Below are positions 1 through 64,000 of a stretch of 64,000 bases of DNA, piece by piece. This stretch comes from Oopsacas minuta (lineage: Eukaryota; Animalia; Porifera). Made by a program: the position numbers and the translations under genes. The stretch spans positions 398,743 to 462,742 of the forward strand of contig JAKMXF010000166.1 of assembly GCA_024704765.1 (NCBI GenBank). Direction: 5' to 3'. The notes beneath the pieces are model-generated. The model saw only the letters and a list, made by a program, of their open reading frames with translations, ran no database searches and was not told where the DNA came from. The first letter of the stretch is position 1, and every line of letters starts with the position of its first letter.

Positions 1-144
1 TCCTTCATATTTTGATTGTCCTGAAAGAGGTTGTAAAGGACCATGACTTACATAATGCTTAAATATTATGTAATCTTTAGGGGGATCTTCACATGGATCT
101 CTAGACTCAAATTCGATGCAGTTGCATCTTCTTAATCTCTCCAT
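1..144 (-). CDS. Possible 5' end or exon of an unidentified gene running off the window edge
   Basis: 48 open codons from ATG at 144 to position 1 (MERLRRCNCIEFESRDPCEDPPKDYIIFKHYVSHGPLQPLSGQSKYEG); no recognisable domain. Confidence 0.2.
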   Translation of the reverse strand, partial: MERLRRCNCIEFESRDPCEDPPKDYIIFKHYVSHGPLQPLSGQSKYEG

Positions 145-513
145 TTGATAAACAAATAAATTTAATCTAATAAAACAATTTTGGAATACCAATGCATAAT
201 ATAATAGATAAGTAATTTAATGGTAAATCATAATTTATTCCAGTTCCCAGTACTTGGTTGAAATAGGAACACTACTAAAGGCCGGACAAAAACGTTAGTT
301 TACAATAGGAAGGGGGGGCAAGTGCCCCCCCGTGGCTACGCCACTGGAATATAAATACTCGATTACCCCTGACAATGAATTATTTGAAACAAAACTTCAA
401 GGGACAGTCGTAGCGTTTCAAAATCCTGGCCGAGACCCGACCCTGGTATGCCAGATCTTGGAACACCACAATATATTAATAGATAATTAAATAATAATTA
501 AACTACAAAAGGC

Positions 514-2568
514 TTAACGAGGGTCTTCATCCCATAAGGAAGAACTAGAGTGAGGTTGGTGGTAACTATCTTGTGCAACCATCCTAAATATCCAGTAGCC
601 AGTTCTTAAGACGCGTTTTGCTAAATCTGTATCCTCACTTCCCCATTTATTTTGGAATTTCGTGGAATCCATTCCACCTAAAATTATCCAGTCAGACTTG
701 TATAAACTAAATAATCCATATCCATTAGTTGAGTAAAATCCTTCCGTTTGGCTCGGTGTGCCTTGTTTGAAATTTGGGAACATATAGAATATTATTGGAG
801 CAAACCCCGAGTATCCCTGGAAAGTATGTTTACGGATATCGTCGAGGATATGTGAAGGGTTATAGACAAAGAGATCAGTAGTGTATATGATATCATCTGA
901 ACTCTTAACACTGTCTATACCTAAATTAATAGCACCTGCTTTCGTCCAGGGTCCTACAATGTCGATTACAGTCCAGTGTTTTAGTCTACTCTGACGTAGC
1001 AATGTGGTAACATTAAACTGAGGGATCACGTAATTGACGATAATCACACCAAAATTCTCATCCCCGGTTTCATCATATATTTGTTCCATATTCTGAACAA
1101 ATTCTCTCAACATTCGTGGCAGGTTCCTGTGAGTTACAAGAATGTGTACAAATGTATCTCTTCGAATCTTCATATTTGTTGGATGACAAAACTGAGATTG
1201 AGGATAATCTTTGTGTCCAAGCACTACGTAATGAGAGAGAAGATACTCCTTCGATGAATTTAATGCAAGTGTAACCATAACTTCAATTAGATAGAGATCT
1301 CCATTATCATCGTCGTGTAGTCTTCCCATATTCATGAGACGAGAGAGATGAACAGCTGGATATGCGCCAGATATGCTTTCTATAAATAGACCAAGAATAT
1401 TCTCCTTCAATTCTTTACCTATAACTGCATCGAAAACTATTTGATCAGCCCGTGTTGACGTAATGTAGTAAAGAGTTTTAGCAGGATAGGAGCTGATTAG
1501 TTTCAGAGATGTATATTCATCTGGTATAGCTGGTTTGTAACTACATGAGGCGAATACAGAACTTGTTCCAAATTGGCTAAAATCAATAGGAGGGATAGAA
1601 AATAATGTGTTCCTCTCCTCAAAAGGGTGTAATTGATTAATCATCCATGAGCTAGGAGTGTGTAATGGTAAAGGTAATGGATTATACGTCTCAGGGACAA
1701 TTCTAACTGTGTCATTTACGAAAGGAAAGAGACAATCAGAATCTATATATTTGTAGTCAGTAGACTGCCGTTCCCATCTAACTTCTATTTCTCCAGCTTT
1801 TTTGCTAGCATAAATAAATTCAATGTACTGCTTCATTTCAGATTTCAGATAAGCATAGAAATACCTAACTTCTTCTATTATAGTGGATTTACATTTGACT
1901 GCATTGGAAGGTAGTGTATCAGGCGATATCCATAACTCTATTGATCCTATGTATTTCACTTCAAAGGAATAATTCCCATATTCTCGAGTGAGTATGTAAC
2001 CAAATATTCTTCCACCAGTACGCTCTGTTGCTTGTATTTTGTTCAGCGAGGTTGTGAAATATTTCTTCCAAGGGTTGTAGGGGTATTCGAGTTTAGACTT
2101 CAGGAAGTCAATCGAGCCGGTAAACATATCCATCCATATGTATACATTCAGAGAACCTCTTTTTAAGTTTGCAAATAATTCATTGTTCATATCATTGCTG
2201 TATAGTGCATCTGGATTTGTAAAATTAGATGGGAACTGATATGCGTTGGATATTCTCACAATCATTTTTCTTAATAAAGGAAGATTCATATCGAAATCAA
2301 TCCCATTTTGCTCTTCTGAATAGGTTTTGGTCACATTTCTTTCTTTGTTGGATGAATATGTTGACAATTCAAATTTAGGAGAAGTGTAAGAAGTGTAATT
2401 AGAGTTCACTTCGATTCTTACTATATCTGTTTTGAAGTAGTTTATTCCGAATTTAGTTATTATCAAGTAGGACAAGACACATAAACAAATTATCTTGATA
2501 CTAGTGCGGCTTATTAACCTCTTTGACAAATAACGCAAGTATCGTTTTGTTGGAACAATTGCCATCAT
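514..2568 (-). CDS. Beta-1,4-N-acetylgalactosaminyltransferase 3/4-like type II membrane glycosyltransferase (PA14-like + CHGN/GT7 domain), intronless
   Basis: 684-aa ORF; N-terminal TM anchor (IICLCVLSYLII); PA14-like GGRIFGYI..IELWIS; C-terminal IIYTTDLFVYNP, GYGLFSLYKSDW..GGMD..KFQNKWGSED, matching B4GALNT3/4 catalytic motifs (canonical WGGED). Confidence 0.8.
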   Translation of the reverse strand: MMAIVPTKRYLRYLSKRLISRTSIKIICLCVLSYLIITKFGINYFKTDIVRIEVNSNYTSYTSPKFELSTYSSNKERNVTKTYSEEQNGIDFDMNLPLLRKMIVRISNAYQFPSNFTNPDALYSNDMNNELFANLKRGSLNVYIWMDMFTGSIDFLKSKLEYPYNPWKKYFTTSLNKIQATERTGGRIFGYILTREYGNYSFEVKYIGSIELWISPDTLPSNAVKCKSTIIEEVRYFYAYLKSEMKQYIEFIYASKKAGEIEVRWERQSTDYKYIDSDCLFPFVNDTVRIVPETYNPLPLPLHTPSSWMINQLHPFEERNTLFSIPPIDFSQFGTSSVFASCSYKPAIPDEYTSLKLISSYPAKTLYYITSTRADQIVFDAVIGKELKENILGLFIESISGAYPAVHLSRLMNMGRLHDDDNGDLYLIEVMVTLALNSSKEYLLSHYVVLGHKDYPQSQFCHPTNMKIRRDTFVHILVTHRNLPRMLREFVQNMEQIYDETGDENFGVIIVNYVIPQFNVTTLLRQSRLKHWTVIDIVGPWTKAGAINLGIDSVKSSDDIIYTTDLFVYNPSHILDDIRKHTFQGYSGFAPIIFYMFPNFKQGTPSQTEGFYSTNGYGLFSLYKSDWIILGGMDSTKFQNKWGSEDTDLAKRVLRTGYWIFRMVAQDSYHQPHSSSSLWDEDPR

Positions 2569-2735
2569 GACCTTTTCAATTTCTTAGCATAAGGTGCTAA
2601 ACGTAGTATACGTAGTACTTACTTCTGCACCCTTCAATCAAAGTTTTGTACTCTAATTTGCTATATACAATATAATTTGATGTAGAACATATCAAGTACA
2701 TTTTATACTTTAATCTTTGAGCTGTAGAGTGCATA

Positions 2736-2797
2736 TACCTTACTATAGGAAATTAACGCGAATTGGAGCATTCGTGTTAATTTCCTATAGTAAGGTA
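2736..2797. repeat. 62-bp near-perfect hairpin, probably a mini-MITE bounded by TA
   Basis: TACCTTACTATAGGAAATTAACGCGAAT - TGGAGC - ATTCGTGTTAATTTCCTATAGTAAGGTA: 28-bp stem, one mismatch. Confidence 0.75.
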
Positions 2798-3385
2798 GTT
2801 GAATTCATGGCGATTTGTGAAATTTTCATGTGTCTGTGCTGACTTAAATGTATCAAATTAATTTTAGTGGATTATTGAAAATTATGCTATTCTACTAAAT
2901 ATTCATTTTAGCGCAGAAATATAAAATTGAATTTTAATAATCTTGTTAGACGTTAAAAAGTGTCAAAATCGAATTCAACGTCGTTTACCCTTATTTGACA
3001 TGTGGAAGCTAATCTCTAGGAAAATATTGATATGTTCACCTAAAGGTGAGAAATTAATCATATGATAAACCAGTATATATATTTAATTGAATGTATTGAC
3101 CAATAGAATTGCAGTCATCATCAATAATACATTACAGTGCTAATTAAAAACGTACACACCACCAGAAGAAATTTTCCAAATGTCAGGTGCACAACTAGAT
3201 GGCACTACGAGTACACATACCACATTTGGTATCTTAATCACTAAGGTGTGGACAGTAGAGCGAATACACATAGAAACCAAGATTATCCAAACAGCAGGGA
3301 TAACATCTAGTTTCTGAAAATTGCTCAATTTTCATCTCAACAAAACGCTTTATTAACCTGATACTTCGTTTTCTTTTTACGTATA

Positions 3386-4147
3386 CAGTAGAACCTCGTT
3401 AATACATACACCAAGGGATCGTCGAGATTTGCACTCCTTAACCGGAGTAAAACAATGAAATATCGATTGTACTGACGAAAATTGTATAGTTTACCAACTA
3501 AGAAGTTACACTGTATATGAAAGTAAATGATAGTAAAATAACTAAACTAACTAAGTATAAACAACGAACTATTATAGGTAGAGAATGAATTCTCTTGCAC
3601 ATTTGTAAGGTGTCGGAAAGACACCAAGGCATAGAGCCAACTTACCTGGGGGCCTTATTAACTAAAATTCTAAGAATTATTCTTAACTTAATTCTAAGAG
3701 TATTTCTAAGAATAATTCTAAGAATTCATGAAATATTCTTGGAATTATTCTTAGAAATACACTTAGAATTAAGTTAAGAATAATTCTTAGAATTAAGTTA
3801 AGAATAATTCTTAGAAGTTAAGAATAATTCTTAGAATTTTAGTTAATATAAGGCCCCTGTAGTTTATTTATGTGAAGATTTGAATAAATTTTAGTAAAAC
3901 AAATACAATTCACAATAATCCTTACTTATATCTGATTAAGAACATAATATTATGGTTCTATTAGAAATATAAATTCAGCCAAATAGAAATAGGTATAAAT
4001 CTGTATATACTTTCACTAAAGCAGTGTTCCAACGTTAATTTGGACGTATTAACTGGAGATAATCAATTGAATAACCATCGTATGGACTTGATTTGTGTAA
4101 ATATTTGTTCGTCTAATCCGGAAGTTCGTATTAATTAGGTTCTAATG
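3386..4147. mobile_element. Tc1/mariner(pogo)-type MITE hosting a nested element
   Basis: TA|CAGTAGAACCTCGTTAATAC ... GTATTAATTAGGTTCTAATG|TA imperfect TIRs with TA flanks; its interior is homologous to 47780-47950 (reverse strand). Confidence 0.55.
3649..3857. mobile_element. Nested MITE with ~40-bp TIRs and internal AAGAATAATTCTTAG repeats (Harbinger-like ends)
   Basis: GGGGCCTTATTAACTAAAATTCTAAGAATTATTCTTAACTT vs AAGTTAAGAATAATTCTTAGAATTTTAGTTAATATAAGGCCCC; flanked by TG (or CTG) duplication; empty site seen in the homologous copy near 47913. Confidence 0.8.
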
Positions 4148-5193
4148 TATACAAATAGTAAAATGTGGATTTACATAATCTGTGACTAAGAATTTTCCAT
4201 TAAATTTGGAAAAAAATGCAAATAAATCTTTACAGACGGGCGAGGATGAGAAATAAGTTTATTACTTTACATGGCCTAAATATCGAGATGCATTTGAATT
4301 GACGTGAGGTGCTCGTATCTCTGAGGTTCGGATAAGAGAGGTTCGAGTGTAGTTCTTCCTGGCTTTAGCACTTTTATCCGTAGCTATTGTTTTAAAATTT
4401 CAATTTAGGTCGCTACATTTCTAATTTTCCACTAATAATCTAATTTTATTGTTGTGATAAACCGTTCCGTAGACAATACGGATAGCTTTGTATGCAATTT
4501 ATGTATATAACAGCATTTAATTGTGCCAAATAGATTAGTGATACTGCTTAACAATGGGTCGAATGTTCTAGTTTAAAGCTAGACGGTGATTTGAGATTTT
4601 TACTGTACCGACTATACTTTAGTATAAGGCTCAGTATCAATCTTAGCGGAAAGTTATTTAGTTCCATGTCCCCTACAGCCGACACCGTTTATAATTGAGA
4701 GCCGAAATTAGTCAATGGGTTCATTGTGACCCGTAGATTTATACAATTTTTGATCTTACACAATTTCCACTGCCTAATTTCCCATAGGAATTATATCAGG
4801 TTTTTGGATAATAGAATACTAGGAGCAAAATCGTAGTAGGGTCTAAACAGTATACGATGGTATTGATATGATTTGCTAGTAGAGTCAAGGGATATTTTAC
4901 CTTTCATCACTGGAGCTCTGTGGAGGGACAACAATTTCCCATGAGGACTTAGGATTTAACTTCATAGACTCAGAAAAATTAATCTCAAATATCAAAGAAC
5001 AAGTTTTCCCTCATAGATTTATAGTGGTTGTCTTCACATTACTAAGTTTCTAGTGGTAACTAGGTTGAATTCCCATAATTATATGGTTATCAACTTACTG
5101 AAGATTAGGCCATTCGGTGAAAATGCATATTTTATAAAAGCTTAGAATATATGAATTATAGTAATTTACAATCTATTAAAATTAGAATTAGTC

Positions 5194-5814
5194 ATGTGCT
5201 TCATGTGCTTCACAAGATTACTTGGTTTTGTTATTAAGAAATCTACCCCAGGTAGAATAGCTGATTTTATATTGCTGATTGGTTGGTTGGCTGTATTGGC
5301 ATGCAATTGTATTACTCTTCTAACTAGGGGAATAATTCCTGTTTCAGCTACAGGGGTATCAAAGCTTGGAGAATGTACATTATTTATTCGTATCGTAGAC
5401 AATCAACCAATTTTAGATGCCTGTGGTAACATTTGTATATTCACAATAGTAGCTCCATGTTTAGTTGGAGTAACTACTCTCGGATTCATGTTATACCACG
5501 CTATCAAAATTTTTATGGGTGTTAATCTTAGCTGTGTGGAAATAATCATTGCAGTTCTCAGTGGCATAATCTTATTGTTTGCACTCTCTAACGCCCTTAT
5601 TATTACATTCTGTTTCATTTTACTTTGGTTAAACATTACCACTAATGTACAGGCTGAGGCAACAATAACAATAACATTATGTTGGATTACAGTATTAATC
5701 CTTCTTATCCTTACCGGATTATACATTATCAGAGGTACAGTATATTATCAACGGAAGAAGCATGGTTCTGGACCTATTGCAGATGTTACCAATATGGCAT
5801 CAGCGATGGTGTAG
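5194..5814 (+). CDS. TMEM179-like four-transmembrane protein, copy 1 (short second loop)
   Basis: 206 aa, four hydrophobic segments, G-E-C-T-L-F and C-I-F motifs; paralog of 7370-8077. Confidence 0.6.
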   Translation: MCFMCFTRLLGFVIKKSTPGRIADFILLIGWLAVLACNCITLLTRGIIPVSATGVSKLGECTLFIRIVDNQPILDACGNICIFTIVAPCLVGVTTLGFMLYHAIKIFMGVNLSCVEIIIAVLSGIILLFALSNALIITFCFILLWLNITTNVQAEATITITLCWITVLILLILTGLYIIRGTVYYQRKKHGSGPIADVTNMASAMV

Positions 5815-7369
5815 CACGTCCTCAAAAATCAATGGATTTATTTATACTTATGAATAAACATATTTTATATGGCTTGTAAACTTTTTTATTGTTTGTTAAT
5901 TTGTTTATATGCTTTTACTTGTATATAAAGGCGTAATATAATGTTTACATATATTTCAGTTATTTTAATTTTGAAAAGGTTTCGATTCCCGAGTTTATGC
6001 GCTATCGAAATAATAATGTTACGCCCAGTGGTGCTATGTGGCATTAATTATGTGTACACCGTACACAGTAATTAGCTAATTAGCTAACTAGCCGTGGTTG
6101 GTCACTTGGGGTGTAATCATGGGCGTAGGACGCGTCCCCGTACCCTTTGGTCCCCTAAAAATTGGTCCGGGGAGGCCAAAAATGCCCAGGACTTTACTTT
6201 ACCCGGATTGGTGTCCAGGCTTCCAGGAAATATTATCGGATGCCAGATTACCCCCTGATTGTTTGATTGGCAGTTTAGAGCTTGGTCTAGCTATTGAAAT
6301 GGAGATTTTCTCAAATTAGTTAATTATCAAGCTTTTCAGGTACTGATACTTCTTGAATCAGATATGACTCTCCATACCGTACTTTAGGGGTCAGAATTTT
6401 TCTACCATTATTCACTTATCTATTCTCTGCCACAATATAATATAATATGAAATTGCTCTAACGAGCAGCTTCGCTTACTAGCGCTGTGAGGCTTACGAAC
6501 AGGGAATTCCAAAGTAGAAATAGGTATATACCCAGAAAAAACATCACTGATTTCGGAAGGAGATGTCTGGGTTTGGACTTTTGAAAATCTGCCAATCTTA
6601 CCTCGTAGAATACTAACCGAAGTACGCTTATCCGCATATTCTTCCCGTATTCAGTGGAAACATCATCCGAACCGGTATAATCCGGAAGACCTCTATAATC
6701 TGAAATAGCTTCCGACAATAACAATTCACCTCCATAGTCAGGCAATTTACTACTAATCCGACGAGTGTTGGTTTATGCAGGTTCCACTGTAATTTGTAGA
6801 AGAAGCCGACACCGTTTATTATTGAGAACCAAAAATTAGTCAATGGGTTCATTGTGACCTGTAGATTTATACAATTTTTGATCTTACACAATTTTCCACT
6901 GCCTAATTTTCTCATAGGAATTGTATCAGGTTTTTGGATAATAGAATACTTGGTGCAAAATCGTAGGAGGGTCTAAACAATATACGATGGTATTGATATG
7001 AATTTGCTAGCAGATTCAAGGGATATTTTACTTTTCATCACTGGAGCTGATGCACAACTGGAGCTCTGTGGAGGGATAACAATTTCCCATGAGGACTTAG
7101 GATTTATCTTCATAGACTCAGAAAAATTAATCTCAAATATCAAAGAACAAGTTTTCTCTCATAGATTCATAGTGGTTGTCTTCACATTACTAAGTTTCTA
7201 GGAGGTAACTAGGTTGAATTCCCATAATTAGATGGTTATCAACTTACTGAAGATTAGGCCATTCAGTGAAAATGTATATTATAAAAGCTTAGAATATATA
7301 AATTATAGTAATTTACAATCTATTAAAATTAGAATTAGTTAACTCAAGGAATTAATAATTATAGTCTAA

Positions 7370-8077
7370 ATGTGGCTCAGAATATTACTTGCTTTTCGTA
7401 GTAAGAAATCTACTCCAGGTAGAATAGCTGATTTTGTATTGCTGATTGGTTGGGTAGCTGTTTTGGTATGCAATTGTATTACTCTTCTAACTATGGGAAT
7501 AATTCCTGTTTCATCTACAGGAGGGGTATCAAAGCTTGGAGAATGTACATTATTTATTCATTTCGAAGAAGTTGATGGTGAACAAAAACCATTTTTGGAT
7601 GCCTACGGTAGTAACATTTGTATATTCACAATAATAGCTCCATGTTTAGTTGGAGTAACTACTCTCGGATTCATGTTATACCACGCTATCAAAATTTTTA
7701 TGGGTGTTAATCTTAGCTGTGTGGAAATAATCATTGCAGTTCTCAGTAGCATAATCTTATTGTTTGCACTCTCTAACGCCTGTATTATTACATTCGGTTT
7801 CATTTCATCTTGCACAAACATTGCCAGTAGTGAAATGGCGGATTCAAAGTCCGCACAAGCCTGTGGTTCAGGAATTTGGAACGCAATAACAACAGGTTCT
7901 AATTATGAAGTATTCAATACACTAAATGCATCACAAAGTTCTTCTTGGATTACAGTATTAATCCTTCTTATTCTTACTGTATTATACATTATCAGAGGTA
8001 CAGTATATTATCAACGGAAGAAGCATGGTTCTGGCCCTATTGCCGATGCTACCAATATAGCATCAGCGATGGTGTAG
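7370..8077 (+). CDS. TMEM179-like four-transmembrane protein, copy 2
   Basis: 235 aa, 4 TM; GECTLF...G..IC.F, IIT.GF..SC..I......C...and L..SQ...W pattern as in the TMEM179 family. Confidence 0.65.
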   Translation: MWLRILLAFRSKKSTPGRIADFVLLIGWVAVLVCNCITLLTMGIIPVSSTGGVSKLGECTLFIHFEEVDGEQKPFLDAYGSNICIFTIIAPCLVGVTTLGFMLYHAIKIFMGVNLSCVEIIIAVLSSIILLFALSNACIITFGFISSCTNIASSEMADSKSAQACGSGIWNAITTGSNYEVFNTLNASQSSSWITVLILLILTVLYIIRGTVYYQRKKHGSGPIADATNIASAMV

Positions 8078-9456
8078 CACGTCCTCAAGAATCAATAGAG
8101 TTATTTATAGTTATGAATAAACATATTTTAAATGGCTTGTAAACTTTTTTATTGTTTGTTCATTTGTTCATTTCTTTATATGCTTTTACTTGTATTTAAA
8201 GTGTAATATAATGTTAACATATATTTCAGTTAATTTAATATTTGAAAAGTTTTAGTTCCCGAGTTTATGTACTATCGAAATTATACTCTTGCACCTAGTG
8301 GTGTTATGTGGCATTAACTATGTATACAGCAATTAGCTAATTAGCTAACTAGCTGTGGTTGGTCACTTGGGGTGTAATCATGGGCGTAGAAAGCGCCCCC
8401 CATACCCTTTGCCCCCCTAAAATTGGTCCAAGGGGACCAAAATTCCATGGAAAAATGGTTCCTACCTTGAAAATGTTTGTCCCACAATAGGACCATTTTT
8501 CCATGGAATTATTGTCCTAGGTCCAAAGATTTATGAAAACTTTGGTGTTTATTGCATAGACCTCAACCTATTACACTCCAAATGTTGGTCATCACACGGT
8601 TCATCGCAATTATGTACAAGTAATGTTATTAGTTTCGATGAAAGACGAACCTAACATAATTTACAAGTATATATCAAATTGGAAATTTCGTCTACAAATT
8701 ATGATGACTACAAATGCTAGCCTAACCAGCATTTGGCTGGTCACTTCGAGTTTATGATTTTGGCCACTATTCGATTAATAGCCCAGGACTTTACTTGAAT
8801 TAGTGTCCAGCTTCCAGGAAATTTATCGGATGCCAGACTACCTCCTGATTGATGGATTGGGAGTTTTAGAGCTTAGTCTAGCTCTTGAAATGGAGATTTT
8901 CTCAAATTAGTTAATTATCAAGCTTTTCAGGTACTGATACTTCTTGAATCAGATATGACTCTCCATACCGTACTTTAGGGGTCAGAATTTTTCTACCATT
9001 ATTCACTTAACTATTCTCTGCCACAATATAATATAATATGAAATTGCTCTAACGAGCAGCTTCGCTTACTAGCGCTGTGAGGCTTACGAACAGGGAATTC
9101 CAAAGTAGAAATAGGTATATACCCAGAAAAAACATCACTGATTTTCGGAAGGAGATGTCTGGGTTTGGACTTTTGAAAATCTGCCAATCTTACCCCGTAG
9201 AATACTAACCGAAGTACGCTTATCCGCATATTCTTCCCGTATTCAGTGGAAACATCATCCGACACCGGTATAATCCGGAAGACCTCTATAATCTGAAATA
9301 GCTTCCGACAATAACAATTCACCTCCATAGTCAGGCAATTTACTCATAATCCGACGAAATTTTATGTCCCGATGAGTGTTGGTTTATGCAGGTTCCACTG
9401 TAATTTGTAGAAGAATATATAGTTTTGGAGAAAAAGTACAGTAAAACTTGGCTTAA

Positions 9457-9641
9457 GACGTACTTTCGGTACATTCGGTAGGTACTTTTCTCAAAAACGG
9501 ATGATCAACTTTGTACAAATTGTGTAAGAAAATATTCGGATAAGACTTATTTCGGTTAGTACGTATTAATTGTGTTTCCCGAGGGGGTATGTTTTATCTG
9601 AGTTTTACTATACGAGTGTACGTACTAATCGTAAGTACGTC
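9457..9641. mobile_element. Short non-autonomous TIR element with TTAA target duplication (Kolobok-like purine termini)
   Basis: TTAA|GACGTACTTTCG ... CGTAAGTACGTC|TTAA. Confidence 0.5.
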
Positions 9642-9928
9642 TTAATTCTTAAGTACTCAAGAATGCAGGGAAATTACCAGACATTACAAGGTTCTACCCC
9701 TCTGCCATCGTACTATACTGGTTTATTCGTTTATAAGAGATATTTTGTGCTGAATCTGTTTATAAGATATAACAGAACTTTATAGCTGTCATCTCGCATA
9801 AGTCCCTTGAGTGCTACCATTAACTGGTTCTATTGTATTATCTCACTAAGGCCAATGCTTATGAGATCTAGCGCCACCCCTCCGCAGATTCAAATATTTA
9901 CAGTAAAACTTTTAATTATCAGATTGAA

Positions 9929-12346
9929 TTGTACGTTCATATGTCTAGCTCTTATTACCTCAGCAGAATGTCTACTAACTCAGCTCCTCTACCTCCTAGT
10001 TCAGAAATCTCCACTCTCAGAAACAGTCTCCACAGAAATGAGACCCAGCGTGACTCAGAGGACTATAGACTGACTATACAGAAAGTAGTAGCTAGTATGA
10101 CACAAGGGATAGACGTGTCCTCTCTATTCGGAGAGATGGTTAAAGCAAGTGCTACACAAGATGTGAGACAAAAGAAGTTAGTCTATCTATACATCTGTAG
10201 ATATGCAGATGAAAACCAAGAGCTCAGTTTGATGGCAATCAATACACTAATCAAAGACATGAATGATCAGAACCCTACAGTGAGGGGGTTAGCCCTTAGG
10301 AGTCTGTGTCTCCTCAAGCTCAAAGGTCTTCCTGAGTTCGTGCGTGTTCCTCTCAAATCAGGTTTGACGGACAAGAGTGCATATGTACGTCGTGTAGCTG
10401 TACTGAGTGTAGCTAAGCTATACCGACATTACCCCGAGCTAATACACGAGCTTAATATGGCTAGCTTCCTCTACTCAACAATAAAGGACAGAGATGCTCA
10501 GGTAGTCATAAACTCAATATGTGCTCTGAATGAGATCCTAGCACATGAAGGTGGTATTATTATCAATAATAACATAGCTGGTTATCTACTGAACAGATTC
10601 AATGAGTTTTCTGAATGGGGTCAGGCAGTTGTCCTTGAGACTCTAACTAAGTATAAGATACAAGATGAGAGTGAGTTAATTGATCTACTCAATCGAATGG
10701 ATCCTCATCTAGAGGCCCAGAATACAGGAGTATTAATGGCAGTTATAAAACTGTTTATGGCTATTATTAATGAAATTCCTCAGTTACAGTCTGACGCTGC
10801 AATCAGGATTAGACCTATCCTATTGAACATAGCTTCATCTCCCTGTTCTGAAATATGTTATTCAGCTCTAGCACATATAGAAATACTCATAGACAAGCTA
10901 CCTTCTCTCAGTTTACAGCAGAACCATAAGACATTCTATTGTAGATACTCAGATCCTGTTTATGTTAAAGTTAAGAAAGTAGAAATGCTAGCCCAGCTGA
11001 TATCTGATAAGAACATGCATGAGATAATTAACGAGCTGAGTGAGGCAGCACTTGATAGTAATATAGAAGTAGGTAAGCGAGCTGTTAACACTATTAAAAC
11101 TATAGCGTTACGTCATCCAAATGCTGTAGAATTGTGTCTGGTTAAATTCAGTGAATTACTGACTATAGAGAGACCACATATAATTACAGTACTGTTGGTT
11201 TCCAGCACTACACTTGTTAGGAAGTTTCCCGATAAAGCTGACGTGTTCGTCAACCATATACCAGATCTTCTACAACATGTTGAGGATAGTGTGGAAGGGA
11301 GAGCGTGTCTTGTCTGGTTACTAGGAGAGTTTGGCACAACTCTATCAGAATCTCCGTACATTCTAGAGCAATACATCAACTCTATTGCTGACGAAACAGA
11401 ACCTAGTTTCAAACTGAATTTACTCTCAGCTTCCATGAAACTATTCCTCAGAGGACGTGCTCCAGAGATGCAGCTATCTCTCGGTAAACTGTTGGCTTAC
11501 TATATAGAAGAAGAGATGGACATGGATGTACACGATAGAGCTCTCCTGTACTATCGTATGTTGAGAGAGAATGTGTATGAAGCTCAGAAGATATTCTCAA
11601 AACCTGCTCATTCACCTGAATTGTCATTTGACATACCAACCGAGCAACAGCTAGAGTTTAACTCTGAATTCAACTCTCTAGCTGTTATATACAGTCGTCC
11701 TTCTAGTCACTTTATAACACAGACCCCGCCTTACGTCACACGACCATACAAACCTGCAGAAAATCCTCTAGATGAATTACCCACCAGACAACTCCATATA
11801 GAGTTAAATGATCTACCAGGTTCTCCTACTCGGGTTATTCCCCCTGTTGAGCAACCTCCCCTCCTGGATATAGACGTTTCTGAGCCAGCTGTTCAGCTTG
11901 CGGAAGAAGTACCACCACCCTCCTTGGACGTATTCGATCACCTGTTGATTACTCCTGTCTGTGATGAAAAGCCTAAAGAGCTGATTGATTTGATCCCAGA
12001 CGCTAAACTCTCTTCTAAGGAGTTTGAACGTTTATGGAGGAGTATCACATCTGAACAGGTAGTAGAATTTCAGCTAGCAGTTCTACCTACACCAAAAGAA
12101 TGGAAACAAACAGCTCAAATTTTTAACATTACTCTCATGGCATGGAGTCCCACACACATACAACCAATGAAATGTTTCCTCTATGCACAGCACACTGAGG
12201 GCAGCTGGTTACTCGTGCAGACTCTGATATCAGCTGACAAAGACCTCAAAGCTATGATTAGAGTACAAAATAGTGCGCTTTCTAATACCTTTAGGACTCA
12301 TTTCAAGAATTCTTTCATTGGATCCTGGATGCCACCAGACGTATAA
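9929..12346 (+). CDS. AP4B1: AP-4 complex subunit beta-1, intronless (true start probably a downstream Met such as MSTNSAP)
   Basis: Adaptin N domain GIDVSSLFGEMVKASATQDVRQKKLVYLY, DQNPTVRGLALRSLCLL, DMDVHDRALLYYRML; short beta-appendage C-terminus typical of beta-4. Confidence 0.9.
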   Translation: MYVHMSSSYYLSRMSTNSAPLPPSSEISTLRNSLHRNETQRDSEDYRLTIQKVVASMTQGIDVSSLFGEMVKASATQDVRQKKLVYLYICRYADENQELSLMAINTLIKDMNDQNPTVRGLALRSLCLLKLKGLPEFVRVPLKSGLTDKSAYVRRVAVLSVAKLYRHYPELIHELNMASFLYSTIKDRDAQVVINSICALNEILAHEGGIIINNNIAGYLLNRFNEFSEWGQAVVLETLTKYKIQDESELIDLLNRMDPHLEAQNTGVLMAVIKLFMAIINEIPQLQSDAAIRIRPILLNIASSPCSEICYSALAHIEILIDKLPSLSLQQNHKTFYCRYSDPVYVKVKKVEMLAQLISDKNMHEIINELSEAALDSNIEVGKRAVNTIKTIALRHPNAVELCLVKFSELLTIERPHIITVLLVSSTTLVRKFPDKADVFVNHIPDLLQHVEDSVEGRACLVWLLGEFGTTLSESPYILEQYINSIADETEPSFKLNLLSASMKLFLRGRAPEMQLSLGKLLAYYIEEEMDMDVHDRALLYYRMLRENVYEAQKIFSKPAHSPELSFDIPTEQQLEFNSEFNSLAVIYSRPSSHFITQTPPYVTRPYKPAENPLDELPTRQLHIELNDLPGSPTRVIPPVEQPPLLDIDVSEPAVQLAEEVPPPSLDVFDHLLITPVCDEKPKELIDLIPDAKLSSKEFERLWRSITSEQVVEFQLAVLPTPKEWKQTAQIFNITLMAWSPTHIQPMKCFLYAQHTEGSWLLVQTLISADKDLKAMIRVQNSALSNTFRTHFKNSFIGSWMPPDV

Positions 12347-13867
12347 TTATTAATAAGAATGTTCATTCGATTATTATACATTTGTGTATATCGTTAGTAA
12401 AGATTATAACCTTGTAAATCTATATTCGAGATAACTGAGAATTATAAGACTAGTTAGGTATTCATACAGACTCAATCAGATTTCTACAGCTATATGTAAT
12501 TCAAAGAATTAATGGGAAATTTTGTTTGTTAGCCAAGAGACCACGGAGCTATGGTGACCCTCCTTTCAAAATACTTCTTTAACTATAGTGGAAGCGGCTT
12601 GATCCGGAATCGGATAATCGTGATTTACGCTCTATCGGAACTCGGTCTTATATGGAAGTATCTAAAAATTAACTGAAATTTACATCGGTTTCGAATAATC
12701 GGGCAAAAGCTTTACTCCCGAGCTGTCACAATTAATTGGCTTCTGCTGTATGATAAATTATAGGATAAGTGTACACTTCCTCGAATGGACATTTCGTCAT
12801 GGGTCCTAACTTGCTGGAGATGTTTTGGGTATTCTGAGCTACCCCACGGCTGGTTGAAAGGGATTCTGAATTACGAATAATTGGGATAGGTGGAAAGAAT
12901 CAGTGTTTGCAACCGCTGGTTAAATTCAACCCCGCTGCGTTGCGCAGGGCTTATAAATTTTGTCGGCTGCTGTGTAGTCTAATAATTTAATTGGATCTCG
13001 CTGCGGGTTCCTTTAGGCTATCATGCTGACTAGTGTGCATAACGGTTAGCGGAATGTAATAGCCCATAAATATCACAGATGCGCCTACATATATTATTAT
13101 TTTACAAATGTTAAGTAAGATACCTCGTTAAAAATGTATCAAAACCGATTGCCTATGTTTATCCCTTTTTGTACTAAAGCCCATAAAGTCTAAAATTTTC
13201 TTTAAAAAAATTACACTCTTCCCGAGAAAGATTAATCAACGTCTCCCAAGGTTTTGATTGAATTTGTTCACAGCTTCCTGTAGTATAATATATTTACTAC
13301 ACACACTTTGATTTTTATGGTAATTTTCATATTAGTATTATACAATATTTCCATTTTATGGGATCTATTAACTAATTACTTTCTTAACGATGTTTGAATT
13401 CGAACTACGCATATAATCATTTAATAAATTACCTGAACACAACGATGTATTTTTATCAGAAGAGTGTGTGTTTGTAAGCGCTGCCAACGCTTGTAAACAC
13501 TAGAAAGAATGCTGTGTAGTAGTATTCTGGTTAGAAAATTAGTACATATGACTATCCACCAGGGAAACTGCTATAGGGGGCATTTACTATATGATGCCGG
13601 CAATAATATCTATATCTGACGAATCCTGTTCGACCAAATGTCCGTCGACGAAGTGTCCGCCATTCTAATTATAGATGTTCTTATTCTTGGTACAATATAC
13701 TTACAAGGCCGTAGAGATAGGAGGGGATTGGGCGTTAAGCTCCCCCAATTGTAGAACTTATTGCCAATATTACTAGTATTAATAAACTATAGTGGAACAT
13801 CGTTAATACGAACACGAAAGGACGGTTAAAATTTGTTCGCATTAGATAATTACAAAAATTGTAACAA

Positions 13868-14770
13868 CTAAAATAATTGTAAACAGGAATTTCTAAATGA
13901 GCCACAACAAATATAGTTCCTAAAGTAGAAATACAAATGCCACATGGTATGTTACATCCCTTTCTTCTCCCTGCTATATTCCCTACTATATGAATAAGTT
14001 CTCCTGAAGGAGAAAATATTTTGATGATGTTACGGTAATAATCGCTACAGAGAATATTCCCTGCTGGATCCAAACAAAAATACATTGGAAAAGGAAAAAT
14101 ACCATCCCACACATTAGAAACATATGAATTTATCAGATCTCCATTTCTCCAGTAGAAATGGACACAATAATTACTGCAATCTAGGACTGCTATTCCGTTT
14201 GGAGTGACCTTTACGTCTCGAGGACTCTTTAGCTGTTGAGTACCCAAACAATTTAAGAATGCAAGATTTTCTGAGTAAATACATACTCTATTATTGTCAC
14301 GATCAGCTACATAGACTTCTCCATTATAGTCGATACAGAGTCCACAAGGATGATCTACCTCTCCCTCACTTGATCCTCTGGTATCAGTCCTCATTACCTT
14401 AAACTCACTGAATTGGAACAAAGTATGGCGTGTATAGTCTGTAACAAAGACGTGATCTTCTGTTGCTGCTATACCCCAGGGACCCTGGAGTATGGCCGGT
14501 CCAAAAGTAGTGACGAAGTTTCCCTCAAATGTAACAACTTAATACGACAGTTGCCCCTATCAGCTACGTATATCAGCTAATTAGCTTCATATAATGCTAG
14601 ACCTCTTGCTTCCGATAATTCGTTGTTAGCATTCCCACTCTTCCTAACAGATATGGCAGGCTGTTTCTTAAGAGAGTAGTCTACTTTCCATACATTCACC
14701 TGGGTAGACATAGGAGTAGCTTCTGGATTTTTAGTTGCCGTTTGTTTGATCGGAGTTAGTTGTGTAATAA
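13868..14770 (-). pseudogene. NHL-repeat protein pseudogene
   Basis: NHL repeats (PCGLCIDYNGEVYVADRDNNRV; GPWGIA..DHVFVTD; ARGLALYEAN*LIYVADRGNCRI) split by an in-frame stop and frameshifts; the natural end SCLQLF* is in a different frame at 13868-13870. Confidence 0.8.
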
Positions 14771-15047
14771 TTTAACAATATCTGAACTAGTATTGTCTGT
14801 CTATGTAGCTTTTATCGATATTCGATAGGGTTAATGGAATGAGTGATATAGTAAATTGCAATTTGCTAATAAATAAACCTAATAAATATCCAAAAATATG
14901 CATATATACCTGGTATCTAATCCAGGCTGTCAAAAGTTCCTATATAATAAGGTCAGGTCTCAAGATTATTCAGGGCAATTTCTGGTCATATAACAATCAA
15001 TTGAGTGCAAATAATAAACTCAGTAATGAGGAAACCACACTCTAAGG

Positions 15048-17332
15048 CAGGGGTCTTCAACCTTTTTCTTCTATGAGCCAAATATTAGTTTCGTATTAGA
15101 TTGGCGAGCCGCATTAAAAGTTAAGGATTATGTATTCTATATATTAATATAGTACTGTATTATTATGAGTAATTTATCAGAGTAAAATATTAATGTGAAG
15201 GTTGGTACTGTTTTTGTTGTTGTATTAAGATGCTATCTATATTAGGTTTCATATCAGTCGATGAAATACGAAGAACGTCTTGGAGGTGGTCATCAGTCAA
15301 ATTAGTTCTATATTTATTCTTGATATATTTCATTTTAGAGAAAAATGCCTCGCAAGTGTAAGTGCTTCCAAATAAACTAGCTATCCTTCTTGCGTGTTTT
15401 AAAATAGCAGGATAGATATCTGAAGGAAGAGTTTTATAGAAACTAATTACTCCAACATCCTTGAAGTCTGCCTTGAGATCTATGCTAGACTGCAGGTCTA
15501 CGAGTTCAAGTTGAAGCTCCTGTGGAGCATATTACGGATCAAAACTGAAAGGCTGTGCAAAAATCTCGAAGCTTTGTTGTTGATTTCTAAAATCTCCAAA
15601 TCGAGTATCAAAGTTTTCTTGGAGATTTGAAATAATTTCAGCATATTTGTTTCCATCGGCTATCTTGTGACTTTAGTGCTGGAAAGTGAGAAAAATTGTT
15701 ATTTTTAAGCTGTAACTTAAATAGAGCGAGTTTCATCTCAAAACTTCGAATTGTGGCATAAAGTTCATGAATCAACTTGTTCTTTCCCTGAAGTGTGGAA
15801 TTTAGAATATTTAGGTGTGTAGTCATATCTAGAAGGAAGGCAAAGTCGCTAATCCAATTTGTATCTTCGAATTCAGGAACTTTCTTGCCCTTTGAGGCTA
15901 AGAAACTTGATATTTCATCTCGTAATTCCCAAACTCTTTCAAGAACTACTCCTCTACTCAACCACCTAACACTTGTAAAATATAATACATCTCCGTAATC
16001 TGAATAGAGATCTTTCAAAAATTCTTTAAATTCTCTATGATTCACCCCTTTAGATCTGATAAAATTTACAACGTCTACTATCAACTTCATAACATTTTCC
16101 AGTCCAAGTGTTTTCGCACATAGGGCCTCTTGATGAATAATACAGTGACACCATGATATTTCTGTCACATTATTTTCTGTCAACCATCGTAGAACTTGAC
16201 CAATAAACCCTGTACCTGTACCAAGCATTGATGGAGCTCCATCTGTTGAAATGCCAGATAACTTTAAGGCAGGAATGTTGTTTTCCGACACAGTCTTAAG
16301 AAACTCATCGACAATATCAATGCCACGAGTTCTTCCATGCATAGAACGCAGAGACAGTAATTCCTCGGTAATGTTGAAGTTTTCATCAACGCCTCTTATC
16401 CAGATTGCCAATTGCTCAACATCACAAATATCTTTACTTCCATCAAGTGCCAAGCTACAGAAACTAAAACAACTTGTCTTTTCCAATAGTTGTGTATGAA
16501 TATTTTTTGAAATTGATTCCACTCGACGCATTACTGTCGTAGCGCTCAAGGATACCTGCTGTATTAGTTGTTTTTTGTCTGGACAACATTGATCAGCGAA
16601 TTCATTTAGACATTCCTTTATAAATTCACCATCCGTAAATGGTTTCATACGTTTCGCGATTATATTACTGATAGCAAAGCTAACTGCTGTGATAGACTTA
16701 ACCGAATTATCATTTTTTGAAAAGCTTGATTGTTCACTCTTCAAGTTTCTTTTAAGATTGTCTAGTTTAGTCTTTCGTGATTCCCCAAGAATTCCCACAA
16801 AATTTGATTGGTGTTTGGTATTGTAATGCCTTTCAAAGTTTCCTTTTTTAGCGGAAGCTATTGTTTCACGGCATATTAGACAAATGAACTTGCCACTGTC
16901 CTCCACGAAAAAATACTTTATTTCCCATTCTATCTTGAATGACCGATTTTCTTCTTGTATCTTCCGCTTTTTCGACGTAGAAGTAGCCATAGTGGATACG
17001 TAAATAATTAATGAATAATAAAAAATGTGTATTTGGAGAGTATTTGAAATCCGAAAATGAAATTGTATATTGTCAAATACTTCTGATTTATACTTGTATT
17101 TGTATTTGAATATTGACTGAAGACTTAAATTAATTACTGAAGACAACAAAGGTCTTCTATACACTTTAAACACCATCAAGGTTTCCAGGATTGGGAAACA
17201 AAAAAGTGCTAATATTTAAGTATATTCACAATATCTGTTGAATAAAATACAACAAATTTCAAAATTAACAAAGTGAAGACAAAATAAACAAAAACAAGAA
17301 TTATCCCGCGAGCCGCAGGTTGAAGACCCCTG
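15048..17332 (-). mobile_element. Full-length hAT DNA transposon (Buster/Charlie/SPIN-type)
   Basis: Perfect 15-bp TIR CAGGGGTCTTCAACC at both ends; perfect 8-bp TSD CTCTAAGG (15040-15047, 17333-17340); subterminal GCGAGCCGCA at both ends. Confidence 0.97.
15190..16990 (-). pseudogene. hAT transposase (GTF2IRD2/ZBED-like) with one frameshift and one nonsense codon
   Basis: Start MATSTSKKRK; zinc-finger CLIC..H; LALDGSKD, STDGAPSM, CIIHQEALC, VRWLSRG; after a frameshift near 15661 the frame continues ADGNKYAEI..FDP*YAPQELQLEL..GSTYTCEAFFS..QPSH*. Confidence 0.92.
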
Positions 17333-18442
17333 CTCTAAGGGATGGATGGAAATCTTCCCAGTTTTTACTCAGTATATATTTTGACGAAAACCTATTACAA
17401 TGAAGATTATCATACTCGAAACTAGTTGACTGTATCATGGAAGTGATCCAATTCAATTTACGAGGTAAGTGACGAGATTAGCAAGGTAAGATTATTAAAG
17501 AAGAAATATAACCGGAATTCCCCGAAGCCCGAATATGACCTGATTCAGGTCAGGTCATGAACTTTTGACAAGCCTAATCTAATCAGCTCTATTCCAGGAA
17601 AAGTCCACTCGTATTGGAATTTGATATGCTACTCTTTCTCTTCCTGAGACTAACTCGGTGAGGCTTGTCAGTAGGTAATACATATACAATATGTAAATTT
17701 GTTGTTGTTTTTATGAATATAAAGTAAACAAATTTGCAAAATTTATGTAGATACTTGCTCTCAACGGCTACAAAGGGGGTTGATTTTACAAAATAATTCG
17801 ATAATATATCTGCATATACGTATATTCGTGAATTACATTGTTCTAAATATATCTATATTATAATACTCAAAGGGGCCGTCAATTTTGGAGAATAATGGAT
17901 ACCTCGAAGCGGAATGCGCCGAATTCATAACGAAGCGACGAGCCAAAGGCTCGTAATATTGAATATCATGATAGTCAACACAGTTTTCCATTGTATCTAA
18001 CCTGAAATATTTCTCAGATCCAGGAGTCCAAAATCAGTCGGGGTCTGCCGCTTTACGCTATCTACACGGGGTGGTCAGGGTGCCCCTTAATGAACACAAA
18101 TAAATAACCATGAGCTGCACTATCAGTCTGTCGGCTGGACATTTTCGTACTATTTGTTAGCAGGAATATAAGTAAGAAAAAACCCGATAGCAAGAATAAA
18201 CCGCTGGAAAATGTATATATATATATATCCTACATTCTTTACAATCTGAGGATGAAAATGGCATGAAATACCGGTTTAGACTATGTACACAAACATTTCG
18301 TGGACAACTAAACGTAATACAAATTTTTGATAGGAATAGTGAATAAAATTCAGCAATTGTATGTACTGATAATTGGTCTCATTCTAAAAACTAAATTACA
18401 AATACTAGAGACCTTGTAGCTATAGAGATGAGAGGATAATAG

Positions 18443-19855
18443 TTAAAGTTCAAATACTTGCAGTTGATCATCATCTCTATCACAAAGTGTAACAATTGAA
18501 TTGTCATCAAATAGAGCTATACCAGCTGGTTCCATGAACTCTCCCTCAGAATTTCCCCTACATCCGATATTACAGATATGGAATCCTGTATTCCTGTATA
18601 TCTTAATACAATCATGAGTAGAGTCTGTAATCAATATGTTATTATCAGAATCAATACAGAAACAAACTGGATGGCCAACCTTCTGTTTGTTATTTCCCTT
18701 CTTAACCACTCTTCTAAGGAACATACCGCCTCTAGTATAAAAGCTTACGCAGTATTCTCCGTCATGTAGAATAGCTACTTCACTCCCTACAGCCTTCACA
18801 TCTCTTGGGTTACTCAATTGGGAAGTTAACACAGTTATAAATACGAGATGTTTCGTAAAAACAACAACACGATCTCTCCCTTGATCACACACATAAATCC
18901 GCTCACTGCTATCCATGGTGATACCAGTAGGATTATTGAAAGCACTAGTAGTACCGTAGTGAGTAATTTCCTTAATGAATGTGCCGTCTAGCTTATAACA
19001 GTGTACTGCATCTCTCCCAAATATAGTGATATACACACGATCCAAACTGCCCGAAACATAAATACCAACTGGATTAACCATTCTTTTGTGGGTGAATTCA
19101 CGGAGATAACTGCCGTCACGTTCAAATACAACTATACAGTGGTTATTGTAATCAGCTACATATATATGATCAGTATCGTCATCTATACCTACGCCACGTG
19201 GGTCATCTAGTTCTCCGCAACCTTGGCCTGCCAAACAACTAGTATTAGTGGGAATACTTATTATTTTGTATTTCTGTTCTAGACTAAGTTGTACCTCCTC
19301 ACAGCTCGAACTAGAAGAAGAATTGCCAGTATACAAAGGAATATAATCAGCTACTTAAGGAAATATGTAAAGTTTCTGATCACTAATATTGAGTTTTTTC
19401 ATAGAATTAGTAAGACTATCCTCTTGTGGATGTATCTTAACACTAATCTTACAGAAGTTATTCAAGAGAATCTGTTCTGTAGAGAGATCCCAGTCAAGCA
19501 CCAGAAGCTTGCAATTGTTCTCTGAGAATAAATGTTGTATTTGATCAGTAATTGAGCTAATACGATTACCCAAGTTACTGCTGATTACAGTGCTACTGAG
19601 ACATTGCGTTAAACGCCTTAGTTCTTCCTCCTTCTCCACTTCTATGCGATGTTCGTTTTCCATTTCCTGAAGTTTTTCCAAAAGCTGAGATTTAAACACG
19701 TTTATATTTTGTATCAATCTACTAAAATTTGTTTCGAGTTCTACTCTAGCATTCTGAATCTGAGAGAGGAAATTTAGTTGATAAGAAGCTCCAGCCATAA
19801 ATACCAATACAGCTAAACTAATATTGATGTAAGATATATACTTAAATTCGTTCAT
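18443..19855 (-). CDS. Coiled-coil + NHL-repeat protein interrupted by one in-frame TAA (19355-19357)
   Basis: ORFs 19355-19855 (coiled coil) and 18443-19336 (six NHL blades, e.g. DPRGVGIDDDTDHIYVADYNNHCIVVF) are in the same frame, separated only by the stop and 6 codons. Confidence 0.8.
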
Positions 19856-20220
19856 TCTTGTATAAATAGTAATCTATTATCAGTGATCGACAAATTAGTT
19901 GGTTAGGTGAACTTAGTGGCTTAGTTAAAACTTAGGATTTTTGGTTATACACTTCCGTCTAAAACGCGGGAAAGCTAGTGTCTGTATGTATGTGTGTCCG
20001 CAGCTGTTTCATATGTACCAAATCCATAGAAGTTGACACTAGTAGTCTGATACCAAACTACATGTATTATGCAAAAATTTTGGAAAAGTAAATCAGAAAA
20101 TCAAAATTAATTCCACAACCTGATACAATATTTTAGAAGAAAATACTAAACAATATGCTACACAATTATTGTTCTGTAAATACGAATACTAAGTACAGAG
20201 TAAACACAATATTAATAAAG

Positions 20221-21736
20221 TTATAATAATGGTAACAATTCTACTCTAATTTGAAGAGTTATGCTGTCTTCTTTATTATATTTCTCTTCTAATATTTCAG
20301 TGCATAAAATGAATGAACCAGTTCCCAAACCTTTATTCCTTAGCTCAGTAGGTCTCTTTAAGCTTTCAGAATATTTATCCAAATTAGTTACTACATTAGC
20401 GTGGACAAAATTATTTTGATTGTTAATCTGATTGAATAGAATAAATGTACTCTTGTATTTGATAGGCCAATGTAGTTTATCGTTACAAGCTCCATTCATA
20501 ATACAAATGAAAACACCTACTTTATCTGCATACCATGATTCCATTGAATACAGCCCTGACACTTATACAAACCAATATAGAAGGGATCACTGTAGGTATT
20601 CTCTTCGTTTGTATTTTTAGTTTGACACCATTAATCTTCCATTCCAATTGTCCTGAAGAATGCTGTGTTGAAAGTGCTTGAGTTAATTCTTCAATTCTTT
20701 TATCTTTGTCAATAATCTGATTTTCTAAATTTGTTACTCTGAAAGTAACACCAGTTAATTGCGCATATGCTGTATCCAATTTGTCTTGTATTGTCTAAAA
20801 TTTTCATTTTGAACCTGTTTGAAATCTGATAGCTCTTTGGCCTTAATTTGATTTCATTTCTAAGAATGCTATCTTATCAGTTGCCCTATCTAGTTTGTCC
20901 TTAATCTCAGTGATGGATAATTTGTAGTGTATTTGCATGAATTCTCTTTCATGAAGATCGAACTCTCTCCTCTCCATCTCCTCTCTATATCCATGGTCCC
21001 AATAAGGACACTGTACTTTCTGTAGAGGACACTCATTAGCTAGATGGATAGGAATAACTCTCTTTTTCACTTGTTTGATCCTTCCTCTCCTTCTGTTACA
21101 CATCCATTCGGGCAATAAACTGGAAAGTGCTCACAGTCCTCCAAATGAGGATTCATCTCACAAGCCTTCACTTTCCCGAGACAGAATTCACAGACTAGTT
21201 CTCTCAAGGGACTCGAGTCTCTCTGGTGTTCTGGAATCAGTCTCCTCTCCAGCTTTACAACTTTCCCTTTGCTCTCTCCTTCTAGAGAGACACATCCCAG
21301 AGGACACAGTACAGGAAAGAACTCACATTGTTCCAGGTGGCGTAGTACTGTACTTACTGTGTTACTCCATTTAAACCCTTTCTTCTTCAGGGGACAACTA
21401 ATCTACAAATAAATAACTCATCTGTAAATACAAACAAACAGTTGTAACTAACAACAAATTAACTACCATTTTATCGTTGACAATTTCACGATTCATCTGT
21501 ACTGGTTGCCATGCTACACCCACTGGAATGCAGACTCCACATCTCACTTCTTCCTGATAGAGACAAGGCTCTCTTAGCAATCCTCTACAGCTGCAACATA
21601 GCAATAATTTCTCTTCTACTTTGCTAGAGAAGTTTTCCACCAACAAATCTACCCTCCAGCCTCTATAGCTACCATCCTCTGTCTTTATGTGGACTAAATC
21701 CTCTCTCCCTTCTGAGTAACCTAACTTCTTGGCCAT
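20221..21736 (-). pseudogene. TRAF-like pseudogene, copy 1 (RING-like, TRAF zinc fingers, coiled coil, MATH)
   Basis: MAKKLG..CCSCRGLLREPC..CGVC; intron 21403-21466 (GT..AG); HLEQCEFFPVLCPLGC; HLANECPLQKVQCPYW; SGQLEWKI; VGVFICIMNGACNDKLHWP..DSITLQIRVE; several frameshifts and stops. Confidence 0.85.
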
Positions 21737-21895
21737 AATACAATCTATAAACATCATCGTAAATATATTGATTATACCAAAAATTACGAAGCATGTTAAT
21801 AGTGGACCCGAGTCAGCACAGGTTTGTTTCTGCACAAAAATGTATGCGCATTTGTACAGTACGTTCAAATTAGCGCTAAATACATAATGCATTCG

Positions 21896-22662
21896 GGCTT
21901 CCCTAATTCATGGAATGGGGCGGACAATTTTTCTTGAAGAAATTTCAAATTTGTTGTTTGTTGCACATTTGCCCTTGTAAATCACAGAATATTGTATCAT
22001 GACAGTTGTCAAGACTTATCACGTTGGTTGAAATCAATTATCTCAGTTTTCGAAATCTGCACTTCGTCTTGTGTGTATAATTTACTATCAGGCTAGTATA
22101 ACGCACTTATTCTAGCCTGATCGTACTCGCTGAGTGATGAAGATTCCATTTTAGAACGTCCAAATCGGTGTACAATTGAAAATGTTAGAGCAAGTACACT
22201 ACTAAGCCAAAGTCTTGGGCGAAATTGTATTAGTCATCAAATCAATTTATACTATAAAACATCTAGTAATATATACCATATTTGGTCCCCACCCAAAGTC
22301 GGTGCCACTGTAGTTAATGTCCCCTGGATAATTCTAGTAAATAGAGCTTCCTCTGGTTGTGTATCCGGGTGCCAGACTAGTTCCAGGTTGTATAATTGGG
22401 TATTTTATAGCTTGATCTGGGTGTTAAATGGGATATTTCTCCAGGAATCGAAATTAGAGAGGGAAATTTCTAGGAATAACTTGAATTTGTATAAATGGAT
22501 ACAACTTTCACATATTGATCACCATCGAAGTGAAATGTCATAGCAATTGCTTGACAACTGTTATTCTACACTATTCTGTGATTTTCAGGGTCAAATATGT
22601 GTCAAAAGACAAATTTGAAATTCTTCAAGACTCTCCGTTCCGTTCCGTGAATTAGGGAAGCC
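21896..22662. mobile_element. Non-autonomous long-TIR (Mutator-like) element
   Basis: Ends GGCTTCCCTAATTCA(T/C)GGAA(T/C)GG in inverted orientation with ~120-bp imperfect TIRs; same family as 26068-26452; no TSD visible. Confidence 0.6.
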
Positions 22663-23491
22663 AAAGGATTTAACCTCAGTGTTGGAAATAGAAGTAAGAT
22701 GGTGGCTTAAGTCAGCCACCAACAAATATTGATTTTATCGAGCACTGTTGACTAAACAATATAGTTGTAACCTCAACAAATGGGGTGCCAGTGACGCCGA
22801 AAACGCTACTCCGTTTGTAATTCGCTCTATTTATTTTTACTCCTCTTCCTTAGGAACCGTTTGTGTGGAGGTTTCATTATATAGAGTACCGGAATTTAGC
22901 TGTACTTTTGTAGTCTGCCGAGTGCCTACACCACAGATGAATTTTCAAGTTAGCAAGTATTTCTCGTATTTGTACTCACGCATAAATCTTTGTAGTAATA
23001 ATTTTTATACTGTGGAGTCTCCCAAAACGAACACACCGAGAAGCGGACAATCCTTCTACAACGGACAAACCTCCTGGAACAGAATGAATTAGCATGCATA
23101 TATGAAATACTTTAGCAGTTTCCGAGGAGCGGACAACTACGTTAAACGGACAGAAGCGCTGTCCCCAACTTGTCCATTATTCGGAGACTCTACTGTATAT
23201 ATTCCAACTTTCCAGATTTTGGTGGGACATCTTGCATTGTCACTTGTCAGACATGCTTTGAGTTCAATGTCCAGCCAAATCAGGCTAAAATCGGAATTGT
23301 CCCACCTTTTGTCCGCTAGACTAATGGTAAAATGCTAGGTCCGGCAAGTTTCCCAATATCCCGATTAATTTTGTAAACAATTTTAGCATACTAGCTCAAT
23401 TAAAATCTGGATTTGTACTGTATCCCACTGTAAGGTATAGGTACTGCAACAAGACTTGTATTACTATATCAGGTATATACATTAGAAAACA

Positions 23492-24094
23492 ATGAGAAAA
23501 CAGCATTACAGCTCAGTCAAGTTAATTAATGTAGGTGATATTTCTGTTGGTAAATCTGGCCTCAATAATACCTATGTTTACGGGGTCATGGATTATCCTC
23601 ATCATCATCGATTTGTTCCAATTTTTGTGAAGAAACTAATTACAATTGATGACATAACACTCAATCTAGATATTTGGGATACAGGCGGTCAAGAAAAGTT
23701 CAATGCATTCAATATATCTTATTATAGAACTAATGGAGTGATGTTAGTGTATGACATCACGAACAGAGATTCATTTGACAATTTGAGAGACAGCTGGTAC
23801 AAGGAGGTTCGTAGGTATTCAGAAAAGCACACTCAGTGTATTCTTGTAGGTAACAAATGTGATTTGGAAAGCAAAAGAGCTGTGGAGAGTTCTACAGGAA
23901 AGGAGTTTGCTGATAGTTTGAATATTCCATTCATTGAGACAAGTGCTAAAGAGAATATCAATGTAGAACAGGCGTTTGTATTATTAGCAGCTATGATAGT
24001 GAAGAAGTTACCTGAAGTAGAATCTGAGAGGAAGGACATCATCCTGTTAGATGGAGAGAGGAGGGAGACAAACAATTCTAGATGTTATTGTTAA
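23492..24094 (+). CDS. Atypical Rab1-like small GTPase (Rab-A)
   Basis: GDISVGKS, WDTGGQEKF, GNKCD, ETSAK, C-terminal RCYC prenylation-type motif; switch I Thr absent. Confidence 0.85.
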   Translation: MRKQHYSSVKLINVGDISVGKSGLNNTYVYGVMDYPHHHRFVPIFVKKLITIDDITLNLDIWDTGGQEKFNAFNISYYRTNGVMLVYDITNRDSFDNLRDSWYKEVRRYSEKHTQCILVGNKCDLESKRAVESSTGKEFADSLNIPFIETSAKENINVEQAFVLLAAMIVKKLPEVESERKDIILLDGERRETNNSRCYC

Positions 24095-24775
24095 AAGCTG
24101 TAAACACATATTTCCCAAGACCCTGTTGTTTCCAGCTGAAAATCTGGATAAAACACTTGATCACCATTAGTGAGAGCAGAAATATGCTATTGTCTGTGGC
24201 AAGTAGGAATTCTTGCTTACCGCAACAAAGTTATATTATTTTATTATGCATTGTGAAATTTCAGTGGGTATTTTCCAATATATTTCTATAAAGAAAATTA
24301 TCGAATTACTCTCTAATGGATGTCTCACACTAGTTAAAGGGGAAATTCTTCACTTCAATCCAAAAGGTGAAGTCAATACACAAGTACAACAGTAAGCGAA
24401 TTAAAATTAACTTATTCGATGAAAATATTTCTATTCATGCCATTATCGCTTCAAAATACACCAACCAACAACGAGGAGAAGCCAAGCATTAAACTCCCTA
24501 AAGAATGCCTGACATTAATCCAAGGGATAATATCTCTATAGAATTGATGGTTGTTTTTTTTTGAATCAATATTGGCACGGGTAGAAGGACTTTTGACGAA
24601 TTAGTTAATCAAATTGCGTTTACTGTTGTATTTGTGCATTTACTTCACTATTCGGATTGAGGTGAAGATTTTTCCCTTAGATCAATGCCAGACATGCCAT
24701 TAGGAAATAATTCAATATTGTTCATACTCAAATTATCTTTGAAATTAATTCGGTTAATATTTCACAATGCATTTA

Positions 24776-25283
24776 CAGCCAGCCCTCGCCGTTCGCTGTT
24801 TCGATTATTCGCGGGAATTATTTAGTGTCTCGTTTTACCATTCGCCATTATTCGCGGTTTTTGTTTTCGAGTTATTTTCGATCAAAATGATGTTTGGTAG
24901 AAAAATATTTTGTATGAAAGTATTATGGCGAAAATGTATTTTTTCTCGATAAACAGCCCAGTTACATTGGACAATATATCTAATTCAACATATCTCGTGT
25001 TTTTGTGGTATTTTAATCACGTGAAAACAGAACTTCTAGTATGAAAAATAAGCGAGTTCTAGCTTCTTATACTCACAAAAGTAATATTTTTAACTCAGTG
25101 AATACAATTACCTTTCAAAACTCATAATTCTAGCTCTATTATTCATTAGTATCACTTATTGTTTGTCGTTTTGTAATCTAGGAACCTCACTATTATCATT
25201 GAACTAAAGTCTTGCAGCTAGAGATTTTGCCATTCGCGACAATTCTCAGGAACGTACCCCCCGTGAACGGCGAGGGCTGCCTG
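24776..25283. mobile_element. Tc1/mariner (Tigger-like) MITE
   Basis: TA|CAGCCAGCCCTCGCCGTTCGC ... GTGAACGGCGAGGGCTGCCTG|TA; subterminal TTCGCG repeats. Confidence 0.85.
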
Positions 25284-25599
25284 TATTCCTAATTTGCCTG
25301 GCCCAAATTGGCATATTTCACTATTGTAAATATTCCTACTTGGCTGCGCTAAGTATGAATTCCTACTTTACTCAAATTCATACTTAGCGCGGAACACTAT
25401 CTATATAATTTGCTGTAAACAATGTTTTCGCTAGAATCAGAACTTCTTGATCTTCAAGAAAGCTGAAAACTATTTGTAACAGACATAATTTGGTAAAATT
25501 AGTGAAAACAGCTGTTAATTAACTCCTATTTAAATAAAGAAATATAATACGTACATGATTGTATTCCTACATGTAATAACCTAATCTCAATCTACTTTC

Positions 25600-27010
25600 A
25601 AAATAAAGATTCCTTAGGAAAAATGTTGGCTACATTTACAAAAGTAAATTTAACGAATAGTCCAAGAAACATAGTTTCAAACATTGATAAGTTACTTGAT
25701 TAATATCAGATAGGCCAGTACAGTGTATCATCAGAATCTCCTTTTGTAACACGAATGGGAACAGCTAGCTTTTTTGTATTATAGCAATTCCAATTAATTT
25801 CCCTGACATTAGTATAAACTTACACATAAAGGATCACTGACTGTAAGTTTCCTCCATGGTATGAATTAGTTTCTAACAGTTTCAATCCACTTCTATTGTA
25901 ATGTAGATAGATATGTATAAGAATCCTGGATTTCTGAAAATGAATCCATTCAGTTATTTGAATCTCCAAACGTGTAATTTCTGGATCCTATTATTCGCCC
26001 CATCCAATTTGTCCTGAATTAGAGTTGATAATCTGTTTTGAATGTACATGAATTTTCTCTCATGAAGGCTTTCCCTATTTCACGGAACGGAAACGGATAA
26101 AATTATCTTTTACCACACATTTTACCTTGAAAATCATAGCATATTGTAGGACATCTTTTGTCAAGCAGTTATCATAACATTTCACGTGGAAATCAATTCG
26201 TACCATTGTTACAGGATCAAGTAATACCGCCTAGAAACCTCTCAGCTCTTAATTTATATGTTTATTGCTTAGCTAAGAGTCACAACAAATACTTGGCAAC
26301 CGCTGTCCTACAATATTCTGTGATTTCAAGGACGAATGTATGGGAACCGACAGTTTTAATTTTCCTCAAGTACAACTTGTTCCTTTCGTTCCGGAGAATT
26401 GCTTATCAAAATGGTCACATCCGGTTTGTTCCCTTCTGTAAAATAGGGAAGCTCTCATGAAGATCCAACTCTCCTCTTCATCTCCTCTCTACATCCATGG
26501 TCCCAATAAGGACACTGTACTTCTGTAGAGGACACTCATCAGCTAGATGGACATGATTATCTCTCCTCTCCTTCTGTCACACATCCATTCGGGCAAGGAA
26601 CTGGAAAGTGCTCACAGTCCTCCAAATGAGGATTCAATTCACAGGCCTTCACCTTTCCCACATAATTCACAGACCAGTTCTCTCAAGGGACACGAGTCTC
26701 TCTGGTGTTCTGGAATCAGTCTCTTCTCCAGTATTACAACTTTCCCTTCCTCTCTCCTTCTAGAGAGACATACCCCAGAGGACACAGTACAGAAAAGAAC
26801 TCACATTCCTCCAAGTGGTGTAGTGCTGTACTTACCATGTTACTCCATTTACACCCTCTATTCTTGGGGACAACTAATCTACTAATAAATTACTTATCTG
26901 TAAATACAAACTAAAGGCAGTTGTAATTAAACCAAAGCATTTTCGTTAACGATTTCACGATTTATTTTTTAACTGCTTGCCATGATACACCCTCAAGAAC
27001 ATATATTCCA
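25600..27010 (-). pseudogene. TRAF-like pseudogene, copy 2, disrupted by a TIR element
   Basis: 26460-26950 aligns closely to copy 1 (20950-21480); MATH relic VPIRVTKGDSDDTLYWPI; 5' RING part missing; boundaries approximate. Confidence 0.8.
26068..26452. mobile_element. Mutator-like non-autonomous element inserted in TRAF copy 2
   Basis: TIR GCTT(T)CCCTATTT..; direct repeat TCTCATGAAG (10-11 bp) on both sides; the paralogous TRAF copy 1 has one uninterrupted site (TTTCATGAAG near 20950). Confidence 0.85.
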
Positions 27011-27119
27011 TATCCCAGACTGTCTAATTATCCCCGATTTTGTCGATATTTTCACGATTTTGCTTCAAAATTCCGATCCCGATTCCATTATTGTATCACT
27101 TCCTAAGTGATAGTATAAA

Positions 27120-27470
27120 TCTATATTATTAAATTGCTATTTTTGTTTGTCTGTCTGTTTGTTCGTTGTCAATCAAAGGATTTATGGTACGCTATTTTGA
27201 TTTGACTAAACATCTCGAATATGCTGAATCTGATTTTCACACTTTCGAATTAATCATATGTAAATTTATTGTTGCTTTATGAATATAAAGTAAACAAATA
27301 GTTGAAATCTCGAAATAAACCTAGAGACTTGCTCTCAACAGATATTCATGGATAATCAAGTATGCTGATTCCGAATTTCGCATTATCACGTTTCTCGCGT
27401 ATAATTATTGTTGTTTTATGAATATAAAGTAAACACATAGTTAAATCTCAAAATATACTACGTAGATGCT
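27120..27470 (+). mobile_element. Helitron-like non-autonomous fragment
   Basis: Starts TCTATATTATTAAAT with GTCTGTCTGTTTGTTCG; shares ATTTATTGTTG..TATGAATATAAAGTAAACA with 30886-31327 and 17695-17730. Confidence 0.55.
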
Positions 27471-27546
27471 TGGTCTTAACTGCTGGAGAATTCCATGACA
27501 TGTCAACCAGCCATTTCACCACTATCAACCAATTTGTCTGAATAAG

Positions 27547-27869
27547 GCAATAGAGCAAGCTACTAACATGTCTTTACTTCAGGAAATTTCAGAACAATCC
27601 GTCATGTGGTTTCTGATTTATGACGCCACGAATTTAGATTATTTTGCTGTTTTACCAAGGATTCTCAAAATGTTGAAATCACTACTTCACATTAAACTCG
27701 AATAACTTGAAAAATATTTTCTAAACTGCTTTGTCAATTTCAACATTTTGAGAATCCTTGGTAAAACAGCAAAATAATCTAAATTCGTGGCGTCATAAAT
27801 CAGAAACCACATGACGGATTGTTCTGAAATTTCCTGAAGTAAAGACATGTTAGTAGCTTGCTCTATTGC
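27547..27869. repeat. Inverted repeat: 133-bp arms, 57-bp spacer
   Basis: 27547-27679 is the reverse complement of 27737-27869 with no mismatch found; no convincing TSD. Confidence 0.92.
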
Positions 27870-28418
27870 AGCTTGCGAACACAGAGTGTTCTCAAGCTGC
27901 AGCGCGAGCAAGCGAAGTGGCTCGTAGAGTTAAGATAGGACGAGTTCGATTAGAGCGTGTTGCAGGAACTAACGAAATATTTTGCTTTGGCATTCGAGTA
28001 GCGTTCGCAAAACTCCATAACATAAAATGCATACCGCAGGAACTAGCAGAGATCCATGCGGAGCTCAGCTAGTTTATAATATTTTGTATTTCTCTAATAT
28101 GCAATAAACTATGCGGCAATTAATCTATTGGATAGTAGGAAGTATTGACATTTGAAAGAGGAGGCCTCAGTAAAATTTAGAGAAAAATACACTAATACCT
28201 GCCAATTCAGCATGAGGATTTGCATTTTTAATAGCTCGAAATATTTGTTATTAACAGGAATTTTACTGCTGTTGAGTTACATACATTAGAATTTAGCTTT
28301 GAGTCTAATATTACAAATTTATTGAGTAATTAAGTGACAGAATCTTATCGATTATATAAATCTGAATAATTGTAGCAATAATTATAATTACTTTTATTCA
28401 GTTTAGAATAATTTTACC

Positions 28419-29657
28419 ATGGCTAGTATTGAGGCTATTGTAGAAGATCGTTTCCTTTCACTTGTAAATAGTGCACGTAGTGAAATAAGGAATAAGTTCA
28501 AGAGAACTCACGAGGTGTTACGAGCGAGAGAAGCTGCTCTCTTAGATAAATTTGAAGATGAGTACATGGGAGTTAGTATCGCTGAGTACAACCAACAGTT
28601 ATCAATATCTAAAGATGGACTAAAAGATGCTCTGAAAGGGAATGAGAACAAAGAATTTCTTGATCAGAACTTGGATATGATTGATGCACGTATCGATGAA
28701 TTAGAAAACAGGGCCCTAACAGCTAAACACAGCTGCAAGAATGTAGTATTGGAGTGGGATGTTGAGTTAGAGAAGAAACTGAGCGTAACAGGTGACATAC
28801 ATCTGAATTCTATGAAAGATATACGAGACTACAAGAAGCTAGGAGAACCTGTAGCAACATTTGGGAAACATAGAAATACACCTGAATCTTCACCTGGTGT
28901 ATTTTATTATCCTAGCGGTATTGCGAATAATCCAGTGAATACTTTTATGTATATTTGTGATACATGCAATAATCGTGTACAAGTTTTTAACAAATCTTCT
29001 GAGTTTTGTATTTCAATTCAGAGAGCAGATGAATTTTCCTTTTGGAATTTGTATCAATCAGAATCAGTTCTATGTCACTCAGTATGGTTCAAATAGTCTC
29101 ACTGTATATTCTACGGAAGGGAAATATCTGCAATCTGTTGGAGGGAAATGGAAGAATGAATTGGAATTTGATAAACCAAGAGGAGTTGATTATTCAACTG
29201 AAATGAATAGAATATATATTGCTGAAAAGGGAAATGACAGAGTTCATTGTTTGAATTCAGATCTCACATTCCATTCATTTATTGACAATATTTTGGGTGC
29301 TAGAAATGTAAAACTAACATCTAAAGAAATTATTGTGTTGTGTGACCGTAATCCTTGTGTCTCTATCTTCTCATATTCTCATCAGCTGATTAGAGAAATT
29401 ATTCCACGTGGTAAAGGGTATAGGTTGGTTAATCGTCCGTCTCAATCTGTTCTTGATGAGGATTTCAATTTTCTTATTTCTGATTACAATTCTAACTGTA
29501 TTTGTGTCTGTTCTTATGAGAGAGAATTTATCCACAAATTTGGTAAAGAAGCAGGAGAGAGAGGAAATTTTATACATCCGCAAGCATTACTATCTGCCCT
29601 GAAGGAAGAATTATCATTACTTCTGATGATCCCACCCATTGTATACGGATATTCTGA
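28419..29657 (+). pseudogene. Coiled-coil + NHL-repeat pseudogene
   Basis: MASIEA.. coiled coil, then NHL repeats; +1 frameshift near 29005 and a missing G near 29587 (restored end QGITICPEGRIIITSDDPTHCIRIF*). Confidence 0.85.
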
Positions 29658-30885
29658 TCTCAATATACGCGTACTCATATTTCTCTACATTATTTTTTAC
29701 CAAATTCTACTAGTAATACTCTAGAATTTTTATATATTATTTCCCCATTGTATACTGTACTAAACTTCCCTTGTTCTGCCTTTCCTCTGCATTAACTTAG
29801 GTATTATTATATTTCACATCTGGTTCTCGTCGTTACGGTTAACAGCTAACAGTATTTCTAGCATCCCTGAAATTATTATATCCCATAATCGTTTAGTGTA
29901 GCTCTCTACCTCCAGGTTAAGTACTGATCTAAAATCACGTATAGCTGTAGAGCAGGAGCTTCCAACCTTTTCAAACAAGGGCCACAAAAAGCTAGCTTGG
30001 GAAACAAACAGTATAACCGGATCACTTAAAAATCCTCGCTGCCTGGCCTGTTTTGTCTTGTATTTTCTGTATTTATTGTATTTCCCACCTGATCACATAT
30101 GGCAGGACGCCACTTCAGCGGCAACCTGGGCCGCTGCAAAATTTCCAGTGTAGTCGGGGCGTAGCTCCTAAACAACAAGCAATAATTCCTACAACATTAA
30201 TTACCTTTCTATTGTCAAGTAGGTTTGAACCTTGAAATAATTTCTCATAACTGTGTAATACACATTTGGTTTGGAGTATTTTTCGAATGACTTTGTGCTT
30301 TGCGTATATAAATAAGATGGATAAATGTCCTCGGGGTTATATTCGAAAAACAATACTTAGGTACATAGATCAATATCAGATACCCCGTTGATATTTGGGT
30401 GAGATTGTATATAGATGAGGGTAAGATGCGAGCGAAGCAAGCCGAAATTTTGCAGTTTTAAATTTGTGCCAAAGGGGAAATGCCCGGGGAACGATATTTT
30501 TTGCCAGGGGGCGGAATTGCCCCCTGATGCGCCCTCCTTGAATGTGTCATGTATTTACTTAGTAAGTAATAATTATGTGATATTGCTCAAACTTGATCTA
30601 TTTTTTATGTCAAGTAGACGGTAGACTAGACGTCACTACGAATATATATGGCAAATTTGGTGGCTTAATCTCTAAAGGTGTCAACAGTAGAGTGAATATA
30701 TTAGACTGAAACAAATGGTATTGTACGTATATACAGAGCATTAAAGGAACGCGCTCCTATTTAATTGCAAACAATTTACAAATTTCATCGTTATTCACAA
30801 ATTATTAAATGGTTTGACTTTGCACATTTTAGCAATTACCCGAATGTCAATGGTTAAATTCAATCCTGATTACTTAAAATACAAA

Positions 30886-31327
30886 TCTATATTATTAAAT
30901 CTCAATGATTCTCTGTCTGTTTGTTCGTTTATTTGTCCGTTGTCAAGGAAAGGATTTATGGTATGCAATTTTGAAATTGTCACAAACTATGTATTTATCG
31001 TGTTTATCAAGGGAGTAAATAGAATTCAACAAAACTTCACTAAATATATCGAACATGCTAAATCCGATTTTCACACTTTTGGGTTAATCATATGGAAATT
31101 TATTGTTGTTTTTATGAATATAAAGTAAACAAATTTCAAAATTGCGGTAGAATCATGCTTTCTACCACTATGCTGGTACACTCGAGTATGCTGAGTCTGA
31201 ATATTGTGAACAAACATCAATATTATTTAATCTCAATTGTTGTTTTGTCTGTTTGTTTGTCCGTTGAATACCTCGAGGCGCAATGCGCCGAGGTCATCGC
31301 GAAGCGACGAGCCAAAGGCTCGTCTAA
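30886..31327 (+). mobile_element. Complete non-autonomous Helitron-like element
   Basis: A|TCTATATTATTAAAT start; 3' hairpin GACGAGCC-AAA-GGCTCGTC followed by CTAA|T; related pieces at 17930-17956, 27120 and ~31700-31780 (reverse). Confidence 0.7.
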
Positions 31328-31834
31328 TGTAAATCTGAAAGAATGAAAAGGAGCGCGATTGGAGAGCGGTCCATTTTCCTGGAGCGGAGTGCGCTCTTTT
31401 TCTGACTAAGGAGCGGTTGTGGGAGCGATTACCCGGATATCCCTTTAACCGATGTAAATCTTTCCGATAGGCCTTAAAAAAATCCTGGGAAGAACCCTGT
31501 CAGTCGGCACAGTGAAATAACAATAAATTTACATATTTGTGATTAATTCTATGAAAAAATAGTATTCCAGAATATATAATTATTCAAGTTTTATAGGACT
31601 GTACTTACTTCTGGATAAATATATTATATTACATACTAGTTCTGAAACATCTCGGAATGCAAAATTCAATATTAAAATAGCATACTAAGAATTCTTTCCT
31701 TGACAATGAACCAACAGACATACCCAGACTGACAACAGTTAAGATTTAATAATATAGACTTATTACATAGCAAGTTACCCGTTTTATTACTGAGCCAATA
31801 AATGTATAGTACGCACGATAAAAACGAATTTAAA

Positions 31835-34800
31835 TTAGTTATGGTTATTCTTGTAAGCAAGAATTGAGTCATCTTTTGAGGCTGGCCTTATGAGATTTAG
31901 TTTAAGAGGCTTGCAAGGCTCATTTGATTTCTGTAAAGTTGATTTGGAATCCCCAACACTAGTTGTAACAGGTGATTTTGCCTGAGAAGATTTTGTTCGC
32001 GTGAATACTCTGGGTATCCTTGCTTGGGGTATTCTAAATGTGACAAGGAAAAAATGAATGATCCCAATTGGTGTAGTAGAAAAGACATAGACCCATAGGA
32101 ATATTGTGGAAACATGTACGTTGTCAGGGTAAAACCTCGAGAATGCAAGAGGTAGAGACATAATGAAAGGCAAACTTAAAGTTGGAACCAAAACAATTGC
32201 GCCCAAAGCTAACTTTCTCAACCTTATCAATTCTGATTCCATTTCATATTTCCTTTTCAGACCTATTCGTATTTTGATGAGTACTAAGATTAATATTATG
32301 ATATTTACGAAGAGGACAACGAAAATCGGTACAAGGAATGTCCAGATTAAATTAGCTCGAGTGCTTATAAAGCAAGAATCTCCACATTCGTTATCAGTCC
32401 TGTCATACTCAATTTGTGAATCCAGGTACCCAAGACCAACAAACTTGCCATAAATTATCCATACACATGCCCAAGTGAATGAAACAGACCAACAAATGGG
32501 GATCAGAAAAGGGGATAACTTCCTGGGTGTTTTGAGTCCTACAATCCAGATAGAATATATAAGAAGTATCGCTATCCCGAGAGAAGATAGAAACACGTTT
32601 ATCCATAAGAAATGTAACATGAATGCCACTATAGTGCAGACAGCTGGGTGTTCTGCAAAAGCTTCTGCACCAAAAATAAATAGAAAGATGGCTAGTAAGA
32701 TACTCAAAGTATGATTGAAGTGCAATACGTTGATGTCTAAACGAAAGAACCTTTTTCCTGAAAAGATGAAAATGAAAAGTGAAGTAAGTAGAAATATCAA
32801 AGAAATTGAGAGAAAAGTATAGCTTGTTATCTGTAAAAGTAAATTTGAAATTTCGCTGATTTGTAATTCGCATTGTGTTGCTGTTGAAACCAACAATGCA
32901 AATGTCGTTAGATGAGCTGTAATGCATTCTACACTTCCATTACCGTCCCTCTTGATTAACGTGGTGATGCCTTCAGTAGACCAAGTACTAGAAATATATT
33001 CTCAATGAATGTGCTAACTAACAAATACAATTAATATTCAGTTGCTGCTAGGGTTATTATAATTTACTTTTGTAAGTATTCTTTGGGGGCAATTTTGAAG
33101 AGATTCTATTATAAAACATACCCGTCCTTTGTTAGAAAAACGCACTGAACTCTTGATTTTTCCTAAACATATATACAAAATATTAATACATGTATATTTA
33201 TAATTATATACATGATAGAGCCAACTTACAAAAACTAATAGCTTTTGTGCTTCATCTGTAAAACTGTATTCAATAGTCAAATTCCCAATTAACTGGCTGT
33301 TTGCTTGGATTGTAATTAAATCACTTACGATACTATCCAAAAATCGGAGTAAATACAAACTGAAAGATAGAACTCAACAAATATTGATCTTTTACTCACC
33401 TAACAGAATTATTTGCTAATTCATTCTTTTCATTATATATTTCACTGAGGATAATCAATGTAGTATCCGTAGCTATAAATCATAAATGATATACAAGAAT
33501 AAGAGACTATCGTACAGTTCATAATGTAGGCTAAAATGCTAAACTATTGTGAATTCAGTGTGAGTTTTTCAGGAAATTTCGGGCTATCCCTTGATCTATT
33601 GATTTGAAATTCATGAAATTATCGAGATTACCTTTAAACGATTTGAGATTCGTTTGTATTGTATTATTACCAACAGAGACACCTGTATTAGACTCAGCTT
33701 CCAATCTAACTATCACTAGCACTAGAAGATTTAATGAATTGCTAGAATCAATTGATTCAAAGTTTGGACATACGCCTTATCGCTGGGAATTTAGAAAACT
33801 TGTATCGACTAATTTACTTCAAATTTAATTTATAGTTGAAATCGTATATTTTATCCATTTGATTGCGCTTCCAAACACTACAAAATAACCTATTATGATA
33901 TATTATGATAAATACTGATAGACAAGATTATTTTTGATAGCTAATATGTGTCAAATGATAATAAAAACGAAGGCTAAATATTATCTGCTATTTTTAGTGC
34001 GTGTGTTAATCCAGTATTTTGAAAAATCACTAATATATACTCAAGGACAAAATAAGTCGATCGAAAATTACAGATGAATAAGATTATAAAGTTTTATAAT
34101 TTCTATATTTATATTACCAATGCTTTCTGCGAGAACCTCCAATGTTACTCCAGGTGATACGTTGAGACGAGTAAGTAAATTTTCCAGGATATCTTCTCTC
34201 TTTAGTAGGAATGCGACCTAATTTAATTGTTGTCACGTAAGTATTAATAATAGATAAATATTTACAAACTGTTTCAGTGTGCCTACTATATTATGTATTC
34301 ATTGGCCCTGTATTGACTTACTGTCTGATGTTAGATATTGAAATTCTCAAAACTTACTTCGCTGTTGCTTACTGTTGAAATTGACAATAGTTCCTACGAG
34401 AAACACATAAATTAATATTATCAAAATAATATTCAGACATATACAAGCAGGGTACGCTTGCTTGCGCTCCCTGACCTACGAATATATTGCAAACAAGTGT
34501 ATACAAGATTCTTACTTCTAGCTCCATGCAGAGAGATGAATTAGTGGATAGAACATAACAGTTTACTGTCTCTATAGAAAGTATTTGTACAGTATTATCT
34601 AGTGCAGACAATATTGTAGAAATATATATTACAGCTAACATACCATTCATAATAATAGTGATTGTTGGATCTTTTGTAGGTGTTGGTGTTGTAGTAATAA
34701 TAGTAGTAGTAGTAGTTGTTGTTGTTGTTTTTGTTGGAAATACCCCTACACCTAAATGAGATGACAAATTGCATTGTGAATAGTTATATGTTTAGGTTTA

Positions 34801-37125
34801 TATAAATTACAGAAACTAGTTTTATCTAGGTTTATGAAGAATAAGTATAGTGAATATTTGTTTATGTCATGTAGACTAACCAGTCAAGCAGATGTAGTTG
34901 ACTAATCCGTTACAGTTTGCCGAAGCTGTAACTTGCATTTCACCATTAGAATCAATAATTCTACAATCTCTGTCACTTGGATAATTCGGGTCTAGACGTG
35001 TAGTATATAAGTTAAAGTATCCCACTTGTGGTACAAATCTGTCATACAGTTCAGGATTCTGTATTACCAGATCACTTCCGGAACCAAATCGATTCCGTAG
35101 TTCAATATTCGCTGCAATATTACTAAATTTATACAGAGTTCCATTATAGTTGTTACATGTTAGAGTTGCTACATCAATACTTAGGGTAACTTTCATAATT
35201 CTAGTATAGCATATACCATCATATACAAGAGTATCAGCTGGTGTATCATTACACATCTGTATTGGAGCTTCTAACGTTAGAGGACCTACGAATATATTCT
35301 ATAAATATTTCCAGTAAGTGTTGATTTAATGCTTTAATTTCTTAAGAACTAGCGCGCTTCGCTTGCTACTCCCCGAATGGCGGAAGTAACACATTCCGAC
35401 CATAAACCTTTACAATACATTTTGATTGTACGAAACCAGTACCACAGATGGCTTCTGCAAGATTGGAAAGATGGTCTCTCATCTTAGGTGGTTTCAACTA
35501 CAGGATAGTATACAAGGAAAGGATATTAGGCATGCGAATGGCCTAAGCCGACTTCCGTTATGTGAATTGCCTAGCCATGTCCCTGTTCCTGGTGAGACGA
35601 TAATGTTGATGGAGCTTTTTACCTATGAATGCGAATCAGATCAAGCTGTGGACTGATTATGACCACATACTATTATACGTTCGTCAAACCTTGCTATATA
35701 CAAGATGGTATTTTGGAAGCGAAGAATGTATCCCTTTCTAACGCAGGAGTAGTGAATTAACTTTACAGAGTGGATGCATCCTTTGGGGTCGTGGCGGTCC
35801 CAGGAGGGGGGCACACGGGGCATTGGCCCCAAATTTGAAATTCTTGGCTCCGGCCGGGCCCTGGTTTCGCTAGCTCCTCGATCCTAAGACCACTACTGCC
35901 CATTATATAATAAGATTTTGTCACGGGTTTGAAATCTTGGCCCCGGCCTATGCAAAATCCTGGGACCGCCACTGCTTTGGGGTAGTAGGGATGTGATGCC
36001 TTAATTAAGGTTACTACAGTTCTTCACTAAATATATAACCCGTAAATTGGACTCAGCTTGTACTATTAGTTCTGAGTATCAGATAATATCAGCATTAGTC
36101 TCTATGGATATTTCAAGTCACCGATTTAATTAGGTTAACTCACCAATCATACAAATTACTCGCCTGCCACCATTTCCCGACTCAAATCCCCATCTATCTT
36201 CCAAACCTTGCCCAATAACTCCATATTCGTTCCTAACATTAATAGGTGGGGCATCGTTTCCTAATGGAAAGTCTCCAATTCTCCAAAAATAATTACTAGA
36301 ATTTGTCCTCAATCCAAATTGACAAATATGCGTACCAATAATCCCAGTAATAGCGTTGAACACATAAATGTTAGGTAATTCTACTGAGTATGCGTTTTGT
36401 GATTCACAGTATCCTACTGAACCAGCTGAAGTAGCAACTCGGTTGAACAACTTGTAACAAATCCCATTTCTGACTCTCCAACCTTCACACACATCTAAAA
36501 ATAGCATTTATTAGGTGGTTTTGGTCGACACATTTCTATGCCTGGTTACCTATGGTAACCAATGGAATTTATTTCTAGAATTAGTAGGTTCATAATGACA
36601 CTATAAAACAAGTGGAATATAATGTAAACATCAAAAATTGAAGAAACTAAAACCAAAATGTGAATTTTTGAAGGAATAATGCCAGAATTATCACATCTAC
36701 AGTAATAGACTTACCTTTCTCACAAATGTAAGATAATTCAGCGGAACAATTGCTTGAAACCCAATCTCTACTGTTGTCGCGGACACTAACACAATTATTT
36801 CCACCCAAAGGATGATTATCCCTCCAATTCTCATAGTCTAAACTGGTTCCATCACTCCATTGGAACACTGAGGTGCTATTCTCTCTACTCAATCCAATCC
36901 AGTAACGAATTGATGTCGATGATGAATTTCCTTGGATAATCCTATCTATCTCAATGCTGATTCCCTCATTAAATATTTTAGCTAACCTTCCTCCATTATC
37001 TGTACACTGAGTATTAGCATCATCCCAGGTGTAATTCTGCCCTGTATACACTTCATAGCACATTCCACCAGTATCATCTTCATTAGTTAGCACTTTATTA
37101 TCACATACAGTAGTATACCCTTGAC
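31835..37125 (-). CDS. Multi-exon adhesion GPCR: three C-type lectin-like domains, Thr-rich stalk, GAIN/GPS, 7TM (partial model)
   Basis: Exons with GT-AG ends: 36715-37125, 36144-36494, 34881-35285 (CTLDs), 34644-34751 (poly-Thr), 34118-34217, and 31835-32987 (WSTEG..ECITAHLTTFALL GPS plus secretin-type 7TM). Signal-peptide exon and exons in 33000-33900 not resolved. Confidence 0.75.
35430..35630 (+). mobile_element. Ty3/Gypsy pol relic (RNase H end/linker) inside a GPCR intron
   Basis: QGKDIRHANGLSRLPLCELPSHVPVPGETIMLME resembles the Gypsy GK.N..ADALSRLP..VP.PGE motif. Confidence 0.7.
35789..35974. mobile_element. hAT-like MITE in the same intron
   Basis: GTGGCGGTCCCAGGA ... TCCTGGGACCGCCACTG; 8-bp TSD CTTTGGGG at 35781-35788 and 35975-35982. 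Confidence 0.8.
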
Positions 37126-37209
37126 CTAAATTATATTATAGATTAAATATACTCCAACATGAATAGACTCCAATAATTCAGAGCTAGTGCTAATATGATA
37201 TATCAACAT

Positions 37210-37347
37210 CATACTTGCCAACAGTCCAGCTTTTTCGGAAATGTGTTGAGGGTAATGTCCCGCCAAAACTTGCCAAAAACCTTAAATGTCCCGCTAGATA
37301 AGTACCTTACGTCCCGCGTTTTCCTTTCACTCAGGTTGGCAAATATG
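37210..37347. mobile_element. MITE with CATACTTGCCAAC termini (family also at 47154-47335 and a fragment near 45210-45262)
   Basis: CATACTTGCCAAC ... GTTGGCAAATATG inverted ends. Confidence 0.55.
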
Positions 37348-39549
37348 CAACACACACTCGCCAATCCGAATTTTGTTTCTTAAATTTGTTTACCTGATAC
37401 TGTTGTTTGTATTATTATTATTATTAAAACAAGATTCAGAAGTACGAATACATTCACCATTTTTAGAATATACAAAGTATACACTTATGTGTTATTAATT
37501 AGGATTTTATACTTGAGGATATCATACATACGATGGTATACTCGATATATTTATATACTGTACAAATATATAATACTTACATCTGATTATGGGAATATCA
37601 CTACCAGCCATAACATTGCATTAGTCCGTAATTACAATATCTTAATCAATCATTTTCGCAAATGTGTGCATGTTATGAATATTGAATATCAGCATTATTT
37701 GTATACTGATAATTGTAGAAAAGGATAGTTGTCTATAAACAATGATTGGTTTGAAAAAATAGTGAAACTATAGCACTATGCAACTGTTCAAGGTCCAAAC
37801 CCTATTGTACTAAGCTATATGTAGAGTAGATGCCGGATATAAGAACACCAGTTATAAAAACATGCCAGTTATAAGAACCTTGACTTGATTTACGGAATCT
37901 TTTGTATTCTACTCCATGGAATTTTTACCGGTTATAAGAACATTATACTGGAAAACAGTTACCATTACCCTAATATACTTTATGCCAGTTATAAGAACAT
38001 GCTTAGAATAGTAGTAAAATCGGTTCTTATTACCGGTATGTGTTTAGAATCAGCAATAATACCAATATATATAAGAACTGTTGTTTATAATATGCTTGCT
38101 GCATCCAAATGTGTTTCAATGAAGTGTCTCATAACCTGCATCCAGTATATACTAGATACCGGTTATAAGAAGATTAACAGCAAATATGCTACAATTTCAG
38201 ACTGTTAACAACGTAGTTACACCAAAATTGGAGAATTGGAAATCGGATTTTGAGGGAGGCAACATTACTGTCAACAGGTAACAGCATTTCGCTTTTCAAT
38301 CATCCCAGAAAATATTATATCTAATCAATGATTGTTTAGTACAGTCTCTACCTCCAGGTTTAGTACTGATCCTATGATTATATGTAGTTTTCATATCAAG
38401 AGTTAGATAATTGTTTCTCATGCCAATGATATCTACGTACTTATTTATCTTAAGCGCAACAAATTTAATTCAAGCAATAGGTCAATGAACTGTACTGCAA
38501 TCAAACAGTGTAATGACAAAATTACAGTAAGGAATATGATGTGTACGTAGTAATGTAGATACCATTTTACTCCTGATTTATCATAAAATTACTGAATTAC
38601 AATAAAAAGTAAATGTAATGTAAATGGGCAACAAATCATTATCTAATTGAAATTACAATGGCGTAAAAACTTACACGTTTTATAATTTCAACTCTTAAAT
38701 TGCTATAATTATTCCTTCACTCCGCTTTTGTCGAATTAGGCAAACAATATCTGTTTTTAGTTATTTCAATTTTCTTTGTATTCAGTTGATATTGGAATTG
38801 ATGCCAGCGAAGCGAAATTACAGCCATTGAAAGGAGAACGGATAATGTTTTCTAAAGTATACGAAAAATACTTTTGTAAATATATGTAGAGCTACAATTG
38901 GTTAAAAATATAGTTGACAGTCACAGTAGTCGGTGGATACTCTACAACTACCATCATACGAAGTTCACGCAGCAGCATCACATGCATACGATATACCCTC
39001 TGTTATCAGGTGCAGGTTATATGAGCTTGTCAAAGCTATGAATCTAAAATTGCAGTTATCCGATCAATACTGTACTTTTTGTATTTGGTATGGGAATCTT
39101 GGTAGAAATTCGCATATACCAAGATATACACTACAGTGGCGGTGTATCGTTTCAAAAAGTAGTCCGGCATTACCCGCGACGTGTACCCCGATATTATACC
39201 TGGTCATGTCTAGGACATTGGCCACATTTCTATTCGGAAATAGCATAATACACAACTGCTCTATTAATAAAAGTAATACAAAAACAGGAAATTTGCCAGT
39301 TTGAGTCGATGTTGAGGTCCGGCGCTCGAGGCCTGCCGCCCTGTATTAGCTGATTCATGCGTGCAGCGTGTCGCTTACGTTTTTATAATACCTTGATCTA
39401 CTTATCCGCTTAGTGCAAAGTAATCACTAAAATTGGCGAATTCTAGTTGAATTGGCATCACTATCAAAACTTAACATACAATCTAGACTCTCTAGGAAAT
39501 AACTAAGCCAACATACAGCTCTTACTCAAACTATTGATAACAAATTTGG

Positions 39550-40107
39550 ATGGCAATTAACTTGATGGAGCTACATTACGATAATTTTGTCAAGATTATC
39601 CCTATTGGAAGAACATCTGTCGGGAAATCAAGTCTACTAAATATGTATATTGACGAGAGAATGGATCATCCCTACCGCCAAAATTTTCACGATTTTGTAG
39701 TAAAGCCAGTTAAAGTAGATGGTAAACTACTCAATTTAAACCTCAGCGATACAAATGGAAATTCAATGAGTACATATAGAGGAGCCCTTGCACTAATGTT
39801 AATATATGACATCACAGATGTGCAGTCATTTGACAATTTGAGGGACAACTGGCGCATATCGAAGTATGAGTATTTAAACAAGCACGTTCAATGTATTCTT
39901 GTAGGTAACAAATGTGATTTGGAAAGCAAAAGAGCTGTGGAGAGTTCTACAGGAAAGGAGTTTGCTGATAGTTTGAATATTCCATTCATTGAGACAAGTG
40001 CTAAAGAGAATATCAATGTAGAGCAGGCGTTTGTATTATTAGCAGCTATGATAGTGAAGAAGTTACCTGAAACAGATACAAGTCGTACAAAGTCTTCAAG
40101 AAAGTGA
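39550..40107 (+). CDS. Atypical Rab1-like GTPase (Rab-B), no C-terminal Cys
   Basis: GRTSVGKS, DTNGNS (G3 Gln lost, switch II shortened), GNKCD, ETSAK; ends TKSSRK*. Confidence 0.75.
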   Translation: MAINLMELHYDNFVKIIPIGRTSVGKSSLLNMYIDERMDHPYRQNFHDFVVKPVKVDGKLLNLNLSDTNGNSMSTYRGALALMLIYDITDVQSFDNLRDNWRISKYEYLNKHVQCILVGNKCDLESKRAVESSTGKEFADSLNIPFIETSAKENINVEQAFVLLAAMIVKKLPETDTSRTKSSRK

Positions 40108-40632
40108 ATACAGAGATGCTGACTCCGCATTGCATTGCTACGAGATTTCGAATTCTATATTTCTAAGCAATCATGTTGTGTACCTTTTTAGTATGTAAAT
40201 CCTTTCTCAGGCTAAAATATATTTTTATTCTAGTACAGCGGGACCTCGTTAATACAAACACAGTTAATATATTGAGGCTTACTCTTAACAGCTACACAAG
40301 CGTAATACAGTACGCTGAATCCTAAATTCACATTTTCAAGTATCTCATACTGATGGAACTAGGAGGAACGCTCATTGGCCTCAATAATAATCTACCACTG
40401 ACTATAAACCCACTCACACCAGATCAACTCTTATTAAGTCAACTGGTAATAATGCCTAAATTTACCATAGCATAATCTATCCTAGTCCAGAGTATACTAT
40501 CATTAGTATCGGTCACGTAGTAACCTATCCCCAAAGTAGACTACCCCCGGTCCTGGGGCAACCTACTTCAAGTAAATTGTCGCCATGTAGTAATTGCACG
40601 CCTTATCTTTATCGTACAATAAGTATGCTAGA

Positions 40633-41725
40633 CCATAGCATTCTATACACTAAGGCAATGGTGCTGATTAATGGACTTGGCCCAGGAATAAGTCAGTTCT
40701 AAGGAAATAATGGAGATATATTAGTTGCAATAAAATTTAAACGGTACATTTTGGCCTGAATATATATATTATTGATATTTGACATTACTCACACTCTACA
40801 TCTACAAACTATTTTCAGGCCGAAATGACGTTATCTGTTTGCTTAGTTAGCAAATATGTCAGAAAAATGCTCCTGTTTTGAAACTACGTAGAGAGGAAAT
40901 TAATACATTTACGGTTTCAAGAATTTTGCCATAGAATATACGGATGTTGTTGTACAAAATATCAATTTTTTGTCATTATAAAGTTCCCGCGTTCCAGAGT
41001 TATAGTAGTGACCGTGGGTGGCATATTTGAGCCAATATTCATCCATAACTGGACATCCTTCAATGTTGCGGCCAGACAAACCTACACACATATAGTATAT
41101 ACCCGACTTCCCATACCTTAATAATACATTTTGGTGTGATATCTCCAAAGAATAATGCGCAGTCATCATTAATACCATATATGGTCATTTTCAGGATTGC
41201 TTCATAATCAACAGAGATATCACACCAAAATGTATTATTAAGGTATGGGAAGTCGGGTATATACTATATGTGTGTAGGTTTGTCTGGCCGCAACATTGAA
41301 GGATGTCCAGTTATGGATGAATATTGGCTCAAATATGCCACCCACGGTCACTACTATAACTCTGGAACGCGGGAACTTTATAATGACAAAAATTGATATT
41401 TTGTACAACAACATCCGTATATTCTATGGCAAAATTCTTGAAACCGTAAATGTATTAATTTCCTCTCTACGTAGTTTCAAAACAGGAGCATTTTTCTGAC
41501 ATATTTGCTAACTAAGCAAACAGATAACGTCATTTCGGCCTGAAAATAGTTTGTAGATGTAGAGTGTGAGTAATGTCAAATATCAATAATATATATATTC
41601 AGGCCAAAATGTACCGTTTAAATTTTATTGCAACTAATATATCTCCATTATTTCCTTAGAACTGACTTATTCCTGGGCCAAGTCCATTAATCAGCACCAT
41701 TGCCTTAGTGTATAGAATGCTATGG
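40633..41725. mobile_element. Foldback element FB1: 513/512-bp inverted arms, 68-bp spacer, 5-bp TSD
   Basis: 40633-41145 is the reverse complement of 41214-41725 (one homopolymer indel); CTAGA at 40628-40632 and 41726-41730. Confidence 0.85.
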
Positions 41726-41997
41726 CTAGACAATAAGTCGGATACGTAACGCGTTAAATTACGCTGGTCCAACACCATGGTGGGAGACATTATACTTCGG
41801 AATTGTTAACTTAAAAAATATGTGGAGTTGGTAACTGGTACGACCGTACGAGTGTTCTCTTAAGCCGAGTGTACATCTGAAGCCTAGTGTCTTATCCGAG
41901 TTCTACTGTAATAAAGTATACATAGTGTTCCATTTTCGAATGCTATGCCCTAGTATAAATGATAACATGTACTTTTAATATTTTACTAACAGCAACA

Positions 41998-42636
41998 ATG
42001 TGTGAGGAAGGAACAGAGAGTTTACCTAAACTATATTTCTTCTGGGGAACTGGACGTGGAGAATTAGCCAGACTAATCTTAATATACGTAGAGGCTAAGT
42101 TCGAAGATTTGAGATGTAAATATTTATCAGATGAATGGAAGGAACTTAGGCCTAAAACACCGTTAGGCTATCTGCCAGTATATGAAGAAGGAGGAGTACA
42201 GATAGGAGGGAGTACAGCTATAGCACGCTATCTTGGGGAGAAACACAATCTCGCTAGTTCTGTTAATTGGGAGAATGCATTACTAGCTTCCTATGTAGAT
42301 GCGTTAATGGCATTTATTCCAAAAATATTCTCGCTAGCACATGCTAAAGAAGAGGAAAAACCTGGAATGATAGAAGTATTCTTGAAAAACGAACCAGAAA
42401 AACTGAAAGTAATCGAGCATCATATCAAAGAAGATCTGACATTTCTTGGTAATGGTAAAACAACATACGCTGAGATAACTGTTTGTTACATATGTTGTAA
42501 CATTAAGAAGTATAAACTGGATCTTACATTGACAGATACTCCCAGGATGAGAGCAATTTGTCAAAAGATTGACGAAATACCGAGGATAAGAAATTACAGG
42601 GAAGAAAGTAGAGTCAAATATGCTCCTATTTACTGA
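41998..42636 (+). CDS. Glutathione S-transferase (sigma/PGDS-like)
   Basis: GRGELARLILIY..F.D, TPLGYLPV, IGGSTAIARYLG, TYAEI; branch-point/acceptor-like TTTTACTAACAG just before the ATG at 41998 suggests a 5'-UTR intron. Confidence 0.85.
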   Translation: MCEEGTESLPKLYFFWGTGRGELARLILIYVEAKFEDLRCKYLSDEWKELRPKTPLGYLPVYEEGGVQIGGSTAIARYLGEKHNLASSVNWENALLASYVDALMAFIPKIFSLAHAKEEEKPGMIEVFLKNEPEKLKVIEHHIKEDLTFLGNGKTTYAEITVCYICCNIKKYKLDLTLTDTPRMRAICQKIDEIPRIRNYREESRVKYAPIY

Positions 42637-42937
42637 GTAGTTCTTATAATTAATAAATGATTAGTTTTTGAAATGATTTTGTTTCTGGTTTGTAGGATCC
42701 AAATGCTTTTTAGGAATTCTTGACCACCGGAACCACAGATTGATTGTTATCTAGATTTTCTTTGCGCGACTTGGAAATGTCTCCTCTGTTTCCCATTTGC
42801 ACAAATTTGCGTTTGGCTGGAAAAAGGATCCTATTCATATACGTAGTTCATAGAAGGTGTTTACTTTAATATTATTCAGTAAGTATACTCAGAGTTTTTA
42901 TTATTAGAATTCAACAATCGCTCTAGGAGGGGATATT

Positions 42938-44542
42938 ATGAAAATTGTAATCTTACAAATTGTACTCCTCTCTCTCACGTCCCTATTGGTATCAATCACA
43001 GACGGATTAAATATAATGATAGCATCGGGATGTTTTTGGGATGAAGTTGGTCCAAACTTGGCAGTAGCAGAAGAGCTACTAATCCTTGGACATGCAGTAG
43101 TATACGCTTCTCCTGCAGAATGTAACGCTTGGATAAACGAATATTACGGAGTAGAGAAGCTAGATACTGATGGGCCGGGTGAATCTGATATGAGAAAAAC
43201 GATAAACGAATATATGATAGAGACAGGGTATGGTGAAGATACATTTCTATCTTATGAAGCTGACTACTTTCTTATATACAGATATTGTGATATGTATCAA
43301 ACTATTCATGACTATTTGAATAAGAATAAAATAGATGTAATGTTTGTATCTTTCAATGCTATAGGAGCATTATTCGCTGCTGAAAAGACAGGAACGCCTG
43401 TGCTTATGAACTACAATAGTATTGTACTAACAAGATTGACAGAATACTGTCAACAATGTGGATATACACAAGCATTACCTCGCTTGTATTACAGCGGATA
43501 CTTACATATTAATCTGCTACAGGAATTCATGGTTAGCATTTCATGGAATCTAGCACCAATACTGATGTGGAGAATAGATTCTATTATTAATAGTAAGAGG
43601 AAAGAGATTGGATTGAAATCTTATTTCCCTAAGAGCGCAATACTTCAACTACAAGCAATATACCCAAAGGTTTATCCAATGTTTCATCCATTGCTCCGTC
43701 AAGGTATGAATCCTCCAGAAGGAAGATGGATAGTAGGACCTCTAATACCGAAATTAACTGGTAGAGAATTAAACACAGAATTGGAGCAGTTCATAACGGT
43801 ATCAGATAAACCTGTAGTATTGATATCATTCAGTGAGTTATTACAGTTAGATGATATAGAATTAAGAAATATATTCAATTCTTTTACTAATGAGAAGGGT
43901 TACAGAGTTATTTGGCTGATAGACTATTTACAGCAGGAAATATTAGCCAAATTTTACAATAATAGCTCAATTAGTGAGCAGAAAACATTTAACGATAATT
44001 TGTTAATAGAACATCCAAGCTACACTAGAGAGTTAGTGAGAGACAAGAAGATAGATTTAGTCGTTACTACTGCTGGTTATAGCTATATAGTCGAAGCATT
44101 TGTGCATAACAAGCCTATGATTCTAATACCAGTTCTTTACGAGCAAGAGAGGATTGCTGAATTAATAGATAACTTAAGATGTGGTGAAATGCTGAGTCGA
44201 TCAGATATTTCAGATATTTCCTCCTCTATTGAGGATATGTTAGTTCATAGAGTATACTACAATGAGTGTTTAGAGGGAGTAAAGGAAGGGATTAGCAATA
44301 CAAGAGGGGCTAGACTTGTGGTAGAGATACTGGAGAGGATGGCAGTAAAAACATATGTAGGAATGAATTTTAGTTTCCAGAAGTCATCTGTTCCTGACTT
44401 GATTAATTCTATACTAGCGATAGTATTGCTTCTCTTACAGGGAGCACTATTGCTACTGCTCTCTATCTACATAATATATATGTTATTTATAAGCGACTGG
44501 AATGATACGGATAAACCAGATCAGAAAGATAAAGTCGATTAG
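42938..44542 (+). CDS. GT1/UDP-glycosyltransferase, ER type I membrane topology
   Basis: Signal peptide; PNLAVAEELL..GH; UGT signature VVTTAGYSYIVEAFVHNKPMILIPVLYEQ; C-terminal TM; KDKVD (KxKxx) tail. Confidence 0.85.
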   Translation: MKIVILQIVLLSLTSLLVSITDGLNIMIASGCFWDEVGPNLAVAEELLILGHAVVYASPAECNAWINEYYGVEKLDTDGPGESDMRKTINEYMIETGYGEDTFLSYEADYFLIYRYCDMYQTIHDYLNKNKIDVMFVSFNAIGALFAAEKTGTPVLMNYNSIVLTRLTEYCQQCGYTQALPRLYYSGYLHINLLQEFMVSISWNLAPILMWRIDSIINSKRKEIGLKSYFPKSAILQLQAIYPKVYPMFHPLLRQGMNPPEGRWIVGPLIPKLTGRELNTELEQFITVSDKPVVLISFSELLQLDDIELRNIFNSFTNEKGYRVIWLIDYLQQEILAKFYNNSSISEQKTFNDNLLIEHPSYTRELVRDKKIDLVVTTAGYSYIVEAFVHNKPMILIPVLYEQERIAELIDNLRCGEMLSRSDISDISSSIEDMLVHRVYYNECLEGVKEGISNTRGARLVVEILERMAVKTYVGMNFSFQKSSVPDLINSILAIVLLLLQGALLLLLSIYIIYMLFISDWNDTDKPDQKDKVD

Positions 44543-45577
44543 ATATTATTATACATATTAATTAATAGGATATTATTGATATCAAGAATTCGTTAGTAAA
44601 TATATTCTGATTAGGTAATATATGTTCATACGTATTTCTTACTATCTTTCTGATGCATTAATATTAAAAAAGAGGCAATTTAAAATAACCATGACATGAT
44701 TATGAGTCTATACAACTAAAGTAGGATTCGATAATAATACAATGTGCCAATTATGGCTGAGCATTCAAATACATTTGGCCAGTCAGTGTATACTAAAAAT
44801 GGTAATTGGGTATTGCTTAGGTCACGGGTATTGGTTCATGGAATGAAGAATTTTAATTGCCTCCTACTTCACATACTTGGCCGCCAGTTAAGAAAGAATT
44901 TGTATTCAATATTCCACGCCTTTTGTAGCTGAAGTGGGACAACTCTCAATGGCTTTATTTAGCAATCTATGTTGCTATAAGGATGTTGCATCAAACTGTG
45001 TTGCCAAGTAGGCCTAGCCCCTCCAGCAACAAAGTTAATTGCCAATGGCGTTGGAAATATATCTTACAATGTGGGTTTCTTATAAGCGTTACCCACTACC
45101 ACAAATATCAATTTTATTTGTGCATTAAGATTTAAATGATGATTTTTATTAATAAAAATCAATGATTTAATCAAACAACCATTCCTAAAACACAATAACC
45201 ATGCTCCAAGTAAATCCCTGGACATTTTGGTCAATCCCTGGACTGTTGGCAAGTATGCGTATCTATAATATACTTGAGTAATTGACCATTGGCTGAAGGC
45301 TGAAACCAATTTTTATTCACAATCTTGGAGCCTTTTTCAACCCCCAGAGCTTATTCAGGGATATTATACGCGGTATTTTCATTTTATAGTTTGTATGACA
45401 TTTTCTACTCCTTCCCCGTATTGCTTAAACCTGAATTCACATGATATCGAAATTTGTCCAGCTCTAATTATAATTTGAAAAGCATAACTATGCTATAATC
45501 TCTAACAAAATACAGAGGAATAGTGTCATAAGTTTCGGTAACACACTTTCGCTAGCTCCTAATAGCGATATTCGTAA

Positions 45578-46192
45578 CTACTTTTTCGGTAGAAGCCTAC
45601 AAATATTCTCACACATAGCTCTCAAATTTGGAAATTCTTTGAGTACTTCTTCATGGTTTGGATAGACACTCCTTATATCTCGTAGCAAACTGGATATCAC
45701 TATCTCAGACCATGTGAGCTTTCCTTCTTTCCCTTGAAATGAACCTCCAGGCTTGATTGATTTCTCAAGGAAGCTTAGCTTGTCCTTTGCATATGATTCG
45801 AATGCTTTGCGTTTATCCTCTTTTTCTTCTTCTTTCGCAAACGAATATGTATAGAGCTTTACTAAAATCTCATTAGATATGTCTGCTTGTCCCTCGTAGT
45901 AAGCTGAAATGAATGGATCACTTTCTTGATCCAGTTTACCTTTACCGTATCTCTCGGCAACAAAACGAGCTATAGTCACTGTACCTCCAATCTTTTTCCC
46001 ATCAACATCTAATACAGGTAATACACCGAAAGGAGTATTGAGTTTCTCGGTTTCCCACTTTCCATGCGGAATTGATTTCAATTCGTACTTCCTGCCAATG
46101 ATATCCAGTATCGCTGTTACAAACTGTCCACGTGCAGAAATCTCCTGGAAGTACGTGAGAGTTATCTTTTCATTTTCTATAGCAGATGCCAT
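45578..46192 (-). CDS. Glutathione S-transferase (sigma/PGDS-like)
   Basis: ITLTYF..ARGQ, TPFGVLPVL.VDG..IGGTVTIARFVAERYG, LTWSEI, FPNL. Confidence 0.85.
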   Translation of the reverse strand: MASAIENEKITLTYFQEISARGQFVTAILDIIGRKYELKSIPHGKWETEKLNTPFGVLPVLDVDGKKIGGTVTIARFVAERYGKGKLDQESDPFISAYYEGQADISNEILVKLYTYSFAKEEEKEDKRKAFESYAKDKLSFLEKSIKPGGSFQGKEGKLTWSEIVISSLLRDIRSVYPNHEEVLKEFPNLRAMCENICRLLPKK

Positions 46193-46495
46193 TTAGAGTG
46201 ATCTTGCAATTTCTAATTAAGATAAAGCTACTCCAATGTATAATACAACTTTATAAGTTTTCAATCTATAACTGATGATGACGACCACTATTATAGCAAA
46301 ATAGAATATCTCTTATTGAATAATAGGTATCCTAACTTACCCGCTAATCAAAATTGCATCAATTACGAACTGGTACTAATACATTACAAATTTATAAAAT
46401 TTGGGGAGGCTTAGCCTAACCCAGCCTTCATTTCTGGCCCGATTTCGGTTAGATTGCTTCACAAACACCGACATAAACTCATTTGATAGGAAATA

Positions 46496-46738
46496 CCGTA
46501 TTACCTCGAATAATAACCTGGGCGATTATTAATTTCAAGCCCGAGAGAGAGAGAGAGAGGGAAGTTGCGATTTTTGTAAATACGTTAATTTCTATATAAT
46601 CATACCTAAATGTACTTACATTATTTGTATTTGTCCTAACAAATAGTAGATAAATCAAAATATATGACAAATGACGATCCACTGTAAGCAGTAATTAGTT
46701 TTTAGTAGCCTCAGGGGCTATTATTCGAGGTAATACAT
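46496..46738. mobile_element. Mariner-type MITE
   Basis: GTATTACCTCGAATAATA (46498) inverted with TATTATTCGAGGTAATAC (ends 46736). Confidence 0.6.
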
Positions 46739-48348
46739 TAGTCCGAATTTACATAAAAACTATTTGGCAACAATTACGGTGCAAAATACAATTCGCGTAT
46801 GAAATACAAAAATTTTGTTATTATGCGATTTATTTACCATACAAAACTGCACTTTATGTCCATGAAAAGTTGCTAATAGGCTGTTACCATTATAACAAAT
46901 TGACTGCTATTGAACCATTGAATGGGAAAGGAGATCAAGAACAAAGTTCTTAGATTTGGATTCAGCAGGAATAAGTAGGGAACATGCCAAGAACTTTATT
47001 CCTCTTTTTTCGTCACTAAATCTGTAAGAAAACAATTCGTTATGTTCATTGCACAGGGCAGATAACTACGGATTCTAATTTGTTGCATTCATTGTTTATT
47101 TATTGATAAGCAGAAACAACCCCTCCCACCCCCGAATTATATCTAGTTAAGTTCATACTTACCAACCCTTTGAAACTATTTTCCTGGATTTTTAAATTTC
47201 CATGCAAAAATATGAATTTTCCCTCTTTTATGAGAAAAAATCTAGAAAAATTCCAGAAATATCCAATATTTTTCCCTGGATTTTGCCATTTTCCCCTGGA
47301 TCATAAGTCAACTCTCTGGATGGTTGGCAAGTATGTATTGTAAGATGTTGAAAATGACACAAAGACCAGAAATCAAATGCATTATTGATAACTTTCGAGA
47401 ATAACAGTCTTGTCAACCCTCCCGCTCTTTTGTCCCTTTTCTCCCCATCCTCCAACCTCCCACCTCCCACCAAAGGCCAAACTTTTCATACTCCTGCTTT
47501 TTGCAAATAAATTCTGTATTTAGATATTATGAAATATAGTAAATTAGAATACTACAATTATTCTAAGAATTGTAAAACATACGGGATAAAATGCAACTTC
47601 AAATGCGATAAGCAAATAGATCACAAGAAGTATGGCAATACTGTTTGTTGGTGACAAATATTTGACTACTACATAACTCATTTTTAGGATAGCTTGGGAC
47701 TTTTATGCCTCAGGCTGGGTTCTTTCTAAATTTTTGTTGAAAACACTACTTTTGTTGAAGTGTTTGCCCTATTATATTTGGCTTAATTTATTCACATTTC
47801 TATTTCTAATAGAACCATAATATTGTGTTCTCAATCAGATATAAGTAACGAGTAGTGTGATTTCTATTTGTTTTACTAAAACTTTGTTAACAATCTTCAT
47901 AAATATATTTACAGGTAAGTTGGCTCTATGCCTTGGTGTCTTTCCGACATCTTACTAAGATATAAGAGAATTCATTCTTTATACCTATACTTTCCCTGTA
48001 TTTGTTGTGGTCTCATCTTATCTTGCAGTCACTATATTATTATTTACTTACATATACAGTAGAATTTCCTGGCAATTTCAATACCCAATTTATTCTTTGA
48101 AATCGATCGAACCGAATATCAGTATTCATGAATAGTTGCTTAAATGGACAATACTCAATGATGTAAATTGTTTGTAGTATTGCTTGTTGGTTATTTGATA
48201 ATTTAGCATCGATCAAAGTGTTTATGGGTTGAGTGGCTCATGAGCCGCGTGTGGGCACCATTTCAATATAACTATTTCATTTGTTATACGTACTAATACA
48301 CCTTAAACAGCTCGGTTCCAATTACAAATAAGCTTTATCATCAACCAA

Positions 48349-48890
48349 ATGGCAGAACATTACCCAATTGCCCTCAAATCAGAGACACACATCAACTACA
48401 CAATTGATGGTCTCATAGGGCTACTGAACGTCCGTAGAGCTCAGCTGCTGGAGCTAGTCCGTAACATACGAGAGGACAAGAGAGCCGCGGAGATCGCTAA
48501 ACAACAAATGACCGCTCAACTGACAGAGGCACAGGTACTTCTCCAAGGAGCCCTAAGAGAAAACCCCCTCCAATCCATGCAGGAGATAATGGCCCAAGAA
48601 ATGGAGGACAAATTGAGAGACCTACGAAACAACGCTCTCATAGAGACACAATTAAAGTTGCAGTGCGACACACGTGACCTAGAAACGAGCATTTCCCAGG
48701 TAGGAGAGATCGTACAGGTGCCAGTAGGAGTACCAGATTATGCTAAATTCCAAACGTCTACTGTTGCTACTGGGAAGAAAGGTTATGGTCCTGGCGAGTT
48801 GTATTATCCCTACGGTGTAGCTATACATGAAGATACACACCAAATATTCGTAGCTGATTGTGGCAATAAGAGAGTAGAGATATTCTCCCA
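48349..48890 (+). pseudogene. Truncated coiled-coil + NHL gene (only the first blade present)
   Basis: MAEHY.. coiled coil..PDYAKF..VATGKKGYGPGELYYPYGVAIHEDTHQIFVADCGNKRVEIFS, then abrupt switch to unrelated repeat-like sequence. Confidence 0.75.
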
Positions 48891-50252
48891 TTGTTCCATC
48901 GGTTATATCTTAGCGAAAGTCCGTGATAATTACTTCGATACATGGTGTTATGTCCGCAGAGGGCATGTTATATACTCCTGCATTTTCACAGACACGACCC
49001 CTTGTGTGCACCAAGTAGCCCGGGGGTATTTACAAATGGTGGCGCGATTCGTGGTCACTTGTTTAAAATTTTTCATGATTTATTACAAAAACATCGATTT
49101 TCACACTCTATTGATTGAAATTTGACTTTTAACCGAATGCTGATGATTATAATATTCGGTTTGGACCAACCGAATATCGAATACGGATATTCGCTTGATA
49201 ACCAAATATTATTCGATTGCAATCTTGTTTGTAATGTATATGCTTGATTGCGAGAAATTTGAGTAGATTGTATAGCCACTTCTTCCAACAACTGATTTTC
49301 AATGATATTTGATTATAATACAGTTGAACCGGGTCAAAGCGACAATAATCCATATGATATTCAAGACGATTTACTGTGCATACTATAGTATAAGCCTCAG
49401 TATTGATCTGAGTGGAAAGTTTTGTTTGTATGTTTTTATTGTTCCGACTATATTATATTATAGTGGTCCAGTATTGAAATCGTTGCCTATATTATTATTA
49501 TTTTTTTCTCCGTGTCCTCCCTGCAGCCAAAACTGGCGAGTTTAAGGTGATATATGGTGTGAGAAATATTGAAGATATTCGTTGGGCATGCTTCTCCCCT
49601 TTGCTAATCAATCACACACCAAGTGCTACTATTTCACTCTGGTCAAACTTTGTCTGGCCTCTAGCAAAAAATGACGAAAGGAAAGGTGCCAAAGTTTTCA
49701 CACTTTTTGGAAGAGAAAAAAATTCTACACCTTTGTACCCTTCTAGAATTTTATATTGGTTGGTTATAGTTTTTGCGGTAGGTAAATGAAAAATATTCAT
49801 TTTATAGAATTTTGTCATCGGTAATAATTCTATTGTTCTTAGATGTTAAATATTTATTAGTTAAAAAACAGGTACTAGTGGTTATATAATATGGATTCAT
49901 TCAATATCTAAGTTTATTGACGTCAATCATGGATTGCTGGTTAGAAAGATCCACGTGATTATATAAAGTCGAGCTGTAAACCATTTCGTGTTCGCCCCAT
50001 TTCCGGATTTAGGATATGGCAGTTATCATCCCCAAACCCCACTGTTGAAGCCGGGGGTATGGGGATAAGTCGAGCTCAGCCCTTGTGAACGAAACGAAGC
50101 GTGGATTTCGTGCATAGTAGACTTACGTAGCTAGCTTAATTCATAACGATACAAGTTTTCAGAAGTATTATAATACAACAAACATGCACTAATAAGGTCC
50201 ATCACCACAACTTTGTCTTGATTTGTTTTTTATTTAAAATAGGGTGGACCCA

Positions 50253-50861
50253 TTAACAATAACATCTAGAATTGTTTGTTTCCCTCCTCTCTCCATCTAA
50301 CAGGATGATGTCCTTCCTCTCAGATTCTACTTCAGGTAACTTCTTCACTATCATAGCTGCTAATAATACAAACGCCTGTTCTACATTGATATTCTCTTTA
50401 GCACTTGTCTCAATGAATGGAATATTCAAATTATCAGCAAACTCCTTTCCTGTAGAACTCTCCACAGCTCTTTTGCTTTCCAAATCACATTTGTTACCTA
50501 CAAGAATAAATTGAGTGTGCTTTTCTGAATACCTACGAACCTCCTTGTACCAGCTGTCTCTCAAATTGTCAAATGAATCTCTGTTTGTGATGTCATACAC
50601 TAACAGTATCCCTCTGGCTCTTCTATAATAAGATGGAGGCAATTGGGGCACTCCCCCCGTATATGGATGTGTGTTAAACATTCCCCAAAGAAAAAGTTTT
50701 ACGTATTTGTTATCGATTGTTATGTTCTTAACTAAGAAATCTACAGGCCTACAATGATTTAACATTTTATTGTTTGAGTAGACTTGTATGAGACTCATTT
50801 TCCCAACAAATCTATCACCAATTAGCATAAGCTTAAACAAATAGTCAAATTGTTTGCTCAT
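50253..50861 (-). CDS. Rab1-like pseudo-GTPase (Rab-C)
   Basis: FDYLFKLMLIGDRFVGKM (G1 Ser/Thr replaced by Met), G3 DxxG replaced by WGMFNTH, intact GNKCD, ETSAK and RCYC. Confidence 0.8.
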   Translation of the reverse strand: MSKQFDYLFKLMLIGDRFVGKMSLIQVYSNNKMLNHCRPVDFLVKNITIDNKYVKLFLWGMFNTHPYTGGVPQLPPSYYRRARGILLVYDITNRDSFDNLRDSWYKEVRRYSEKHTQFILVGNKCDLESKRAVESSTGKEFADNLNIPFIETSAKENINVEQAFVLLAAMIVKKLPEVESERKDIILLDGERRETNNSRCYC

Positions 50862-51637
50862 CTATTCTATACATTCCTCAATAGCAAGTATTCTTTATGT
50901 AATCCCGTCCTTCCGTATGACCGCACGTCACTGCTAAATGTAGTAAACAAATTAATATGAAAATTTATATACAGTGGAGGATCCAGGGAAATAGGGGATA
51001 TATACCCCACAAGCATAATTATACATGATCTGGAATAATTGTGGTATGTACACAATTCGGCAATGCACCAATGAGTATTTTAGTGACTAGCTGGGAAGCA
51101 ATATGGAGGCAGTAATAACACCGTGTAGTTTGATAAAATGTATTTATTGTTCATTTCGCCTGAATTAGATTTTATTAAGCACAGACGTAATATCTTATAA
51201 TCGCTTTGGATTCTTCGTACACAGTTAGGAAAGTAGGATATTTAAAGCGAATACAAACTTTAAAATAATTGGAATTTACATTGAAAGGAGTGAAAATATG
51301 ATTAATCACCAAAAAATGTGTGTTTATACACATGTGCAAGTCTTCACCCCAAATGTATGTAAAGTACCAATATAGGTAATATATATGTAAAGCCTCCCAG
51401 TGGGTCTAGAGACGAAGCTTCAGGACAACAAGCTCTATTGCTACCACATTAGTTGCCCTTCTATTTTCACATTACTTCGAATCTCGAAATAATTCTCTTA
51501 ATTAATTCGCATTCGCAGTGGATTTTTAATACCTCACTGATATATGCACACTGTAATCGATCTTGAAATATATTCACTAAATCATAAACACCACTTTAGA
51601 GTTATACCCTGACTCCTCAGTAGTATTCAAAGCCACC

Positions 51638-53327
51638 TGTTGCGTGAGATTGTAACTCATTAGTATTATTGGACCAGGGACAGCCTTTCACCGTGAGATT
51701 TTAACTCATCTATATTAAACGACTGTGAATTTGCGGGATATTCGACCAGGATCATTTCAATCACTAATTTGTCCTACTTGTACTCATCAGATTTACCCGA
51801 AATTAATATCATTCGGTAGAGGAGTGTTGGACGCTGTATAAAATATAATTTTCTTAAACATTTGTTAACTTTTACCTATCTATTTTGTCATGACGAGTAG
51901 GGTCGCTTCTCTATTAAATCGACGACCTAAAAGTGAGAATACAAATCTGAAATTTTGTGTCAATATTTGTGACCCATGGACGTTTATGTAAATTAAATTT
52001 CATCCAAAAATTCCTAAAACTCTAGGAGATACAAGTATTCAAAGTTAAAGTCAGAGTTATATTGGAGGGGGTGAGTATCATTTTTTACAAAAAGTAGGGT
52101 CAGTTCAAATTGATATTTGATATCCCAAATCGAAGTCAAACTATTATATTTTGATGACAATCGATAAGAGACAGGCTGAGACATGAGTGTATACCATTAT
52201 GTCGCTATATTCCTGAAATTCTGAAAGATACAGTCACAACGGGGTTCTAAAAATGGCATAATTGTCGTTTTAAATGTACGAATAATCATTATTTGTCAAT
52301 ATATAGATTTCATTGTGATGGATAAAAATAGAAAATGTAATTCGTAATTTCAGTATTTTGCGGTTTGATTATTCGTTTGTCGTAGCAACATTAGGATGGG
52401 AACCAAGAGAAGAGTTATAACATGTGTTACTTCATGCGTAAATAACAGTCATGCTCATTAGTCTTATGAGATAATCTAGTATTGTATTAGACAATGTGAA
52501 TAATGATACGGCTAGTGGAAAACATATTTTCACAAAATATTAATTTTGTAATATTCACTAGAAAAGTACTAGCGACCCCTGTATTTTTTAAAGAAAATTG
52601 AATAACATAATATAAAGAAGGAGCTTGTAAAGTTTCAGGCGATTCTTGGAATGAATTATTCTGAAATTTGAGTCTTAAATTGAAATTTCGAAAATACATA
52701 AAAAACGACAATTATGCCATTTTTAGAACCCCGTTGTGACTGTATCTTTCAGAATTTCAGGAATATAGCGACATAATGGTATACACTCATGTCTCAGCTA
52801 TCGATTGTCATCAAAATATAATAGTTTGACTTCGATTTGGGATATCAAATATCAATTTGAACTGACCCTACTTTTTGTAAAAAATGATACTCACCCCCTC
52901 CAATATAACTCTGACTTTAACTTTGAATACTTGTATCTCCTAGAGTTTTAGGAATTTTTGGATGAAATTTAATTTACATAAACGTCCATGGGTCACAAAT
53001 ATTGACACAAAATTTCAGATTTGTATTCTCACTTTTAGGTCGTCGATTTAATAGAGAAGCGACCCTACTCGTCATGACAAAATAGATAGGTAAAAGTTAA
53101 CAAATGTTTAAGAAAATTATATTTTATACAGCGTCCAACACTCCTCTACCGAATGATATTAATTTCGGGTAAATCTGATGAGTACAAGTAGGACAAATTA
53201 GTGATTGAAATGATCCTGGTCGAATATCCCGCAAATTCACAGTCGTTTAATATAGATGAGTTAAAATCTCACGGTGAAAGGCTGTCCCTGGTCCAATAAT
53301 ACTAATGAGTTACAATCTCACGCAACA
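51638..53327. mobile_element. Foldback element FB2: 634/626-bp inverted arms, 430-bp spacer, TGTTG..CAACA ends, 4-bp TSD
   Basis: 51638-52271 is the reverse complement of 52702-53327 apart from an 8-nt indel (AGAGACAG); CACC at 51634-51637 and 53328-53331. Confidence 0.85.
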
Positions 53328-53374
53328 CACCTAAATCCCAAATCTTAATTTTTAATTATTATTCAATGTTAGAC

Positions 53375-56300
53375 ATGGCCAGCTGGGAAGAATTCTACTC
53401 AAGTAATAAGATAGTACTTCCTGATTTAAATACAATTCTAACCGACTGCTCTACTTACTGTCTTATCCTCAGAAGCTTAGAAGGATTCAAATCTTCCCTC
53501 TTACCCTCTCTCCCCACGGACACACCTACTAACAACTTGTCTTATAGATTAGCTCTTAGGAGCAAACAGAGTGATAACTTCAAGTTGGATGGGTTTACAA
53601 TCAAAATTCATCTTTTTGATTTTGAAAACAAAAAATTTTTAGGAAGAACATGGGTATCTCCACCTTTCAAAATATCTCAGGAAGAAAAGAAAAGTTTCTG
53701 TTCTCTTGGCCATACGTTATACTTTCAACTACCGAACAGTTTTTATACATATTTTGTAGTAGAGTTCGTAACTAAGGCTGGCAAATCGGACTCTACTATA
53801 TTTTGGACCTCATTTGACCCCTTCGCACATCTACAAAATGTATCAGATTTATCCACACCCACAAAACACCCTCAGCTACGTATCCCTCTCTTCTACGGTT
53901 CCCCTCGGTCTCTGTTTTTCCTCAAATCCACCTTGCTAGACAGCAAGTCTCCAACTCCTGTGCCAGGCTGTCTCCTGATCTGCTCTCTGACTACACACAA
54001 GGCCTTACAATGTACCTCACATCTATTTCCACCTTTCTATCTCCTCAGCTCTAGCTCTATCATCCCAGGTCTGGTCTACTCCTCCAGACAACCATTCAAA
54101 GATCCATTCTCCAGCCCTAAACTCCTGGATACCCTCCCCTGTCACATATCAGAACTGTCTGTAGAATTCTCACAGGACTTCTCCTCTATAACAGAGGATC
54201 TACTCACTACTATCAAGTCTAGCTCACAGATACCAGTACCAGGTGATGCTAGAATATCAGAAATAAGGCTACGAGTTGGTATACATAACGGTCTAACCTT
54301 CATACACCAACCTAAGATCCTCTATCTGGAGAGAGATAGACATAGCGATCAGTCTCTGAGAGCTATTGGATCTTTTCAGCTGGAAGATCTTATCCAGCAT
54401 CCTCTCATGTCACTCATATTCCAAATAGATATTCAGATACATGTGAGTTCGAATATCATTAATTCATAATAATAACTTGAAAAGCCTTTGCTAATTATCA
54501 ATTTGTTTGATCGGAGATCATATAATTCTTGAGAAATATACAGGGCGAGGCCAGGGGCAAGCACCCCCAATTTGTGAAAACAAATCCCTCAGTTATTATA
54601 GATGAGTTATGGGTGTATAGCTTTTCTGAAATAAATTTCAGATTTTCTGTTGTTTCCCCGGTCCCATGTATCTTCAAAAAGTTCCAATACTACAATATAT
54701 TGTTCATATCCCTAAATGTAAATATTTGCCTTTTGAAACTAGTTTCAGTCTCTACCGCCCTGCATCACTTAGCCCCAGCACGAATAAGTTTTATTGTCAT
54801 TTATGCATAGTTATATCTGTAGTACAATTCACCTGTTCAATATGTTACACAAATGTATTTGGACAGGGTGGTTGACATAATTCCAATATTCGTTCAGGCG
54901 TGATTTCCTTCCTAACCAAATCAAAGTAAATACAATCATAGACAGTGGAGCACCACAACCACAATGAACCTCCCAAAGTGAGGTTCATTGTCGTGTTTCC
55001 CTATAAAATTATTGTCGTATTCGATAATGCCTGAAGGCTGGACTCCCCCCTGGAAATATACAACGCTTCATAGGGCTACTGGCTAATCCGGTCTATTGTC
55101 CAGAAACAGAACCATGCAACCAAATACTGCCAGGAAAATCTGGGATTTTGTGACCTCCTAAAGGTGCTAAAATCTCTTGGTGTTCCTTTTCGTTACGAAC
55201 TTAACACTTCGGTCGTAATCGGTAATATTCGAGCCAAAACGGGCATGTCCCTACGTGACACTGTAGTTAGTTAACAATTGAATTGTTAATTTTATTCCAA
55301 TTAGATAGATAGAAATATCTATGTTGTCTGACTTTATTCTCCTAGAATTTATTGGTACACGCTCCCATATTATAATGTAATATTTTGTTTTCAGGTCCGT
55401 AACGTAACATCTACTCAATATCCACTTCTTAGCAAGGGAAATCTCAAAGCTTTATCTCAGAAGGATTCTAGAGTAGATCCATTTCAGTATAACGTGTCCC
55501 TCTCCTGGGGAGCTTGGTGTCCCTTCTCAGGTGTAGCCCCTCCTCCAGAAGACCCCGTGTGTGTAGGATTCAGACTCCGTACCGGTCCAGGGATAAGTCC
55601 GTACAATGTTCCTGTTTTAAGAGGCGGTAAGCATACTTCTCACATCCGGTTCTACTTCACTCACTGGAGCGAGCAGGCTGAGGAGGGGGCACGACTAAAA
55701 AGGAGTATTTCCTCTACTTCTGTGCCCATCAGTTCACACAGGGGACAGATACCCAGAAGGAGTCATAGTCAGATCGGTGCTAAATATTCCAGAAAGAAAA
55801 CGAGGTTAGATAACTCCTCCATTACACCTCTATAAGCGGGAAATTCTAAGATAAATTGTTATGAGTATTCAATTTTGTGCTAAAATTAGAAAGATCACGT
55901 ATTCATCGCTATGGTGAATTATAATCATTGGGTTTCTCAGAAGAAAACTTCCTACAATTTTTTATATAAACCAACAACCTTTGTGGATAATATGATAATC
56001 AAATATCATCGAAAAACATTCGTTGGAGGAAATGGCTGTACATATTGACTCAAAAATCTCTGGTTAAAGGACATTTGCATTCGAAATTATAAATGGGGAA
56101 TGGGAGGTTATCAGGAGATTCGCCGCCGACCTCCCCCACTTGTAGAGGTTCTACTATACTAATATAACAACTATTTATTTAATTATTGTATATCCGAGAT
56201 AATTGTAGACTTCAATGAGAATATAGTAGAACTCGGTTAGTATGTACTCGGCATAAGACATACTTTACTTACTAATTTTGTTTCTCGAGTGGGTCTTATA

Positions 56301-59300
56301 GTTCTATATCGTGAATCATACCTATACTGACTTATTTACTTTGCTACTTATTGTACTCAATAGGCCTTTCAGTCCACCTTCTTCCGCTACTCCTCCTCTT
56401 GCCTACACAAATAGAGCTTCTAGTTTAGGTACATTTGAGTCTGTACTGAATGACAGTAATATTAATGGAGGTAGTGTACCTCATCTAGACAGGATACATG
56501 ATTCTCCTTCTGCTGCCATTCTTTCTACAAAACAGCACTCCAACTCTTCTCTCACTTACTCTAATCTATCTCGTGTTCATAATGTTAAGTCTACCAGCTC
56601 TACTCCTGTTAACACTATCAAGCCTCCCATAAATCAAACATATATTGCTCAAGCGAATGAATTGGCCATGACGTCATCTGATAACAAGTAAGATATGTGT
56701 ATATATTTCATACAATTAGTTACTTATAACTCTTTAATAGACCTCAATTACAAGAAGAGATAGAAGCTCCTATCCTAGGAGATATAGATATAACTGCTTC
56801 ACCTGGTAGGATTATCACAAGAGATCATACATCATTCATTCAGGTTCCTCACTCACAAACTCCTGCTCACATACCTGTACCCTACGGACACACTCTACAG
56901 GGAGTTGACACCAAGCAAGGACTGTCTCGAGCTGATTATGCGCTACTTCATAATTCTGGGTTTCAAGAGGTTTTGTCTAACAAAGGAAACCTCGCGGATT
57001 CTAATACCTATCATACTTCACAGTCTTATCCGAGCAGAGCTTGTTTATCTGTACAACTAATGGCATTTCAATTACCACTTAATCCTATAGAGAATATTCT
57101 AGAAGGGTACTCTTCTCTTGCAATGTTTGATGCTCCAAAACAAGTATTCTGTACTTACAAACTATTCAAATGGCAACCTAACACAACTCCTAAACTCTCA
57201 TTGGTTAGAAAAGAGATCAGACCATCTGATAAGAGGATTACTCCTTACCTCTTGATGGAGGAGGCTACTTCTAGTCCAGGGTATTTATCCGGCTACCAGA
57301 TCACTTGTCAGTCTCATGTCAGGGAGCTTATCTCTTATCTACACACATACAAGATACAGTTTGATTTATGGGATGGAGAGAGTTTGATGCTAATAGGTAG
57401 TGGATTCATATCTCTCAAGCAATTAGTCTCTAATCATATGGAATCAGTTCAGATGATTAAAGAATTGGAATTATCATCTCTTGATGTTTTTAACTCAAAT
57501 GATATTCTAGTTCTAGACCAAAATGGACAGTTTTGTCACTCACAAGGTCGTACAGTACCTCAAGGGACTCTTGTAATAAGATATAGTTACATGCCTGACT
57601 TCTCTGATTCTTATGTTTGTAATTTTGAACATTTCTACTCTCTTGACAGAACTGATTACAATTCTATTCTTAATGGAGTTAAAGTTAAACAGCAGTCAGT
57701 CAGACAAGCTAAACGAGTATCGAAGGTTAGAACATAAATTTTCTCGTAAACACAATCAGTGCTTAACTAAATTTGTGGGTTAATCAATAATAGGATACTA
57801 CAGTAGAACTCTGATAAAGACGTACTCCAGTAAAATATTTTAGAATGCATCATTTCGAATTACAACCAAGAGATAACGGCCCCCTTCAATGCTGTGGCCC
57901 CCCGCGAAAGCGGTGTTGCTGGGGCGATAGTTACGGCACTGAACACAATACGTATTAGATAGTAGTTACGTAGTTGTTTGTAGGTCAAGGTTGCAACCGA
58001 ATACCATATGCAGCTTTATTTGTGCGATATATTTAATCATGCGAACGTGCGGTTTTCCGCATTTCGCATAATTTTATTTACGGATAACTTTAATAACGAA
58101 AATATCTTAGTTGTTAGATACATGGTTGGTTGTATCGCACGAATAAGCTGTATATGGTAGTTCAATATTCGGCTACCAATCGAATATTGTCATTATTCGG
58201 TCAGGAGCTGTTAAGCTACATGTTATTGGTGATGTTATTATTCAATACTTTTCAAGCTGCAGTTTAAATATATTTACTGTTCCGGCTATACATTAGTAAA
58301 AGGTTCAGTTTTGATCTCAGTGCCCTTTGGGTGTCGTAACCTCTAAACAGCCACATAATATATGATTAAGAGTGGTTATTACTATTATACATATATTTAC
58401 ACTATAGTAATCAAAGCTATTATCCAATACATTGTGGGTTGTAATATAGTGTGTAATTGTTCAAAATCTGTGATTTGTCTGCTTATTCTAACTGTGAATT
58501 ACGTATTATAATAATACCAATAATATATTATTATTTTCTCGTTCTTGTAGGCTAAACACATGACTGAGACAGATGATAGTCTTCGTAGTATGCTACACTC
58601 TACAGCTGATGCAAATAGGCCAACAGGGAAAGAGAACACTAGAAAGTTAGAACGTATGCGAATGGTGAGAGGGGCTTCAGGACATACTCCGAATATATCG
58701 GAAGTTTCTCAAATTAAGAGAAGGAAAGATTTCCAGATTTTGGATATGTATCGTAAAGATAGTAAATTTCAAAAAATAGATTCTCTTCTGACTGAATTCA
58801 TTTGTTCTGAGATATCAATAGATGCTGCTGCAGGTATAGCTTATTATTATGAACACGAATTGAAGAATCCATTCAGCGAGACTCTTGTCCTTAATATTGA
58901 GATTCCTGATAGCTCAATATCTCTTGTGTCCAACTCAAATGAGCTCAGATATTTGAAAAGTATATACAACTCTCTAACTCCTGTAGAAAACGATTTGATA
59001 CATTTCAGTGATCAAAAGAACGAACCTCAAATATTTTTACAACCAAAAGAATCTGTAATTGTTCCATTTAAATACCAATCATTTAGAATTCATTCTCTCT
59101 CAAATGAATCGAAACATTTAGAAATGTTTAAGATCCAAATTAGGTTCTTAACAGAGGAGAACAGAGCTATTTCAGTCCTAACATTTAATATAAATCCTCA
59201 ACCTGTACTTACTGACTACACAATGCATTTCTATCATCCAGAGAGGATATTCTTTAGAAAAACATTCCTCCTACCTTCAACAATGTTTTCCCGTTCCACT

Positions 59301-60098
59301 GCTGACAATTTTGATGAAGTATCAGCGTTGTGTTCAGATAAAAACGTATTTGCTGTTTTTACTCGTAACGAAGTTGGTGATTCACTGCAGCTTCACGTGA
59401 AAGTTGCTTGTGAGAATCAAATTAATCAATACACATTCTTTCTAATGATATACAACGATAAATACCTTTCTAAGCCCACTCAAACTTGGGAGATTTGCAT
59501 TCACCCACTTGCACGTATCGATATGAATTGCACGATAGGTCAATCTTGCTTCGCTAAAGTCTACATCAAAGGTACAGCATATACTCGTGTAGTCCAGTGT
59601 TACAGTTCTCATCCACATGTTGTGCAGATACAACCAAAGGAAAAATTTGTGTTAACAGCAAACTCAATGATGGAAATTAATCTAGGAGTAAAACCAACAT
59701 TTATTGGCAATAGAAATATGTGTGTGAATGTTGTTGATCGCGAAATGTCACAGATAATTCAACAATGGATGATTTGTATTAATTCAAAAGAACCAAATAT
59801 ATCTCGTTCGTATCGTATAACAATACCAACACACGATTCTGTTATTACTACCAAAAGAATAACATTCAGAAATCCGTACTCGAAGAGAAAAGAATTTTTC
59901 TTACATTGCTCGCGAGCAGATATTCTGACTTTTAAGGAGAACAGCTTCCAAGTAAACGGACTCACTACTCACACTATTTTTCTAAACTTCCAACCAGTTT
60001 CCTACTCACTAGAACTCGATATTCTTATCTTTATCAACGATAAACAGGACAACACTGAAGAATGTTTTTGTATTCAAATTTCTTATGAAAATGTTTGA
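53375..60098 (+). CDS. NPHP4: Nephrocystin-4, five exons: 53375-54442, 55395-55804, 56364-56687, 56741-57725, 58551-60098 (1444 aa)
   Basis: All introns GT-AG with compatible phases; RLRVGIHNG, GLSRADYALLHNSGF, IQFDLWDGESLMLIG, C-terminal Ig/MSP-like repeats (YYEHELKNPF, KRITFRNPY, ILIFIND..DNTEECF). Confidence 0.9.
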
Positions 60099-60759
60099 AT
60101 ACTTTTGTCAGCTATACATTATTCGCCTACTAATATTACTTTTCAGAATGTGTCGGATTTAATAAAGGCAATGGTAATAAGTTTTTTTAAATATCGCCCA
60201 CCACCGCCACTTGATTCCTTACGTTTTGCAACCTAATAAAATAATTGTGGTATCATAAATTCAAAATCACTCCATAATAATTATTCGTGCTGAAGCGTAA
60301 ACACTGCTTAAGCTAATGTGGTATATGAGCGAATATCATATTGTTGAGAGAATTATGTTACAAATTCATTATTCCTAGATATTGTAATTCAATTTTCTCC
60401 ATTTTTGGTACAATTAACCACTTCAATATTAATTAGTACCAAAATCCAGGAGTTTTACACGAATATCTCTAAATTCATCACTAATTACCTAGCAAAATAG
60501 TATCCCTTCTTTACAAGAGGAATTAGTCCTAATTAACTTGCGATTTGGAATTTGTAGTTCTCATATAGCTTAGCTGTAACGTATAACACTGCTTAATTAG
60601 AACACATCGTGTTGCGTCGATTGAAATTCAACCTAGTATTACAATACAGTTTGACTCGTATAAAAAGGTATATTCCTCAGTAGTTAATTAAATAAACTAT
60701 TGAGTCAATCAATTTCAAAATTACAATTCAATTTTATTGCCTAATACTAACAACACACT

Positions 60760-62124
60760 ATGACTAGTTCAGGTTATTCTTCAGACAATGAGACTCCTTT
60801 CGGTTCTACCGTCTCCTCCTATATCGACCTGAGAGAAGTTGATGGAGCTTCTAATTTCAGGGAAGATTTCAAGATTATTGGTAAGTTTTTATAAAACTAT
60901 CATTTCTTGCGGAATTATTGCATTTAAATTAATAGCTAATTTTGTTATGTATATTACATAATGTTATGAAGAGTTTATTCTATTTTAGAAAAGAAGTTAA
61001 GCACAGCTACTTTTAACGAACAGGACTGGGTGAAATGCAAGTTCTCTCTGGTGACGGATAAGAAGTACTCCAATGTGATATTAATGGGGGACTTCACCTC
61101 ATGGGATAGTTACCCTATTACTCTTCAAGCATGCGAAAAGGGTTACGAAACTACAGTCATGCTGTTAAAAGGTGTATACGAGTACAAGTTCAGGGCAGAC
61201 GGGAAATGGACTTCAGATCCTCAAAATCCTTACAAGACTGCTAATTATGGAAACTCTCTCCTTTACGTTGGTATCAACCCCTTAGATTGGAAATGCAATC
61301 ACTGGAGAATGCCGAATCTCGAATATATTCGTCCTAATTGCAACTTCTGGTACTTCATAGAAGTACCTACAGGATTGACTGTTGAAGTAGGTAAGGCTGG
61401 ACTACGTAAAAGGCCATTATATGTCTTCCTACCGCCGGGCTATGAATCTGCTTCCTCTCCTCTGCCAGTTGTGTACACTATAGATGGTTACGATTCATTT
61501 TCTAATGGCAACGAAGGTCGTTTCTTAGATCAGTTTCTTGATTCCAAATGGAAAAGCGGATCCCTTCCTGAATTCATCTTTGTTGCTATTCCTAGTATGG
61601 AAGTTGCTTTCCCTGGATTTGAGAAGAAAGATTTATTTATTAAGAATTTCTCTGAAATCGAAAATGAAGCTTATCTTAAATTTCTTATCGATATAGTTGT
61701 CCCTACCATAAAGTCGAAATATAATGTCAGTTCAGATCCGAAGCACTCTGTTATAATGGGAGACCATTATGGTGGATTGGCCGCGTTTGTTGCTAGCCTT
61801 CTGTATCCAGAAACCTTTGGTCAAGCTATTTCCCTCTCTCCTTCTTTCGGATATCATGATCGTAACAATTCGTCAATCTTTGACTTTATGCGTAGTCAAA
61901 AACCGACCATGAAATCATTATTCTATCTAGACTCATCCAATATACCTGGAGATAATAAACATATGACTGAAGCTATGGCTACACATCTATCCAAGAGTAA
62001 GATTCCTTCAGTTAATTATCTACATCAAAATCTATGCTTCGATCCATTGGAAAATAAAGCAAGGCTTTCTAACCCGGATTGGCAAATGCGCGTTGAAAAA
62101 GCTCTTCACTTTATTTTCAAATAA
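60760..62124 (+). CDS. CBM48 (AMPK-beta-type glycogen-binding) + alpha/beta-hydrolase putative-esterase-fold protein; exons 60760-60880 and 60989-62124 (418 aa)
   Basis: GDFTSW..YEYKFRADGKWTSDPQNP..YGNS; LYVFLPPGY..LPVVYTIDG; Y..FL.DIVVPTIKSKY; MGDHYGGL; AISLSPSF; phase-1 intron GTAAGT..TTTTAG joins in frame. Confidence 0.8.
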
Positions 62125-62394
62125 TCCTGACGTTAATCAGCACTCATACACATAATTTCCAAATTTCCCCTGTTTCATGACTCAAATAATGTAAATATCT
62201 GTATTCTGTCTCCCTAAACTACATATACTATTAACTTGAATAATTACATTTAACACACGTGTTCTTTGAATTATGTTCTGTGGGTTGGATATACTGTTTA
62301 CATATTTTATGCCTGTGTCGTAGTTCCAGTTTGTAATTACAAGATACTTACTTGATATTGAAACTATTCATTCTTCTAACCCATTTTTATTATA

Positions 62395-63744
62395 CAGTGT
62401 CGGTCAAAATGAATTGCTCAAGATGAATGTATACAGTATAGTAAATGTCAAATTGTATACACTGGCCAGATAGTTGAATTCTTGCGAAACCATACTCAGC
62501 CATTTGTATTTTGACAAATAACACACCACACAGCTAATCCACTCATTATATTTGCACAACTTGCAGTTTTTATTTTGTATTCCTTTTTTTCCAATTTATC
62601 TGTTTTTATCGAATTTTCAATGCCTTCTAAACCCCGAATTTCCATTGAAAATCGAGCCAACCTGATACTACTTTCAGAAAGTGGCCATACTCAGATGGAG
62701 GTAGCTAAAATGGTTGGGTGTAGCCAAAAAAGTGTAGCCAAGATCCTTAAGAAACACAGGCTGACTGGCACGGTAAGAGACCTCGCTATTCCGCGTAGGC
62801 CTCGTGTCACAACCAAAAGGCAAGACAATTTATTGGTCAGAAAATGCAAAAAGGATCGATTTAAGACTGCTATTCAGATCAAAACTGAAGTGTTATCAGA
62901 ATATTCGATAAAACTTTCCACTTCAACAGTTCAGAGAAGGTTACGAGGGGCTGGACTGTTCGGACGAAACCGCGAAGGAAGCCCCGCCTTACTATCAAGC
63001 ACAAAAGAGACCGACTTTCCTTCACAAGATCGAACAAGTATTGGAATACTGAAGAATGGGCAAGAGTTGTGTTCAGTGACGAATCTAGGTTCCTACTGTA
63101 TACTAATGACGGGAGAGCCTACGTCAGGAGGATGAAAAGGGAGGAGTTCTCAGGGAGGTGTCTTCAAAAACTTGCAAGTTTGGTGGAGGTGGCATCATGG
63201 TTTGGGGATGGTTTTGCTGGAGTGGCGTAGGACTCTTGTGGAAAGTATCTGGGAACCTCAAGACAATTCCTACATTGATATATTGGAAAATGCACTAATC
63301 CCAAGCGTTGATTTGCATTCTCTACACTCTGGATGGACCTTTCAGCAAGACAACGCCCCATGCCATAGGTCAAAGGGTACTAAGCAATGGTTTGGTGAGC
63401 AAAAAATAGAGGTTATGAATTGGCCTGCTCAGTCACCTGATCTAAATCCGATTGAGAATCTTTGGGATCACATTTCCCTCAGAATTCAAGAGAAAAGCCC
63501 ATCCAACCACTCAGAGTTGTGGAATGCCATATTAAGCACTTGGGATAGCATCGACATTAACAGGCTCCATACTCTAATTGAGAGTTGCCGCAAAGATGTA
63601 AAGCCGTAATTCAAGCAAGAGGAGGTTCTACTAAATACTAACAACAATTTACTTGATTATAATAAAGCATTATAGTTAAAATCAGTCATAGATATAAGAA
63701 ATTGGGGTAAATTTATTCTGAGCAATTCTTTTTGACCGGCACTG
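62395..63744 (+). mobile_element. Tc1 (DD34E) transposon, full length, transposase frameshifted (62620-63640)
   Basis: TA|CAGTGTCGGTCAAAATGAATTGCTC ... GAGCAATTCTTTTTGACCGGCACTG|TA; paired-like HTH, VFSDES, QQDNAPCH..WPAQSPDLNPIENLW with 34 residues between D and E. Confidence 0.95.
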
Positions 63745-64000
63745 TATCTCTGACGAAAACTCTGTTAGAGTAATCACAATCATATTCTTTGATCTACATA
63801 TCAATTTGGTACTCGTATAACGATACAAAAGTATTATTTGTGCGTGGTGTCCAAAAATCAGATTGTCTATTGTCCAAACACGCCTATACAAGTGACAAGT
63901 AGCATATAATAGTATGACATACATAATGATCTTGCACATTACTTATTTAGGCAATGTTTGACTGTTCGTGGGTAGATCAAATACTTTGTGCTTTCAATTT

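Follow-up and report, generated by a model that had tools for sequence, protein, structure and literature searches.

A two-exon gene of the glass sponge Oopsacas minuta encodes a protein in which a CBM48 module precedes an esterase-like alpha/beta-hydrolase domain; this protein is unable to use the Ser-His-acid mechanism by which its family works, and the whole of the domain is still under constraint. We consider it probable that the gene is a paralogue, belonging to the glass sponges (Hexactinellida), of Ser-bearing eukaryotic CBM48-esterases, that its pocket has been rebuilt and that its product acts as a non-hydrolytic, glucan-held binding or scaffold protein.

As read from the sequence of the window (the whole 64,000-nucleotide stretch of DNA analysed here), the gene occupies positions 60760-60880 and 60989-62124 of the forward strand, on which its mapped parts also lie, and runs from an ATG at 60760 to a TAA stop codon. 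Exon 1 (60760-60880) contributes 40 codons and one further base and encodes a tail (MTSSGYSSDNETPFGSTVSSYIDLREVDGA...) that is acidic, rich in Ser and Thr and, by prediction, disordered. The 108-nt intron that follows (60881-60988; GTAAGT...TTTTAG) is of the GT..AG type and in phase 1, and exon 2 (60989-62124) holds the remaining coding sequence, comprising the CBM48, a linker, the esterase-like domain and the stop codon. Translation of the joined coding sequence, 1257 nt in length, reproduces exactly (418 aa, 100% identity) P0001, listed at NCBI as 'carbohydrate esterase [Oopsacas minuta]' on a contig of 788 kb. The protein has no signal peptide and is therefore probably cytosolic; its bacterial relatives do have one.

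Evidence for transcription comes from run X4, which shares its sample with the genome runs and was treated as RNA by inference from its depth and from the form of its contigs, which are short and adapter-flanked. X4 depth climbs from ~100 to thousands at 60708-60715, where the RNA-like contigs start, remains in the thousands over 60708-62230, is zero in the intron bin and drops to ~290 past ~62228, the flanks lying at ~100-290. The approximate transcribed span is 60708-62230, with the intron absent from the mature RNA, and a putative TATA-like element, TATAAAAAGG (60659-60668), stands ~45 nt 5' of the starts of the RNA-like contigs. One X4 contig begins at 60988, and in front of this point it carries TCAAGATTATT, with which exon 1 closes; a Trinity transcript of the glass sponge Vazella pourtalesii (EukProt EP00800, P0297) encodes the same joined N-terminus, providing independent support for the splice. 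With X4 taken to be RNA, the gene is expressed and spliced, and the genomic sequence, the RNA-like contigs and the Vazella transcript all bear out the suggestion of an earlier note on this DNA that a canonical 108-nt intron adds an acidic N-terminal exon. The run and assembly accessions concerned in this work are SRR2064712, SRR22824298, SRR30952584, ERZ25766962, ERZ20067936 and ERZ25068665.

The product of exon 2 matches the Pfam Esterase family (PF00756) over residues 139-285 with 68.6 bits, the cut-off being 22. AlphaFold modelling with 43 aligned sequences, which replaced a run with 7 sequences (pLDDT 58), yielded a model with pLDDT 86 and pTM 0.85, composed of a beta-sandwich at ~54-134, the strands of which exceed a pLDDT of 90, a linker and an alpha/beta-hydrolase domain. 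The fold and the pocket-forming elements are likewise modelled with pLDDT above 90; residues 1-45 fall below 50 and are disordered in the model. In the window, the CBM48 (AMPK1_CBM) beta-sandwich maps to 61030-61290 (~residues 55-140) and the PF00756-type hydrolase domain to 61360-62121 (~residues 165-418).

The best Foldseek matches to this model are the two-domain CBM48-CE1 feruloyl esterases (8BF3, 6RZN, 7B6B) and Fes (3C8H), with E-values from 1e-19 to 1e-15, and the probability reaches 1.00 for feruloyl esterases, Fes, IroE-like proteins and FrmB. At 13-17%, sequence identity to these matches is low, and the rmsd over the two domains together is large; the packing of the domains in the model therefore differs from theirs. 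The closest structural likeness is to the bacterial CBM48-CE1 feruloyl and acetyl-xylan esterases (wtsFae1A/B, 6RZN/6RZO/8BF3; DmCE1B, 7B5V/7B6B; Bacint_01033/01039), which share the order of CBM48 followed by alpha/beta-hydrolase (Foldseek E ~1e-19) and show 15-17% identity, another domain orientation and an rmsd of 14-15 Å over both domains. These enzymes belong to PULs, are secreted and have a Ser-His-Glu triad, whereas the Oopsacas protein is eukaryotic, without a signal peptide, Ser and His are absent from it and its CBM48 scores best against AMPK beta; in place of a PUL context, its intron-bearing gene sits between NPHP4 and a transposon remnant. Fes, IroD and IroE (PF00756) also combine an N-terminal beta-sandwich with a PF00756 hydrolase, and the Oopsacas elbow region matches NCBIfam PRK10439 locally, but the protein reaches 40.7 bits against an equivalog cut-off of 222, has lost the triad and has no siderophore context.

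The CBM48 module matches PF16561 (AMPK1_CBM) with 46 bits (6e-12; gathering cut-off 26.8), and its best sequence match among solved structures is the CBM of AMPK beta1 (3e-7). Of AMPK beta1 residues W100, K126, W133, L146 and N150, which we take to be those that contact the sugar, the first three have identical equivalents that are invariant in the clade of the Oopsacas protein; the equivalent of L146 is Tyr and that of N150 is Leu, so that two of the five contact residues differ, and the AMPK alpha/gamma-binding C-terminal region is missing. Against the AMPK model the Oopsacas module scores 46 bits and those of its Ser-type relatives ~27, and because of this higher score and of the retained W100, K126 and W133 equivalents a tethering of the protein to glycogen or another alpha-glucan through its CBM48 is plausible. 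Glucan binding is not to be assumed, since none of the glycans tested was bound by the CBM48s of bacterial CE1 esterases (PMC8040265).

Two members of the triad have been replaced. The former nucleophile elbow (61759-61776; codons GGA GAC CAT TAT GGT GGA) reads G-D-H-Y-G-G, with His300, encoded by CAT at 61765-61767 and two changes away from TCT or AGT, in the place of the catalytic Ser. In the C-terminal stretch ARLSNPDWQMRV, Leu400 (62065-62067) aligns with the catalytic His of relatives (T-H-x-E-x-x-W). The earlier note had read both the elbow and the missing C-terminal His from the sequence, and both readings hold. It had also raised the conservation of the elbow motif in related animals: G-D-H is present in 14/14 clade sequences retrieved, always as G-D-H-x-G/A-G and at mutual identities of 47-81%, and since all 14 members carry it the motif exceeds what chance predicts. 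The former catalytic His position is occupied by L, Q or N across these 14 sequences. Among the non-clade sequences of alignment A4, 35 of 36 keep the Ser. A putative catalytic acid, Asp362 (G-D-N), placed after strand beta7 by alignment and spacing only, is kept in most clade members and is Gly in P0007, the most divergent. At locus L087 (6001-6987; P0006), in a basal glass-sponge assembly, the elbow reads G-D-H-E-A-G and not G-D-H-Y/H/F-G-G, the Asp-His being fixed while the subsequent residues drift.

Beyond the elbow, comparison with the 36 relatives reveals positions that are invariant in the G-D-H clade and at which a different residue is conserved elsewhere, among them Gln208->Tyr (DGQ), Ser300->His, Trp328->Gly (SPSFW) and Gly357->Ser (LDSG), in addition to the lost catalytic His. 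In alignment A4 these four family-wide active-site motifs are altered jointly in the G-D-H clade only; they are the most conserved active-site motifs of the family, changed together and then fixed. Hydrolysis thus appears, from these replacements, to have been lost throughout the clade.

The clade was assembled from six relatives at 47-70% identity found by word search and from further ones found by cluster look-ups. It draws on Oopsacas, Vazella and at least four further assemblies resembling glass sponges, the ENA assemblies being called glass sponge by similarity and synteny and not by metadata. The reading frame is intact in at least six genomes. L002 and L087 share the position of the phase-1 intron to the codon, and L001 has an acceptor at that place; in L002 and L087 the orthologue has NPHP4 domains upstream and a protein kinase downstream, and NPHP4 precedes the gene in three genomes. 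The exon 1 acidic motif SDNETPFGS.VSSY.D.RE is kept in P0002, in Vazella P0297 and at the L087 locus. In the window, the ORF directly upstream (58560-60098, 512 aa) is the counterpart of the NPHP4 Ig-domain ORFs of L002 and L087, and Pfam gives only weak ASH-like matches to the ORF itself. Downstream, a broken Tc1/mariner-type transposon (62575-63609), with ORFs in different frames (HTH_Tnp_Tc3_2/HTH_23 at 62575-63135 and DDE_3 at 63172-63609), takes the place that a protein-kinase gene, ~1.3 kb 3' of the esterase-like gene, holds in two other glass-sponge assemblies.

Between Oopsacas and P0002 the dN/dS ratio is 0.105, dS being saturated in all other pairs. Relative to a ~95%-identical relative (run X5), the exons carry 15 synonymous and 8 non-synonymous differences; the intron carries 17 substitutions and 2 indels in its 108 nt against a ~3% divergence of exon 2, that is, it diverges ~5x faster than exon. 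Selection is strong across the whole esterase-like domain, and these comparisons indicate a functional gene under strong purifying selection, not a decaying one. The suggestion that the protein is conserved and yet non-catalytic as a serine hydrolase is supported by the replacement of Ser and His in every member, by expression and splicing and by purifying selection.

The relatives of the clade were sought with an exhaustive profile search of 1.84 billion representatives, which returned 5790 matches. The representative of the clade itself scores 614 bits, followed by P0008 (261), P0009 (243), P0011 (195), P0012 (181), P0013 (172), P0014 (168), P0015 (157) and P0027 (138), all eight of which keep G-x-S-x-G/A-G and T-H-x-E-x-x-W. 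P0015 is from the calcareous sponge Sycon ciliatum and P0014 from the stramenopile Platysulcus tardus; the latter bears an extra C-terminal GGACT (gamma-glutamyl cyclotransferase-like) domain at residues 415-493. P0008 adjoins CFAP47, mitochondrial-carrier and ANTH genes, P0012 adjoins a Pao retrotransposon and P0027 lies between Ras and Tim17 genes. A large separate set of matches, P0017-P0056 (~480 aa, with four matched stretches), consists of four tandem CBM48-like repeats that score 120-150 bits against the CBM48 part of the profile. The eukaryotic Ser-type CBM48-esterases (Sycon ciliatum P004672, Platysulcus tardus P006080 and glass-sponge P0008) share with the Oopsacas protein its architecture, its linker motifs and the absence of a signal peptide, are 28-38% identical to it and fall with it in one clade of the full-length tree. 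They keep G-x-S-x-G/A-G, T-H-x-E-x-x-W, DGQ, SPSFW and DSG, whereas the Oopsacas protein has changed all of these and adds the conserved acidic N-terminal exon.

One of these Ser-type proteins provides the link to a duplication within the sponges. A single assembly, ERZ20067936, encodes the G-D-H-type P0006 (contig ptg000102l, with NPHP4 synteny) and the Ser-type P0008 (contig ptg000152l). P0008 has as its neighbour a PICALM gene that shares ~70% identity with its counterparts in Oopsacas, Vazella and five further assemblies, the next matches falling below 50%, and because of this likeness the contig of P0008 is taken to be glass-sponge DNA as well. Since one glass-sponge assembly encodes both, the comparison indicates that glass sponges carry an intact and a rebuilt copy and that these are paralogues. 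Compared with most other eukaryotic members, P0008 and the sequences of the G-D-H clade lack the same 7 residues, and a topology with P0008 as sister to that clade is not rejected by the AU test (p 0.318). In L003 at ~8066-8080 (P0008), a polypyrimidine-AG candidate acceptor matches the Oopsacas intron exactly in codon and phase; read-through of an intron may thus account for the N-terminus called for P0008, and the intron may be older than the duplication. P0012 and P0013 begin with an ATG near the Oopsacas intron point and give no hint of a further exon upstream.

The origin and the state of the gene admit other readings. The earlier note saw in the gene a horizontal acquisition, and the corresponding account, in which a bacterial CBM48-esterase gene was gained by the sponge lineage, given an intron and domesticated, draws on the overwhelmingly bacterial content of the large clusters with this architecture, on the patchy eukaryotic distribution seen (sponges and a few protists) and on the position of the eukaryotic clade next to bacterial groups on the full-length tree. 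Homology search and phylogeny nonetheless lead to eukaryotic Ser-bearing proteins as the nearest relatives: bacterial full-length relatives score at most 120 bits against 138-261 for the eukaryotic Ser-type proteins, and among 282 GTDB matches the best reach 22-33% identity. In the full-length tree (35 sequences, LG+C20 PMSF) the glass-sponge and eukaryotic proteins stand apart from all bacterial ones with a support of 99/95, the G-D-H clade lying inside the eukaryotic group on a stem of 1.1 changes per site; the tree of the esterase domain only has a backbone polytomy, and on that alignment a single clade of glass-sponge and eukaryotic proteins is not rejected by the AU test (p 0.169). The Ser-type paralogue in a glass-sponge genome, a GC content (0.40) matching that of neighbouring genes and the conservation of intron and synteny across glass sponges also stand against acquisition by the sponge lineage, which we regard as highly improbable; a recent or sponge-specific bacterial transfer is, on these sequence comparisons, not supported. 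Because the eukaryotic distribution is patchy, the whole eukaryotic family may yet descend from an ancient transfer from bacteria. Loss of two triad residues is also what decay would yield, and a decaying pseudogene or an annotation artefact was considered and rejected on the conservation and expression data (an intact frame in at least six genomes, a dN/dS of ~0.1, high RNA-like depth and a spliced message), which make it hardly credible.

A different possibility is that the protein is still an enzyme, the rebuilt pocket being a new catalytic or metal-binding site that could act on a group linked to a glucan, for example through a relocated nucleophile or by a mechanism based on His or a metal. 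Candidate residues for such a site can be named (Asp299-His300, Tyr208 and Ser357, with the retained Asp362 and His330-Asp331), and pocket residues stay unchanged among members with an overall identity of only 47%, whereas the position of the former catalytic His drifts; the strong selection over the whole esterase-like domain and the confidently modelled fold and pocket elements also speak for it. On the other side, Asp362 is lost in P0007, and the elbow is structurally constrained, so that invariance there is weak evidence; we are aware of no documented mechanism for an alpha/beta hydrolase whose nucleophile elbow carries His. Altered chemistry is on balance unlikely, and we hold as slightly more doubtful the particular proposal that the His-for-Ser elbow forms, together with Tyr208, Gly328 and Ser357, a new active or ligand site that the AMPK-type CBM48 would tether to glycogen. 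If the latter were true, glass sponges would possess an enzyme or sensor of their own that is associated with glycogen and has a chemistry unseen in alpha/beta hydrolases.

In the explanation that we favour, that of a rebuilt and non-hydrolytic paralogue, an intact Ser-bearing eukaryotic CBM48-esterase gene would have been duplicated and the active site of one copy rebuilt on a long branch, with Ser300->His, Gln208->Tyr, Trp328->Gly, Gly357->Ser and a variable residue replacing His400; the rebuilt state would subsequently have been frozen by purifying selection. Classical Ser-His-Asp esterase action would no longer be possible, the CBM48 may anchor the protein to glycogen or another alpha-glucan, and a ligand or a partner may be bound by the remodelled pocket and the conserved N-terminal motif. 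A non-hydrolytic binding or scaffold role is, we infer, the most likely one. Neuroligins and ABHD5/CGI-58 are pseudoenzymes of the alpha/beta-hydrolase fold in which the nucleophile was lost and the duplicate kept for a binding role; the Oopsacas protein differs from them in its subfamily, in its coupling to a CBM48, in the His at the nucleophile position and in its restriction to glass sponges.

That the gene is annotated and that alpha/beta hydrolases have pseudoenzyme paralogues was already known. New are the glass-sponge-restricted His-for-Ser clade, its pairing with an AMPK-type CBM48 and the eukaryotic CBM48-esterase family. No paper on such a family was found in the searchable literature, a literature search combining CBM48 with pseudoenzyme or Porifera gave no match, and the Oopsacas genome paper discusses neither the gene nor horizontal transfer. 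Because nucleophile and base are absent, the public label 'carbohydrate esterase' is misleading for a protein that lacks both, and the case warns that a 'bacterial-looking' domain architecture is by itself not enough to infer horizontal transfer. The analysis brings to light a CBM48-esterase family that is eukaryotic and cytosolic and occurs in sponges and some protists, and the intact and rebuilt copies that lie side by side in glass sponges constitute a clean natural pair for studying the role of a CBM48-tethered esterase in animal cells and the repurposing of a hydrolase pocket.
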